Shown in pieces: positions 1 to 40,644 of a DNA stretch of 40,644 nt (within the stretch, counting starts at the first letter, position 1; the number at the start of each line of letters is the position of its first letter). Origin of the DNA: a virus (taxonomy: Duplodnaviria; Caudoviricetes). The stretch covers positions 1 to 40,644 of the IMG/VR virus record IMGVR_UViG_3300045526_000169; one strand, written 5' to 3'. The notes under the pieces were generated by a model. The model had not been told where the DNA came from and searched no databases. It saw only the letters and a program-made list of their open reading frames with translations. The position numbers were made by a program, and so were the translations under genes.

Positions 1-18
1 TTTGCCTTTTAGTAATAA

Positions 19-216
19 TTACAATTGAAACCCCTGTGTATATATCTCATCTCTACTATCGTTTAGTATTTTCTTCTCGACTATAGAAACAATATTTTGT
101 GAAATCTTTTTCTTTAGTGCTTTTTTCTTTTTTCTTGGTAGAACTGGAATTGATACTACCTCTGGAATTATTGCACTGATTATATCTAAATCTATATTTA
201 CTTTTATCTTTGCCAT
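19..216 (-). CDS. hypothetical protein with a basic patch
   Basis: 65-aa ORF starting 2 bp after the stop of 219..425; RKKKKALKKK stretch. Confidence 0.45.
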   Translation of the reverse strand: MAKIKVNIDLDIISAIIPEVVSIPVLPRKKKKALKKKISQNIVSIVEKKILNDSRDEIYTQGFQL

Positions 217-218
217 AA

Positions 219-425
219 TTATGGTTCTAAAAAAGTTAAAAAATTTATTATTTTATTGTCATTGTAAAAACAATCATTATTTGTTGCAGTGACTTGTTCG
301 TATAAATTGGCATCAATTTCATTTAATGCAATCATATAAGATTGTCCCATTCTAAGACCACTATGCATCATATCAACTGCAATTCTAATTAATTCTACCC
401 ATTGGGTATCTGTCAATTTGCTCAT
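219..425 (-). CDS. hypothetical phage protein
   Basis: 68-aa ORF in a co-oriented run. Confidence 0.6.
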   Translation of the reverse strand: MSKLTDTQWVELIRIAVDMMHSGLRMGQSYMIALNEIDANLYEQVTATNNDCFYNDNKIINFLTFLEP

Positions 426-449
426 ATCAAAAAGTTTTTAAGTGTTTTT

Positions 450-473
450 AAAAAAGGGGAGGTTGCCCTCCCC
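450..473 (-). terminator. intrinsic terminator
   Basis: Minus strand GGGGAGG-GCAA-CCTCCCC then a T-run, just after the stop of 480..1589. Confidence 0.85.
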
Positions 474-479
474 GTGTTC

Positions 480-1589
480 TTAAAATGGACTTGGAACTAA
501 GTTACTCAAGTCAGGTGTTCCTACAAACATCTTTCCTGCAAATCTCTGAATGTTTCCAGAATCAATACTACCATATCCGTAGTTGTGACTTGCGAAGTCT
601 GTTAACCCGTTAATTACGTCCCAGTACTTAACATCACTCACTGCATTCTTTCTTTGTTCTTTGTTTAGAGTATCAAGGTCTATGCCTTTTCTTTGGTATG
701 CTCTAAAAGTACTCTCTGTTGGAACAAAGTGTTCTACCGGCAAATAGTTCGGGTTATTAGCACCTTCAAATGCTGCCTCTGTAGTGTTTGCATTTGCTCT
801 AATAATATTACTTGCAGTAAGTAACTCATTAACAGAAGCAGTTGCACTCATTACGTTCTTCAATCTCTCATCGAATCCATAAGGCAAGAAATTATCTTTC
901 TTTAGATTCGTAATAGTTCGATAGAAAGTTTCCCAAGATTCTTGGGTGTTACATAAGTGATGTGCTTGGGTAAAACCTAACCCAATCATACCATTAGTAC
1001 AAATCAATCTTTTGTTGAATGGAAGTAATCTAGTTCCTGAGATAGGACTGTTATCAAAACTCAAACCGAATTTGAAGGTCTCGTTGTTTTCAGCACCCCT
1101 CAATCCCCATTGAGATTTGTCTCCCAAAGTAGTAATTTCAAATCCTCCGTTTGGTTTTACCAACATTGAATCAATTACTAAATTGGAATCATTAAGAACT
1201 TTCTCAACTTCGTCAAGATAGACCTCGTTAGAAATCATACTCTCCTCTGCTTTGGCAAAGTTCAAGACCTTTCTCTTGTTCATGTCAATAATCATGACAA
1301 TAGAACTCTTTGAGTCTGCAAGTACTCTAGTCAACATTGAAACCAACTTATCTGCAAAGTCAGCACCATATTGTCTGATAATTGCTTCTCGTTTTTTGGC
1401 ACTGATACCAGTTTGTCTTAAAAGGGATTTGAACCCATCATCAGATAAAGCGAATGTTAAACCCGCATACTCGATTGCGCAATCTGAGATTACTTTAATC
1501 TCATTAAGATTGACTTTCTTTCTACCAATTCTTTTTGATAGAACTTCTGTTTTGAAAGTTTCAAAACTTGTTTTTGTTTGTGTCTCCAT
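480..1589 (-). CDS. DUF932-like phage/plasmid protein
   Basis: RLICTNGM motif preceded by beta-rich FGLSFDNS; has its own host-type promoter and terminator. Confidence 0.55.
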   Translation of the reverse strand: METQTKTSFETFKTEVLSKRIGRKKVNLNEIKVISDCAIEYAGLTFALSDDGFKSLLRQTGISAKKREAIIRQYGADFADKLVSMLTRVLADSKSSIVMIIDMNKRKVLNFAKAEESMISNEVYLDEVEKVLNDSNLVIDSMLVKPNGGFEITTLGDKSQWGLRGAENNETFKFGLSFDNSPISGTRLLPFNKRLICTNGMIGLGFTQAHHLCNTQESWETFYRTITNLKKDNFLPYGFDERLKNVMSATASVNELLTASNIIRANANTTEAAFEGANNPNYLPVEHFVPTESTFRAYQRKGIDLDTLNKEQRKNAVSDVKYWDVINGLTDFASHNYGYGSIDSGNIQRFAGKMFVGTPDLSNLVPSPF

Positions 1590-1634
1590 AAATTTTCCTT
1601 TTTTTAATGGTTATGAATAATTATTGTTACTTAG

Positions 1635-1666
1635 CTAATATAAACAATTTATAACTTAAAAACAAA
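1635..1666 (-). promoter_or_regulatory. Bacteroidota sigmaA-type early promoter
   Basis: TTTG (1663-1666), 20 nt, TATATTAG (1635-1642); one mismatch to TAnnTTTG. Confidence 0.7.
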
Positions 1667-1693
1667 CTTTTGATAAAATATTTTCAAAAAAAT

Positions 1694-2305
1694 TTAAAGT
1701 TTTGGAATCCAGTGTTGTTTTATCAACTTGGCATCCATTTTAATATTAGGATTTTCTTTTGCAATTTCTTTTGCGAAATCAATATTTTCTTGGGAATCAT
1801 CAAAGAATCTAAAATCATTGAAACCTAAATTAATTAGTTCTTGGAATGCTTGTTTCTTCTTTTCTGGAACTGAACCAGTAAATCCATGTTTAGGGTCGTT
1901 TATAGCAAATATAAAATCTTTGTTGATATTAACCCCATGATATAATAAAAAATCTTTTATAAGTTGTTGGTCACCTCTTGCTGTAATAATACCAACTGCT
2001 TTTCTTTTTGCTAAAGTTTTCTTTAAAATATCAAATACCCAATTTATTATTTTACCTGCCTTTAATATATCCAAAGATGCAAAATCGCTATAATCAGTTC
2101 TATGACTTGCTTTTTTCTGATAGTGATTAAATTCTTGTGGTGTTAGTTCAAAGTATTCACCTGTTTCGGTATCGTGTACTTTTATTTTAGCGGCCGATAA
2201 AATCAGAGTATCATCGACATCGAAAACATTAATCTCATTTCTCTTCTTAGGGTCTAAGAAGTGGTAATCTTTTGCTTCTTTTAAAAACTCTCTATAATCT
2301 TTCAT
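1694..2305 (-). CDS. HAD-superfamily phosphatase (Pnkp phosphatase-like), possible internal head protein
   Basis: Motif I FDVDDTL, motif II IITARG, motif IV FFDDSQEN; N-terminus MKDYREFLKE. Confidence 0.75.
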   Translation of the reverse strand: MKDYREFLKEAKDYHFLDPKKRNEINVFDVDDTLILSAAKIKVHDTETGEYFELTPQEFNHYQKKASHRTDYSDFASLDILKAGKIINWVFDILKKTLAKRKAVGIITARGDQQLIKDFLLYHGVNINKDFIFAINDPKHGFTGSVPEKKKQAFQELINLGFNDFRFFDDSQENIDFAKEIAKENPNIKMDAKLIKQHWIPKL

Positions 2306-2320
2306 ATTACTTTGCTAGAA

Positions 2321-2845
2321 CTATCCAATTTTTTCTGCGTTTTTGAAAATATAATCTAAATTGTCTTCTATAAACATTTCTAAATCTTCAACTGTATTTT
2401 CATCTGGTTCTTCTACAAATTCTAAATAATCAACATACGCAGTTCTTTCAGAAGAACCTCTACCGAAACTACCATATCCTAAATAAATATCTGCTTCTAG
2501 TTCAGTTGGTTTATGGTAAAATGAATATATTTCCCCCTTAGAATTTCTTGATTTGTAAAATTCAAAATCTTTTAGATTGAATTTGCTCTTTGCTTCGTTT
2601 ATGGATTCCAAGAACATACTATATCCAGAAGTAGTTTTAAGTTTCTTGATAATATCTTCTAAATCTTTTTCATCACTTGCAAGTAATCCATTTGCAGTTT
2701 TTTCTGCATCTTCTTTCTTACTATACCCAACAATCATTTTATCTTTGTTTTCTCTATCTACTACTGAAAATTGGCCAAAGTTTTTTTTAACCCAAAATCT
2801 TGGTGCGTCAAACATTTCATTTAAAAATTCGTTTAATCCTTTCAT
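2321..2845 (-). CDS. hypothetical protein, possible internal head protein
   Basis: N-terminus MKGLNEFLNE, internal FLESINE; late-promoter motif upstream. Confidence 0.6.
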   Translation of the reverse strand: MKGLNEFLNEMFDAPRFWVKKNFGQFSVVDRENKDKMIVGYSKKEDAEKTANGLLASDEKDLEDIIKKLKTTSGYSMFLESINEAKSKFNLKDFEFYKSRNSKGEIYSFYHKPTELEADIYLGYGSFGRGSSERTAYVDYLEFVEEPDENTVEDLEMFIEDNLDYIFKNAEKIG

Positions 2846-2864
2846 TATATATCTATTGTTTTAG

Positions 2865-2873
2865 TATTTAATC
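2865..2873 (-). promoter_or_regulatory. putative phage late promoter GATTAAATA
   Basis: Same motif precedes the tail genes; resembles T4 TATAAATA. Confidence 0.6.
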
Positions 2874-2880
2874 TCACTAA

Positions 2881-2911
2881 CAAATATACTAATAATTTGT
2901 TATTAAAACAA
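2881..2911 (-). promoter_or_regulatory. Bacteroidota sigmaA-type promoter
   Basis: TTG (2909-2911), 20 nt, TATATTTG (2881-2888, perfect -7 element). Confidence 0.65.
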
Positions 2912-4264
2912 CTTTTTCAACTTTTTCTTGAACATATTTCTATATATCTCATTGTACATCTTAACTGGATTGCCATAAAGGTCCTCAATATACTCTGGAA
3001 TCTTGGCACTCCCTTGAAAAGTTTCTTTGGTGCGTTTAATAATGTACTCGGGAACGATTCCCTCTGATACTTCTTTCAATATCTTTTTACCAACTGGATT
3101 TTCTTCTCTAGTTGCATTGATACCAAACTCTACAATATCTTTATCAATAAAAGGTAGTCTACATTCTATATGGTATTTCATAAACACCATGTTTGCTCGT
3201 CTAAAGTTTCCACGTGCCATCTTATCAACTTGTTCTTTCTTCTTCTCTCTCCACTCTTCATAAGTCTTGCACTTGGATGCCTGAATTGCAAAGTTCCCAT
3301 ATCCACCAAAAATCTCATCTGCTCCCTCTCCAGACAATACAACCTTAAATCCATCTTCTGAAATCTTCTTTGCTAATGGAAGATTCAATAAAGAGATTTC
3401 AATTTGTGCTTTCATATTACTTTCAATACTCTTAACAGTATCTTCAATATCTTTCATTGTTGGTTTATCTATAAAGACGGGTCTCAACTCAACACCAAAA
3501 TCTTTACAAACCTTTTGTGCATTCTTGTAGTCATTTGATTCTTTATCGAATACAGCAGTATATGCAACAATATCTGGATTGTACTTCTTAGCAATACCAA
3601 GAATCAAACTGGAATCAAGACCTCCACTAATCAAACAACAAAGTGGTACATCTGATACTAATCTTTTTCTAACTGCATTGTCGATTACTTCTAAACTAAA
3701 TTGTTTATAGTCAGGTGTTACATAGTCGTAGTATTGTACGAACTCGTTGGTATTGAAATTATAGTAGTTTGCTTTAGGGAACTCTGCCATTTGTTTTTGG
3801 AATCCCTTTTGTTCTGAACTCCAAAGAAAACCTTGTCCTGACTTTTCATAGAACAATGGAATCTTTCCATATCTATCTCTTACAAGTACTCTATTATTTC
3901 CACCATCTGCATAGAAGAAACAAAACATACCATCAATAACTTCTAAAGTCTTTTCTACTCCATAAGTAAAAAGCATTTGCGAAAGAACCTCAGTATCTGA
4001 ATTAGTACGAAATTCATATTCACTTAAATATTCTTCTCTTAACTCTTTGTAGTTATAGATTTCTCCATTAAAAGCAAGAATAGTATCCTCGAACTCAAAT
4101 GGTTGGTTCGCAGCAGATACTGGGTCTATAATAGATAGTCTGGTATGACCAACTTGAAAGTCACCCCACTCGACAACCTTTTGGCAATCTGGTCCACGAT
4201 GTTTTAATCTATCAATTACAATAGGTTCATCTTCGTATTTATATTTTCCTAGTAGGCCACACAT
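2903..4264 (-). CDS. asnB: AsnB-family glutamine-hydrolysing amidotransferase, candidate DNA-base amidating enzyme
   Basis: MCG N-terminal nucleophile, HRGPD, GHTRLSIID, QPF, FNGEIYNY, SDTEV, RDRYGKIPLFY, PP-loop SGGLDSS, VLSGEGADEIFGGY, RLPFID. Confidence 0.9.
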   Translation of the reverse strand: MCGLLGKYKYEDEPIVIDRLKHRGPDCQKVVEWGDFQVGHTRLSIIDPVSAANQPFEFEDTILAFNGEIYNYKELREEYLSEYEFRTNSDTEVLSQMLFTYGVEKTLEVIDGMFCFFYADGGNNRVLVRDRYGKIPLFYEKSGQGFLWSSEQKGFQKQMAEFPKANYYNFNTNEFVQYYDYVTPDYKQFSLEVIDNAVRKRLVSDVPLCCLISGGLDSSLILGIAKKYNPDIVAYTAVFDKESNDYKNAQKVCKDFGVELRPVFIDKPTMKDIEDTVKSIESNMKAQIEISLLNLPLAKKISEDGFKVVLSGEGADEIFGGYGNFAIQASKCKTYEEWREKKKEQVDKMARGNFRRANMVFMKYHIECRLPFIDKDIVEFGINATREENPVGKKILKEVSEGIVPEYIIKRTKETFQGSAKIPEYIEDLYGNPVKMYNEIYRNMFKKKLKKLF

Positions 4265-4265
4265 A

Positions 4266-5132
4266 TTATAAGTCTTTTAAAATTAACTTGTTTATTTTTT
4301 TAGTACCAATTCCCAATTTTCGTTTTGCATCTTCTTTAGATTCGTATTGAACTCCATTGATAGTAATTCTGAAATCTCTCCACTTTTCACCTGCAATCAA
4401 TCTCTTCAATTTTTTATCTCCTATTCCAAAATATTCTTTGGCATGCTTCTTACTATTAAACTCAATTCCGTTGATAGTTATTTTAGTATTGTCATAATTA
4501 GGCATCTTGTTCTTTATCTTAGTCCCTGCTGATACGCCAACTAAATCAGGTCTTCTATCAAATTCTTCTTTGGTAACTTGGAATGTATTTCCATCTCGGT
4601 CTTTACATGAAACTAATCCAATTGTATTACCAACTAAATCGGGTCTCCTATCAAATTCTTCTTTGGTAACTTGTAAGATATTTCCATCTTGGTCTTTGCA
4701 TGTAACTTTTCCACTTCCAATAAAAACTAATTCACCTGATATATATCTTGCGTCATTAACAGAAACAGATAATATATTATCTTGTCTATCTTTTACAGTA
4801 ACTATTCCTTTTCCATAATCATGTCCATAATCAAATCCACATGCAGCGTTTTTCTGATTATAACACTTCTTGATATTCTTAATATCATAGATTACTAAAA
4901 ATCTTCGCTCAAATTCATAAGCATCTTTTCGTGTCTTGAAGTATCTTAGTCTTTCATGTTTGAAGTTCTCGGGTCCATATTTCTTAATTGCATGTCTTAG
5001 TGCAACACCACTTCCCATATAGTTCTTTCGGATACCACTTCCGTAATAGAATCTACCATTAATAAGATTGGTTGTTTTATAAAAGTAATAGGGCGTTTCA
5101 GGACTGTAATCCTTTGAGATTAAATATTTCAT
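4266..5132 (-). CDS. free-standing GIY-YIG (Seg-like) homing endonuclease 1
   Basis: YFYKTTNLINGRFYYGS, YMGSG, KYGPENF, AYEFE, YNQK; C-terminal repeats and ITINGxxF/Y helix-turn-helix-like modules. Confidence 0.85.
   Translation of the reverse strand: MKYLISKDYSPETPYYFYKTTNLINGRFYYGSGIRKNYMGSGVALRHAIKKYGPENFKHERLRYFKTRKDAYEFERRFLVIYDIKNIKKCYNQKNAACGFDYGHDYGKGIVTVKDRQDNILSVSVNDARYISGELVFIGSGKVTCKDQDGNILQVTKEEFDRRPDLVGNTIGLVSCKDRDGNTFQVTKEEFDRRPDLVGVSAGTKIKNKMPNYDNTKITINGIEFNSKKHAKEYFGIGDKKLKRLIAGEKWRDFRITINGVQYESKEDAKRKLGIGTKKINKLILKDL
4537..4706 (-). repeat. 93-bp (31-aa) intragenic tandem repeat
   Basis: VTCKDQDGNILQVTKEEFDRRPDLVG and VSCKDRDGNTFQVTKEEFDRRPDLVG, plus a degenerate third copy upstream. 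Confidence 0.85.
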
Positions 5133-5205
5133 AATAAGTAATTATTTTTAGAAAGGGTGGAGGAACGCCAATTCCTATGATACCCTTTCTTTATTTAATC
5201 TCAAA
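5113..5205 (-). promoter_or_regulatory. homing endonuclease leader element, copy 1
   Basis: GATTAAATA at 5192-5200; outer stem 5150-5158/5182-5190; inner stem 5161-5165/5172-5176; 14-bp inverted repeat 5113-5126 vs 5192-5205. Confidence 0.75.
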
Positions 5206-5210
5206 AAACT

Positions 5211-6305
5211 TTACAAGTCTTTCAATATAGTATTGTAGATATTCTCTGCAACTGCTTTGAGCATGAGTGGAGGTACAGACCTCCCAAGCCTCTCCCAACG
5301 GCGAGAGTTTGATACGCTCTCATCCCCAAGATAATAGTCATATGGAAACGAACTCAATCTCTTAACTTCTTCTAATGTCAATGTTCTTGGTTCATTCCAA
5401 TGGTACAAACTTGGTGTTGCTATAATAGTAGGACAAATTCTATCTTTGTCTAATCTTATTCTAGTTATACCTGTAGTATGTATTTTCAATCTTTGGCCCA
5501 TATCGTAGAAAGATTCATTTGGTAATGTTTTGTGCCAATACTCTTCATATGTTTCTCCCATGCTACAAGTATTTCCACTATATGGAATATCTGCAATTGT
5601 TTCTTCTATTGTTTCTTTGCACTCGTTAATTGGTGGGTAACTAATTCTTTTATCAATATCTTTTCTAACACCAATAAAAATAGTTCTTGCTCTGGATTGT
5701 GGAACTCCATAATCTTTTGAATTGATTACTTTGAATCTAACATTGTAACCACAATCAACTAATGTATGGTATATAGTATTTTGCCAATATCCAAATAAAT
5801 CAACTTCTTCTGAACCCAATAGGTCTGCTGCAGCACCAATAGTCAATCCCTTAACGTTCTCTGCTACAAATACTTTAGGTTGTAATTCTTTCAATATTCT
5901 ACTGAACTCGAAAAACAAGTCATCTGTTCTTTGTTCTAAGTCACTGTACTTCTTAACCCTTCCCCATCCCTTTTCTCTTAATCCAGCAGTACTAAAACTT
6001 GCACAAGGTGGACTACCATCTAAAATATCGAGTTCGCCTCGTTTAAGTCCTATTTGCTTTAATATTGCTTCTCCTGTTAATTCTCTTATATCTTGGGGAA
6101 AGATATGTGTATCTGGATAGTTAGTACCATAGACATGTTGTGCTAATGGTACGAACTCGTTTATTGCAAGTACCTTTCCACCTGCTAATCTGTAACCAGT
6201 AGAAGAACCACCTCCACCTGCGAACAAGGAAACAACATTGAATAGATTTTTACTACTCTGTTTCTTTACATAGTCTAAATCGAATATATATGGTTTATTG
6301 CTCAT
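5211..6305 (-). CDS. C5-cytosine DNA methyltransferase homologue 4, candidate carboxymethyltransferase
   Basis: FAGGGG, GSPPC, ENV, QSRAR; motif X ERLGRSVPP. Confidence 0.92.
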   Translation of the reverse strand: MSNKPYIFDLDYVKKQSSKNLFNVVSLFAGGGGSSTGYRLAGGKVLAINEFVPLAQHVYGTNYPDTHIFPQDIRELTGEAILKQIGLKRGELDILDGSPPCASFSTAGLREKGWGRVKKYSDLEQRTDDLFFEFSRILKELQPKVFVAENVKGLTIGAAADLLGSEEVDLFGYWQNTIYHTLVDCGYNVRFKVINSKDYGVPQSRARTIFIGVRKDIDKRISYPPINECKETIEETIADIPYSGNTCSMGETYEEYWHKTLPNESFYDMGQRLKIHTTGITRIRLDKDRICPTIIATPSLYHWNEPRTLTLEEVKRLSSFPYDYYLGDESVSNSRRWERLGRSVPPLMLKAVAENIYNTILKDL

Positions 6306-7406
6306 TATATGGTTTTAATATTGTATTATATATATGTTCTGCAACTGCTTTAAGAAGTAATGGTGGAACTGCTCTACCAAGTCTTTCCCATTGTTTATTA
6401 AGTCTTTCTCCTAAAAAATAATCATCAGGAAAACTAGATGCTCTAATACATTCTTCAATAGTAAGTGTTCTTGGTTCATTCCAATGATATGCAAATGCTC
6501 GTGTCATAATAGTAGCACAAGGTTTGTCTTTATCTAATCTAGTTTTTACCATTCCGGACATTTTCTTACCTATTCTTTCTCCCATATGCATAAAGGTTTC
6601 ACCTGGTTTGCATAACCCCCATTTGTATTTATCCAAATCTGCCATTGGTAAAGTATTTCCACTAAATTCTAAATCTTTAGTAGCTTCAGAAATAGAATAA
6701 ATATTTTTATTACCTTCGGGATATTGTATTTTAATATCTATATCATTTCGTACTCCTATAAAAATAGTTCTTGCTCTGGATTGTGGAACTCTATAATATT
6801 TTGCATCTAATACTTTAAAACGAACTTTATATCCAGCAGATACTAAACTATGGTAAATTGTATTTTTCCAATATCCAAATAAATCAACTTCTTCTGAACC
6901 CAGTAGGTCTGCCGCTGTACCAATAGTCAATCCTCTAACATTTTCTGCAACAAATACTTTAGGTTGTACTTCTTCTAATATTCTTACAAATTCAAAGAAC
7001 AAGTCATCTGTTCGTTGTTCTAAGTCACTATATTTTTTAACTCTCCCCCAACCTTTTTCCCTAAGTCCTGCTGTACTAAAACTTGCACAAGGTGGACTAC
7101 CATCTAAAATATCCAATTCACCCCTTTTAAGTCCTATTTGCTTTAATATTGCTTCTCCTGTTAATTCTCTTATATCTTGCGGAAAGATATATGTATCTGG
7201 ATAGTTTTTAGCATATACATCTTGTGCAGCAGGTACGAATTCGTTTATTGCAAGTACCTTTCCACCTGCTAATCTATATCCAGTAGAAGAACCACCTCCA
7301 CCTGCGAACAAGGAAACAACCGTAAACAAATTCTTTGCAGATTGTTCTTTTACATAATTTAAATCATAGATAAATGGTTTATTGCTCATTATATGGTTTT
7401 AATATT
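6290..7406. repeat. 33-bp perfect direct repeat at two methyltransferase gene junctions
   Basis: ATGGTTTATTGCTCATTATATGGTTTTAATATT at 6290-6322 and 7374-7406, encoding the overlapping ILKPYNEQ* and MSNKP. Confidence 0.85.
6295..7389 (-). CDS. C5-cytosine DNA methyltransferase homologue 3, candidate carboxymethyltransferase
   Basis: FAGGGG, GSPPC, ENV, QSRAR; motif X ERLGRAVPP. Confidence 0.92.
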   Translation of the reverse strand: MSNKPFIYDLNYVKEQSAKNLFTVVSLFAGGGGSSTGYRLAGGKVLAINEFVPAAQDVYAKNYPDTYIFPQDIRELTGEAILKQIGLKRGELDILDGSPPCASFSTAGLREKGWGRVKKYSDLEQRTDDLFFEFVRILEEVQPKVFVAENVRGLTIGTAADLLGSEEVDLFGYWKNTIYHSLVSAGYKVRFKVLDAKYYRVPQSRARTIFIGVRNDIDIKIQYPEGNKNIYSISEATKDLEFSGNTLPMADLDKYKWGLCKPGETFMHMGERIGKKMSGMVKTRLDKDKPCATIMTRAFAYHWNEPRTLTIEECIRASSFPDDYFLGERLNKQWERLGRAVPPLLLKAVAEHIYNTILKPYNEQ

Positions 7407-8632
7407 TTATAGTAAATATTTCGTGCTACTGCTTTAAGAAGTAATGGTGGTACACTTCTTCCAAGTCTTTCAAGTTGTTGGTTGTAACTTCCATCTAAAT
7501 AATAATCACTTGGAAAACTACAAATCTTCTTGAACTCTGGAATAGTCATCTTACACAATTTCTTATAATCTTCGTGTTCTTTATACTCAACTCCACTAAA
7601 GTCTTTCTTTGCTAAATATCCCTCTTTGTGTAAATCAGGTACCTCATGCATTGGCAAATCATCATAAGTATAAAAACTCTCTCTATCTTTCTCTGGAATC
7701 ATTTCTAAAGTCATACCTTTTCTAAAAATTCTATAGTCTGCTTTCGGACCTATGCCACCAGTTGTTACGGTATAGCAAACATCTTTCGGCAATCTCATTC
7801 TATTGAACTCTTCACTAAATCCTTTCTTACAACTAATAAATTCCATATCAGGTAGTACATCTTTTAAAGTAACCTTTGTATCAAATTCTTTTGGAAAACT
7901 TGGCATACCTTTAATATCTTTTCTAACTCCAATTATAATCAATCTGGTTCTTGTTTGTGGTACTCCATAGTCCTCTGCATTGATTAACTTGTATTTTACT
8001 TTATATCCAAGACTTCTAAAGATATACATAATAGTATCTTCTCTATTGTCATTAGGGTCATTAGAACCAAGTAGTTGTAAATTTGGTTCTACTGCTAGAC
8101 CTCTTACATTCTCAGCAACAAAAACCTTTGGTTGCAACTCATCAAGTATTCTAATGAACTCAAAGAATAAATCATCAGTTCTTTGTTCAATACCCTCTGA
8201 ATAGTGTCTTGCCTTACTTCTCTCTTCTTTGTTCTTTGCAAATTGGTACTTACCGTTGATTGTACTAAAACTTGCACAAGGTGGACTACCATCTAAAATA
8301 TCAAGTTCACCTCTCTTTAGTCCTAGTTGGTCTAAAATCATTTGACCAGTTAATTCTCTTATATCTTGTGGAAAGATATGAGTATCTGGATAGTTCTTAC
8401 TATAAGTATTCCTTGCAGACTCTACGAACTCATTGATTGCTAGTACTTTACCTCCTGCTAATCTATAACCAGTGGAGGACCCTCCTCCACCGGCAAACAT
8501 TGAAACTACATTGAATAGTTCTTTGGAACTTTGTTTTCTTAGAAATTCCATATCATAGAAATATGGAAACTTTAATTCATCTTCTGGGATATCTTTATAC
8601 CATGTATCTTTCAATAAACTTCTCGCCATCAA
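7379..8632 (-). CDS. C5-cytosine DNA methyltransferase homologue 2, the most divergent paralogue
   Basis: FAGGGG, GSPPC, ENV, QTRTR; motif X ERLGRSVPP; N-terminal extension and longer variable region. Confidence 0.92.
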   Translation of the reverse strand: MMARSLLKDTWYKDIPEDELKFPYFYDMEFLRKQSSKELFNVVSMFAGGGGSSTGYRLAGGKVLAINEFVESARNTYSKNYPDTHIFPQDIRELTGQMILDQLGLKRGELDILDGSPPCASFSTINGKYQFAKNKEERSKARHYSEGIEQRTDDLFFEFIRILDELQPKVFVAENVRGLAVEPNLQLLGSNDPNDNREDTIMYIFRSLGYKVKYKLINAEDYGVPQTRTRLIIIGVRKDIKGMPSFPKEFDTKVTLKDVLPDMEFISCKKGFSEEFNRMRLPKDVCYTVTTGGIGPKADYRIFRKGMTLEMIPEKDRESFYTYDDLPMHEVPDLHKEGYLAKKDFSGVEYKEHEDYKKLCKMTIPEFKKICSFPSDYYLDGSYNQQLERLGRSVPPLLLKAVARNIYYKILKPYNEQ

Positions 8633-8670
8633 TTATTAATCTTTATTATTAAACACGAGAAAACTCTATT

Positions 8671-9750
8671 TTATTTTACCTTTGACAGAATATCTTCATA
8701 TATTTTTCCAATAACATACATATAACAGGGAGGCGCAACTGCTCTCCCAAGACGTTCTATCTTATCTTTATAGTTTTCTCCAAGATAATAGTCATCTGGA
8801 AATCCCATAATTCTAATACACTCTTTTACAGTAAACTTTCTATCATCCCAATGTGCAATACTTGCAGCAGAAATATTACCAGCACTTTGTGTCAAGGTAC
8901 CTGCATAACTATCAGGTCTTTGTTTCATCAAAGAGAAATATTTATCTGATTGCTCTCCTGGTTTCAATTTCTTCAACTCTTCTCCGATAGAGTATCTTGA
9001 GATATCACATTCGTCTAATTCTTGTTGTGTATGTTCTAAGTCAGCAAATGCATCTTCTAGTGTTACTATTCCACCCAATGGGTCAGCATAACTAATTCTA
9101 GTATCTATATCATTTCTAACTCCAATAAAAATAGTTCTTGACCTTGACTGTGGAACTCCGTAGTCTTTTGCATATAGTACTTTAAAACGAACTTTATATC
9201 CAGCAGATACTAAACTATGGTAAATTGTATTTTTCCAATATCCAAATAAATCAACTTCTTCTGAACCCAATAGGTCTGCTGCACTACCAATAGTAATACC
9301 TTTTACATTTTCTGCGACAAATACTTTAGGTTGTACTTCTTCTAATATTCTAACAAACTCAAAGAATAAGTCATCTGTTCTCTGAGCAGAGTCTGAATAT
9401 TTTTTAACTCTACCCCAACCTTTTTCTCTAAGACCTGCTGTACTAAAACTGGAACAAGGTGGACTACCATCTAAAATATCAAGTTCTCCCCTTTTCAATC
9501 CGAACTGGTCCAGAATCATTTTACCTGTCAACTCTCTTACATCTTGTTTAAAGATATGAGTATCTGGATAGTTCTTGTGGTATGCATCTTGTGCGGCAGG
9601 AATAAACTCATTGATACCAAGTACCTTGCCCCCTGCCAATCTATATCCAGTAGAAGAACCACCTCCACCGGCAAACAAAGAAACTACATTGAATAGATTC
9701 TTAGCAGATTGCTCTTTTACGTATTTTAAATCGTAGATAAATGGTTTCAT
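8671..9750 (-). CDS. C5-cytosine DNA methyltransferase homologue 1, candidate carboxymethyltransferase
   Basis: FAGGGG, GSPPC, ENV, QSRSR; motif X ERLGRAVAP. Confidence 0.92.
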   Translation of the reverse strand: MKPFIYDLKYVKEQSAKNLFNVVSLFAGGGGSSTGYRLAGGKVLGINEFIPAAQDAYHKNYPDTHIFKQDVRELTGKMILDQFGLKRGELDILDGSPPCSSFSTAGLREKGWGRVKKYSDSAQRTDDLFFEFVRILEEVQPKVFVAENVKGITIGSAADLLGSEEVDLFGYWKNTIYHSLVSAGYKVRFKVLYAKDYGVPQSRSRTIFIGVRNDIDTRISYADPLGGIVTLEDAFADLEHTQQELDECDISRYSIGEELKKLKPGEQSDKYFSLMKQRPDSYAGTLTQSAGNISAASIAHWDDRKFTVKECIRIMGFPDDYYLGENYKDKIERLGRAVAPPCYMYVIGKIYEDILSKVK

Positions 9751-9753
9751 ATA

Positions 9754-10425
9754 TTAAATCTCTTTTACTAGTAACCAAGACTTAAATGCTAAACTTTGCC
9801 AAAATGGTTGCACAGTTTCAAATCCCGCTTCTTTGAACAACTTAATATTCTGTGATTCTTTTAGTGGTTTCATAATAAACCTAAGGTCTACTTGCTTTGT
9901 AAGAATCTCATTTGAAGTAAAACTCTTTCTTTTGAAATCATAGTGGGCAAAGTTGAATACATCTTGAATAAATCCATCTTCAAGAAAAATCTTTTCTGAT
10001 ACTACAATTGCTCCACCCGGCATTAAGTTGTCGTACATTTCTTTTAGTACTTTTCTTCTTAATGCAATTGGTAAAAATTGCAATGTAAACAAACAAGCAC
10101 CAAAAGAATACTCTTCTCCTTTCCAGTCATTCAAATCCATATTGATAACATCTTCTCTTCCCTCTGTCAAGTTTTCTGCTTTATCAATACCGATATACTT
10201 AACATTAACATTCTTGTTATGTTTCTTTAGTACTCTAATTAGATTACCCGTACTACATCCAATATCATAAACCTTAGTATTATCTTTAATAAAGTATGTA
10301 CTGATATTTTTAATGTGTTCAATTAAACCTGAGTAGTTTTGAATAGACAAGTCGATATGATTATCAAAGTCTTCAATTGTATCAAAACTAAATTGTCTTA
10401 ACTCTTCTTCTTTTTCTTGTGTCAT
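9754..10425 (-). CDS. cmoA: CmoA-like carboxy-S-adenosylmethionine synthase
   Basis: Aligned by eye to E. coli CmoA as recalled: FDNHIDLSIQNY (FPDMIQRSVPGY), VYDIGCSTG (VYDLGCSLG), FTLQFL, GGAIVVSEK (GGALVLSEK), HYDFKR (HHDFKR), EAGF...WQSLAF. Confidence 0.82.
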   Translation of the reverse strand: MTQEKEEELRQFSFDTIEDFDNHIDLSIQNYSGLIEHIKNISTYFIKDNTKVYDIGCSTGNLIRVLKKHNKNVNVKYIGIDKAENLTEGREDVINMDLNDWKGEEYSFGACLFTLQFLPIALRRKVLKEMYDNLMPGGAIVVSEKIFLEDGFIQDVFNFAHYDFKRKSFTSNEILTKQVDLRFIMKPLKESQNIKLFKEAGFETVQPFWQSLAFKSWLLVKEI

Positions 10426-10426
10426 A

Positions 10427-11443
10427 TTAGTATAAAATTGAACCTGCCAACATTAACAGGTCTTTGGTGTTCTCTGAATTGATTCTTAACATTCTCTTCT
10501 CTTCATTTACATACAAAGTAACCTTAGTATCTTTTATTTCTTTTAAAAGTTGTGTGAGCCTTCTGCCATTGATACAAAAAGATTCTGTTGAATTTGATTT
10601 GCAAGAAATCTCGGTATAGATACTAGTTTCTCCACCATACTCATATAATGATACTTTCAACTTGTCAGATACATCTAATCTTATCATATCCTTGCTAGTA
10701 TCAATATCAACTTTTTCTAAATCAATTAACTTACTTATTTCTCTAAGTAGTGTTTGTGTATGTACTTCTACTTTATATTTTGGTTTAAAGTTCTTAACAA
10801 AACTAAAGTCAAGTTCTGATGGGCAGATACTAATAACTAAGAATTTCAAACTATCTATTTCTAAATACAATCCAGAGTTTTTCTCGTTATCAATATATCC
10901 AATAGTAATATCATCATTCTTTACTGTATTGGATTTAAAAAGAGATTTGTTGGTATTTGAAATCTTCTTGCTATTGATATCCAAGTAATCCATCATAGGA
11001 TTGATATCAACTACCATATTATTGAAACTTGTAAAAAAATCATTTTTTGATAATTTCATTATAAATGCATCTGTTGCAAAAAGTGTACCAGACTTGATAT
11101 GTACTCCTGACAATTCAGTTCTATTTGATTCGGTATCATAGAACTTACTAAAAGAAGAAAACATCTTTACAAGTTTAGTGCTTGTAATTTTCTCCTTATT
11201 CGTTTTAATATCAACTACTTCAAAGTTAAATGGTTCTTCATCTTTCTTGGATTCTAATTTGAATATATCTTCTATAGAAGAACACTTCTGAATAGAACCA
11301 AATACCAAACTTCCATCTACTGTTTGTGCATAATCAATATATGCAATTGTATTTCCATTATATGAATATATTGTAGTATTACTACCATTAGGTGTTGCAT
11401 ATACTGGTCTATTACCAGCAAATTCTTTAAACTTTTTGAACAT
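10427..11443 (-). CDS. DNA polymerase III beta-clamp-like protein
   Basis: NRTELSGVHI, FATDAFIM and FCINGRRLTQLL resemble beta-clamp motifs; start moved to ATG 11443 to avoid overlap with the upstream gene. Confidence 0.55.
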   Translation of the reverse strand: MFKKFKEFAGNRPVYATPNGSNTTIYSYNGNTIAYIDYAQTVDGSLVFGSIQKCSSIEDIFKLESKKDEEPFNFEVVDIKTNKEKITSTKLVKMFSSFSKFYDTESNRTELSGVHIKSGTLFATDAFIMKLSKNDFFTSFNNMVVDINPMMDYLDINSKKISNTNKSLFKSNTVKNDDITIGYIDNEKNSGLYLEIDSLKFLVISICPSELDFSFVKNFKPKYKVEVHTQTLLREISKLIDLEKVDIDTSKDMIRLDVSDKLKVSLYEYGGETSIYTEISCKSNSTESFCINGRRLTQLLKEIKDTKVTLYVNEEKRMLRINSENTKDLLMLAGSILY

Positions 11444-11444
11444 C

Positions 11445-11822
11445 TTATAATATATTTTTAATATTTGGTGCAAAGTAATCTTCCCCTTTCATAATCTTTC
11501 CATCTTCTCTGTATATAGGTTTGCCATCTGGACCCAACTTAGACATATTACTTCTTTGGATTTCATCAAATACTTCTTCAATCTTGTGTTGAAGACCATG
11601 CGATAAGATTGTACCACACAAGATATAAAGTTGGTCTCCTAGAGCATCTGCAATTTCTACCAAGTCATCTGTAGCACATGCCATTAGATACTCTTGGTTT
11701 TCTTCTGCCATTAGTTTGTGTCTAAGTACAAATCTTTCTTCTGAAATTAATGTTGGGGATTCTGCTTGTTCTACTCCAAATGTTTCATGGAATTCCTTAA
11801 CTGCATCTAGTTGTTTTTTCAT
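11445..11822 (-). CDS. MazG-like all-alpha NTP pyrophosphohydrolase
   Basis: VKEFHETF, EENQEY, EIADALGDQLY, EIQRSNMSK, REDGKIMK. Confidence 0.85.
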   Translation of the reverse strand: MKKQLDAVKEFHETFGVEQAESPTLISEERFVLRHKLMAEENQEYLMACATDDLVEIADALGDQLYILCGTILSHGLQHKIEEVFDEIQRSNMSKLGPDGKPIYREDGKIMKGEDYFAPNIKNIL

Positions 11823-11845
11823 ATAAATACTTTAATAATTAAAAC

Positions 11846-11874
11846 AAAAAAAGAACTAAAATATTTTAGTTCTT
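11846..11874 (-). terminator. AT-rich hairpin terminator
   Basis: 24-bp palindrome AAGAACTAAAATATTTTAGTTCTT then a T-run on the minus strand, right after the stop at 11876. Confidence 0.55.
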
Positions 11875-11875
11875 G

Positions 11876-12481
11876 TTAATTAATTTGATATCCACTAAAC
11901 AATTTTAAGTAATGTTCGATACTAACTCCATTTCCATCTTTAATATCAACTTTTCCGCTATTGATAAACCATTTTGTAGTATTACTGTTTCCAACTAAAT
12001 GTGCTGCGGCAAGAATACTACTCTCAGTAATATAGATACCTGAAACAATATCTCCACTATATTTTTTTATATAATTATGAAGATACCTTTTATTTTTCTC
12101 GATATACTTTACAATCAATTCATCTTGTAACCATTCTGGGAATACTTCAGGGTCATTCTTGAACTCTTCAAATGTAAAACAACCATCATAACCTAAATCT
12201 CTAAGTGCAATATTTCCGAATTGATACTTACCCATATATCCCCACTTGTTATATGCAGTCCAATTGTTTCCTGATTCTATTTCACCAAGTGAATATATAA
12301 AGTGACCAAATGATTTAGATTTAAATTTTTTTCTATTCTTTGATTTTTTTATATTTTGTATCAATCCTATATGGTTTCCTAATGACGTAGGAAATATAAT
12401 ACTTGGACTATTACCAAAAGAAGGTCCCAATATAAATACTGTAGATACTGCTATAATTTTGATTAATTTACTTTTCTTCAT
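11876..12481 (-). CDS. lysozyme-like/lytic transglycosylase with N-terminal signal-like segment
   Basis: ESGNNW...GYMGKYQFG catalytic-type motif, ILAAAHL; basic then hydrophobic N-terminus. Confidence 0.7.
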   Translation of the reverse strand: MKKSKLIKIIAVSTVFILGPSFGNSPSIIFPTSLGNHIGLIQNIKKSKNRKKFKSKSFGHFIYSLGEIESGNNWTAYNKWGYMGKYQFGNIALRDLGYDGCFTFEEFKNDPEVFPEWLQDELIVKYIEKNKRYLHNYIKKYSGDIVSGIYITESSILAAAHLVGNSNTTKWFINSGKVDIKDGNGVSIEHYLKLFSGYQIN

Positions 12482-12671
12482 AATGGTCTTCGATGTGTTG
12501 GATAACCTTATACATCTCTTCTTCTGTAGGGTCGATTACTGCTATAATATTATCAAATAACCCATTGTCCACAAATCCAACAATGTTTTTTTCATCATCG
12601 GTCTTCTCGAAAACATAACCGATTTCTCTGAACTTGTTGTTTAGTATCTCTACTATTTTTTCAGGTGTCAT
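12468..12671 (-). CDS. hypothetical protein
   Basis: 67-aa ORF overlapping the next start. Confidence 0.55.
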   Translation of the reverse strand: MTPEKIVEILNNKFREIGYVFEKTDDEKNIVGFVDNGLFDNIIAVIDPTEEEMYKVIQHIEDHYEEK

Positions 12672-12681
12672 ATAAAACTAT

Positions 12682-12942
12682 TTAATGTTCAATAATTAAA
12701 GTCAATAAAACTCCAGATTCTTTTATAAGTCTATGGTACCTATTCTTACCTACAACAATCGTACCAAAAAGTTTTGTATTAATTGGTAATTCATTATCAA
12801 ATTGGAATTTAAATTTACCAAATGGTAAAGTACGAACTATTCTATCTTTCTCGTCATAGTGCCATTTGTATAGACTACTATCATTAGAATAAAATACTCT
12901 AAAAATTAGATTGAATATTTTTAATTGGAAATACGGTTTCAT
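12682..12942 (-). CDS. small cupin-like phage protein
   Basis: WHYD...FQFDNELP...YHRLIK two-histidine pattern. Confidence 0.55.
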   Translation of the reverse strand: MKPYFQLKIFNLIFRVFYSNDSSLYKWHYDEKDRIVRTLPFGKFKFQFDNELPINTKLFGTIVVGKNRYHRLIKESGVLLTLIIEH

Positions 12943-14135
12943 TATCTATATTTATTAGATAGTTTTATATATTGATAGTTTGGAAAGTTTTTTGAATATA
13001 CTCTATATTTTATCTTTTCTCTTTTCAATCCCGTTGAATTAACTGCTTCCTTATATCCTAAGTATTCAATTCCATCAATTATAATAATAGTATTAGTAAG
13101 TAGTTTAGATATATTTTCTTTAGTATATTTAGTATGAGTTTTTCCTTTTTGAGATTCAGACATCTTCTTCTTTGATTCTTCTGTATGCTGTTTACCCGTC
13201 TGTGATTTTGAAATTTTTTCTTTTATTTTATTTGCTTTTTCTTCTCCGTGTATATCCTCCATAGACTTTCCTTTATATATATTAGGTCCATTTGACTTAC
13301 CTTTTTTATTATCGGATATTTTTTTCTTTGTTTCTTTACTGTGTTTAAATCTACCCAATTTTGAATTACTTCGTTTTTGGAACTCCAATTCCTTTAATTT
13401 GTTTTCAATAAAGGGATACATGTTCTTAAAAGAAGTTATAGAAAAGAATAATCTAATTTTATGTATAAGATTATATATATCACTATCCAATACTATATTC
13501 TCGATATTTATATTATCTAAATATAATAAATATTCCTTAATTTTAGACTCTTTCTGTAAACGACACCGCTTTTTTGCAGATATTGACATTTTCTCAATTG
13601 TACTTGGTTCAAACTTTCTATTTTTTATCTTTAGTTTTATTTCATCTGCACGTTCCTTGCCATAAACTTCTTCTATTGTTTTTCCTTTGGTTGGTTTTTT
13701 TCCTTTGGATATTTTTTGTTTGATTGTATCTGCTTTTTTAGTACCATATGCTTCTTCCAAGGTCTTTCCATGATGAACAAAACGTTTGTTCAAATATTCT
13801 TCTTTTTCTAACTGCGTTAATAAATTCCAATTATTTCCACCAATTGCTTCATCTTTTAAGTTATATGACTCGTTGAGAGAACTGATTTTATACAATTTTA
13901 AAAATTTGTCTTCGAATAGAAATGCTTCTTCTCGGGTCTCGAAATATCTTAGTCTTTCATGAGTAAAATATTCTTTACCATATTTCAATAGTGCAGTTTG
14001 AAATCTGCTACCGCTTCCGAGATAATTTTCATCACTTCCACTTCCATAGTAGAACTTTCCGTTAATAAGATTGGTTGTTTTATAAAAGTAATAGGGTGTT
14101 TCAGGACTGTAATCCTTTGAGATTAAATAATTCAT
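12942..14135 (-). CDS. free-standing GIY-YIG homing endonuclease 2 with NUMOD3-type motifs
   Basis: N-terminus nearly identical to endonuclease 1; HSKETKKKIS, HTEESKKKMS, GKTxEExYG repeats. Confidence 0.85.
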   Translation of the reverse strand: MNYLISKDYSPETPYYFYKTTNLINGKFYYGSGSDENYLGSGSRFQTALLKYGKEYFTHERLRYFETREEAFLFEDKFLKLYKISSLNESYNLKDEAIGGNNWNLLTQLEKEEYLNKRFVHHGKTLEEAYGTKKADTIKQKISKGKKPTKGKTIEEVYGKERADEIKLKIKNRKFEPSTIEKMSISAKKRCRLQKESKIKEYLLYLDNINIENIVLDSDIYNLIHKIRLFFSITSFKNMYPFIENKLKELEFQKRSNSKLGRFKHSKETKKKISDNKKGKSNGPNIYKGKSMEDIHGEEKANKIKEKISKSQTGKQHTEESKKKMSESQKGKTHTKYTKENISKLLTNTIIIIDGIEYLGYKEAVNSTGLKREKIKYRVYSKNFPNYQYIKLSNKYR

Positions 14136-14203
14136 AATAAATTTTATTTTTGAAAGGAACTTAGGAGTACGAATCCTATAATAGTTCCTTTCTTTATTTA
14201 ATC
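14121..14203 (-). promoter_or_regulatory. homing endonuclease leader element, copy 2
   Basis: Minus strand GATTAAATAA-A-GAAAGGAAC-TATTAT-AGGA-TTCGTAC-TCCT-AA-GTTCCTTTC; 10-bp inverted repeat 14121-14130 vs 14194-14203. Confidence 0.75.
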
Positions 14204-14711
14204 ACCAAGGTCTTTTTGATTTCAATCCAAGGTGGTCTGCCCAAATTGCTATATTACAACTCCAAAAACCAGCAGTATTAATATCAGTTTTGGAATCGCA
14301 CTGGTGTCTTGCCTGGAAATTGTCCGCTGCCTCTTTATCATTATTCTTTATCTTTAAGTTAGGGTCTCCAAATCTTAGTGTTTTTGCTATTGGTAATCCA
14401 CTCTCTTCATCTTTCTCTCCAGTTTCCAAATAAACAACAAACTTTTTATTGCTATCTGAATCATATTGAGGTAAATGTAGTTTAACTCTTCTACCCTTGT
14501 ATAAAGCAGGTTCTCCTGTCTTCAAAGATGCAATTACTTTATCTCTACCCTCAAGAAGAATATCTCCTTTGTAGTACAACTCTCGAACTTCTTTGATTAA
14601 GTCAATATGTGAATCCGAACCATATCTAAAGATACACTCTGATAAACTAATACCATTGTTAATATGGTATTTTAGGTTCTCTGATATCTTAACTTCATTT
14701 AGTGTTTTCAT
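14202..14711 (-). CDS. conserved hypothetical phage protein
   Basis: RFGDP...FQARHQC...AGFWSC motif, which I recall from large phages; N-terminus MKTLNE. Confidence 0.6.
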   Translation of the reverse strand: MKTLNEVKISENLKYHINNGISLSECIFRYGSDSHIDLIKEVRELYYKGDILLEGRDKVIASLKTGEPALYKGRRVKLHLPQYDSDSNKKFVVYLETGEKDEESGLPIAKTLRFGDPNLKIKNNDKEAADNFQARHQCDSKTDINTAGFWSCNIAIWADHLGLKSKRPW

Positions 14712-14721
14712 ATACTATTTA

Positions 14722-15558
14722 CTATATAGCAATTTCTAATTTTGATTTTATTTTTTTAATATCATTAGACGTTACTACTTCAAAGTCTTCTAATTTAATA
14801 TTATAAAAGTTTGTGCCACTTGGACAGTTTAACTTAATATATGGTTGGAATGATAAAGGTTCTCTTTCTAATATTTCACTACATGCATCCAAATGTCTAT
14901 CATAGATATGGTAATTTTGAATAAAGTGTGCGAAAGTACCAACTTCATATCCCAAGTGACATGCGACCATCATCTGCAACGCAACATATTGAATCTTATT
15001 GATATAAGTTGCCATTATAGCATCTTGACTCCTTTGTGTTAATGTCATATCCAAGTAGTAAACATTTTGTTTTTTTCTAACAGTCCATAGAGTACCATAT
15101 GCACATGGATATAAACCTTTAGTTTCTCTTAGGTCATCTTCCTGTAGTAAATTTATATGATGTCTTCTAGAAAAGGGGTCAGACTCCAATCCTCTTAATA
15201 AATTATTCATTAAGTCCCATTTCTTAACAGTATCACCATATCTCCTACCAATAGTTCCATCTCCTATGTCCCACTCATTCCACCAAAAAATACCTCTATT
15301 ACGAGCATCTTCTAAACTTGATGTTTGGTCTTGATAAATCCAAAGTATTTCTTTTATTCCAGTTTTTATTGCAGTATTTCTTAGTGTAGTTATTGGAAAT
15401 TCGTTTTTTGTTAAATCATACTTTTCAAAAACTTGAGGAATAAAGAAACAATGAGCAGGTGTACCATCTTCATACTTAGGTCTTGGATTCTCATCGGTAT
15501 TTTTTTCATCAAGAATTTTAAATAGGTTATATTTGTAATATGTATCTGCTTTTATCAT
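14722..15558 (-). CDS. thyA: thymidylate synthase
   Basis: FPITTLR, EILW, DPFSRRH, catalytic PC, QRSQD, NKIQY, HIYDRH; start moved to ATG 15558 because the longer ORF runs through a terminator. Confidence 0.93.
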   Translation of the reverse strand: MIKADTYYKYNLFKILDEKNTDENPRPKYEDGTPAHCFFIPQVFEKYDLTKNEFPITTLRNTAIKTGIKEILWIYQDQTSSLEDARNRGIFWWNEWDIGDGTIGRRYGDTVKKWDLMNNLLRGLESDPFSRRHHINLLQEDDLRETKGLYPCAYGTLWTVRKKQNVYYLDMTLTQRSQDAIMATYINKIQYVALQMMVACHLGYEVGTFAHFIQNYHIYDRHLDACSEILEREPLSFQPYIKLNCPSGTNFYNIKLEDFEVVTSNDIKKIKSKLEIAI

Positions 15559-15580
15559 ATATTCTTTACATATTAAAAAC

Positions 15581-15612
15581 AAAAAAGAGCCCAAATATTT
15601 CATTGGACTCTT
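15581..15612 (-). terminator. intrinsic terminator
   Basis: AAGAGTCCAA-loop-TTGGGCTCTT then a T-run on the minus strand. Confidence 0.65.
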
Positions 15613-15659
15613 GACAATATCCACATGGGATATTGGGGGTGTTTCTCTTTAGAATCTTT

Positions 15660-16577
15660 TTAGTTCCAGTAATTACTTGGTGGAACGTATCCTTTGATTT
15701 TTTCTCTTACTTGAGTATCAACTACTTTCTTGTTGATTGGTTTACCTGCTTCTTTTACTTTAATATAAAAAGCATCTTCGATATAAGAACCACCAGCATC
15801 GGAAAATGCCATTTTTGAATCAACACCTTTCTTATTGAATGCATACCAAATATCACCATCTAAGTACTTCTTGATATCATTACCCATATCCAAGATATCT
15901 TTAGCAGTTTGTGCAGCACCTCTATGTGTATCCATTAAAATCTCTTCGGGAACTACTCTATCTCTTTCTCTATTTTGTGCTTTTGCTACTTCAAAATCAT
16001 TAACAACCCATACAATGTGTACATTCTTTGGGTCATATCCCAATTCTCTTACATCATCAGTAACTTCTCTTAATTTGTTCATGTTCTTTAAAGTAACATC
16101 AAAAATAAGATTTGGTTTTCTATCTTCTGGTGCAGTTAAGATACTAGCAAATTTTGCCTTTGCTCTCTTGTCGATAATATTTATTTCTCCATCCAATACA
16201 GAATGCAACAAAAAAACATTCTTTGGGTCTTTTAAACTCAATCCTTTGATATCATGACCAGTCTTGTCTTTTACCATCTGTGCCAACTTTGTACTTTTAA
16301 GTGCAAGTTCTTTAATGGCATCTACATCAAAAGTATTACCTTCAATACCTAACAAGTTACTTGAAACAAATCCCTTTCCAGAACCAGCACCCCCTGCAAG
16401 GATTACCACATTTCCAAATTTAGGATATGCTTTACCACCAAAGGTAATTAATTTTTCCAACAATTCACTTGTTGTATATTTTGAGAATGCTTCTTCTGCA
16501 GCACCTAAGTTAAAGTCCTCGCAGATAAACTCTCGTTCTTTCTTCTTGAACATTTGAAATTCATATAATGGTTTCAT
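15660..16577 (-). CDS. P-loop kinase (zeta-toxin/AAA_33-like), possible internal head protein
   Basis: Walker A GGAGSGKG, DVD, LIFDVT, NRERDRVVP lid; N-terminus MKPLYEF...EFICE. Confidence 0.75.
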   Translation of the reverse strand: MKPLYEFQMFKKKEREFICEDFNLGAAEEAFSKYTTSELLEKLITFGGKAYPKFGNVVILAGGAGSGKGFVSSNLLGIEGNTFDVDAIKELALKSTKLAQMVKDKTGHDIKGLSLKDPKNVFLLHSVLDGEINIIDKRAKAKFASILTAPEDRKPNLIFDVTLKNMNKLREVTDDVRELGYDPKNVHIVWVVNDFEVAKAQNRERDRVVPEEILMDTHRGAAQTAKDILDMGNDIKKYLDGDIWYAFNKKGVDSKMAFSDAGGSYIEDAFYIKVKEAGKPINKKVVDTQVREKIKGYVPPSNYWN

Positions 16578-16598
16578 ATAAAATCAATTTCTTTTTAT

Positions 16599-16607
16599 TA
16601 TTTAATC
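16599..16607 (-). promoter_or_regulatory. putative late promoter GATTAAATA
   Basis: Exact motif 21 bp upstream of the kinase start. Confidence 0.6.
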
Positions 16608-16940
16608 AACAAATCCCTGCACTAAAATAATAACCACCGCAAGTCCCATTGAGATTGCATTTTTAAGAGATAGTCCCTCATTCATTGCAAAATATGTAAA
16701 TACTGCAAATACAATAGTATTGATAGCAAATCCTAAAAATCTAAGTGACCAAGCACTAGCAAACAAAGTAGCACCAATCTTAGATGCTTCTACAAAGAGT
16801 ATTCCTGTTACTAAACTTAGTAGATATACTACCCATAAGTACTTGGATAAAAAAATAGGGAATCTGATTGGTGCCACTGTTTGAAACCAGATAATAAAAG
16901 CAGTAATGCTCATCAATACAAAGAAGATAATATAATTCAT
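16602..16940 (-). CDS. small four-helix membrane protein (SMR/DMT-like)
   Basis: Four hydrophobic segments; NEGLSLKNAISMGL before the last helix. Confidence 0.6.
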   Translation of the reverse strand: MNYIIFFVLMSITAFIIWFQTVAPIRFPIFLSKYLWVVYLLSLVTGILFVEASKIGATLFASAWSLRFLGFAINTIVFAVFTYFAMNEGLSLKNAISMGLAVVIILVQGFVD

Positions 16941-16964
16941 AATTGAAAGTTTAATAATTAATAG

Positions 16965-16996
16965 CTAATTTACGAAAAAAATATTACAATTACAAA
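16965..16996 (-). promoter_or_regulatory. Bacteroidota sigmaA-type promoter
   Basis: TTTG (16993-16996), 20 nt, TAAATTAG (16965-16972). Confidence 0.65.
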
Positions 16997-17799
16997 TCTT
17001 CTAATAAAGAACTTTCAATTTTTTCAATTAATTTCTTTGCGATAGTTCTTGTATGGATTGAAATATTATCTGTCTTGGTAATCCACTTTAGATATCCTGT
17101 ACTTTCTTTGATATCCATATCAAGTACATCTTTATCTAAATGTTTACCAACTGCGAACTTAATTTTCTTATCTTCTACTTTAAAGAATCTACCAGCATCT
17201 AAGAATTCAGCGCTAGATACCAATTCCATTTCACTATTCTTTTCAATTATTTTATCCAAGATAAAAATAGTTGCACCAATATCAGCATCAGCACTATGTG
17301 AATTAGTCAAAGACTCACCTGATTCTCTCTCGTAGATTGCTTCTAAAGTATTCGGGTACATTTGTAAATACAACTTATAAACATCAATTGTCTTATTCTT
17401 GATAATAGAAGTAGCAAGACCAATTTTGTTCTGTAACAACTTTTCAATAAGAAAAGGAATATCAAACCTATCGGAATTGAACCCACATAATATATTTTCT
17501 TTAGTCAAGAAACCATCATAAATCTTTTGTGCATCTGTACCGAACATTGGGTAATCTACCAAGTCTTCATTTCTAAATCCATGTTTACCAAATGCTTCTT
17601 CTGTAATTGGTACAATTACATTGTACATTGAGTTATGTTCAGTAAAGTCTTTTCCATCGTACCTACACAAATAGATTTGTAAGATTTCATCTTTCATCAA
17701 ATCTAAACCAGTAGATTCAATATCCAAGAATACTATTGGTTGTTCGACCTTTTGGTAAATTCTATCTAATAGAATTTTTATTTGTTTTTTATCTGTCAT
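16990..17799 (-). CDS. DEDDh 3'-5' exonuclease (Pol III epsilon-like)
   Basis: ExoI FLDIESTG, ExoII GFNSDRFD, ExoIII HSADAD; C-terminal GKH...YLKW module. Confidence 0.88.
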   Translation of the reverse strand: MTDKKQIKILLDRIYQKVEQPIVFLDIESTGLDLMKDEILQIYLCRYDGKDFTEHNSMYNVIVPITEEAFGKHGFRNEDLVDYPMFGTDAQKIYDGFLTKENILCGFNSDRFDIPFLIEKLLQNKIGLATSIIKNKTIDVYKLYLQMYPNTLEAIYERESGESLTNSHSADADIGATIFILDKIIEKNSEMELVSSAEFLDAGRFFKVEDKKIKFAVGKHLDKDVLDMDIKESTGYLKWITKTDNISIHTRTIAKKLIEKIESSLLEDL

Positions 17800-17800
17800 A

Positions 17801-18067
17801 TTATCCTAAAATAAATTGCTGAGTTGGTTCGATATATCGAGAAATCAATTCTAATTCTCCGTAGTTAGTTCCTTTTCTAAAGTCAATATTACTATCAGTC
17901 AAGAATACTACTGAGTTGGTTTTACTGCAATATTGTGGTTCTGACCCCAATAATGCTTTTGTATTATTAATATCAATCTCATGAATAGAATCTATTTCTT
18001 TCCATAACATAGTTTGTCCATTCTTTTCTACGATATTCCAATTTTCTAATAAACTTTTTGTTTCCAT
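17801..18067 (-). CDS. hypothetical protein
   Basis: 88-aa ORF, 1-bp gap to the exonuclease gene. Confidence 0.6.
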   Translation of the reverse strand: METKSLLENWNIVEKNGQTMLWKEIDSIHEIDINNTKALLGSEPQYCSKTNSVVFLTDSNIDFRKGTNYGELELISRYIEPTQQFILG

Positions 18068-18113
18068 TATAAAATTTAATTTGTTTAATTATTAAAAACA
18101 AAAAAAGGATATA

Positions 18114-18440
18114 TTATTTTATATCCTCTTTTGTTAATTCATACATTGCTAATGCTGCACAAAATCTTTCAACTGAACCTTTGAAAAATCTACCATCTAT
18201 TGGGTATCGCGCTTCAATTGAGTGTGCATATACTTCGAAATCTGGTTGATTATAATACTGACCAATCTCTTCTATCATCTCAAAGAAATCTTCGTTCTCT
18301 ATATGATTATGAAAACATTCTCGTGCCTCTTCAAATCTTGAAAAAAATCTTAAATCCAACAAGAATTTATTTTTGATTATTCTAGATTCGCAGTCGGTTT
18401 TAATATATTCCAACAATCTATCTACTCCAAATTGGTCCAT
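18114..18440 (-). CDS. hypothetical protein
   Basis: 108-aa ORF in a co-oriented run. Confidence 0.6.
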   Translation of the reverse strand: MDQFGVDRLLEYIKTDCESRIIKNKFLLDLRFFSRFEEARECFHNHIENEDFFEMIEEIGQYYNQPDFEVYAHSIEARYPIDGRFFKGSVERFCAALAMYELTKEDIK

Positions 18441-18444
18441 TACA

Positions 18445-18774
18445 TTACTTTTGAAGAACTAAAATACTATCTTTAATTGTTGCATGTAACTTCATCATCT
18501 GAGGTTTTCTATCAAGTCTAGAAATCTTGTCATCCAATCCAAGATAACATTTCATTTTTTCAGTTCTCAATATTTCTGGAAAACTGTCGATTTTTGCTCT
18601 TTGTTGTTTAACAATATGCGTAACCGAATCTAATGTGTGTATCATCTGTTTTTCAGATATTTCCATTTTGGAAATAGTTCTTGATTTACTACAAGATTTA
18701 AAGTAAAATAAAAATGCAAACACTAAAACAATATAGAATTTATATTTCTTCAATAATTCTATCAATTTGTTCAT
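18445..18774 (-). CDS. protein with N-terminal membrane anchor and coiled coil (spanin-like?)
   Basis: FYIVLVFAFLFYF then KSC and a helical region. Confidence 0.5.
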   Translation of the reverse strand: MNKLIELLKKYKFYIVLVFAFLFYFKSCSKSRTISKMEISEKQMIHTLDSVTHIVKQQRAKIDSFPEILRTEKMKCYLGLDDKISRLDRKPQMMKLHATIKDSILVLQK

Positions 18775-18795
18775 ATCTTCTTTTATTATTTTTTT

Positions 18796-18819
18796 AAAAA
18801 AAGGGAGATTACTCTCCCT
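18796..18819 (-). terminator. intrinsic terminator
   Basis: AGGGAGA-GTAA-TCTCCCT then a T-run on the minus strand. Confidence 0.8.
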
Positions 18820-18827
18820 AACATACT

Positions 18828-19334
18828 TTAGTGTACAGACTTTAATGTATTTTCAATTTCTACATTTTCTATACCATTTACCGCAGCTTCTGGTACTATA
18901 CCTTGCTCTGCTGCATGTAATTCAAATCCAGCATCTTGTAACAACTGGTCATCATTGTTGATTTGTTGTACTACTTCAGAAAGTGCAACTAATGTATTTT
19001 TTACAATATGTAAGTAGTCTACACCTTTAGACTTAGACACTAATACAAAGTGAAATAATGCTCTTACTGATTCTCGTGTACAAGCAACTTCCATATTACT
19101 ATCTAATGAACTAACCATTTCTACCATTTCATATACATCGAATGCACCCCTATTCTCCCATTCTAAGTTAGGTAAGAAAACCAAAGTCAAATATTCAATT
19201 TGTTCTTTTTCTAATTTTAATCCATATTTCTTCTCAGAAATTTCTTTATTCAGTTTATCGAATTTAGATTGTAATTCTTCAAAACTTGTGGTTGTAATGT
19301 CACCACCTAAGACACGTTCTACTTTTTTTGTCAT
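18828..19334 (-). CDS. hypothetical protein
   Basis: 168-aa ORF followed by a terminator. Confidence 0.65.
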   Translation of the reverse strand: MTKKVERVLGGDITTTSFEELQSKFDKLNKEISEKKYGLKLEKEQIEYLTLVFLPNLEWENRGAFDVYEMVEMVSSLDSNMEVACTRESVRALFHFVLVSKSKGVDYLHIVKNTLVALSEVVQQINNDDQLLQDAGFELHAAEQGIVPEAAVNGIENVEIENTLKSVH

Positions 19335-19345
19335 TTTGATTTTAT

Positions 19346-19873
19346 TTAAAAGTTAAAAGTTAATTTGCTGTATTTATTATTCATCAATAGTATTGAATTG
19401 TCATATTGAAACATTAAATGATACATAATACTATTTTTATCTATTAAAAGATTGTCTGTTTCCAATCCTTCAAAGTAACTACTATTGGTTAATTCTTTTA
19501 TACCTAATTTTGAGTTCATAATCAAGTTGGTAAAATAGTGCAACTTATCAAAATCAGTCAAATGGTATATTTTATCTGTAGGTACCCCATCTTTAGTTTT
19601 GAAATTAGATTTTGGTATATCAAAATTTTCAATATCTATATTTGCTAATCTATGATTATTTTTATGATTTCCCAAAAGATATGCTAATGTAGAATGTAGA
19701 ATTGATACTCCATCATATGTAGCATCTTCACCAAAGGATATTCTATACCCCTTTAATGCAATCTCTAATTCCAAGAAACAATTTTCTGCTATATTATGTC
19801 TCTTATCTTCTAATTGTGACTCATCGATTGGATTGAGTACTACATTTCCATTTTCATCTTTTACTATTTGCAT
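19346..19873 (-). CDS. hypothetical protein
   Basis: 175-aa ORF in a co-oriented run. Confidence 0.65.
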   Translation of the reverse strand: MQIVKDENGNVVLNPIDESQLEDKRHNIAENCFLELEIALKGYRISFGEDATYDGVSILHSTLAYLLGNHKNNHRLANIDIENFDIPKSNFKTKDGVPTDKIYHLTDFDKLHYFTNLIMNSKLGIKELTNSSYFEGLETDNLLIDKNSIMYHLMFQYDNSILLMNNKYSKLTFNF

Positions 19874-19884
19874 ATATATTTAAA

Positions 19885-20409
19885 TTAAAAAAATACTGAA
19901 ATTATTTTATAGAACCCGAAAAATACTAAACTTATCATAGAAAGTACTACTAATGAAATTATTACTGTACTCAATCCAACTAGTATAGTCTTCTTAGATG
20001 AAGTATCTGTTATAGGTACAAGCGAACAAAATAATGAATAGGGACTCTCAGGTATTCCCATTAATTCCATTGGTTCAAGATAGCTAGTAACTCCAATAGG
20101 TAAGTGTTTATCAAGAATCTTTAGACTATTTGTATATGCTGCCTCTTGCGTTCCAGTATTTTCAAATAGTTCTTTTGATTTAAAGTTCAAGATATAATAT
20201 ATCTCTCCTGTAGAACTATCATATCTAACTGGGTCACCTGTCATATTAGTAGGATAATCAAAATTTTCTATGAAATTTTTTTGTAGTTCATCGGATTCTT
20301 CTTCAAAGAAAATTTTTAGAACCTCCTTTATTTTTCTACATTGCATATAGTCCTTCCAATAGTAAACACTAAATGCCCAATATATTATATTAGTCAAGGT
20401 ACTCATCAT
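19885..20409 (-). CDS. hypothetical membrane-anchored protein
   Basis: Long C-terminal hydrophobic segment. Confidence 0.6.
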   Translation of the reverse strand: MMSTLTNIIYWAFSVYYWKDYMQCRKIKEVLKIFFEEESDELQKNFIENFDYPTNMTGDPVRYDSSTGEIYYILNFKSKELFENTGTQEAAYTNSLKILDKHLPIGVTSYLEPMELMGIPESPYSLFCSLVPITDTSSKKTILVGLSTVIISLVVLSMISLVFFGFYKIISVFF

Positions 20410-20986
20410 ATATATCTACGTTTTTCTTAATTTTCTTTTTTGCTTGAAAAATTCTATTTGCTACAATTTGAGTATTTATATTGTACTTTTCGGCAATATC
20501 ATTTCCACTCATTCTATTTGCATATGTATCATAAAGAATATCATAAGTAATACTATCACCAATAACATCTTTTATATTATTCCAAAAAGTATTTATGTTC
20601 TCATCTTCAATATACTCATCTTCTATATTAGAAATAGTAGATTCCATAGAATTTTCATAAATCTTGTTTAAAGTATATCCAGCATCTATAGAGTATGAAT
20701 CAGTTAAAGAAGACTTTGTATTATTTCTAATTAACTTTTGTTTAGTCTTTAAATAAATCATAGTACTAATGCTATACTTTTCAACATCTAACTTGTCGAT
20801 ATCATTCCATATAGATATCATTGTTTCGTTGTAAGCATCTTCAATTGCTTCTATAGTATTCTCTTTATATTGCTGGTAATAATTAATTACTCCAGGTTTA
20901 CATAAATCGAAAAGTTGTTTGAAGATTTTTTGAGATTTGGTTTTTTGGAAATCTCTACCTAATTGCTTAATGTTTGGTTTTGACAT
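20390..20986 (-). CDS. phage RNA polymerase sigma factor (sigma70/ECF-like)
   Basis: Region 2-like IEDAYNETMISIW...YSISTMIY; region 4 helix-turn-helix SGNDIAEKYNINTQIVANRIFQAKKKI. Confidence 0.8.
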   Translation of the reverse strand: MSKPNIKQLGRDFQKTKSQKIFKQLFDLCKPGVINYYQQYKENTIEAIEDAYNETMISIWNDIDKLDVEKYSISTMIYLKTKQKLIRNNTKSSLTDSYSIDAGYTLNKIYENSMESTISNIEDEYIEDENINTFWNNIKDVIGDSITYDILYDTYANRMSGNDIAEKYNINTQIVANRIFQAKKKIKKNVDIYDEYLD

Positions 20987-21012
20987 AGAAAAATGGTTTT
21001 AAAGTTGTTAAT

Positions 21013-21021
21013 TATTTAATC
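21013..21021 (-). promoter_or_regulatory. putative late promoter upstream of the sigma gene
   Basis: GATTAAATA on the minus strand, 26 bp before the ATG. Confidence 0.45.
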
Positions 21022-21080
21022 TATAATACAATCCAATTTATAATATAATACATATAAATCTTGAATTATTTCTATAGAAA

Positions 21081-21112
21081 CAAATATACTAAACTTTTTT
21101 TAATAAAACAAA
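21081..21112 (-). promoter_or_regulatory. Bacteroidota sigmaA-type promoter, perfect consensus
   Basis: TTTG (21109-21112), 20 nt, TATATTTG (21081-21088). Confidence 0.8.
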
Positions 21113-21166
21113 TGTTTAGCAAAAAAATATTTTTTTTTTCACCACAATGGGTACTATTGTTATCTT

Positions 21167-21248
21167 GATTAAATAAAGAAAGAACCATCATCGGACTGCA
21201 ATCCTAGGTTCTTTCAAAAAATAATTAAAAATTATGAATTATTTAATC
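21167..21248 (+). promoter_or_regulatory. homing endonuclease leader element, copy 3
   Basis: GATTAAATAA 21167-21176; outer stem 21178-21186/21207-21215; inner GGA-CTGCAA-TCC; complement TTATTTAATC at 21239-21248. Confidence 0.75.
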
Positions 21249-22145
21249 CATAAAGATTATAGTCCAGAAACTCCCTATTACTTTTATAAAACTACAAATT
21301 TATTGAACGGAAAGTTCTATTATGGAAGTGGAAGCAAAGAAAATTATATCGGTAGTGGTGTAGCACTAAACGGAGCAATCAAGAAATACGGAAAAGACAA
21401 TTTCAAACACGAAAGACTAAGATACTTCAAAACCCGACAAGATGCATATAATTTCGAGGATAGATTTTTAAAACTATTCAATTTAAGACGTTTAAAAAAG
21501 GCTTACAATTTAAAGAACAACGGAAGAGGTCCAGATGGATATAGTCATACCGAGGAAACTAAAGATAAAATTAGTAATTCTATAAAAAATCTATACAAAG
21601 ATATCGAATACTATAATAATTTTTGTAATTCTTTTGTTGGTGAAAAAAATCCATTCTATGGCAAAAAACATACAGAAGAAACAAAACATAGATTGAGCGA
21701 AAGTAAAAAGGGAATAGAGACGAATTCACTAAAGTGTTTTGTTGATATATATGGAGAAAAAGAGGGAACATTTAGATTCAATGAATGGAATCGAAAGAAA
21801 TCAGAAGCACTAAAAGGAAGAGAATATTCAGAAGAAACCTTGAAGTTGATGTCCCAAAAGAAACAAGGTGTTTATGATGGAGAAAAGAATCCTATGTACG
21901 GCAAACAACACAAAGAGTCCAGTAAAGCAAAAATGTCCCAAAAGAAACAAGGTGTTTTTGATGGAGAAAAGAATCCTATGTATGGAAAGAGAGGAGATAA
22001 GTCTCCGATAGCAGGTACATATTTGATTGAAGGAGTTATTATTAGTAGTCTTCAAAATGTAGCATTAAAATATAATATTTCAAAAAAGACCGCTATAAGA
22101 AGAATAAAATCTGAAAAGTATCCAGATTGGTTAAAGATATCTTGA
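21234..22145 (+). CDS. free-standing GIY-YIG homing endonuclease 3 with NUMOD3 repeats
   Basis: Same N-terminal family as endonucleases 1 and 2; GEKNPFYGKKHTEETK; two copies of MSQKKQGVxDGEKNPMYGK at 21849 and 21933 (84-bp period). Confidence 0.88.
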   Translation: MNYLIHKDYSPETPYYFYKTTNLLNGKFYYGSGSKENYIGSGVALNGAIKKYGKDNFKHERLRYFKTRQDAYNFEDRFLKLFNLRRLKKAYNLKNNGRGPDGYSHTEETKDKISNSIKNLYKDIEYYNNFCNSFVGEKNPFYGKKHTEETKHRLSESKKGIETNSLKCFVDIYGEKEGTFRFNEWNRKKSEALKGREYSEETLKLMSQKKQGVYDGEKNPMYGKQHKESSKAKMSQKKQGVFDGEKNPMYGKRGDKSPIAGTYLIEGVIISSLQNVALKYNISKKTAIRRIKSEKYPDWLKIS

Positions 22146-22152
22146 TTAAATA
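22144..22152 (+). promoter_or_regulatory. putative late promoter for the tail sheath gene
   Basis: GATTAAATA 22 bp before the sheath ATG. Confidence 0.65.
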
Positions 22153-22174
22153 ATACAAAATAATTTATATAAAT

Positions 22175-25100
22175 ATGGCATTACCAGTTTATCTTTCAAA
22201 CCTGCGCTCGTCGGGAGTCTATACATTCGAATTCGATAGAAGTCAGATTGTAACTACAACTACATCTACTATTAGACTTTTAATTGGTTTTAGTAAGGTA
22301 GGTCCTTTCAACACTCCTGTATTCTGTCAGGATTCAGCGTTCTTTACGCAAGTGTTCGGACCACGAGACAAACAATTAGAAAAAAAGGGTTCTTATTTCC
22401 ACCTATCGGCATTGGAAATGTTAAGAGAAGCACCTATTATTGTTTTAAATTTATTAAATTTAGACAGTACATTAGACAAAACTGAATTTATTAGTTTCTC
22501 TACTTCTGCTACAGAAGTAAATCAAGAAACAGGATTCGCACCTTTATCGGGTAACTTCAATACTTCCAAGTTCTGGAAATTGGATACTGATAAAACTTTA
22601 AAAAACATCAACAATCAAGAGGGATATACAAAATCTCTATTGAACTTTGTAAATGTTGGTAGAAAAACAATCTCAGTAATCGTAACTCAAGGAAACATCC
22701 AAGGTTTAGATATTACTGCTAAAGATTGGTACGGAGAAGCAGATGTTCCAGAATTTATGGATGGTTCTGATTTGATTAACGATTACTGCGTAAGAGTTAA
22801 TATTATCAAAGGTGACTATACTGATTTTGAAACTCTTTCTGTAGACCCAATCTTAGGTGACTATTTTGATACTAATGGTATCAAGAAAACTTATACTGAT
22901 ACAAACGGAAACGAGTTTGATGGTTTACAAGCACTATTGGAAAATCCTAATGTAATTGAATTAGGAGAGTACGTTGGTGTTCTTATTCCAAATTTCCAAG
23001 ATAAAGAGGGGAATGACTTGTATATCCAAGACTTAGTAAATCTTGAAACTGCATTTACAGGTTTATATTGTGCAGTAGATGAAGACCTTTTTGATGGAAG
23101 TACTTTATTGTCAGGAGATATTATTGATTTACTTGGTGGTACTATCGAAGGAGATACTACTTTGACAAAGATTAATTATCTATCTTACTTAGGTAGCGTT
23201 AAAGAGTCTTTGAGTTATGACACAGTTGGTTATACTGACAACGAAGTTGCATTTATAACAAATACTATAGACAATATTGGAAATGGTTCTTATGGAGGTA
23301 CTGCTAATTCCGTAGTATCATTAACAGATGCAACTGCATATGGATTTACAGGAATGTATGATACTTTAACTATCTATAGTCCATCTGCTGCTGCAGGTGT
23401 TACTGGTTTAAATTCTTTGAATTTTGCTGATGACACTGAATGGTTAGCATTTGCTAAATCTTTAGAAGATAATGTATCTTTCGTAGAGTGTAAGTCAATC
23501 GCAACTGGTGCAAACCCAGCAAGTGCACCTACTACTAATACTACTAAGGCATTAGTAAAAGATGTTTCATTATTATCAGATAGAGTAACTCTACAAATCC
23601 ATTCAAAAAATGAATCAGGAACTGAAGATTTGTACTTTAATGGATACGGATTGGATTTAAATACAGACCTTGGACTAAATGTAACTCCTGCACTTCAAAT
23701 TTTAGCAATTGATGGAGGTAACTATATCTTTACTGCAACTGCTGAACCAGGTATAGACTACAAGTCAGGAACACTATCAAGTGGTGATGAGGTTAAAGTT
23801 ACTGGAGGTGGTTACGAAACTTTCACAATTACTAATGAAACTGCAAGTGGTTTAAGTGGAGATGGTTTAGATGGTTTATTATCTACAGATGTACTTTCTC
23901 ATGGAATTGTGTACTATACTTTAGATGCGCAGACTGCAGTAGTTGATGACCCAATGGTAATCAAGTCTAAGTCAGGAGATATCAACAAGACGTTTGCTGG
24001 TGTTACCAAAATCAATGACTATACTTTCTCTTACTATGTAGGGGCAACTAGTTCATTTAATGAAGGTGATATCCAACCAACTGATTTCTTGGTTAGAGCA
24101 TTTGATAGCGGTGCAACTAAAACTAAAATCGACCCAAGAACTGGAAAAACTAGATATACAAGAATCGAGTCAGTTAAACAAGATACTTTAACTCAAATCG
24201 TAACTGTAAAAACTATTGACCCAGTTTACTTTGATGTAACAAATGATACAGTAGAAAGATACAGGTCAGTACATGAATTTGTAACTAACTACAACGTACA
24301 TGGTCTTGATGGTTTCACAATGAGAGATGCACAACTTCCAAATGGTACTGCACTTAGACAAAATGAAATCTTAGGTGTACTTACTAATACTGGTTTGTTC
24401 ACAGCACTTGCAGATAAAGAGGCAATTACCTTTAGATATGTTGTAGATTCATTTGAAGGTCTTATCGAACCAAATAGTAAGAATGTACTTTCTTCTCTTT
24501 GTAAGACAAGACAATTTGCAACTGCAATCTTGAATGCACCATCAGTTAAACAATTTGATAGTTCAACTAATCCATTATTCAAATTGAATAGTGCAGCAGA
24601 CTACGACCCAAGATATGTACCAACAGGTGGTAATCAAGATTACAACCCAAGTAATACATTCTCTTTACCAACATTAAATCAAGGTTCTAACTACTGTGGT
24701 TTCTACCACCCTTACTTAGTATTGAGAGAAGGACCTAGTGTTAAGTTGGTTCCACCAGCAGCATATGTATCTAACAACTATATTGCAAAATATAGAACAG
24801 GACAACCTTATGATATTATTGCTGGACCTAGAAGAGGTGTAGTTGCAGGTAGTAATATTATCGGTGTTGAGGATATCTATGATAGAAGAGGGTTAGATTA
24901 TGTTGAACCAATGGGATTAAATGTTATCGTTCCAACTAGAGGAATTGGAAACGTAATCAATGCTAACCAAACAGCACAACAAAATATCAAATCTGCACTA
25001 TCAAGTATCCACGTTAGAGAATTGTTAATCTATATCGAGGAAACTGTAGAACAAATTCTTAAATCATATAGATGGGAATTAAACACAGTTCAGACTAGAT

Positions 25101-25333
25101 TAGAAATCAAAACTTTAGTAGATGGTTTCTTAGGTAGAATCCAAAATGATGGTGGATTATATGCGTTTGAAACAGTAATGAATACACTTAATAATACTCC
25201 TGAAGTTATTGATAATGATTTAGGTATTATTGATATAGCAGTAGAACCAACAAGAGGTTTAGGTAAACTTGTTCAACGAGTTACTATTCTTAGAACTGGT
25301 GGAATTGCTGCAGGTGAGTTCACAGTAGGATAA
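22175..25333 (+). CDS. contractile tail sheath protein (gp18-like) with a large insertion region
   Basis: N-terminal SSGVYTFEFDRS, GPFNTP; C-terminal VPPAAYV, AGPRRG, IHVRELLIYIE, NNTPEVID...IDIAVEP. Confidence 0.92.
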   Translation: MALPVYLSNLRSSGVYTFEFDRSQIVTTTTSTIRLLIGFSKVGPFNTPVFCQDSAFFTQVFGPRDKQLEKKGSYFHLSALEMLREAPIIVLNLLNLDSTLDKTEFISFSTSATEVNQETGFAPLSGNFNTSKFWKLDTDKTLKNINNQEGYTKSLLNFVNVGRKTISVIVTQGNIQGLDITAKDWYGEADVPEFMDGSDLINDYCVRVNIIKGDYTDFETLSVDPILGDYFDTNGIKKTYTDTNGNEFDGLQALLENPNVIELGEYVGVLIPNFQDKEGNDLYIQDLVNLETAFTGLYCAVDEDLFDGSTLLSGDIIDLLGGTIEGDTTLTKINYLSYLGSVKESLSYDTVGYTDNEVAFITNTIDNIGNGSYGGTANSVVSLTDATAYGFTGMYDTLTIYSPSAAAGVTGLNSLNFADDTEWLAFAKSLEDNVSFVECKSIATGANPASAPTTNTTKALVKDVSLLSDRVTLQIHSKNESGTEDLYFNGYGLDLNTDLGLNVTPALQILAIDGGNYIFTATAEPGIDYKSGTLSSGDEVKVTGGGYETFTITNETASGLSGDGLDGLLSTDVLSHGIVYYTLDAQTAVVDDPMVIKSKSGDINKTFAGVTKINDYTFSYYVGATSSFNEGDIQPTDFLVRAFDSGATKTKIDPRTGKTRYTRIESVKQDTLTQIVTVKTIDPVYFDVTNDTVERYRSVHEFVTNYNVHGLDGFTMRDAQLPNGTALRQNEILGVLTNTGLFTALADKEAITFRYVVDSFEGLIEPNSKNVLSSLCKTRQFATAILNAPSVKQFDSSTNPLFKLNSAADYDPRYVPTGGNQDYNPSNTFSLPTLNQGSNYCGFYHPYLVLREGPSVKLVPPAAYVSNNYIAKYRTGQPYDIIAGPRRGVVAGSNIIGVEDIYDRRGLDYVEPMGLNVIVPTRGIGNVINANQTAQQNIKSALSSIHVRELLIYIEETVEQILKSYRWELNTVQTRLEIKTLVDGFLGRIQNDGGLYAFETVMNTLNNTPEVIDNDLGIIDIAVEPTRGLGKLVQRVTILRTGGIAAGEFTVG

Positions 25334-25353
25334 TCAAACTACTTAATATAAAG

Positions 25354-25384
25354 AAAGGGCAATCAGAAATGGTTGTCCTTTTTT
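25354..25384 (+). terminator. intrinsic terminator after the sheath gene
   Basis: AAAGGGCAATCA-GAAA-TGGTTGTCCTTT plus T-run. Confidence 0.8.
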
Positions 25385-25464
25385 GATTAAATAAAAAAGG
25401 AACCATTATCGGATTGCACTCCTAGGTTCCTTTAAAAATAATAAATTTTTATGAATTATTTAAT
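25385..25464 (+). promoter_or_regulatory. homing endonuclease leader element, copy 4
   Basis: GATTAAATAA; outer stem 25396-25404/25425-25433; inner GGA-TTGCAC-TCC; complement TTATTTAAT at 25456-25464. Confidence 0.75.
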
Positions 25465-26131
25465 ACAAGAACAAAGTAGATATATTTTCGTATATCAAAC
25501 AAAAAACATAATTAATGGAAAAATCTATATAGGTGTACACAGTACAACTAATTTAGAAGATGGATATATTGGAAATAGTATATATCGACAAAGTGATGTT
25601 GATTCAAGGAAAGAGAAAGTGGGATTAGTTGCAGCAGTTAGAAAATATGGATATGAAAATTTCAAAAGAGATATACTAAAGTTTTTTGATACCGAAGAAG
25701 AAGCATATTTATACGAAGCAGAATTGGTAACAGAAGAGTTTGTAGTAAGAAATAATAATTACAATATAGCAGTTGGTGGAAGAGGTGGTAATACGAGAGC
25801 AGGTTTTACGGAAGAACAAATGATAGATTATAAAAGAAAACTATCCGAAGGTGTACTAAGAGCGAAAGACGAGGGAAGAGGATTTACTGAACAACATTCA
25901 GACGAAACTATAGAAAAACTTAGTATAATTCAAAAAGAAAAAATGAAAGAGATAGTAACAGATGAATATCGAAACAAGTTGAGTAGTGCATCTAAAGAGA
26001 GTTGGAAAAATAGAAAATCATATAAAACTATTATTGTTATAGATGGTATCGAATATGAATCTAAAAGAAGTGCGGCAAATATACTCGGTATTGGCAGAGG
26101 TAGATTAAATACTATAATAAAGAATCAATAA
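25451..26131 (+). CDS. free-standing GIY-YIG (Seg-like) homing endonuclease 4
   Basis: FVYQTKNIINGKIYIGVH, YIG, KYGYENF, AYLYE, YNIAVGG; HSDETIEKLS. Confidence 0.88.
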   Translation: MNYLIQEQSRYIFVYQTKNIINGKIYIGVHSTTNLEDGYIGNSIYRQSDVDSRKEKVGLVAAVRKYGYENFKRDILKFFDTEEEAYLYEAELVTEEFVVRNNNYNIAVGGRGGNTRAGFTEEQMIDYKRKLSEGVLRAKDEGRGFTEQHSDETIEKLSIIQKEKMKEIVTDEYRNKLSSASKESWKNRKSYKTIIVIDGIEYESKRSAANILGIGRGRLNTIIKNQ

Positions 26132-26140
26132 AATTAAGTT

Positions 26141-26149
26141 GATTAAATA
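26141..26149 (+). promoter_or_regulatory. putative late promoter for the tail tube gene
   Basis: GATTAAATA, with a second copy at 26103-26111. Confidence 0.6.
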
Positions 26150-26190
26150 ATATAAGAAATAAAAAATAAACAAAAATAAATTATAATTGT

Positions 26191-26748
26191 ATGGCAAATT
26201 TACCCCATTACAGAAATTCAAAGGCTTCCGTAAATAAATGGGAACCAGTATATACAAACTTGTTTGAGGTAACTATTTTACCTCCGGGTGCAATTGGAGG
26301 AGGTCCTATTTTATTAGAACATGTCTTAAAAATAGGTGGTTTAGAAACTGAATTAGGACAAGAAGCAATTGAACAAACATTTAAAACTGCTAAAAGAAGT
26401 TATTTATCTACAGTACCTACAAATACAGTAGTAGATTTGGCAGTTGATTTTTCATTGAACTTGAATGACAACAATCAAATGTATGTATACAAAACTCTTA
26501 GAGATTGGAAAAGACTTGGATATAATCCATTAACTGGTCAAATGGGATTGAAGAAAGACTATGCAGATGCATCTTTAATCGTATCTCAATACAATAGAGT
26601 AGGTGATATATACTGGCAAAGAACTTTCTATGATGTTTATATTATGGGAAATATTCCATCATTAGCTGAATTAGATTATGGCACAGGTGACCCTGCAACA
26701 TTATCTGTTACCTTCCGTGCTGACTGGTGGGAAGAAAATATGGTATAA
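26191..26748 (+). CDS. tail tube protein (gp19-like)
   Basis: 185 aa, follows the sheath; EPVYTNLFEV, LRDW, KKDYA, LDY...VTFRADWW. Confidence 0.85.
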   Translation: MANLPHYRNSKASVNKWEPVYTNLFEVTILPPGAIGGGPILLEHVLKIGGLETELGQEAIEQTFKTAKRSYLSTVPTNTVVDLAVDFSLNLNDNNQMYVYKTLRDWKRLGYNPLTGQMGLKKDYADASLIVSQYNRVGDIYWQRTFYDVYIMGNIPSLAELDYGTGDPATLSVTFRADWWEENMV

Positions 26749-26768
26749 GATATACTATAAAGATAAAG

Positions 26769-26805
26769 AAAAGGCCCTTATAGTAAAATATAAGGGTTTT
26801 TTTTT
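26769..26805 (+). terminator. intrinsic terminator
   Basis: GGCCCTTATA-GTAAAA-TATAAGGGTT then a long T-run. Confidence 0.8.
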
Positions 26806-26808
26806 GTT

Positions 26809-26817
26809 GATTAAATA
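26809..26817 (+). promoter_or_regulatory. putative late promoter
   Basis: GATTAAATA immediately after the terminator. Confidence 0.65.
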
Positions 26818-26845
26818 TAATAAGTTACACTAAAAACAATTCAAT

Positions 26846-27877
26846 ATGAGTAATAAAAACAACACGCCAGAAGATGATGCATTAAGACATTTAGATGGTG
26901 AATCACAAATGACCAACGAAGAAAAAGGGGGTTTAGAAGATTTAGAAAATGCCGCAAAAAAGAATTATCCACAAGATGTAGATTCTACGCCAGTAAGGTC
27001 TTTAGGTAGAGCCGAGAGAACTGATTATGGTAAAGATATTCATGAAGAAACCTCTAGAGAATATGGTTTCTATCAATTGGATTCTAAACAATTTCCTAGT
27101 AGAGGTAAATTCTATACTGCAGATATGAAAATTAGAATTAAGGCAGCAACTGTAAAAGATATTAGAGGATTCTCTGCACTTGATGAAGAAAACCCATATG
27201 AGGTTGATGAAGCATTAGTTGATTTATTAAGTTCTTGTGTAAAGGTTTCTTTTTCAAATAGAGTTGGTTCTTGGAAAGACCTTTTGGAAGAGGATAGATT
27301 GTATTTGATTCTTTCAATTAGAGAATTAACATTTGCAGATGGAGAAAATAATATTTCATTTAAAGTTAAATGTGAATCTTGTAGTACAGAAAACTCTATG
27401 GAGATTAAAAATGAAAACTTCCAAAGACGAGAATTAAACGAAAAGATTGCTAAGTACTATTCTCCTGAAGATTTATGTTTCAATGTAGAAACTAAGACGC
27501 AGGGTGTTATTACAATTAAACCACCTACAATTGGTATTATGAGAGTAGTGAACAAATATATCAAAGAACTACAAGAAAAGAAAGTAAATGTAAAAGAACA
27601 ACTTCCTTTCTTAAAGGCATTACCTTATATGGCAAAAGAATGGAGAGGTTTTACTACTAAGGATATTGATAATCTTAGAATGGATTTTATGAGATGGGAC
27701 AAGAAACAATTCTTATTATTTTCTCAACTTACAGAATTAGCACAAGTATCCGTTAAAGAAAAGATGATGAAACCATGTGAAAAATGTATGGACCCAATTG
27801 AAGCAGATATTGAGTTACCAACAGGAATTAAAGGATTGTTTATCGAACAAAATATTTTAGACAACGAATTACTTTAA
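26846..27877 (+). CDS. baseplate hub assembly protein (T4 gp26-like)
   Basis: FPSRGKFY, IKAATVKD, DRLYLILSIRELTF, CxxC pairs, PPTIG; located after the tube gene. Confidence 0.7.
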   Translation: MSNKNNTPEDDALRHLDGESQMTNEEKGGLEDLENAAKKNYPQDVDSTPVRSLGRAERTDYGKDIHEETSREYGFYQLDSKQFPSRGKFYTADMKIRIKAATVKDIRGFSALDEENPYEVDEALVDLLSSCVKVSFSNRVGSWKDLLEEDRLYLILSIRELTFADGENNISFKVKCESCSTENSMEIKNENFQRRELNEKIAKYYSPEDLCFNVETKTQGVITIKPPTIGIMRVVNKYIKELQEKKVNVKEQLPFLKALPYMAKEWRGFTTKDIDNLRMDFMRWDKKQFLLFSQLTELAQVSVKEKMMKPCEKCMDPIEADIELPTGIKGLFIEQNILDNELL

Positions 27878-27896
27878 TAGTAATTATTCTAATAAG

Positions 27897-27928
27897 AAAA
27901 AGGGAATCAGAAATGGTTCCCTTTTTTT
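27897..27928 (+). terminator. intrinsic terminator
   Basis: AAAAGGGAATCA-GAAA-TGGTTCCCTTTTTTT, a near copy of the terminator at 25354. Confidence 0.8.
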
Positions 27929-27960
27929 GTTGCAATTAAATATAGTAGAATTATTTATAT

Positions 27961-28296
27961 ATGAGAGTTCCATTAGTTAGACTAGAAATGAAGGACATAT
28001 TCAAGTCTTTTAAAGTAGATTTGCGAGATTTTTATAAAAATCGAGTATATGTTCAACACTATTTACATATACAACCAACAGAAATAGATACACTATGTTT
28101 CTATGAATATCAATGGATGATAAAAGACCTTGTTGAATTACTTAAAGAACAGAATGGAGAAGGTAAAAAAGACAATCCTTACAATACTGATGAATATATG
28201 GATAAAATGAAAAACCAAGCAAATAGTTATACTAAAGGTTTTGGTAATATGAACAAAATGCCTAATATGGGAAGTTTCAAAATGCCAAAATTTTAA
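27961..28296 (+). CDS. gp51-like baseplate/tail assembly chaperone
   Basis: TEIDTLCFYEYQWMI pattern; between the gp26-like and tape-measure-like genes. Confidence 0.55.
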   Translation: MRVPLVRLEMKDIFKSFKVDLRDFYKNRVYVQHYLHIQPTEIDTLCFYEYQWMIKDLVELLKEQNGEGKKDNPYNTDEYMDKMKNQANSYTKGFGNMNKMPNMGSFKMPKF

Positions 28297-28301
28297 TTAT
28301 T

Positions 28302-28310
28302 GATTAAATA
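28302..28310 (+). promoter_or_regulatory. putative late promoter
   Basis: GATTAAATA 23 bp before ATG 28334. Confidence 0.6.
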
Positions 28311-28333
28311 GAAAAAGATGTAGTCTATACACA

Positions 28334-31300
28334 ATGGGAGAAAATCTAACAGCAGGTATTTTAAAAAGTATCGAGATAAAAACAGAATTAGCAATTAAGA
28401 TTAATCTTGACTTACTAACTGCAGTTAAGACTACTAATAATATTCTTTCTAAGGAAATCGGAAAAGAATTAAAAACTCAAACTAAATTATTAGGGCAAAT
28501 TTTAAAGGGAATAGTTTCAAAAGAAAAAACTTCCAAAACTTATGGTATTGTTAATAAAACACAAATAATACCACAGTTTATTATCTTTGGCGGAAAAGAT
28601 ACTAAACAGATTATTTCAGACAAAAAGTCATTAGAAAATTTAAAGAAATTTGCAGTCGGATTAGGAGATTTAGCAAAAAGTATAGAATTGTTCGCAAAAG
28701 CATTGAATTTATTAGAACCTAATAAACTTACTGCATTTGGTAATTTTATGGTAAATTATATGCTAAGTACTGGTAAAAAGATTTTACTATTTGCATTCTT
28801 TACTGCAATTGCTGCACCACTATTGTATATTGGATTAGCAGTCACCCTCCCTGCACTATGGTTATGGATGGGATTTTATATATACGCAGGGTTAATGGCA
28901 AAATCAGTATATAAAGGAATCAAAACAGTGAATAAAATGTTTTTGAATGTTCTTCTTGTCGTAGGTTCTATATACTTATCCATTTTGATAATAGAAAAGG
29001 TTGGAGGCATAAGTCATTTTTTTATGGCAATAGCAATAGTAATTTTAGCAATGTTTGTAGTTGCTGGTTTCTATTGGTTGTTATCTAAGATTGACAAACC
29101 AATAAAAGACGGTGGCAGAACAATGTTAATGTTGGCAATTACTACAGGTATAGTATTATTAATTATTGTACTTGCTGCATATATATTAGGTAATCCACAA
29201 GAACTAATTAAATCAACACTATTTGTGATAGGCGTACTTATTGGTCTTGCATTGGTATATCTATTGATATCATTAGCAGAAAATCAAATAAAAGGTGCTG
29301 GCAGAACAATGTTAATGTTGGCATTTACCACATTGCTTGTTATTGGCGTAATTATATTAGCTGCCATGTTTGGTGGTGGTCCAGAATCCCTATTTTTAAC
29401 TTCATTGATTGTAGTAGGTGTATTACTTGGTTTAGGAATAGTTTATATGATTATAGGTGTACTAGAGAAATTTATAAAGAAAGGTGTAATGGTAATGTTA
29501 CTTGGTGCAATTGTACTTATACTTATATCTGTTAGTATGATGATATGGAAAAATGCACAAATCGAATGGGAAGATATTGGAATGGTATTGGCATTAGTTA
29601 CGGGTTTAGGTATTGTATTTGGTCTAGCAGGGTTAGCAGCATTATTTATAGCAGCAGGTGCAGGTGCTATGATTTTAGTAGGGGTTGCATTAGTTCTTAT
29701 ATCGAGTTCATTAAAAACTTTTAAAGAAACTCAATGGTCTGCAGACGATACTGTAAATTTAACAGCAACATTAACTGATATAGTAAATGTATTTGTAGAT
29801 TTATTTTCTAATCTAAGTTTTAGTGATATGTTGAAGATATTATCAGGTACTGTACTATTAGGAAGTATCGGTATGTCATTGGGGTCATTGGCACAAGGTT
29901 TACAAGCATTTGCAAGTGGTTATACTCCTATATATGGTGTTAATGAAAAAGGAGAAGTTATTGTTACTGGAACAAAACCATTTGATGCAGATTTAGGTCA
30001 AAGGGTAGGCGAAACTATAAAAGCATTAATAACTCCTTTAATTGGAGGAGAAGATGGAAAAAGTGGTATTCTTGCACAATTAGGTGCTGAAGCAGATTCT
30101 TGGTGGGGTGAAAGTGATGTTTCAAGAGGTATTAGATTGGTTGGTGATATAGGAAATGCAATTGGTTCATTGGCAGCAGGTCTATCTGAATTTGGAAAAG
30201 GATATATAGTTACTGAATGGGAAATTGATGAAAAAGGTGTAGCAAGAGCAAAAACTACTGCACCGTTAGATGAAACATTTGCTACTAATGTTGCAAATAC
30301 AATGAGGACACTTGTCGGAACTCTTATTGGAATAGATGGACAACCTAATATTTTTGCAGAATTAGGTAAATCAGAAGATTCTTGGTGGGGAGATAGTGAT
30401 ACAGCAAAAGGTATAAAATTAGTAGGTGATATAGGTAATGCAATTGGTTCAATGGCAGAAGGACTTATTAATATGGCAGACCTTAAAATTCCAATTTATA
30501 AATATGACGAGAAGTCTAAAAAAATGATAATCGTAGATTATAAACAATGGACTTCAAAACATTCAAAAGCTGTAGGTGACAATATATTAACATTAGTATC
30601 ATCACTAACAAACCCATTAAAGAAAATAGGTGAAATGGAAGATGATATCGAAGATGGTATAGAAATACTAGAAGATTTAATGGAACCACTAACTTCTTTT
30701 ATTGACAATGCAAAGAAAGTTGCTGAAATGGATGCTACGAACTTAAAGAGTAATATGGATGCCATATTCAATCCATTAAAAACGGTATTTGGTAAAGGTG
30801 GTTTAACTACTATCCAAACAAGTAATACTTCATCTGTATTAGGAAAATACGCAACGCTTTTAGCACAAGTACCTAAAATTACAAATGCTGAACCTGTTGG
30901 TATAATGTTTGAAAAAATAGGTAAGAGTGTTACAGATATGCCATTGGATAAACTAAAACAATTAAATGGTATTATGGGTAACTTGCGAAAGTTTGCCGAA
31001 GAAATGAAAGGTAATTTTGATGACCTTGCTGAGGTATTAGAAAAATTAGCAACTGTAATGGCAGATATGGATGGTGCTAAAATAGCAGTAGAACAACAAG
31101 CAGCTAGTTCTGGTGTTTCTGGTAAAGTAGATAATGCAGCATCTTTGGTAAATTCATCTATCAATAACAGTAGTACAACTTCTGAAAAAGGTACAAAAAT
31201 GGATGTAACAGAATTAGTGAATAAACTACAAGCAATTCACGACACACTAAAAGGTGGTATTGAAGTTGAAGCAAAAGGCGGTAGTTTTCTATCTAGATAA
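28334..31300 (+). CDS. tape-measure-like protein with a multi-helix membrane region
   Basis: 988 aa, Ala/Gly/Leu-rich, many hydrophobic helices, internal repeats; tail-module position. Confidence 0.65.
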   Translation: MGENLTAGILKSIEIKTELAIKINLDLLTAVKTTNNILSKEIGKELKTQTKLLGQILKGIVSKEKTSKTYGIVNKTQIIPQFIIFGGKDTKQIISDKKSLENLKKFAVGLGDLAKSIELFAKALNLLEPNKLTAFGNFMVNYMLSTGKKILLFAFFTAIAAPLLYIGLAVTLPALWLWMGFYIYAGLMAKSVYKGIKTVNKMFLNVLLVVGSIYLSILIIEKVGGISHFFMAIAIVILAMFVVAGFYWLLSKIDKPIKDGGRTMLMLAITTGIVLLIIVLAAYILGNPQELIKSTLFVIGVLIGLALVYLLISLAENQIKGAGRTMLMLAFTTLLVIGVIILAAMFGGGPESLFLTSLIVVGVLLGLGIVYMIIGVLEKFIKKGVMVMLLGAIVLILISVSMMIWKNAQIEWEDIGMVLALVTGLGIVFGLAGLAALFIAAGAGAMILVGVALVLISSSLKTFKETQWSADDTVNLTATLTDIVNVFVDLFSNLSFSDMLKILSGTVLLGSIGMSLGSLAQGLQAFASGYTPIYGVNEKGEVIVTGTKPFDADLGQRVGETIKALITPLIGGEDGKSGILAQLGAEADSWWGESDVSRGIRLVGDIGNAIGSLAAGLSEFGKGYIVTEWEIDEKGVARAKTTAPLDETFATNVANTMRTLVGTLIGIDGQPNIFAELGKSEDSWWGDSDTAKGIKLVGDIGNAIGSMAEGLINMADLKIPIYKYDEKSKKMIIVDYKQWTSKHSKAVGDNILTLVSSLTNPLKKIGEMEDDIEDGIEILEDLMEPLTSFIDNAKKVAEMDATNLKSNMDAIFNPLKTVFGKGGLTTIQTSNTSSVLGKYATLLAQVPKITNAEPVGIMFEKIGKSVTDMPLDKLKQLNGIMGNLRKFAEEMKGNFDDLAEVLEKLATVMADMDGAKIAVEQQAASSGVSGKVDNAASLVNSSINNSSTTSEKGTKMDVTELVNKLQAIHDTLKGGIEVEAKGGSFLSR

Positions 31301-31310
31301 ATAATATAAT

Positions 31311-32114
31311 ATGAAAGTAAGAACTAAAAATCTATCTACAGAAGATTCAGAGGAAATAGAAGAATATATCCAAAAGAAATCTAAAATAAATAAATCTATG
31401 GCAACTAAATCTGCGAGAAAGGAATTCACAGACTCTTATAGTACAAGAGATTTTAAAACCAATTCAGCTAATCAAAAAAAGATAATTAAATCTATCTGCA
31501 ATGTAGATAATATTATTACGATAGTGCATGGTAAAGCGGGTACTGGTAAAACTTTTTCAGCAATACAAGGTGTACTCAAAGAGTTTCAAGCAAACCATTT
31601 ATACAATAAAATTTATTTACTTAAATCAGTAAAAACTTTAGACAACAAATCAGAAGATATTGGATTCTTGAAAGGTTCTATGGAAGAGAAAGTTGCACCC
31701 TTTATGTTTTCATACGATTTCAACTTTTGTCAGATAATGGATAGTACTGCATACAATAAAGCAAGAGAACAACAAATTATAGAGTTCTTGCCACTTGCTT
31801 ATATTAGAGGTATAGGACTTTCAAATTGTCTTATTATATTAGACGAGGCACAGAATGTAAATAGTTCTATACTTAGAACAGTTTTATCAAGAATTGGTCA
31901 GAATTGTAAGTTAGTTATATTAGGAGATACTAAACAAAAAGATAGTTCAACTGGACACACATCTGGATTAGATTTCTTAATTAAACACTTTACTGATATA
32001 AAAGGATTAGAATTTATAGAAATGTGTGCAGATGACCAATCAAGGTCAGAAATAATTAATATTATCGAAGATAGGTATGATGATTTAGAATCACAAGGAA
32101 TTCCAATTACGTAG
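31311..32114 (+). CDS. phoH: PhoH-family ATPase
   Basis: GKAGTGKT, IGFLKG, LAYIRG, ILDEAQN, RIG, GDTKQKD. Confidence 0.93.
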   Translation: MKVRTKNLSTEDSEEIEEYIQKKSKINKSMATKSARKEFTDSYSTRDFKTNSANQKKIIKSICNVDNIITIVHGKAGTGKTFSAIQGVLKEFQANHLYNKIYLLKSVKTLDNKSEDIGFLKGSMEEKVAPFMFSYDFNFCQIMDSTAYNKAREQQIIEFLPLAYIRGIGLSNCLIILDEAQNVNSSILRTVLSRIGQNCKLVILGDTKQKDSSTGHTSGLDFLIKHFTDIKGLEFIEMCADDQSRSEIINIIEDRYDDLESQGIPIT

Positions 32115-32118
32115 AGAA

Positions 32119-32472
32119 TTAAAAAAAGTTGAACTGGTTTCTTGACACGGTTAATATATTGTCAGTACCAAGAATATTTAAAGTATATGTTTCAGTTTCA
32201 GTATCTATCTTATTGATTTGAGCAAACTTTTTTTTACTGCGCACCCAAACAATCATACCTTTTATAATAGGGTTATCATTTTTTACAAAAACAACATCTT
32301 CATCATTTAGTTGTACTAAATTACCAATAATGCTATTTTGTGTTTTACTAACCGTAATAATAGTTTTTAGTGCTTCTCGAATGAAGTGAATATCAATATC
32401 TTTTTCTACACAATTTAATAAATTCTGTAGTAATTTTTCGGTAGTATCAAAATATGTTATTTCTTTTTTCAT
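32119..32472 (-). CDS. hypothetical protein with SH3/KOW-like C-terminus
   Basis: 117-aa ORF; KGMIVWV beta pattern. Confidence 0.55.
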   Translation of the reverse strand: MKKEITYFDTTEKLLQNLLNCVEKDIDIHFIREALKTIITVSKTQNSIIGNLVQLNDEDVVFVKNDNPIIKGMIVWVRSKKKFAQINKIDTETETYTLNILGTDNILTVSRNQFNFF

Positions 32473-32783
32473 TTTCTAAACAATAATCGCAATACTCTGT
32501 TACCAGATATGTCTTCTATAATATTTACTTCTGATACCATTTTATATTGGTCTGCTATACTAACATCTATATCACAAAGTTCTCCTTTCTTGGAAAGAAA
32601 ACCCCCATCAGGACATCTAGATAGAATAATATCAGTATCTTCATATCTAAGATGTACTGAATCGGGTAAACTAGAAATTTCTTCGAGTGGTAACTCATTA
32701 CCGTTTTGCAAGATTAACCTCAGTGGATTTAATGTTATTCTCAATTCTTTTTCTATTTGTATCATCAAGGCTTCCTTTTTCAT
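32469..32783 (-). CDS. hypothetical protein, start uncertain
   Basis: 4-bp overlap with the downstream gene but 86-bp overlap with the upstream glycosyltransferase. Confidence 0.45.
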   Translation of the reverse strand: MKKEALMIQIEKELRITLNPLRLILQNGNELPLEEISSLPDSVHLRYEDTDIILSRCPDGGFLSKKGELCDIDVSIADQYKMVSEVNIIEDISGNRVLRLLFRK

Positions 32784-33894
32784 TTCCTTTTTTTAATGCG
32801 TATTTAAAATATTTTAGTGCTTCTTCAAAGTTTCCAATATAGAATAAAGATACTCCATACATATCATACATTGCCCAATCATATACCATATTTTCTAAAA
32901 ATAAACTTGATGTATTACCAAGTTTCAATTTCTTTAATGCAAGTTTACAAAATTCTATTGCGTTTTTATGCATTTGCTCCTTTTGTAAGTAAGATACTAT
33001 ATTGAAAATATGTTCACATCTATTGTTAGTATCCAACTCTTCGCATTTTAAAAGTTGCATTATGATAAACTCATCGGATTCAAATGTATAATACATCCTA
33101 GATATCATCAATTGAGAATAGTATCTTTCTTCTTGATATCCTCTATTGTCCTTTACTCTTTCTTTGTAATAGTTTATGGACTTTTTTAATAAGTCTTTAC
33201 CTCTTTCAGTATCACCTTGTTGCATTGAGAAATTTCCAGCATCTCGGTAACTCTGACCTAAATAGAATGTCCATCTCGGGTCTTCCCAGTTATTCTTTTC
33301 TTGATAGTTTAAAAGTATTTCTGCATGGTCTTCATATTTCTTAGAAATATCACCTTTCCAAGAATTGCCATCTGGGACAATCTTCATATTACCCAAATCG
33401 AAAATTGCAACCTTACCTCTAGTTTTGTCTTTCTTTCTAAGAATCTCATGAACAGGACCATACCATTCATAGTTGCTACTGAACTTGTAGAATTGAGACC
33501 TATTATAGTTCATATGACCATATTTGCAATTTATCAAATATTCATCTATATTACTATTTGTAGTAAATAATAAATTTAATTTACTTTTACTAAAATCTGG
33601 ATTTAACTCAAGTATCTCATCAGCATCCATCCAGAAACCATAATCCCCTAATTCTTTTCCCTCTTCAATAGACTTGTTTCTACACTCTTCAAAGTTTGTA
33701 AATGGAAAATCTACAATCTTTCCAACAATCCCCTTTGAATCAAAAAAGTTTTTAATTACTTGTTTAGTATTGTCGGTAGAACCAGTATCCACTATACAAT
33801 AAGAATCTAACATCTTATAACAAGACTCAAGAGCACGTTCTATAACATGCTCTTCATCTTTAACTATCATAGTTAAAACTAATCTATTGCTCAT
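32698..33894 (-). CDS. GT2 glycosyltransferase with C-terminal TPR repeats
   Basis: MIVKDEE, VDTGSTDNT, RN, DADE (DxD), WYGPVHE, PRWTFYLGQSYRD; TPR-like helices. Confidence 0.9.
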   Translation of the reverse strand: MSNRLVLTMIVKDEEHVIERALESCYKMLDSYCIVDTGSTDNTKQVIKNFFDSKGIVGKIVDFPFTNFEECRNKSIEEGKELGDYGFWMDADEILELNPDFSKSKLNLLFTTNSNIDEYLINCKYGHMNYNRSQFYKFSSNYEWYGPVHEILRKKDKTRGKVAIFDLGNMKIVPDGNSWKGDISKKYEDHAEILLNYQEKNNWEDPRWTFYLGQSYRDAGNFSMQQGDTERGKDLLKKSINYYKERVKDNRGYQEERYYSQLMISRMYYTFESDEFIIMQLLKCEELDTNNRCEHIFNIVSYLQKEQMHKNAIEFCKLALKKLKLGNTSSLFLENMVYDWAMYDMYGVSLFYIGNFEEALKYFKYALKKGNEKGSLDDTNRKRIENNIKSTEVNLAKR

Positions 33895-34135
33895 CTTTTG
33901 GTGATGTTTGATTAGCTATATTTGCTTTAACTATTGTATTAATTACTTTGATTGACTGACCAATTAAACTCAAAGAATCAAAATCATAGATTCCCTTTTG
34001 TCTTCCGATATCTGCTGCTTGTATTAATACGTCTAATGCTTGACCTAAGTTTTCAACACTATTAATCTTAGTCGGTTGTTCGGCATTTTGAACAGTGTCT
34101 TGTACTTTTTCTAGTACTGGTTTTTCTTTTGGCAT
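33884..34135 (-). CDS. hypothetical protein
   Basis: 83-aa ORF overlapping the glycosyltransferase start. Confidence 0.65.
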   Translation of the reverse strand: MPKEKPVLEKVQDTVQNAEQPTKINSVENLGQALDVLIQAADIGRQKGIYDFDSLSLIGQSIKVINTIVKANIANQTSPKDEQ

Positions 34136-34153
34136 GATTTATATAATTAAAAG

Positions 34154-35236
34154 TTAATATGCTAACATCATACTTACTTGCATACCATCTAGTTGTGAAA
34201 TAATCTTTCCATCAAATCTATCTGCTTCAAGTACAAGTAAGTTATTTACTTTTATAGTAGAGGGGAATCCGCTATCTAATAATACTTTGTTACCTGAGTA
34301 TTCTATAGTTCCACCGATTTCTACTTTACCCGGAAGTGCTATATTAGTACTATTGTACATATAAGTATTTGTATAATCACCCCACTCTATTAATTCAATA
34401 CAATTAAATGCTATTTTATTTTCAACAATATCATTTATTTTTTGGTCTAATTTAACAAGTACCCACTTTCCTGCAGTATTGTCGAAAATAAACAAAATAT
34501 AATCATTATTTGGATTTGTAAATGCATAATAATCTAGTTGGCATTTATAATCACATTCTGCATCTCCTGTCTTTATAACTAAGTTATTATCTGTAAGAAC
34601 TCCAATAAATGCAAACTGATAAATACCTCCTACCACTGCAGTTGCACCTGCTGTAGAACCAACATCACAAGTTGCACCAATTCCACCCGTAATTCCAACC
34701 GAACCTGTTACACCAGTTGCACCAGTAACTCCACAATTTAGTGTAGTTGCTGCAGTACATCCTGCCCATCCAGTTACTCCAGTTGCAGTAGCACCATGTG
34801 TACAATCAAAAACAAGATTACTATCTAAATATAATGTATTTTGGTCTAAGTTAAAATATGTATATTGATTGATTTGAAAGTCTAATAGCGTATCAGTTGC
34901 GTTTGCACCTGCTGATGAACTACAACAAGTTTTAATTAAACTATTATTAGCAGGAGAACAATAATTATTATAATTCATAATACTTGAAACTACTCCATTA
35001 GATGTAGTATTGTTCTTTTCATTTCTAACTCTAAGAAAAATAAACTTATACTTTCCTGTAATGCCAATTTCATCACTTTTATTCAGAGTACCATTCCAAG
35101 TAGTCCAATTAGTAACGGTTGGTTTATAATCCAATAACGTAAGCATTTTTTCATACTGAACTACATCAGCACCATTTAAAGTCCTTACTTTAGGACCCTC
35201 GTTACTTATTTCTATATAACAACCTTTACTTGACAT
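34154..35236 (-). CDS. putative structural protein with a Thr-rich collagen-like segment
   Basis: GVTGATGVTGSVGITGGIGAT (7 Gly-X-Y triplets) within a Cys/Thr/Gly-rich region. Confidence 0.6.
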   Translation of the reverse strand: MSSKGCYIEISNEGPKVRTLNGADVVQYEKMLTLLDYKPTVTNWTTWNGTLNKSDEIGITGKYKFIFLRVRNEKNNTTSNGVVSSIMNYNNYCSPANNSLIKTCCSSSAGANATDTLLDFQINQYTYFNLDQNTLYLDSNLVFDCTHGATATGVTGWAGCTAATTLNCGVTGATGVTGSVGITGGIGATCDVGSTAGATAVVGGIYQFAFIGVLTDNNLVIKTGDAECDYKCQLDYYAFTNPNNDYILFIFDNTAGKWVLVKLDQKINDIVENKIAFNCIELIEWGDYTNTYMYNSTNIALPGKVEIGGTIEYSGNKVLLDSGFPSTIKVNNLLVLEADRFDGKIISQLDGMQVSMMLAY

Positions 35237-35245
35237 TTAATTAAA

Positions 35246-35830
35246 TTATTTTTCTCCAAGTTTACCTATACTATCTGTAGATTTATCAATAGTATTCAAC
35301 AAACCAGAAGTATCCCTATCTGAATCTTTTTCCTCTTCTTTATTTAATTCATCTATTATTTCAGATTCTTCATCTTCTTTAGTTTCCAATCCTTCTTGTT
35401 TAGGACTCAAGTAATCCATCAATGATTTAATAAACCCAAGTGATACGATTGGTAAAATACCACCACTAATAAAAGCAAAAACTCTTCTCTTGAAATTCTC
35501 ATCTTCATCTACTAAATCAAATAGTTTCACCCAATTAGAAATATCATCGGAATGAGTCCATGCCCAATACATATTACCATGAATCTGAAATGCAGTAAGA
35601 ATAACAAAAAGCATCCATATAAGAAACTTATTTCCTTTTGATATGATAATACCTCCAAGAGATGCCATCGCACCAATTTCAAATGCAATAGCAAGACACC
35701 ATGCAAGTGTTTTACTATTTGACAATTCAAAAAACTCAATAGAGTGAATTGTACTTACTGTACTTACTAACATCCATAATGCAATAAATGTACCTACCCA
35801 AAATTTCTCTAATATACTACTTAAATTCAT
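35246..35830 (-). CDS. four-helix membrane protein with an acidic tail
   Basis: Four hydrophobic helices; D/E-rich C-terminus. Confidence 0.7.
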   Translation of the reverse strand: MNLSSILEKFWVGTFIALWMLVSTVSTIHSIEFFELSNSKTLAWCLAIAFEIGAMASLGGIIISKGNKFLIWMLFVILTAFQIHGNMYWAWTHSDDISNWVKLFDLVDEDENFKRRVFAFISGGILPIVSLGFIKSLMDYLSPKQEGLETKEDEESEIIDELNKEEEKDSDRDTSGLLNTIDKSTDSIGKLGEK

Positions 35831-35833
35831 AAT

Positions 35834-36277
35834 TTACTTAGAAGTCTTAATCATTTTATCAAACTCCTTTAGGTATTTAATCACATCGTCTTGGTAGAAT
35901 TTATTTAAAATTTCAAAATCTTTAGGTGATATTTTAGATAATTGCATATACTTAATAGCAAGTTCTTTATCTATTTTATTGTTAGTTATACTTTTTTTAT
36001 CAGTAGACATTGATATTCTTAAATTTCTTTTAATGATATCAAGTATCTGTTTACCCCTTGGCGTGCTATCCAATTCTACAAATACTTTATTCCAAAAGTC
36101 TACACCAGATTCAGGTACTGAATTCAGATGACCAAGTCCAATAGCAACATCTGGAAGAGTTCTTGATAACATTCTATTAATAATAAAGAAATGTCTCTTC
36201 TTATCTAAATTAGAAACCTCATTGTAATTAGAGGTTCCTAATATATTTATTATATCAAAAGGTGATTTAATTATCAT
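35834..36277 (-). CDS. clamp loader small subunit (T4 gp62-like)
   Basis: SPFDII...FFIINRMLS motif; close to the gp44-like gene. Confidence 0.6.
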   Translation of the reverse strand: MIIKSPFDIINILGTSNYNEVSNLDKKRHFFIINRMLSRTLPDVAIGLGHLNSVPESGVDFWNKVFVELDSTPRGKQILDIIKRNLRISMSTDKKSITNNKIDKELAIKYMQLSKISPKDFEILNKFYQDDVIKYLKEFDKMIKTSK

Positions 36278-37464
36278 AATCCAAGTTGTTTAAAGATTCC
36301 TGCACTAGTTGCATTATCTACCTGTCTTTTATCATATAAAGACATATATTGTAAAATATCTTTTGAATTTCTAAGTTTACCTACACTTGCTTTAGAATTA
36401 TTATAAATCTCTTCGCACCAATCTATCATAGATTCATATAATGATTTAGGAATTGTTTGTTTATTCAGTAATACTAAATTTACATTCATATAGATATTAT
36501 TTTTAATATCTTCTAAATTAAACTTAGTTTCGGATTTAAAATTTCTAATACAACTATTTGCAATTTTTTCTATAAAACTATCAACAAAAAAATCTTCTAT
36601 TGAATATTTCTGGTATTGAATTTCTTCTTTTACTTTTTTAAGTTCTTCTTGTTTCATTTTAGATTCATATGACTGACCTTCTTTCTTACCAGTTTTGTAT
36701 TTTTTAATTTCAAATACAATAGGTAAAATATTATCTCCTTTGTCTCCTATAACAATTTTATCGAATATAATATCATATGGATATACAACAGATAGTTTAG
36801 AACTAGAATTGTTACAGAAAGATTTCAATAAATTAACCATAGTAGTCTGTTGGTTATTTTTTATCCAGATTGCAGTTTCTCTGTCTATAGAGATAATCTT
36901 ATCCTGTTTTTGATATTGCATGGTAAAAGCAGTAGTACTAGCATTAAAACCTACACATTGTTTCAAGTCATTATCAGCACTATAAATAATAACACTCTTA
37001 CCTTTTGAATTATAGTAACTAGATACTGAAAACATAAGGTCATCTGCCTCACATCCCTCTATACTCTTGTAACTTACATCTGCAGATTTACTCAAATCTT
37101 TTACAAAAGAATCAAACACTTCATATATACGAGTCCAATTAATTTCTTTTTTCTTTTCCCGAGTTCCTTTGTAATCCAACGTAGAAGGCAATCCAATATA
37201 ATCTCGTTGTAAAAAATAATCTTTTCTCCAAGATTGAGAATCATCAATTGTGAATATTATCTCATCTACTAAACCATTTAAATTTCTAATATCTTTAGCG
37301 AAGATAGTAGCAAGTTTATCCAAAAATAAATTTGTATCTTTTCGGTCTTCTTCTTCGTCATTTCCTTTTCTGAATACTGTACTATTCTTAGAAAATAAAC
37401 CAATTGCACTAGTACTACTATGCATAAAATGGTTTCCGTCAATCACTAGTGTAAGTTTGTTCAT
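36274..37464 (-). CDS. rnh: RNase H / FEN-type 5'-3' exonuclease (T4 rnh-like)
   Basis: IDGN, SWRK, YKGTR, EADD, DNDL, GDKGDNI. Confidence 0.85.
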   Translation of the reverse strand: MNKLTLVIDGNHFMHSSTSAIGLFSKNSTVFRKGNDEEEDRKDTNLFLDKLATIFAKDIRNLNGLVDEIIFTIDDSQSWRKDYFLQRDYIGLPSTLDYKGTREKKKEINWTRIYEVFDSFVKDLSKSADVSYKSIEGCEADDLMFSVSSYYNSKGKSVIIYSADNDLKQCVGFNASTTAFTMQYQKQDKIISIDRETAIWIKNNQQTTMVNLLKSFCNNSSSKLSVVYPYDIIFDKIVIGDKGDNILPIVFEIKKYKTGKKEGQSYESKMKQEELKKVKEEIQYQKYSIEDFFVDSFIEKIANSCIRNFKSETKFNLEDIKNNIYMNVNLVLLNKQTIPKSLYESMIDWCEEIYNNSKASVGKLRNSKDILQYMSLYDKRQVDNATSAGIFKQLGL

Positions 37465-37466
37465 AA

Positions 37467-38429
37467 TTATTTTCTTAATGAGGTTTGTATATTTTGTAAA
37501 AGTGCTGCTAATGGTATAAACTTATCAATTGCAAAATTAGATTTATATGTATAATTAGCAACATGAACTATAATCTCTCCTATCTTGTTCGATTCTATGT
37601 CTTTATTAATAAGATATTCTATAAATTCTTTACCAAGTGCATTAAAGACATTTGATTCATTATTGATATAGTTCTTGTAAGTATAAGAGTATAAGTCAAT
37701 AAAGGATGTCTTCGAGTCAATAATCAAATCAAAGAGGTCTTTGTATGCACCAGTAAATTTATTAACATCTTCTTCTGTAATATTTGTAATACCCTCCAAT
37801 GACTTGCTCTGTAGAAATGTAATTGTACTACGCAAGTCAGGAAAGTGTTTCTTTATAATAAGTAACATTACTTTTGGTTCAATAGTAATACCCTCATCCT
37901 TACAAATACTATTGATTCTATGTAAATACTTTTTAAGTAAGTATTTTTCTTCTTCTTTTGGAAAATCAAAATTGATACAATCAAATCTACTTTGGATATT
38001 ATCAGGAATCTTTTGGATATAGTTACAAGTAGCAATAAATCTAGTTGTACTTGCAAACTTCTCAATAACACCTCTCATTGCTTTTAAGTACTGCTCAGAT
38101 ACTCCATCAAACTCATCAAGAATAACTACCTTTTGAGTTCTCTTTCCACCTAAGATTGATATATTGGAACAGAACTCTGTAATCTTGGTTCTTACGTTTT
38201 CTACGCTTGTTTCCAATGAACAGTTGATATCTAAACTAACAGAATCTTTTGCTAAAATTTTAGCAAGACTTGTTTTACCCAGACCAGGACTTCCGTATAA
38301 CAATACATGATTGTCTATTTTACCTCCTTTGAATTTATTATAAACTCTCTCGGGAATAATTAAATCTTCTAATTGTTTTGGTCTATACTTTTCTACCCAA
38401 ATTTTGTTTTTCAAATTACTTGTGCTCAT
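37467..38429 (-). CDS. clamp loader AAA+ subunit (T4 gp44/RFC-like)
   Basis: WVEKYRP, GSPGLGKTS, LDEFD, TCN, SRF, FPDLR. Confidence 0.93.
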   Translation of the reverse strand: MSTSNLKNKIWVEKYRPKQLEDLIIPERVYNKFKGGKIDNHVLLYGSPGLGKTSLAKILAKDSVSLDINCSLETSVENVRTKITEFCSNISILGGKRTQKVVILDEFDGVSEQYLKAMRGVIEKFASTTRFIATCNYIQKIPDNIQSRFDCINFDFPKEEEKYLLKKYLHRINSICKDEGITIEPKVMLLIIKKHFPDLRSTITFLQSKSLEGITNITEEDVNKFTGAYKDLFDLIIDSKTSFIDLYSYTYKNYINNESNVFNALGKEFIEYLINKDIESNKIGEIIVHVANYTYKSNFAIDKFIPLAALLQNIQTSLRK

Positions 38430-38477
38430 ACTCCTATAGAATTAAATATTATACTTACAAATATTAAAGTGGACTTT

Positions 38478-39158
38478 ATGAAAAATTATTTTATGCCAGA
38501 GAAATTAGTAAATGGGAAATTTATCAGTACAGATGCTAATTACATTCCAAATGAACTATCAAATACTTGGTTCATAGAATCTCCAATTGACTATGAATAC
38601 AAGTACTATAAACTTATGGCATATTTACAACGATTAGAAACAAATATAGAAAATGGATATCTATTTGAGGAGTTTACACAGTTGGAAAAAAGATACAAAG
38701 ACTTGGAATCCTTTAACAATTCATTTGAAATTGTGGATAAAAGTAAGAATAGTGAAAAGTTATTCAAATATATATACAATCTTCCACCAGATTCTAAATA
38801 TGTAAATGAGGTCAAAAGTATCGTAAAAATGGCACTTGAGAAAATTATTATCGTATATGTTGATGTTGTAAATAAAATTACAAATCTCTACAATAAAACA
38901 AAGATAATAAGAAGTTCTATAGTAGATAAAAGAAAGAAAATAAATGTATATGTAGAAAAATGCAACTGTGGAATCTTTGAAATGTTTGAACTATCTAAAT
39001 CAGGTAAAATAGAATATAAAGGTCATATAGAAAATGACCCTACATTCAATTCAAATGAAAATATAATAGTAATTAAATCTGAAAATGCTGCATTTAATTG
39101 TATAGGTGAAATTATTCCATTTCAACTTAAAAAAGCAGGGAATTTGTCAATCTACTAA
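38478..39158 (+). CDS. hypothetical protein
   Basis: ATG 38478 lies downstream of TTAAATA (38442-38448) and avoids overlap with the gp44-like gene; WFIESPIDYEYKYYKLMAYLQ. Confidence 0.65.
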   Translation: MKNYFMPEKLVNGKFISTDANYIPNELSNTWFIESPIDYEYKYYKLMAYLQRLETNIENGYLFEEFTQLEKRYKDLESFNNSFEIVDKSKNSEKLFKYIYNLPPDSKYVNEVKSIVKMALEKIIIVYVDVVNKITNLYNKTKIIRSSIVDKRKKINVYVEKCNCGIFEMFELSKSGKIEYKGHIENDPTFNSNENIIVIKSENAAFNCIGEIIPFQLKKAGNLSIY

Positions 39159-39794
39159 TTTATCAAAATTGGTTTGTATTTTAGTTAGTTTCATCAAATA
39201 GTTTCTCTTAGGTAATGTCATATCTTCTGAGTAAAAGGATTTCTGTCTTTTTATCAATTTAGTGAATATTCTTTTTTGTCTATCTTTGTTTAATTGAAAA
39301 AAATTTTGAGTATTCTTTATATAAGTACCAGAGTTTTCCTTGTCTTCTTTTGACTGACCAAATTTATTATAAGGTCCTATTGTATAGTATTTAGAAACAC
39401 ATTCACCGCATATTAAATTTTTTAGAGAAAAGTCATCAAAATAACTAATAGTTTCTTTGTTACATCTTATACATGGATATTCTATTGTATTATACAACCA
39501 ATGATATTCACTTTTAGTAATAATAGTTTTGCTATCCACAAGTGGAATATAATTAGGATAAAATAGAAACAATCTACCAGGTCTATTAGATTCCATTTTA
39601 GTTTTTATTATTTTCTCTCTTTGTATAAGCATATGACAAAATAAGTCATCTCCTAAGTCTTTAGTACAAACCTTAGCACGTTGTAAAATATATTTCTCGT
39701 CTATTTGGTCAGACTTATCTAATATCAAACCATGATACATTTTATCAACTGCAAAAGAATCTCTAACTTTTCTTCTAATAAGTTTTCTAAGCAT
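39147..39794 (-). CDS. hypothetical protein with a C4 zinc-finger-like motif
   Basis: CIRC...CGEC. Confidence 0.6.
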   Translation of the reverse strand: MLRKLIRRKVRDSFAVDKMYHGLILDKSDQIDEKYILQRAKVCTKDLGDDLFCHMLIQREKIIKTKMESNRPGRLFLFYPNYIPLVDSKTIITKSEYHWLYNTIEYPCIRCNKETISYFDDFSLKNLICGECVSKYYTIGPYNKFGQSKEDKENSGTYIKNTQNFFQLNKDRQKRIFTKLIKRQKSFYSEDMTLPKRNYLMKLTKIQTNFDKLVD

Positions 39795-40644
39795 TTTCGT
39801 TTAGATTATGTAACATATCTAATAATTCACTTTCCAATAATGATATTTCATAGAATACTGAAAGAGGTATTATATAACTTTCTCCTAATTTATCCCAAAG
39901 TGTCTTTAATTTACTTTCCTTATCTATTAGTCCAGAGGATAGTTGATTTATAGCATCTTGTAACATATTCTTCTTGTCACTATCGCTCTCGTCTTTCAGT
40001 TCCTCTTTCTTTTTCTTTATATTTTCTTTTATCTTTTGGATATATTTTTCTAGTCTATCTATATCCTTTTCCAATTTCTTATTTGCTTCTTCTTTATCCT
40101 TTTCTGCTTTTTCTTGGTCTGCTTTTGCTTTTGCTGGTTCTTTTGTACTATTAGTTTCTGTATCAGTTTCTGTATCAGTTTCTGTATCAGTTTCTGTATC
40201 AGTGTTGTCTTTTAAATCTTTGATATCTTTATTGATTTGTAAAATTTTATCATCAATATCTTTTACATCCTCGTCTTTTAATACTTTTAATTTCCTTAAT
40301 GTTTGTTGATACTTCAAGTCTGCAGATAGTACTTTAATATCTATCTCTTTCTTTTTAGTATCATCTGCATCTTCTGGTAAGTTTTCTTTTTCACCTTTTG
40401 CATCATCTAACTTTCCTTTTGCATCAGTTACTTCTGCTTGAGCGGCATCTATTTTTTGTTGCTCTTTGTCATCTTTAGTGTTAGTTTCTTCCTCTTCATC
40501 TGGGTCTTCTATTCCCATTTCTTTAGTAAATTCTTTAGATTTATCTTTCTCGTCTTGTTCTAATTTTGCTAATTTATTTTTTACTAATGCATACTTAGGG
40601 TCATCTTCTGACATTCCTTTTAATCTTTCTTTGTATGATTTCTT
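39787..40644 (-). CDS. charged coiled-coil protein, probably 5'-truncated by the window edge
   Basis: Frame is open from 40644 (KKSYKERLKG) into the listed ATG; K/E/D-rich; C-terminal LxE motifs. Confidence 0.7.
   Translation of the reverse strand, partial: KKSYKERLKGMSEDDPKYALVKNKLAKLEQDEKDKSKEFTKEMGIEDPDEEEETNTKDDKEQQKIDAAQAEVTDAKGKLDDAKGEKENLPEDADDTKKKEIDIKVLSADLKYQQTLRKLKVLKDEDVKDIDDKILQINKDIKDLKDNTDTETDTETDTETDTETNSTKEPAKAKADQEKAEKDKEEANKKLEKDIDRLEKYIQKIKENIKKKKEELKDESDSDKKNMLQDAINQLSSGLIDKESKLKTLWDKLGESYIIPLSVFYEISLLESELLDMLHNLNENA
40153..40203. repeat. 12-bp tandem repeat, 4.25 copies, encoding (DTET)n
   Basis: AGTTTCTGTATC at 40153, 40165, 40177 and 40189. Confidence 0.95.

Follow-up and report, generated by a model that had tools for sequence, protein, structure and literature searches.

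A T4-like phage gene cluster with four CmoX-type cytosine carboxymethyltransferase homologues and a glutaminase-bearing CmoY-type ligase

A T4-like phage contig carries, at 10425-2903 of the 40,644-nt stretch analysed here in full (the window), seven intact co-oriented genes for a CmoA homologue, four C5-transferases, a homing endonuclease and an AsnB-like ligase (Table 1), which raises the question of what such a set of enzymes would do to the phage DNA. We consider it probable, at roughly 0.6, that the cluster encodes a pathway of the CmoA-CmoX-CmoY type, in which four CmoX paralogues (X1 to X4) likely carboxymethylate cytosines of the phage DNA at different motifs and a ligase with a glutaminase domain is predicted to form a primary amide. 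A pathway of this type has been described for Synechococcus phage S-B43 (PDB 8YF3) (Yang et al, 2025, Nat Commun, PMC12783734). In the available text of that paper, CmoA is shown to produce carboxy-SAM (Cx-SAM), CmoX to produce 5-carboxymethyl-dC, and CmoY, an asparagine-synthetase-like ligase and the only CmoY assayed, to produce a glycine amide. An earlier note on this DNA had mentioned a report of phage CmoA and C5-methyltransferase homologues making carboxymethylcytosine.

Table 1. Genes of the cluster, in reading order (window positions).
Feature	Position	Strand	Details
cmoA-like, carboxy-SAM synthase homologue	9754..10425	-	223 aa
CmoX paralogue X1	8671..9750	-	359 aa; Cys99, Arg336; widespread target-recognition-region type
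CmoX paralogue X2	7379..8632	-	417 aa; Cys119, Arg392; divergent lineage, retained in syntenic relatives
CmoX paralogue X3	6295..7389	-	364 aa; Cys101, Arg339
CmoX paralogue X4	5211..6305	-	364 aa; Cys101, Arg342
GIY-YIG/NUMOD1 homing endonuclease	4266..5132	-	family match
AsnB-like, glutaminase-containing CmoY-type amide ligase	2903..4264	-	453 aa; AsnB fold

The gene run, noted previously as having short gaps or overlaps, was borne out by a reading-frame check, with all seven ORFs on the minus strand and free of internal stops. From cmoA to the ligase the intergenic gaps are 3 (cmoA end to X1), 38, -11, -11, 78 and 1 nt, and X2 starts at a TTG followed by an ATG. In agreement with the earlier note, which saw no cmoB-like gene in the window, a family scan of 47 proteins gave no CmoB-like match; tRNA genes were likewise not found within the 40.6-kb contig. 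Judging from gene order, the endonuclease is probably a mobile passenger, since a similar one is placed elsewhere, between cmoA and X1, in the relative L005, and none was found in the clusters of L157 and L158. Assembly duplication was rejected as the source of the paralogues, as the longest exact repeat between copies is only 92 nt. Contigs from the best-matching sequencing run agree with every variable region (0 differences); matched contigs of this kind fix neither the order of the genes nor the number of copies. A 33-nt exact repeat is common to the X2/X3 and X3/X4 junctions and no contig among the pieces listed covers the whole array, so the array order rests on the window's own assembly. 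RNA runs matched at most 0.05 of the window's words.

On sequence, the window CmoA is a divergent phage form and not the cellular equivalog: its best NCBIfam model is TIGR00740 (E 3e-32), for which its 112 bits fall below the equivalog cut-off of 193 bits. All three of its PDB sequence matches are CmoA/YecO, and a single-protein scan of viral contigs with it gave no relatives. With the CmoA of S-B43, whose activity is proven, it shares 39% identity and a KxxxLR helix. In E. coli CmoA, the carboxylate-binding residue is presumably Arg199. The window protein has Gln178 aligned with this arginine and Arg182 four residues further; in the active S-B43 enzyme these two places hold Glu and Arg, so that it too is without the first-position Arg. 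The second arginine was found in 111 of 120 CmoA homologues, the other 9 being unmatched by the search pattern. By analogy with the S-B43 homologue, for which the reaction is shown, the window enzyme would convert SAM and prephenate to Cx-SAM.

Each of the four transferases matches PF00145 (E about 1e-50) and retains the SPPC catalytic motif. Canonical C5 methyltransferases have Asn in motif X, such as HhaI Asn304 (PMC12783734) or the 'GNAV' of HaeIII; in all four paralogues it is replaced by Arg, at the position of SpCmoX Arg350. SPPC and the Arg350 equivalent are the CmoX signature given in the available text of PMC12783734, and equivalents of SpCmoX Phe25, Glu47, Phe48, Asp69, S-P-P-C98 and Arg350 are present throughout. 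The best PDB match of X1 is 8YF3 (E 3e-63, the next match being 5e-24), which is also the top structural match of the predicted X2 fold; in this X2 model residues 262-360 have pLDDT <50, leaving the variable region low-confidence and silent on DNA recognition. Going by these residues, Cx-SAM/CmoX chemistry very probably operates in this phage: CmoX would flip the cytosine, the SPPC cysteine would attack C6, and the carboxymethyl group would be transferred from Cx-SAM gripped by the motif-X arginine, all shown for S-B43.

The ligase matches PF00733 and GATase_6/7, and its model has a pLDDT of 95. Its N-terminal glutaminase residues are intact (Cys2, Arg23, Arg42, Leu43, Ile45, Asn66-Gly67-Glu68, Asp90), all of the glutamine-site residues given in the available text of PMC5775275 being found, and SGGLDS and SGEGADE motifs are also present. 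The Thr-Thr-x-Arg of AsnB, described there as binding aspartate and ATP (PMC5775275), is missing, with the A286-Q287-I288-E289 of a KAQIE stretch in place of TTIR. Window ligase and SpCmoY have in common a KxxxE motif (Lys285, Glu289), which is defined in the present analysis and is not a criterion of PMC12783734. Both residues occur in 70/70 glutaminase-type ligases, 15/15 short ligases and SpCmoY, and the Glu289 column is Arg in 10/11 longer AsnB-type proteins. In the available text of PMC12783734, the ligase cluster that ranks second in size carries a glutamine-hydrolysing domain, probably takes its ammonia from glutamine, and failed in soluble expression; A0A7T0Q3R0 represents the glutamine-amidase ligase cluster predicted there. 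Since the window ligase has a glutaminase domain, a glycine amide is not expected. From its sequence it likely caps the 5-carboxymethyl group as a primary amide, in that it would adenylate the carboxylate and add glutamine-derived ammonia to give 5-carbamoylmethylcytosine (dC+57 Da). It is quite unlikely that it adds another amine (an amino acid, a polyamine or a hydroxylamine-type compound) and that the final base is not carbamoylmethylcytosine. The sole assayed CmoY does use glycine, ligase clusters whose amines stay unknown are mentioned in the same source (PMC12783734), and the AsnB-fold hydroxyamidotransferase TsnB9 is among both the sequence and the fold matches, but the glutaminase domain is intact and kept family-wide (HRG in 70/70, the N-terminal Cys motif in 69/70) and the Glu of AsnB SGEG, missing in short CmoY ligases, is retained.

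The earlier note had proposed searching phage genomes for cmoA, Arg-motif-X transferases and asnB together, and this co-occurrence was found: the triad of ligase, CmoX and CmoA is common among glutaminase-type ligase loci. Of the ligase family's 220 viral loci, the best 80 include 76 with a full CmoX, 77 with cmoA and 73 with both; after collapse at 80% identity, CmoX is present at 34/34 ligase loci, cmoA at 33/34 and the triad at 33/34. A scan of genome contigs gave no relatives. Plain asparagine synthetase was rejected as the ligase's identity on its replaced TTIR and the triad count. More broadly, the four enzymes might be ordinary SAM-dependent 5mC methyltransferases with a metabolic asparagine synthetase nearby by chance, as their Pfam and NCBIfam names (DNA cytosine methylase, asparagine synthase) and a TIGR01536 score above cut-off (285 vs 267 bits) would have it. 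This is highly improbable given the motif-X Arg in 4/4 paralogues, wild-type SpCmoX taking Cx-SAM only (PMC12783734, available text), the replaced aspartate-binding motif and the 33/34 triad loci. Syntenic relatives differ in their ligase, having none, a short CmoY-type or a glutaminase-type one; the L157 cluster is without one, and the ligase is therefore dispensable in this clade.

Returning to the CmoA-CmoX-CmoY-type pathway, why would it need four CmoX enzymes? More than two copies were found in none of 293 related loci, many of which are cut. The paralogue cores are 57-84% identical and the target-recognition regions at most 37%. The core tree pairs X3 with X4 as sisters (SH-aLRT 99); the two have 84% identity in the core and 37% in the variable region, and the latter is still detectably related (E 7e-18). 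Between X1, X2 and the X3/X4 pair, similarity of the variable regions is slight or absent; that of X2 has no match in the other three paralogues, and none of the four gives a BLAST match to the GC-reading S-B43 region. The X1 region matches 99/226 other CmoX at E<1e-5, and the X2 region is 59-61% identical to the L157/L158 copies. X2 is left unplaced by the quick core tree (96/204 rows after 88% collapse), in which the L157/L158 X2-type copies were missed by the splitting pattern. On this comparison the four variable regions likely read different sites, and at least three distinct specificities are probable among them, though divergence of such regions is no proof that the targets differ.

Site counts suggest RGCY as a possible target of one paralogue. 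RGCY was observed 34 times vs 225 in 200 codon shuffles, none so low (about sevenfold depletion), and it alone among the cytosine motifs (palindromes tested) is strongly depleted; not all GC sites are, and neither are CCNGG and GGWCC. S-B43, with its proven GC-motif CmoX, has an RGCY observed/expected ratio of 0.22. Low RGCY is also seen in loci without a full CmoX (L025, 0.22; L026, 0.17; PTm1, 0.47), and many CmoX loci show no depletion. GATC is wholly absent (0 vs 176 expected from codon shuffles), so the phage also avoids sites by selection. The RGTY excess (+129, vs an RGCY deficit of -193; RGAY -6, RGGY +10) is compatible with deamination and with restriction-site avoidance alike, because both predict transitions. 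When variable-region clusters were compared with depleted 4-mers over 76 non-redundant loci, the X1 type had no consistent motif and the S-B43 cluster had AGC/GCT depletion, but in one phage group only. Within the same pathway the paralogues could be largely redundant, either because their GC-type sites coincide or overlap or because some copies are inactive, and the array would then reflect dosage or recent duplication. The sisterhood of X3 and X4 with their related variable regions, the depletion of RGCY alone, and contig joints that skip X3 in two other runs (single low-depth contigs) favour this. We find it unlikely, as the variable regions of X1, X2 and X3/X4 have diverged far beyond their cores, copies of the X2 type persist next to a different partner in L005, L157 and L158, and the catalytic residues are intact in 4/4.

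The preferred reading, four CmoX with different specificities feeding an amide ligase, extends only tentatively to a modular hypermodification cassette, in which a tandem CmoX array acquires, loses and recombines target-recognition regions beside a swappable ligase slot and 5-carbamoylmethylcytosine, a base without an earlier report, is placed at as many as four motifs, RGCY among them. If so, CmoX products could account for some of the RGCY positions scored as m4C by single-molecule sequencing of marine myovirus-like genomes (PMC8919816). The purpose would likely be to block host restriction enzymes, an effect shown in the available text of PMC12783734 for CmoX against HhaI only. The chemistry inferred in the earlier note fits all that was tested, but its novelty does not stand, because one step is shown and the other, AsnB-type primary amidation with glutamine ammonia, is already predicted in the available text of PMC12783734. 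The pathway is already known; an array of multiple CmoX, here four, and a primary amide or carbamoylmethylcytosine as a demonstrated product were not found in a search of the non-subscription literature. Four predicted natural carboxymethyltransferases with near-identical cores and different target-recognition regions offer a test of how CmoX specificity arises, a question left by the 2025 paper (PMC12783734, available text), and could supply carboxyl handles at specific DNA sites. For the glutaminase subclass, which resisted expression, the window ligase is a further candidate, AT-rich in sequence; if it works, it would add a new natural DNA base.

Among known systems, that of S-B43 likewise has the three enzyme types in one operon, the window CmoX being 41-49% and CmoA 39% identical to its proteins with the Cx-SAM-binding and catalytic residues all kept; it differs in having one CmoX rather than four and a SpCmoY without the glutaminase domain. 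Streptomyces phage TurkishDelight gp123-125 also combines CmoX, a glutaminase-type ligase and CmoA, and its gp124 is the best cultured-phage match to the window ligase (32-34% over nearly full length), but it has a single CmoX and ParB-domain neighbours. E. coli asparagine synthetase B (1CT9) has the same two-domain fold (TM 0.86) with glutaminase and adenylation residues, whereas the window ligase is about 100 residues shorter, has AQIE for TTIR and Asn353 at the position of Asp384. Finally, the E. coli CmoA-CmoB tRNA cmo5U pathway also draws its Cx-SAM from a CmoA homologue (PMC10491745, available text), but in the window, without CmoB, the acceptor enzyme would be a C5 DNA-cytosine transferase.

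All seven genes of the hypermodification cluster proposed in an earlier note (cmoA, four C5-methyltransferase genes X1–X4, a homing endonuclease gene and an AsnB-like ligase gene) were confirmed: each is intact, all lie on the minus strand, and the spacing between neighbours ranges from -11 to 78 nt. The window (40.6 kb, roughly 30% G+C) also encodes tail sheath, baseplate, clamp loader and PhoH genes and is a piece of a large T4-like phage; the nearest cultured clamp loaders are from Sphingomonas phage PAU (38%) and Tenacibaculum phage PTm1 (36.5%). As the longest exact repeat among the four transferase genes is 92 nt, and each variable region is matched with 0 differences by contigs of the best-matching sequencing run (none of which spans the array), these genes are real paralogues.

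CmoA/YecO proteins are the only PDB sequence relatives of the cmoA product, which does not reach the NCBIfam cut-off and is 39% identical to the proven CmoA of phage S-B43. It has Gln at the position of Arg199 of E. coli CmoA; in S-B43 CmoA, as here, the Arg is displaced by four residues. For X1, the top PDB match was 8YF3, the structure of S-B43 CmoX (E 3e-63; M.HaeIII, 5e-24), and X1–X4 keep all Cx-SAM (carboxy-SAM)- and cytosine-binding residues of that enzyme, among them the cysteine and the arginine of motif X. Their catalytic cores are 57–84% identical. The variable regions are 37% identical between X3 and X4 and 33% between X1 and X3 (over 52 residues), the other four pairs are without a match, and none of the four matches the S-B43 region. 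Because the variable region sets the target sequence of C5 methyltransferases, X1–X4 likely differ in their targets. In a quick tree, X3 and X4 are sisters, X1 clusters with copies from the related viral loci L005 and L156, and X2 is a lineage of its own.

The ligase was modeled as a two-domain AsnB fold (pLDDT 95, TM 0.86 to 1ct9), and every glutamine-site residue listed in PMC5775275 is present. Lys-Ala-Gln-Ile-Glu stands where AsnB has its aspartate-binding Thr-Thr-x-Arg. The Lys and Glu recur in 70/70 glutaminase-type ligases from the loci, 15/15 short ligases and S-B43 CmoY; the Glu column is Arg in 10/11 longer AsnB-type proteins. Given these kept, replaced and common residues, the protein is, by sequence, a ligase of the CmoY type that would supply its own ammonia, rather than an asparagine synthetase.

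The earlier note's expectation that cmoA, an Arg-motif-X transferase and an asnB-like gene co-occur in other phages was borne out. From 220 viral loci for the ligase family the 80 best were compared, and 73 of these contain both a full CmoX and cmoA (in the other 7, one part is missing or cut off). After collapsing at 80% identity, 33 of 34 ligase loci carry all three parts, so the triad is common, as Yang et al (2025; PMC12783734) already imply. Streptomyces phage TurkishDelight (gp123–125) is a cultured example. Elsewhere (L025, L026, L045, L057, L071 and many of L170–L218), cmoA adjoins genes distantly resembling C5-transferases, in which GTPC or GFPC replaces SPPC and some of which keep the motif-X Arg; the SPPC filter described in PMC12783734 would miss these. 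Erwinia phage pEa_SNUABM_5 combines cmoA with a ligase of the short CmoY type; no C5-transferase was detected in the 6 kb to each side.

A single CmoX-like gene (>150 bits) was counted in 202 of 293 related loci, many of which are short or redundant. Two were counted in 12 loci, which represent about seven distinct arrays, and no locus exceeded two; counts for L005, L156 and L158 are minima, as their contigs stop at or within the array. Within the window's syntenic clade (defined by a clamp-like gene, then cmoA), L005, L157 and L158 pair an X2-type copy with one whose variable region is of another type, and in L156 a second copy begins at the contig end. The ligase slot is empty in L157, holds a short CmoY-type gene in L158 and is of glutaminase type in the window. 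Joints in single low-depth contigs from other runs omit X3 or fuse an X4-like start with an X1-like middle, a weak hint of recombination inside the array. Contig depth (sequencing runs X1/X2), which does not equal copy number, was 69–71 across X4, X3 and most of X2 (window 5097–8291) and 45–53 in the flanks; this step could reflect a second strain with only this block in common, or partial amplification. S-B43-like clusters (L294–L297) have two CmoX each, one with a variable region 84–85% identical to that of S-B43, and in L295–L297 a glutaminase-type ligase replaces the short CmoY.

Against codon shuffles, RGCY, a possible target motif of the transferases, is depleted in the window (34 observed, 225 expected) and GATC is absent (176 expected); CTAG, ACGT, TCGA, CCTTC and GAGAC are likewise under-used. 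The absence of GATC and these other shortages suggest avoidance of host restriction sites. RGCY observed/expected is also low in L005 (0.10), L157 (0.16) and S-B43 (0.22), is low too in L025 and L026, both without a full CmoX, and is not low in many CmoX loci. L085–L093 have CmoX with SPPC and Arg and no cmoA within the fetched flanks; RGCY is nearly gone from L089, L091 and L092 (0.01–0.02). In marine viral genomes, PMC8919816 describes RGCY as the commonest modified motif, called m4C, with the matching enzyme not found; a link between these marks and CmoX is our conjecture.

Other genes of interest in the window
Feature	Position	Remark
MazG-like pyrophosphohydrolase	11445–11822	
Endonuclease-like gene, NUMOD3 or GIY-YIG match	12942–14135	N-terminus common to the cluster's endonuclease
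Thymidylate synthase	14722–15624	
Zeta-type P-loop protein	15660–16577	
Endonuclease-like gene, NUMOD3 or GIY-YIG match	21234–22145	
Endonuclease-like gene, NUMOD3 or GIY-YIG match	25451–26131	
Family 2 glycosyltransferase	32698–33894	

As described by Yang et al (2025; PMC12783734), S-B43 CmoA produces Cx-SAM, CmoX makes 5-carboxymethylcytosine at GC with Cx-SAM as the only donor accepted, and the asparagine-synthetase-like CmoY attaches glycine. Their census gives 5,615 CmoX (SPPC and Arg350), 4,257 CmoA and 2,251 ligases; in the ligase cluster ranked second in size, the proteins carry a glutamine-hydrolysing domain, their ammonia is probably glutamine-derived, and purification was unsuccessful. 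Neither “paralog” nor “copies” appears in the main text of that paper, and the literature searched contained neither the four-copy array nor its pairing with a glutaminase ligase. By sequence criteria, the window cluster belongs to the published CmoA–CmoX–CmoY system and is predicted to work like it, the array and this pairing being a variant of that system.

Follow-up and report, generated by a model that had tools for sequence, protein, structure and literature searches.

An uncultured large T4-like phage carries four tandem copies of cmoX beside cmoA and a gene for a cmoY-type ligase. The four CmoX paralogs, supplied with Cx-SAM by CmoA, likely carboxymethylate cytosine at C5, each likely at a different target, and the ligase is predicted to amidate the carboxyl group.

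Four tandem cmoX genes lie beside cmoA and a ligase gene

The window, i.e., the whole 40,644-nucleotide stretch analyzed, encodes the cluster on the minus strand. cmoA (9754..10425; 223 aa), which encodes a predicted carboxy-SAM synthase, is located 3 bp from cmoX1 (8671..9750; 359 aa), followed by cmoX2 (7379..8632; 417 aa), cmoX3 (6295..7389; 364 aa), and cmoX4 (5211..6305; 364 aa). A 33-bp direct repeat, read directly, is present in identical copies at the cmoX2/cmoX3 overlap (7374..7406) and the cmoX3/cmoX4 overlap (6290..6322). Between cmoX4 and the gene for the cmoY-type amide ligase (2903..4264; 453 aa) lies a passenger, a homing-endonuclease-like gene (4266..5132; phrog_314, E 5e-22); a 49% identical relative is instead placed between cmoA and cmoX1 in the kin locus L001. 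Other loci showed at most two cmoX copies (0 of 203 exceeded two). Scans for promoters (40 versus 53 expected) and terminators (6 versus 3.4) gave chance-level results, and two RNA runs contained only 0.05 of the words.

All four transferases carry the motif X arginine of CmoX

According to the initial annotation, each transferase has an Arg in motif X, while the catalytic PC, ENV, and QxRxR motifs are intact. We found the four codons and peptides exactly as described, all on the minus strand: Arg336 of CmoX1 (AGA, 8743-8745; ERLGRAVAP), Arg392 of CmoX2 (AGA, 7457-7459; ERLGRSVPP), Arg339 of CmoX3 (AGA, 6373-6375; ERLGRAVPP), and Arg342 of CmoX4 (AGG, 5280-5282; ERLGRSVPP). The three catalytic motifs, as well as FAGGGG and GSPPC, are present in all four proteins, which also pass Pfam PF00145. 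The Arg does align with the motif X Asn, as had been proposed; in a pairwise alignment, ERLGRAV lies over QFGNSVV of M.HhaI, i.e., over Asn304 as counted in the printed alignment, and it lies over ERVGRMV of CmoX from phage S-B43 (SpCmoX). The motif X Asn in GN[S/A]V of canonical C5-methyltransferases (M.HhaI, Dcm type) is, thus, absent, and Arg is present in four of four. SpCmoX (8YF3) is the best PDB sequence match of CmoX1 (E 2.9e-63) and the closest solved structure for the family profile. It is also the top fold match (E 4.3e-28) of a CmoX2 model built from an 88-sequence alignment (pLDDT 78), in which the core is good and the recognition region is largely below pLDDT 50. The chains 4dkj and 8c56, which we take to be M.MpeI, match only over residues 124-349.

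SpCmoX has been crystallized with Cx-SAM (PDB 8YF3; Yang et al., Nat Commun 2025, PMC12783734). In the crystal, its Arg-350 stands where HhaI has Asn-304 and is in contact with the carboxymethyl group, which bears out the suggestion that the Arg pairs with the Cx-SAM carboxylate; the wild-type enzyme accepts Cx-SAM as its sole cofactor, and the R350N variant uses neither SAM nor Cx-SAM (PMC12783734). Because R350N is dead with both cofactors, a dead revertant would not be evidence of a cofactor switch, and the suggested revertant control is weaker than assumed. CmoX1 to CmoX4 are 43%, 41%, 47%, and 49% identical to SpCmoX, respectively. A multiple alignment shows agreement with it in all four proteins at F25, E47, F48, D69, S95-P96-P97-C98, E156, R200, R202, E346, and R350, so that all named Cx-SAM contacts and the cytosine-binding Glu/Arg residues are kept, and all four have the SPPC motif and the Arg at the R350 position by which PMC12783734 filtered CmoX proteins. 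E388 and R392 (CmoX2 numbering) are invariant across 88 sequences. Replacing the motif X Asn with a basic residue also favors Cx-SAM in the engineered M.MpeI N374K and M.MedI N377K, but these are man-made and CG-specific, have Lys rather than Arg, and can still use SAM (PMC12015181). The interpretation of the motif X Arg is supported, yet it was published already for Arg350 of S-B43 CmoX.

Among distinct complete SPPC-type homologs, 138 of 138 have the motif X Arg (129 called by pattern, 7 from printed tails, and 2 from another listing), in searches that used proteins from the window as queries and are, accordingly, biased toward the CmoX family. For 119 of the 138, cmoA was within the fetched locus. 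The four Arg-bearing cultured phages (S-B43, TurkishDelight, Mcat8, and PaBG) all have an adjacent cmoA, and the whole genomes of seven cultured phages whose residue is Met, Leu, or Asn gave no phrog_4752 match (the positive control, TurkishDelight, was detected). In a quick tree, two of these seven, Melnitz-3 (Leu) and CL131 (Asn), branch separately from within the CmoX clade (SH-aLRT 97 and 96); this tree and the core tree described below are quick searches without bootstrap. Because Met, Leu, and Gly also occur at this position in related enzymes, loss of the Asn alone is not diagnostic, while the Arg is. As a counterexample, the C5-methyltransferase encoded next to cmoA in a Staphylococcus SPbeta-like phage has Gly at the motif X position, and cmoA is, therefore, not always accompanied by Arg. 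The Arg had also been put forward as a residue-level marker of the pathway. This holds to the extent that the Arg tracks cmoA in cultured phages; however, the genes are paralogs with cores 61-85% identical to each other and the Arg is family-wide, so the four copies do not count as independent signals. Judged from the sequences, they are paralog inheritance of one change, neither chance nor four independent events.

CmoA is the best family for the cmoA product in PDB (bacterial CmoA/YecO, E 3.2e-23), PHROGs (phrog_4752, E 9.6e-56), and NCBIfam (TIGR00740, E 3.1e-32), with scores under bacterial equivalog cut-offs (112 versus 193 bits for TIGR00740). The protein is 38% identical to S-B43 CmoA, an assayed enzyme. 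As shown for S-B43, CmoA would make Cx-SAM from SAM and prephenate. The PC cysteine of each CmoX would then attack C6 of the target cytosine while the Arg holds the Cx-SAM carboxylate; this step has been shown for SpCmoX and, with every named contact kept, very probably takes place here.

The ligase is of the glutaminase-bearing type

The ligase starts with MCG and contains HRGPD, RLSI, NGEIYN, SDTE, and SGGLDSS motifs. Its GATase and Asn_synthase domains form an N-terminal Cys glutaminase fused to a synthetase, and the gene is located beside cmoX and cmoA, as in glutaminase-bearing CmoY; the N-terminal GATase sets it apart from the glycine-adding type, which has the synthetase domain only. 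The S-B43 CmoA-CmoX-CmoY system, also from a T4-like phage, similarly combines cmoA, an SPPC + Arg transferase, and an asparagine-synthetase-like ligase in one cluster. It differs in having one transferase rather than four and in SpCmoY, which lacks a glutaminase, adds glycine, and is 24% identical to the ligase described here. Among cultured phages, the ligase has a single match at E<1e-20, gp124 of Streptomyces phage TurkishDelight (UniRef100_A0A7T0Q3R0; 32% identical over full length), and A0A7T0Q3R0 is an example of the glutaminase-bearing ligase cluster (PMC12783734). TurkishDelight gp123-125 likewise comprise an Arg-bearing CmoX, the full-length glutaminase-bearing ligase, and CmoA, whereas that phage has a single cmoX and ParB-like genes upstream; the ligase product is uncharacterized in both.

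For the glutaminase-bearing class, for which no soluble expression was achieved, 5-carbamoylmethylcytosine is the predicted product (PMC12783734), and it is, thus, the product predicted for this ligase. CmoY would adenylate the carboxyl group and add glutamine-derived ammonia, an outcome that we consider somewhat favored. Less probable, but a serious competitor, is that the end product is not a simple amide, with the ligase acting as a metabolic asparagine synthetase or using another amine and the DNA keeping 5cxmC or another adduct. In line with this, the ligase scores above the cut-off of TIGR01536, the asparagine synthase model of NCBIfam (285.5 versus 267.1 bits), its best PDB match is AsnB (E 4.6e-46), the endonuclease gene separates it from the array, and it is absent at this site in the kin locus L155. 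Against this, the TurkishDelight ligase gene sits between cmoX and cmoA, glutaminase-bearing homologs have the same position in five more loci (L062, L064-L066, and L068), and in kin L210 and L211, the ligase is missing at this site alongside cmoA and cmoX.

The recognition regions differ within the window and are conserved across genomes

Delimited by a fixed rule, the four recognition regions share 22-41% identity with one another and 23-27% with that of the GC-reading SpCmoX. Low recognition-region identity does not prove a different target. Orthologs of cmoX1 were found in kin L001, L156, and L159 (76-79% identical), of cmoX2 in L001, L155, L156 (start only), L157, and L182 (66-72%), and of cmoX4 in L157 (78%); no close ortholog of cmoX3 was found, and two viral scans with CmoA gave no further kin (none in one; one, already known, in the other). 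The recognition region of CmoX1 is 70% identical to those in kin L001 and L156 and in the non-kin L172, that of CmoX2, which is longer than in the other copies, is 56-60% identical to its orthologs, and that of CmoX4 is 77% identical to L157. The nearest regions to that of CmoX3 are 41-45% identical (CmoX4 and L157). Five ortholog pairs had pN of 0.16-0.28 versus pS of 0.52-0.69; by this sequence measure, cmoX1, cmoX2, and cmoX4 are under purifying selection, recognition regions included. From divergence within the window combined with conservation across genomes, we infer distinct targets, and the four recognition regions would likely direct modification to four target sets.

It is improbable that all four instead have the same or overlapping targets, e.g., GC as for SpCmoX (a trait of that enzyme rather than of the family), and are kept for dosage in a large genome. 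The cores are undergoing homogenization, and the window shows a tenfold depletion of RGCY (O/E 0.10), with values of 0-0.17 in kin, both in favor of a shared target; RGCY is partly depleted also in kin that have no cmo genes at this position. The divergent yet conserved recognition regions argue against this explanation, as does S-B43, in which a single CmoX modifies 75% of the GC sites of a 214-kb genome (PMC12783734).

Word depletion was analyzed among 55 single-copy CmoX lineages, with thresholds picked after the data were seen. As a positive control, GC was <0.8 in 3 of 7 lineages near SpCmoX versus 1 of 48 others (p 0.005). RGCY was <0.35 only in S-B43 and one SpCmoX-like lineage. For the CmoX1 type, the signal was weak (CA <0.7 in 4 of 9 versus 6 of 46, p 0.047); CA is often depleted in non-kin phages with CmoX1-like recognition regions and was not depleted in the window (O/E 1.07). 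A target readout for CmoX2-like regions was rejected because loci with the same loop (L026, L162, and L165) lack different words, and no single-copy locus of at least 4 kb had a region >34% alike to that of CmoX3 or CmoX4. CG depletion (0.45) was discarded as a CmoX signal since it is shared by many PNK-anchored loci that have no cmo genes.

Duplication, exchange, and copy gain or loss likely shape the array

In the core tree, CmoX1, CmoX3, and CmoX4 group with five kin proteins in a single clade (95) that comprises three recognition types, while CmoX2, the most divergent copy, has its own clade. Clustered runs of identical codons were detected in all four within-window pairs tested (29, 19, 18, and 15 codons; p 0.0015, 0.0025, 0.048, and 0.034, respectively) versus none of seven cross-genome pairs (p 0.13-0.66), suggesting that the core tracts are conversion-like. 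A comparable mismatch between recognition regions and cores, likely arising through recombination at conserved motifs, has been described as target-recognition-domain movement between methyltransferase genes (Furuta and Kobayashi 2012, PMC3467074); the genes in that case are Type III mod genes of bacteria, which occupy separate loci, rather than phage C5 carboxymethyltransferase genes in a tandem array.

Array make-up differs between kin, with two copies in L155, while cmoX2 was found in every kin locus of sufficient length. Low-depth contigs of two other sequencing runs, X3 and X4, join 6305 to 7386, i.e., cmoX2 directly to a cmoX4-like start; recombination between the 33-bp repeat copies would drop cmoX3. 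In run X10, the sequence that follows cmoX2 on one contig is unrelated, and no joints were listed in a second set of four runs. In run X1, which may be the window's own sample, unique parts of cmoX2, cmoX3, and cmoX4 are on contigs of equal depth (69-71), with lower depth for cmoX1 (53) and the flanks (45-48), and none of the contigs listed there extends across the two repeat junctions with 31 letters on either side. An assembly artifact was judged unlikely given the distinct recognition regions, the equal depth, and the multi-copy kin. The variable array and these joints, along with the lack of a cmoX3 ortholog and of CA depletion in the window, would also fit one or more copies being recent, inactive, or dispensable passengers, with only CmoX2 doing lasting work. 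We regard this as unlikely because all four genes have open frames with every catalytic and cofactor residue intact, and three of them are under purifying selection. That the four are ordinary SAM-dependent 5mC methyltransferases with an incidental Arg is highly improbable: Pfam and NCBIfam annotate C5 methylases and the engineered N-to-K variants retain SAM methylation (PMC12015181), but wild-type SpCmoX, which has the same pocket as the four proteins and is 41-49% identical to them, takes only Cx-SAM, and Arg and cmoA co-occur.

Duplication, exchange between the conserved cores, and copy gain or loss are the likely processes by which the array evolves. More speculatively, the lineage might keep a swappable library, in which a resident CmoX2 is joined by up to three cores trading recognition regions through recombination, giving 5-carbamoylmethylcytosine at four motifs simultaneously, including non-GC ones (CA-containing for the CmoX1 type and RGCY-like for CmoX2). 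If so, genome word depletion could reveal CmoX targets across thousands of uncultured phages.

Implications

The Arg itself adds nothing beyond the 2025 paper (PMC12783734); less ordinary is the four-copy array, which bears on two questions of that paper, namely, other CmoX targets and the product of the glutaminase-bearing ligase. Within 7.5 kb, the cluster provides four naturally occurring enzymes that share nearly one chassis and differ in their recognition regions, together with a new candidate for the glutaminase-bearing ligase class. 5cxmC resists A3A deamination, and carboxymethylating enzymes are used in sequencing methods (PMC12015181); if the targets differ, the array would widen the small set of such enzymes. 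SpCmoX modification blocks HhaI (PMC12783734), and the marks made here would block host restriction enzymes in the same way; the four marks probably serve escape from several of them. With differing targets, the array would be an example of phages retargeting hypermodification against changing restriction systems.

Motif X Arg in four consecutive C5-methyltransferases

Four consecutive (−) strand genes of the window, cmoX1 (8671–9750), cmoX2 (7379–8632), cmoX3 (6295–7389), and cmoX4 (5211–6305), encode C5-methyltransferase (C5-MTase)-family proteins, here X1 to X4. By translating the window, we confirmed that each has an Arg codon in motif X exactly where the initial annotation placed it (8743–8745, 7457–7459, 6373–6375, and 5280–5282, respectively) and that the catalytic motifs of all four proteins are intact, as also claimed there. 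The Arg aligns with the motif X Asn, pairing with Asn304 of M.HhaI and with Arg350 of CmoX from Synechococcus phage S-B43 (SpCmoX; PDB 8YF3), which was the best PDB match by ~39 orders of magnitude. Yang et al. (PMC12783734) described CmoA, CmoX, and CmoY from this phage: CmoA synthesizes Cx-SAM, CmoX forms 5cxmC at GC, and CmoY ligates glycine; a 1.9-Å structure places CmoX Arg350 on the carboxymethyl group, and the R350N mutant is dead. M.MpeI N374K is an engineered precedent cited in PMC12783734 and PMC12015181. Because this chemistry and structure are published, the proposal that the Arg pairs with the Cx-SAM carboxylate is correct yet already known, and the motif X finding as originally worded is a correct rediscovery. 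X1 to X4 share 41–49% identity with SpCmoX, every contact named in PMC12783734 is kept in all four, and a structure model of X2, the most divergent copy, had 8YF3 as its top fold match.

Association of the Arg with cmoA

Three scans yielded 138 distinct complete homologs with the catalytic motif SPPC, all of which have the Arg, preceded by a Glu four positions earlier; for 119 of them, cmoA, the putative Cx-SAM synthase gene (9754–10425, − strand, in the window), was within the fetched stretch. Among 11 cultured SPPC-type phage enzymes, hand-picked out of 62 records, four had the Arg and an adjacent cmoA, and no CmoA-family match was found in the genomes of the seven phages with Met, Leu, or Asn. 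In a quick tree, the enzymes of Melnitz-3 (L287:2501–3718; Leu) and CL131 (L291:1989–2978; Asn), whose genomes lack cmoA, fell inside the CmoX clade without the Arg and Glu; this nesting suggests two separate losses of Arg/Glu together with cmoA. These enzymes are possibly natural reversions to SAM use and would be useful as such because the engineered R350N enzyme is dead.

As a counter-case, cmoA of a Staphylococcus SPbeta-like phage (L296:2959–4658) adjoins a C5-MTase that lacks SPPC and has Gly where the motif X Arg would be. The published CmoX filter (SPPC plus R350; 5,615 candidates [PMC12783734]) would miss this enzyme, which may represent another way of using Cx-SAM. In Erwinia phage pEa_SNUABM_5 (L295:2935–4628), a cmoA-like gene adjoins a gene resembling asparagine synthetase, no C5-MTase is annotated within 3 kb of them, and the transferase may be located elsewhere or be of another kind; CmoA matches occurred in 48 Erwinia phage records. 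With the search patterns used, only four matches (L282 to L285) were confirmed among 185,579 prokaryote genomes; three of them, perhaps prophages, have an adjacent cmoA (two Endozoicomonas and one Congzhengia).

Copy number and evolution of the array

The window is a 40.6-kb fragment (30% G+C) of a T4-like phage with sheath, tube, baseplate, clamp loader, and thymidylate synthase genes; the clamp loader's nearest phages, PAU (38%), PTm1 (36.5%), and Lak (34.6%), are all distant. Of the 203 loci fetched, 189 gave a single hit and the other 14 gave two. Leaving out a duplicate contig (L081), a canonical Asn enzyme (L033), and a split gene (L202), 11 two-copy loci remained, four of them very alike; none of the 203 had more than two copies, these counts being lower bounds because many loci are short. 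Six loci are close kin, with cmoA 73–78% or cmoY 75% identical to that of the window. Five contain at least two cmoX genes, including the X2 ortholog, and the sixth ends within the first copy; in L155, the sole kin locus to span the site in full, X2 is accompanied by a copy of a fifth recognition type, and cmoY is missing. Kin loci L210 and L211 have the same flanking genes as the window and zero cmo genes between them, a statement about this site in records that are 27–28% complete. Both carry a sister family of SPPC C5-MTases in which Met takes the place of the Arg (GMSVPP; L210:12860–18810 and L211:13592–14716), in L210 as four tandem copies with two canonical Asn enzymes inserted; this family is common among Flavobacterium and Bacteroides phages (46 records). 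The window has four homing-endonuclease-like genes (4266–5132, 12942–14135, 21234–22145, and 25451–26131), and the first of these, which lies within the cmo cluster, occupies different positions in different kin.

The conserved cores of X1, X3, and X4 are 77–85% identical to each other and 61–67% identical to X2, while the recognition regions share 22–41% identity within the window and keep 56–77% between orthologs across genomes, under purifying selection. The X4 core is closer to its neighbor X3 (85%) than to its own ortholog (81%); the recognition region shows the reverse (41% versus 77%). Clustered identical-codon runs are present between within-window pairs, with identical DNA of up to 92 bp, and absent from cross-genome pairs, and a 33-bp repeat lies at both the X2/X3 and X3/X4 junctions. 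In two of four sequencing runs, low-depth contigs (~4–5) joined X2 straight to an X4-like start, and in one low-depth contig an X4-like start continued in register into an X1 body; four further runs listed no joint. These contigs may come from related strains and not from this phage itself. Taken together, the core-recognition discordance, codon runs, repeat, and joint contigs fit duplication, exchange between cores, and gain and loss of copies, similar to recognition-domain movement in Type III enzymes (PMC3467074).

Word depletion and candidate targets

RGCY is avoided in the window (observed/expected [O/E], 0.10), and GCY Ala codons follow a purine in 11/225 cases versus a pyrimidine in 120/330 (P = 4e−20). 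The deficit is common to the cmo-bearing kin (0–0.17) and intermediate in L210 and L211 (0.33 and 0.32), whereas values were ≥0.72 in a more distant, partly redundant set of 65 loci whose fetched stretches contain no cmo gene. The deficit could be a footprint of the X2 target or could reflect avoidance of a site cut by a host restriction enzyme. Neither strand of the window contains GATC, versus ~131 sites expected under a Markov model (relative to expected, 0.17–0.67 in kin and 0.03 in PTm1), which suggests a host barrier directed at GATC, outside the cover of the modification. CA/TG was <0.7 in 10 of 55 single-copy CmoX lineages (down to 0.27) versus 0 of the 65 distant loci above, and 4 of these 10 belong to the nine lineages nearest X1 by recognition region, hinting at carboxymethyltransferases specific for CA. 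This is a lead only, because the window and X1-bearing kin show no CA depletion. The depleted loci include L002, L018, L172, and L176, and the X1-like ones also have raised TA and CG.

The ligase and the significance of the array

The open reading frame at 2903–4264 (− strand), a cmoY-type ligase gene, encodes an intact-looking Ntn glutaminase plus synthetase domain. Its sole strong cultured match is TurkishDelight gp124 (A0A7T0Q3R0), given in PMC12783734 as an example of a ligase cluster for which ammonia is the predicted substrate and soluble expression has not been achieved. The predicted product is 5-carbamoylmethylcytosine; alternatively, the ligase may have a metabolic role. A GT2 glycosyltransferase gene (32698–33894, − strand; phrog_13126, weak SunS-family match) lies 22 kb from the cmo cluster.

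Multi-copy cmoX arrays were mentioned neither in the literature searched, from which most subscription papers were absent, nor in the text and supplements of PMC12783734 as available, although such arrays may be present, unremarked, in its 5,615-sequence set. With its four copies, recognition regions that suggest diverse targets, and a ligase of the glutaminase type, the array is a modestly new form of the system and offers a convenient test bed.
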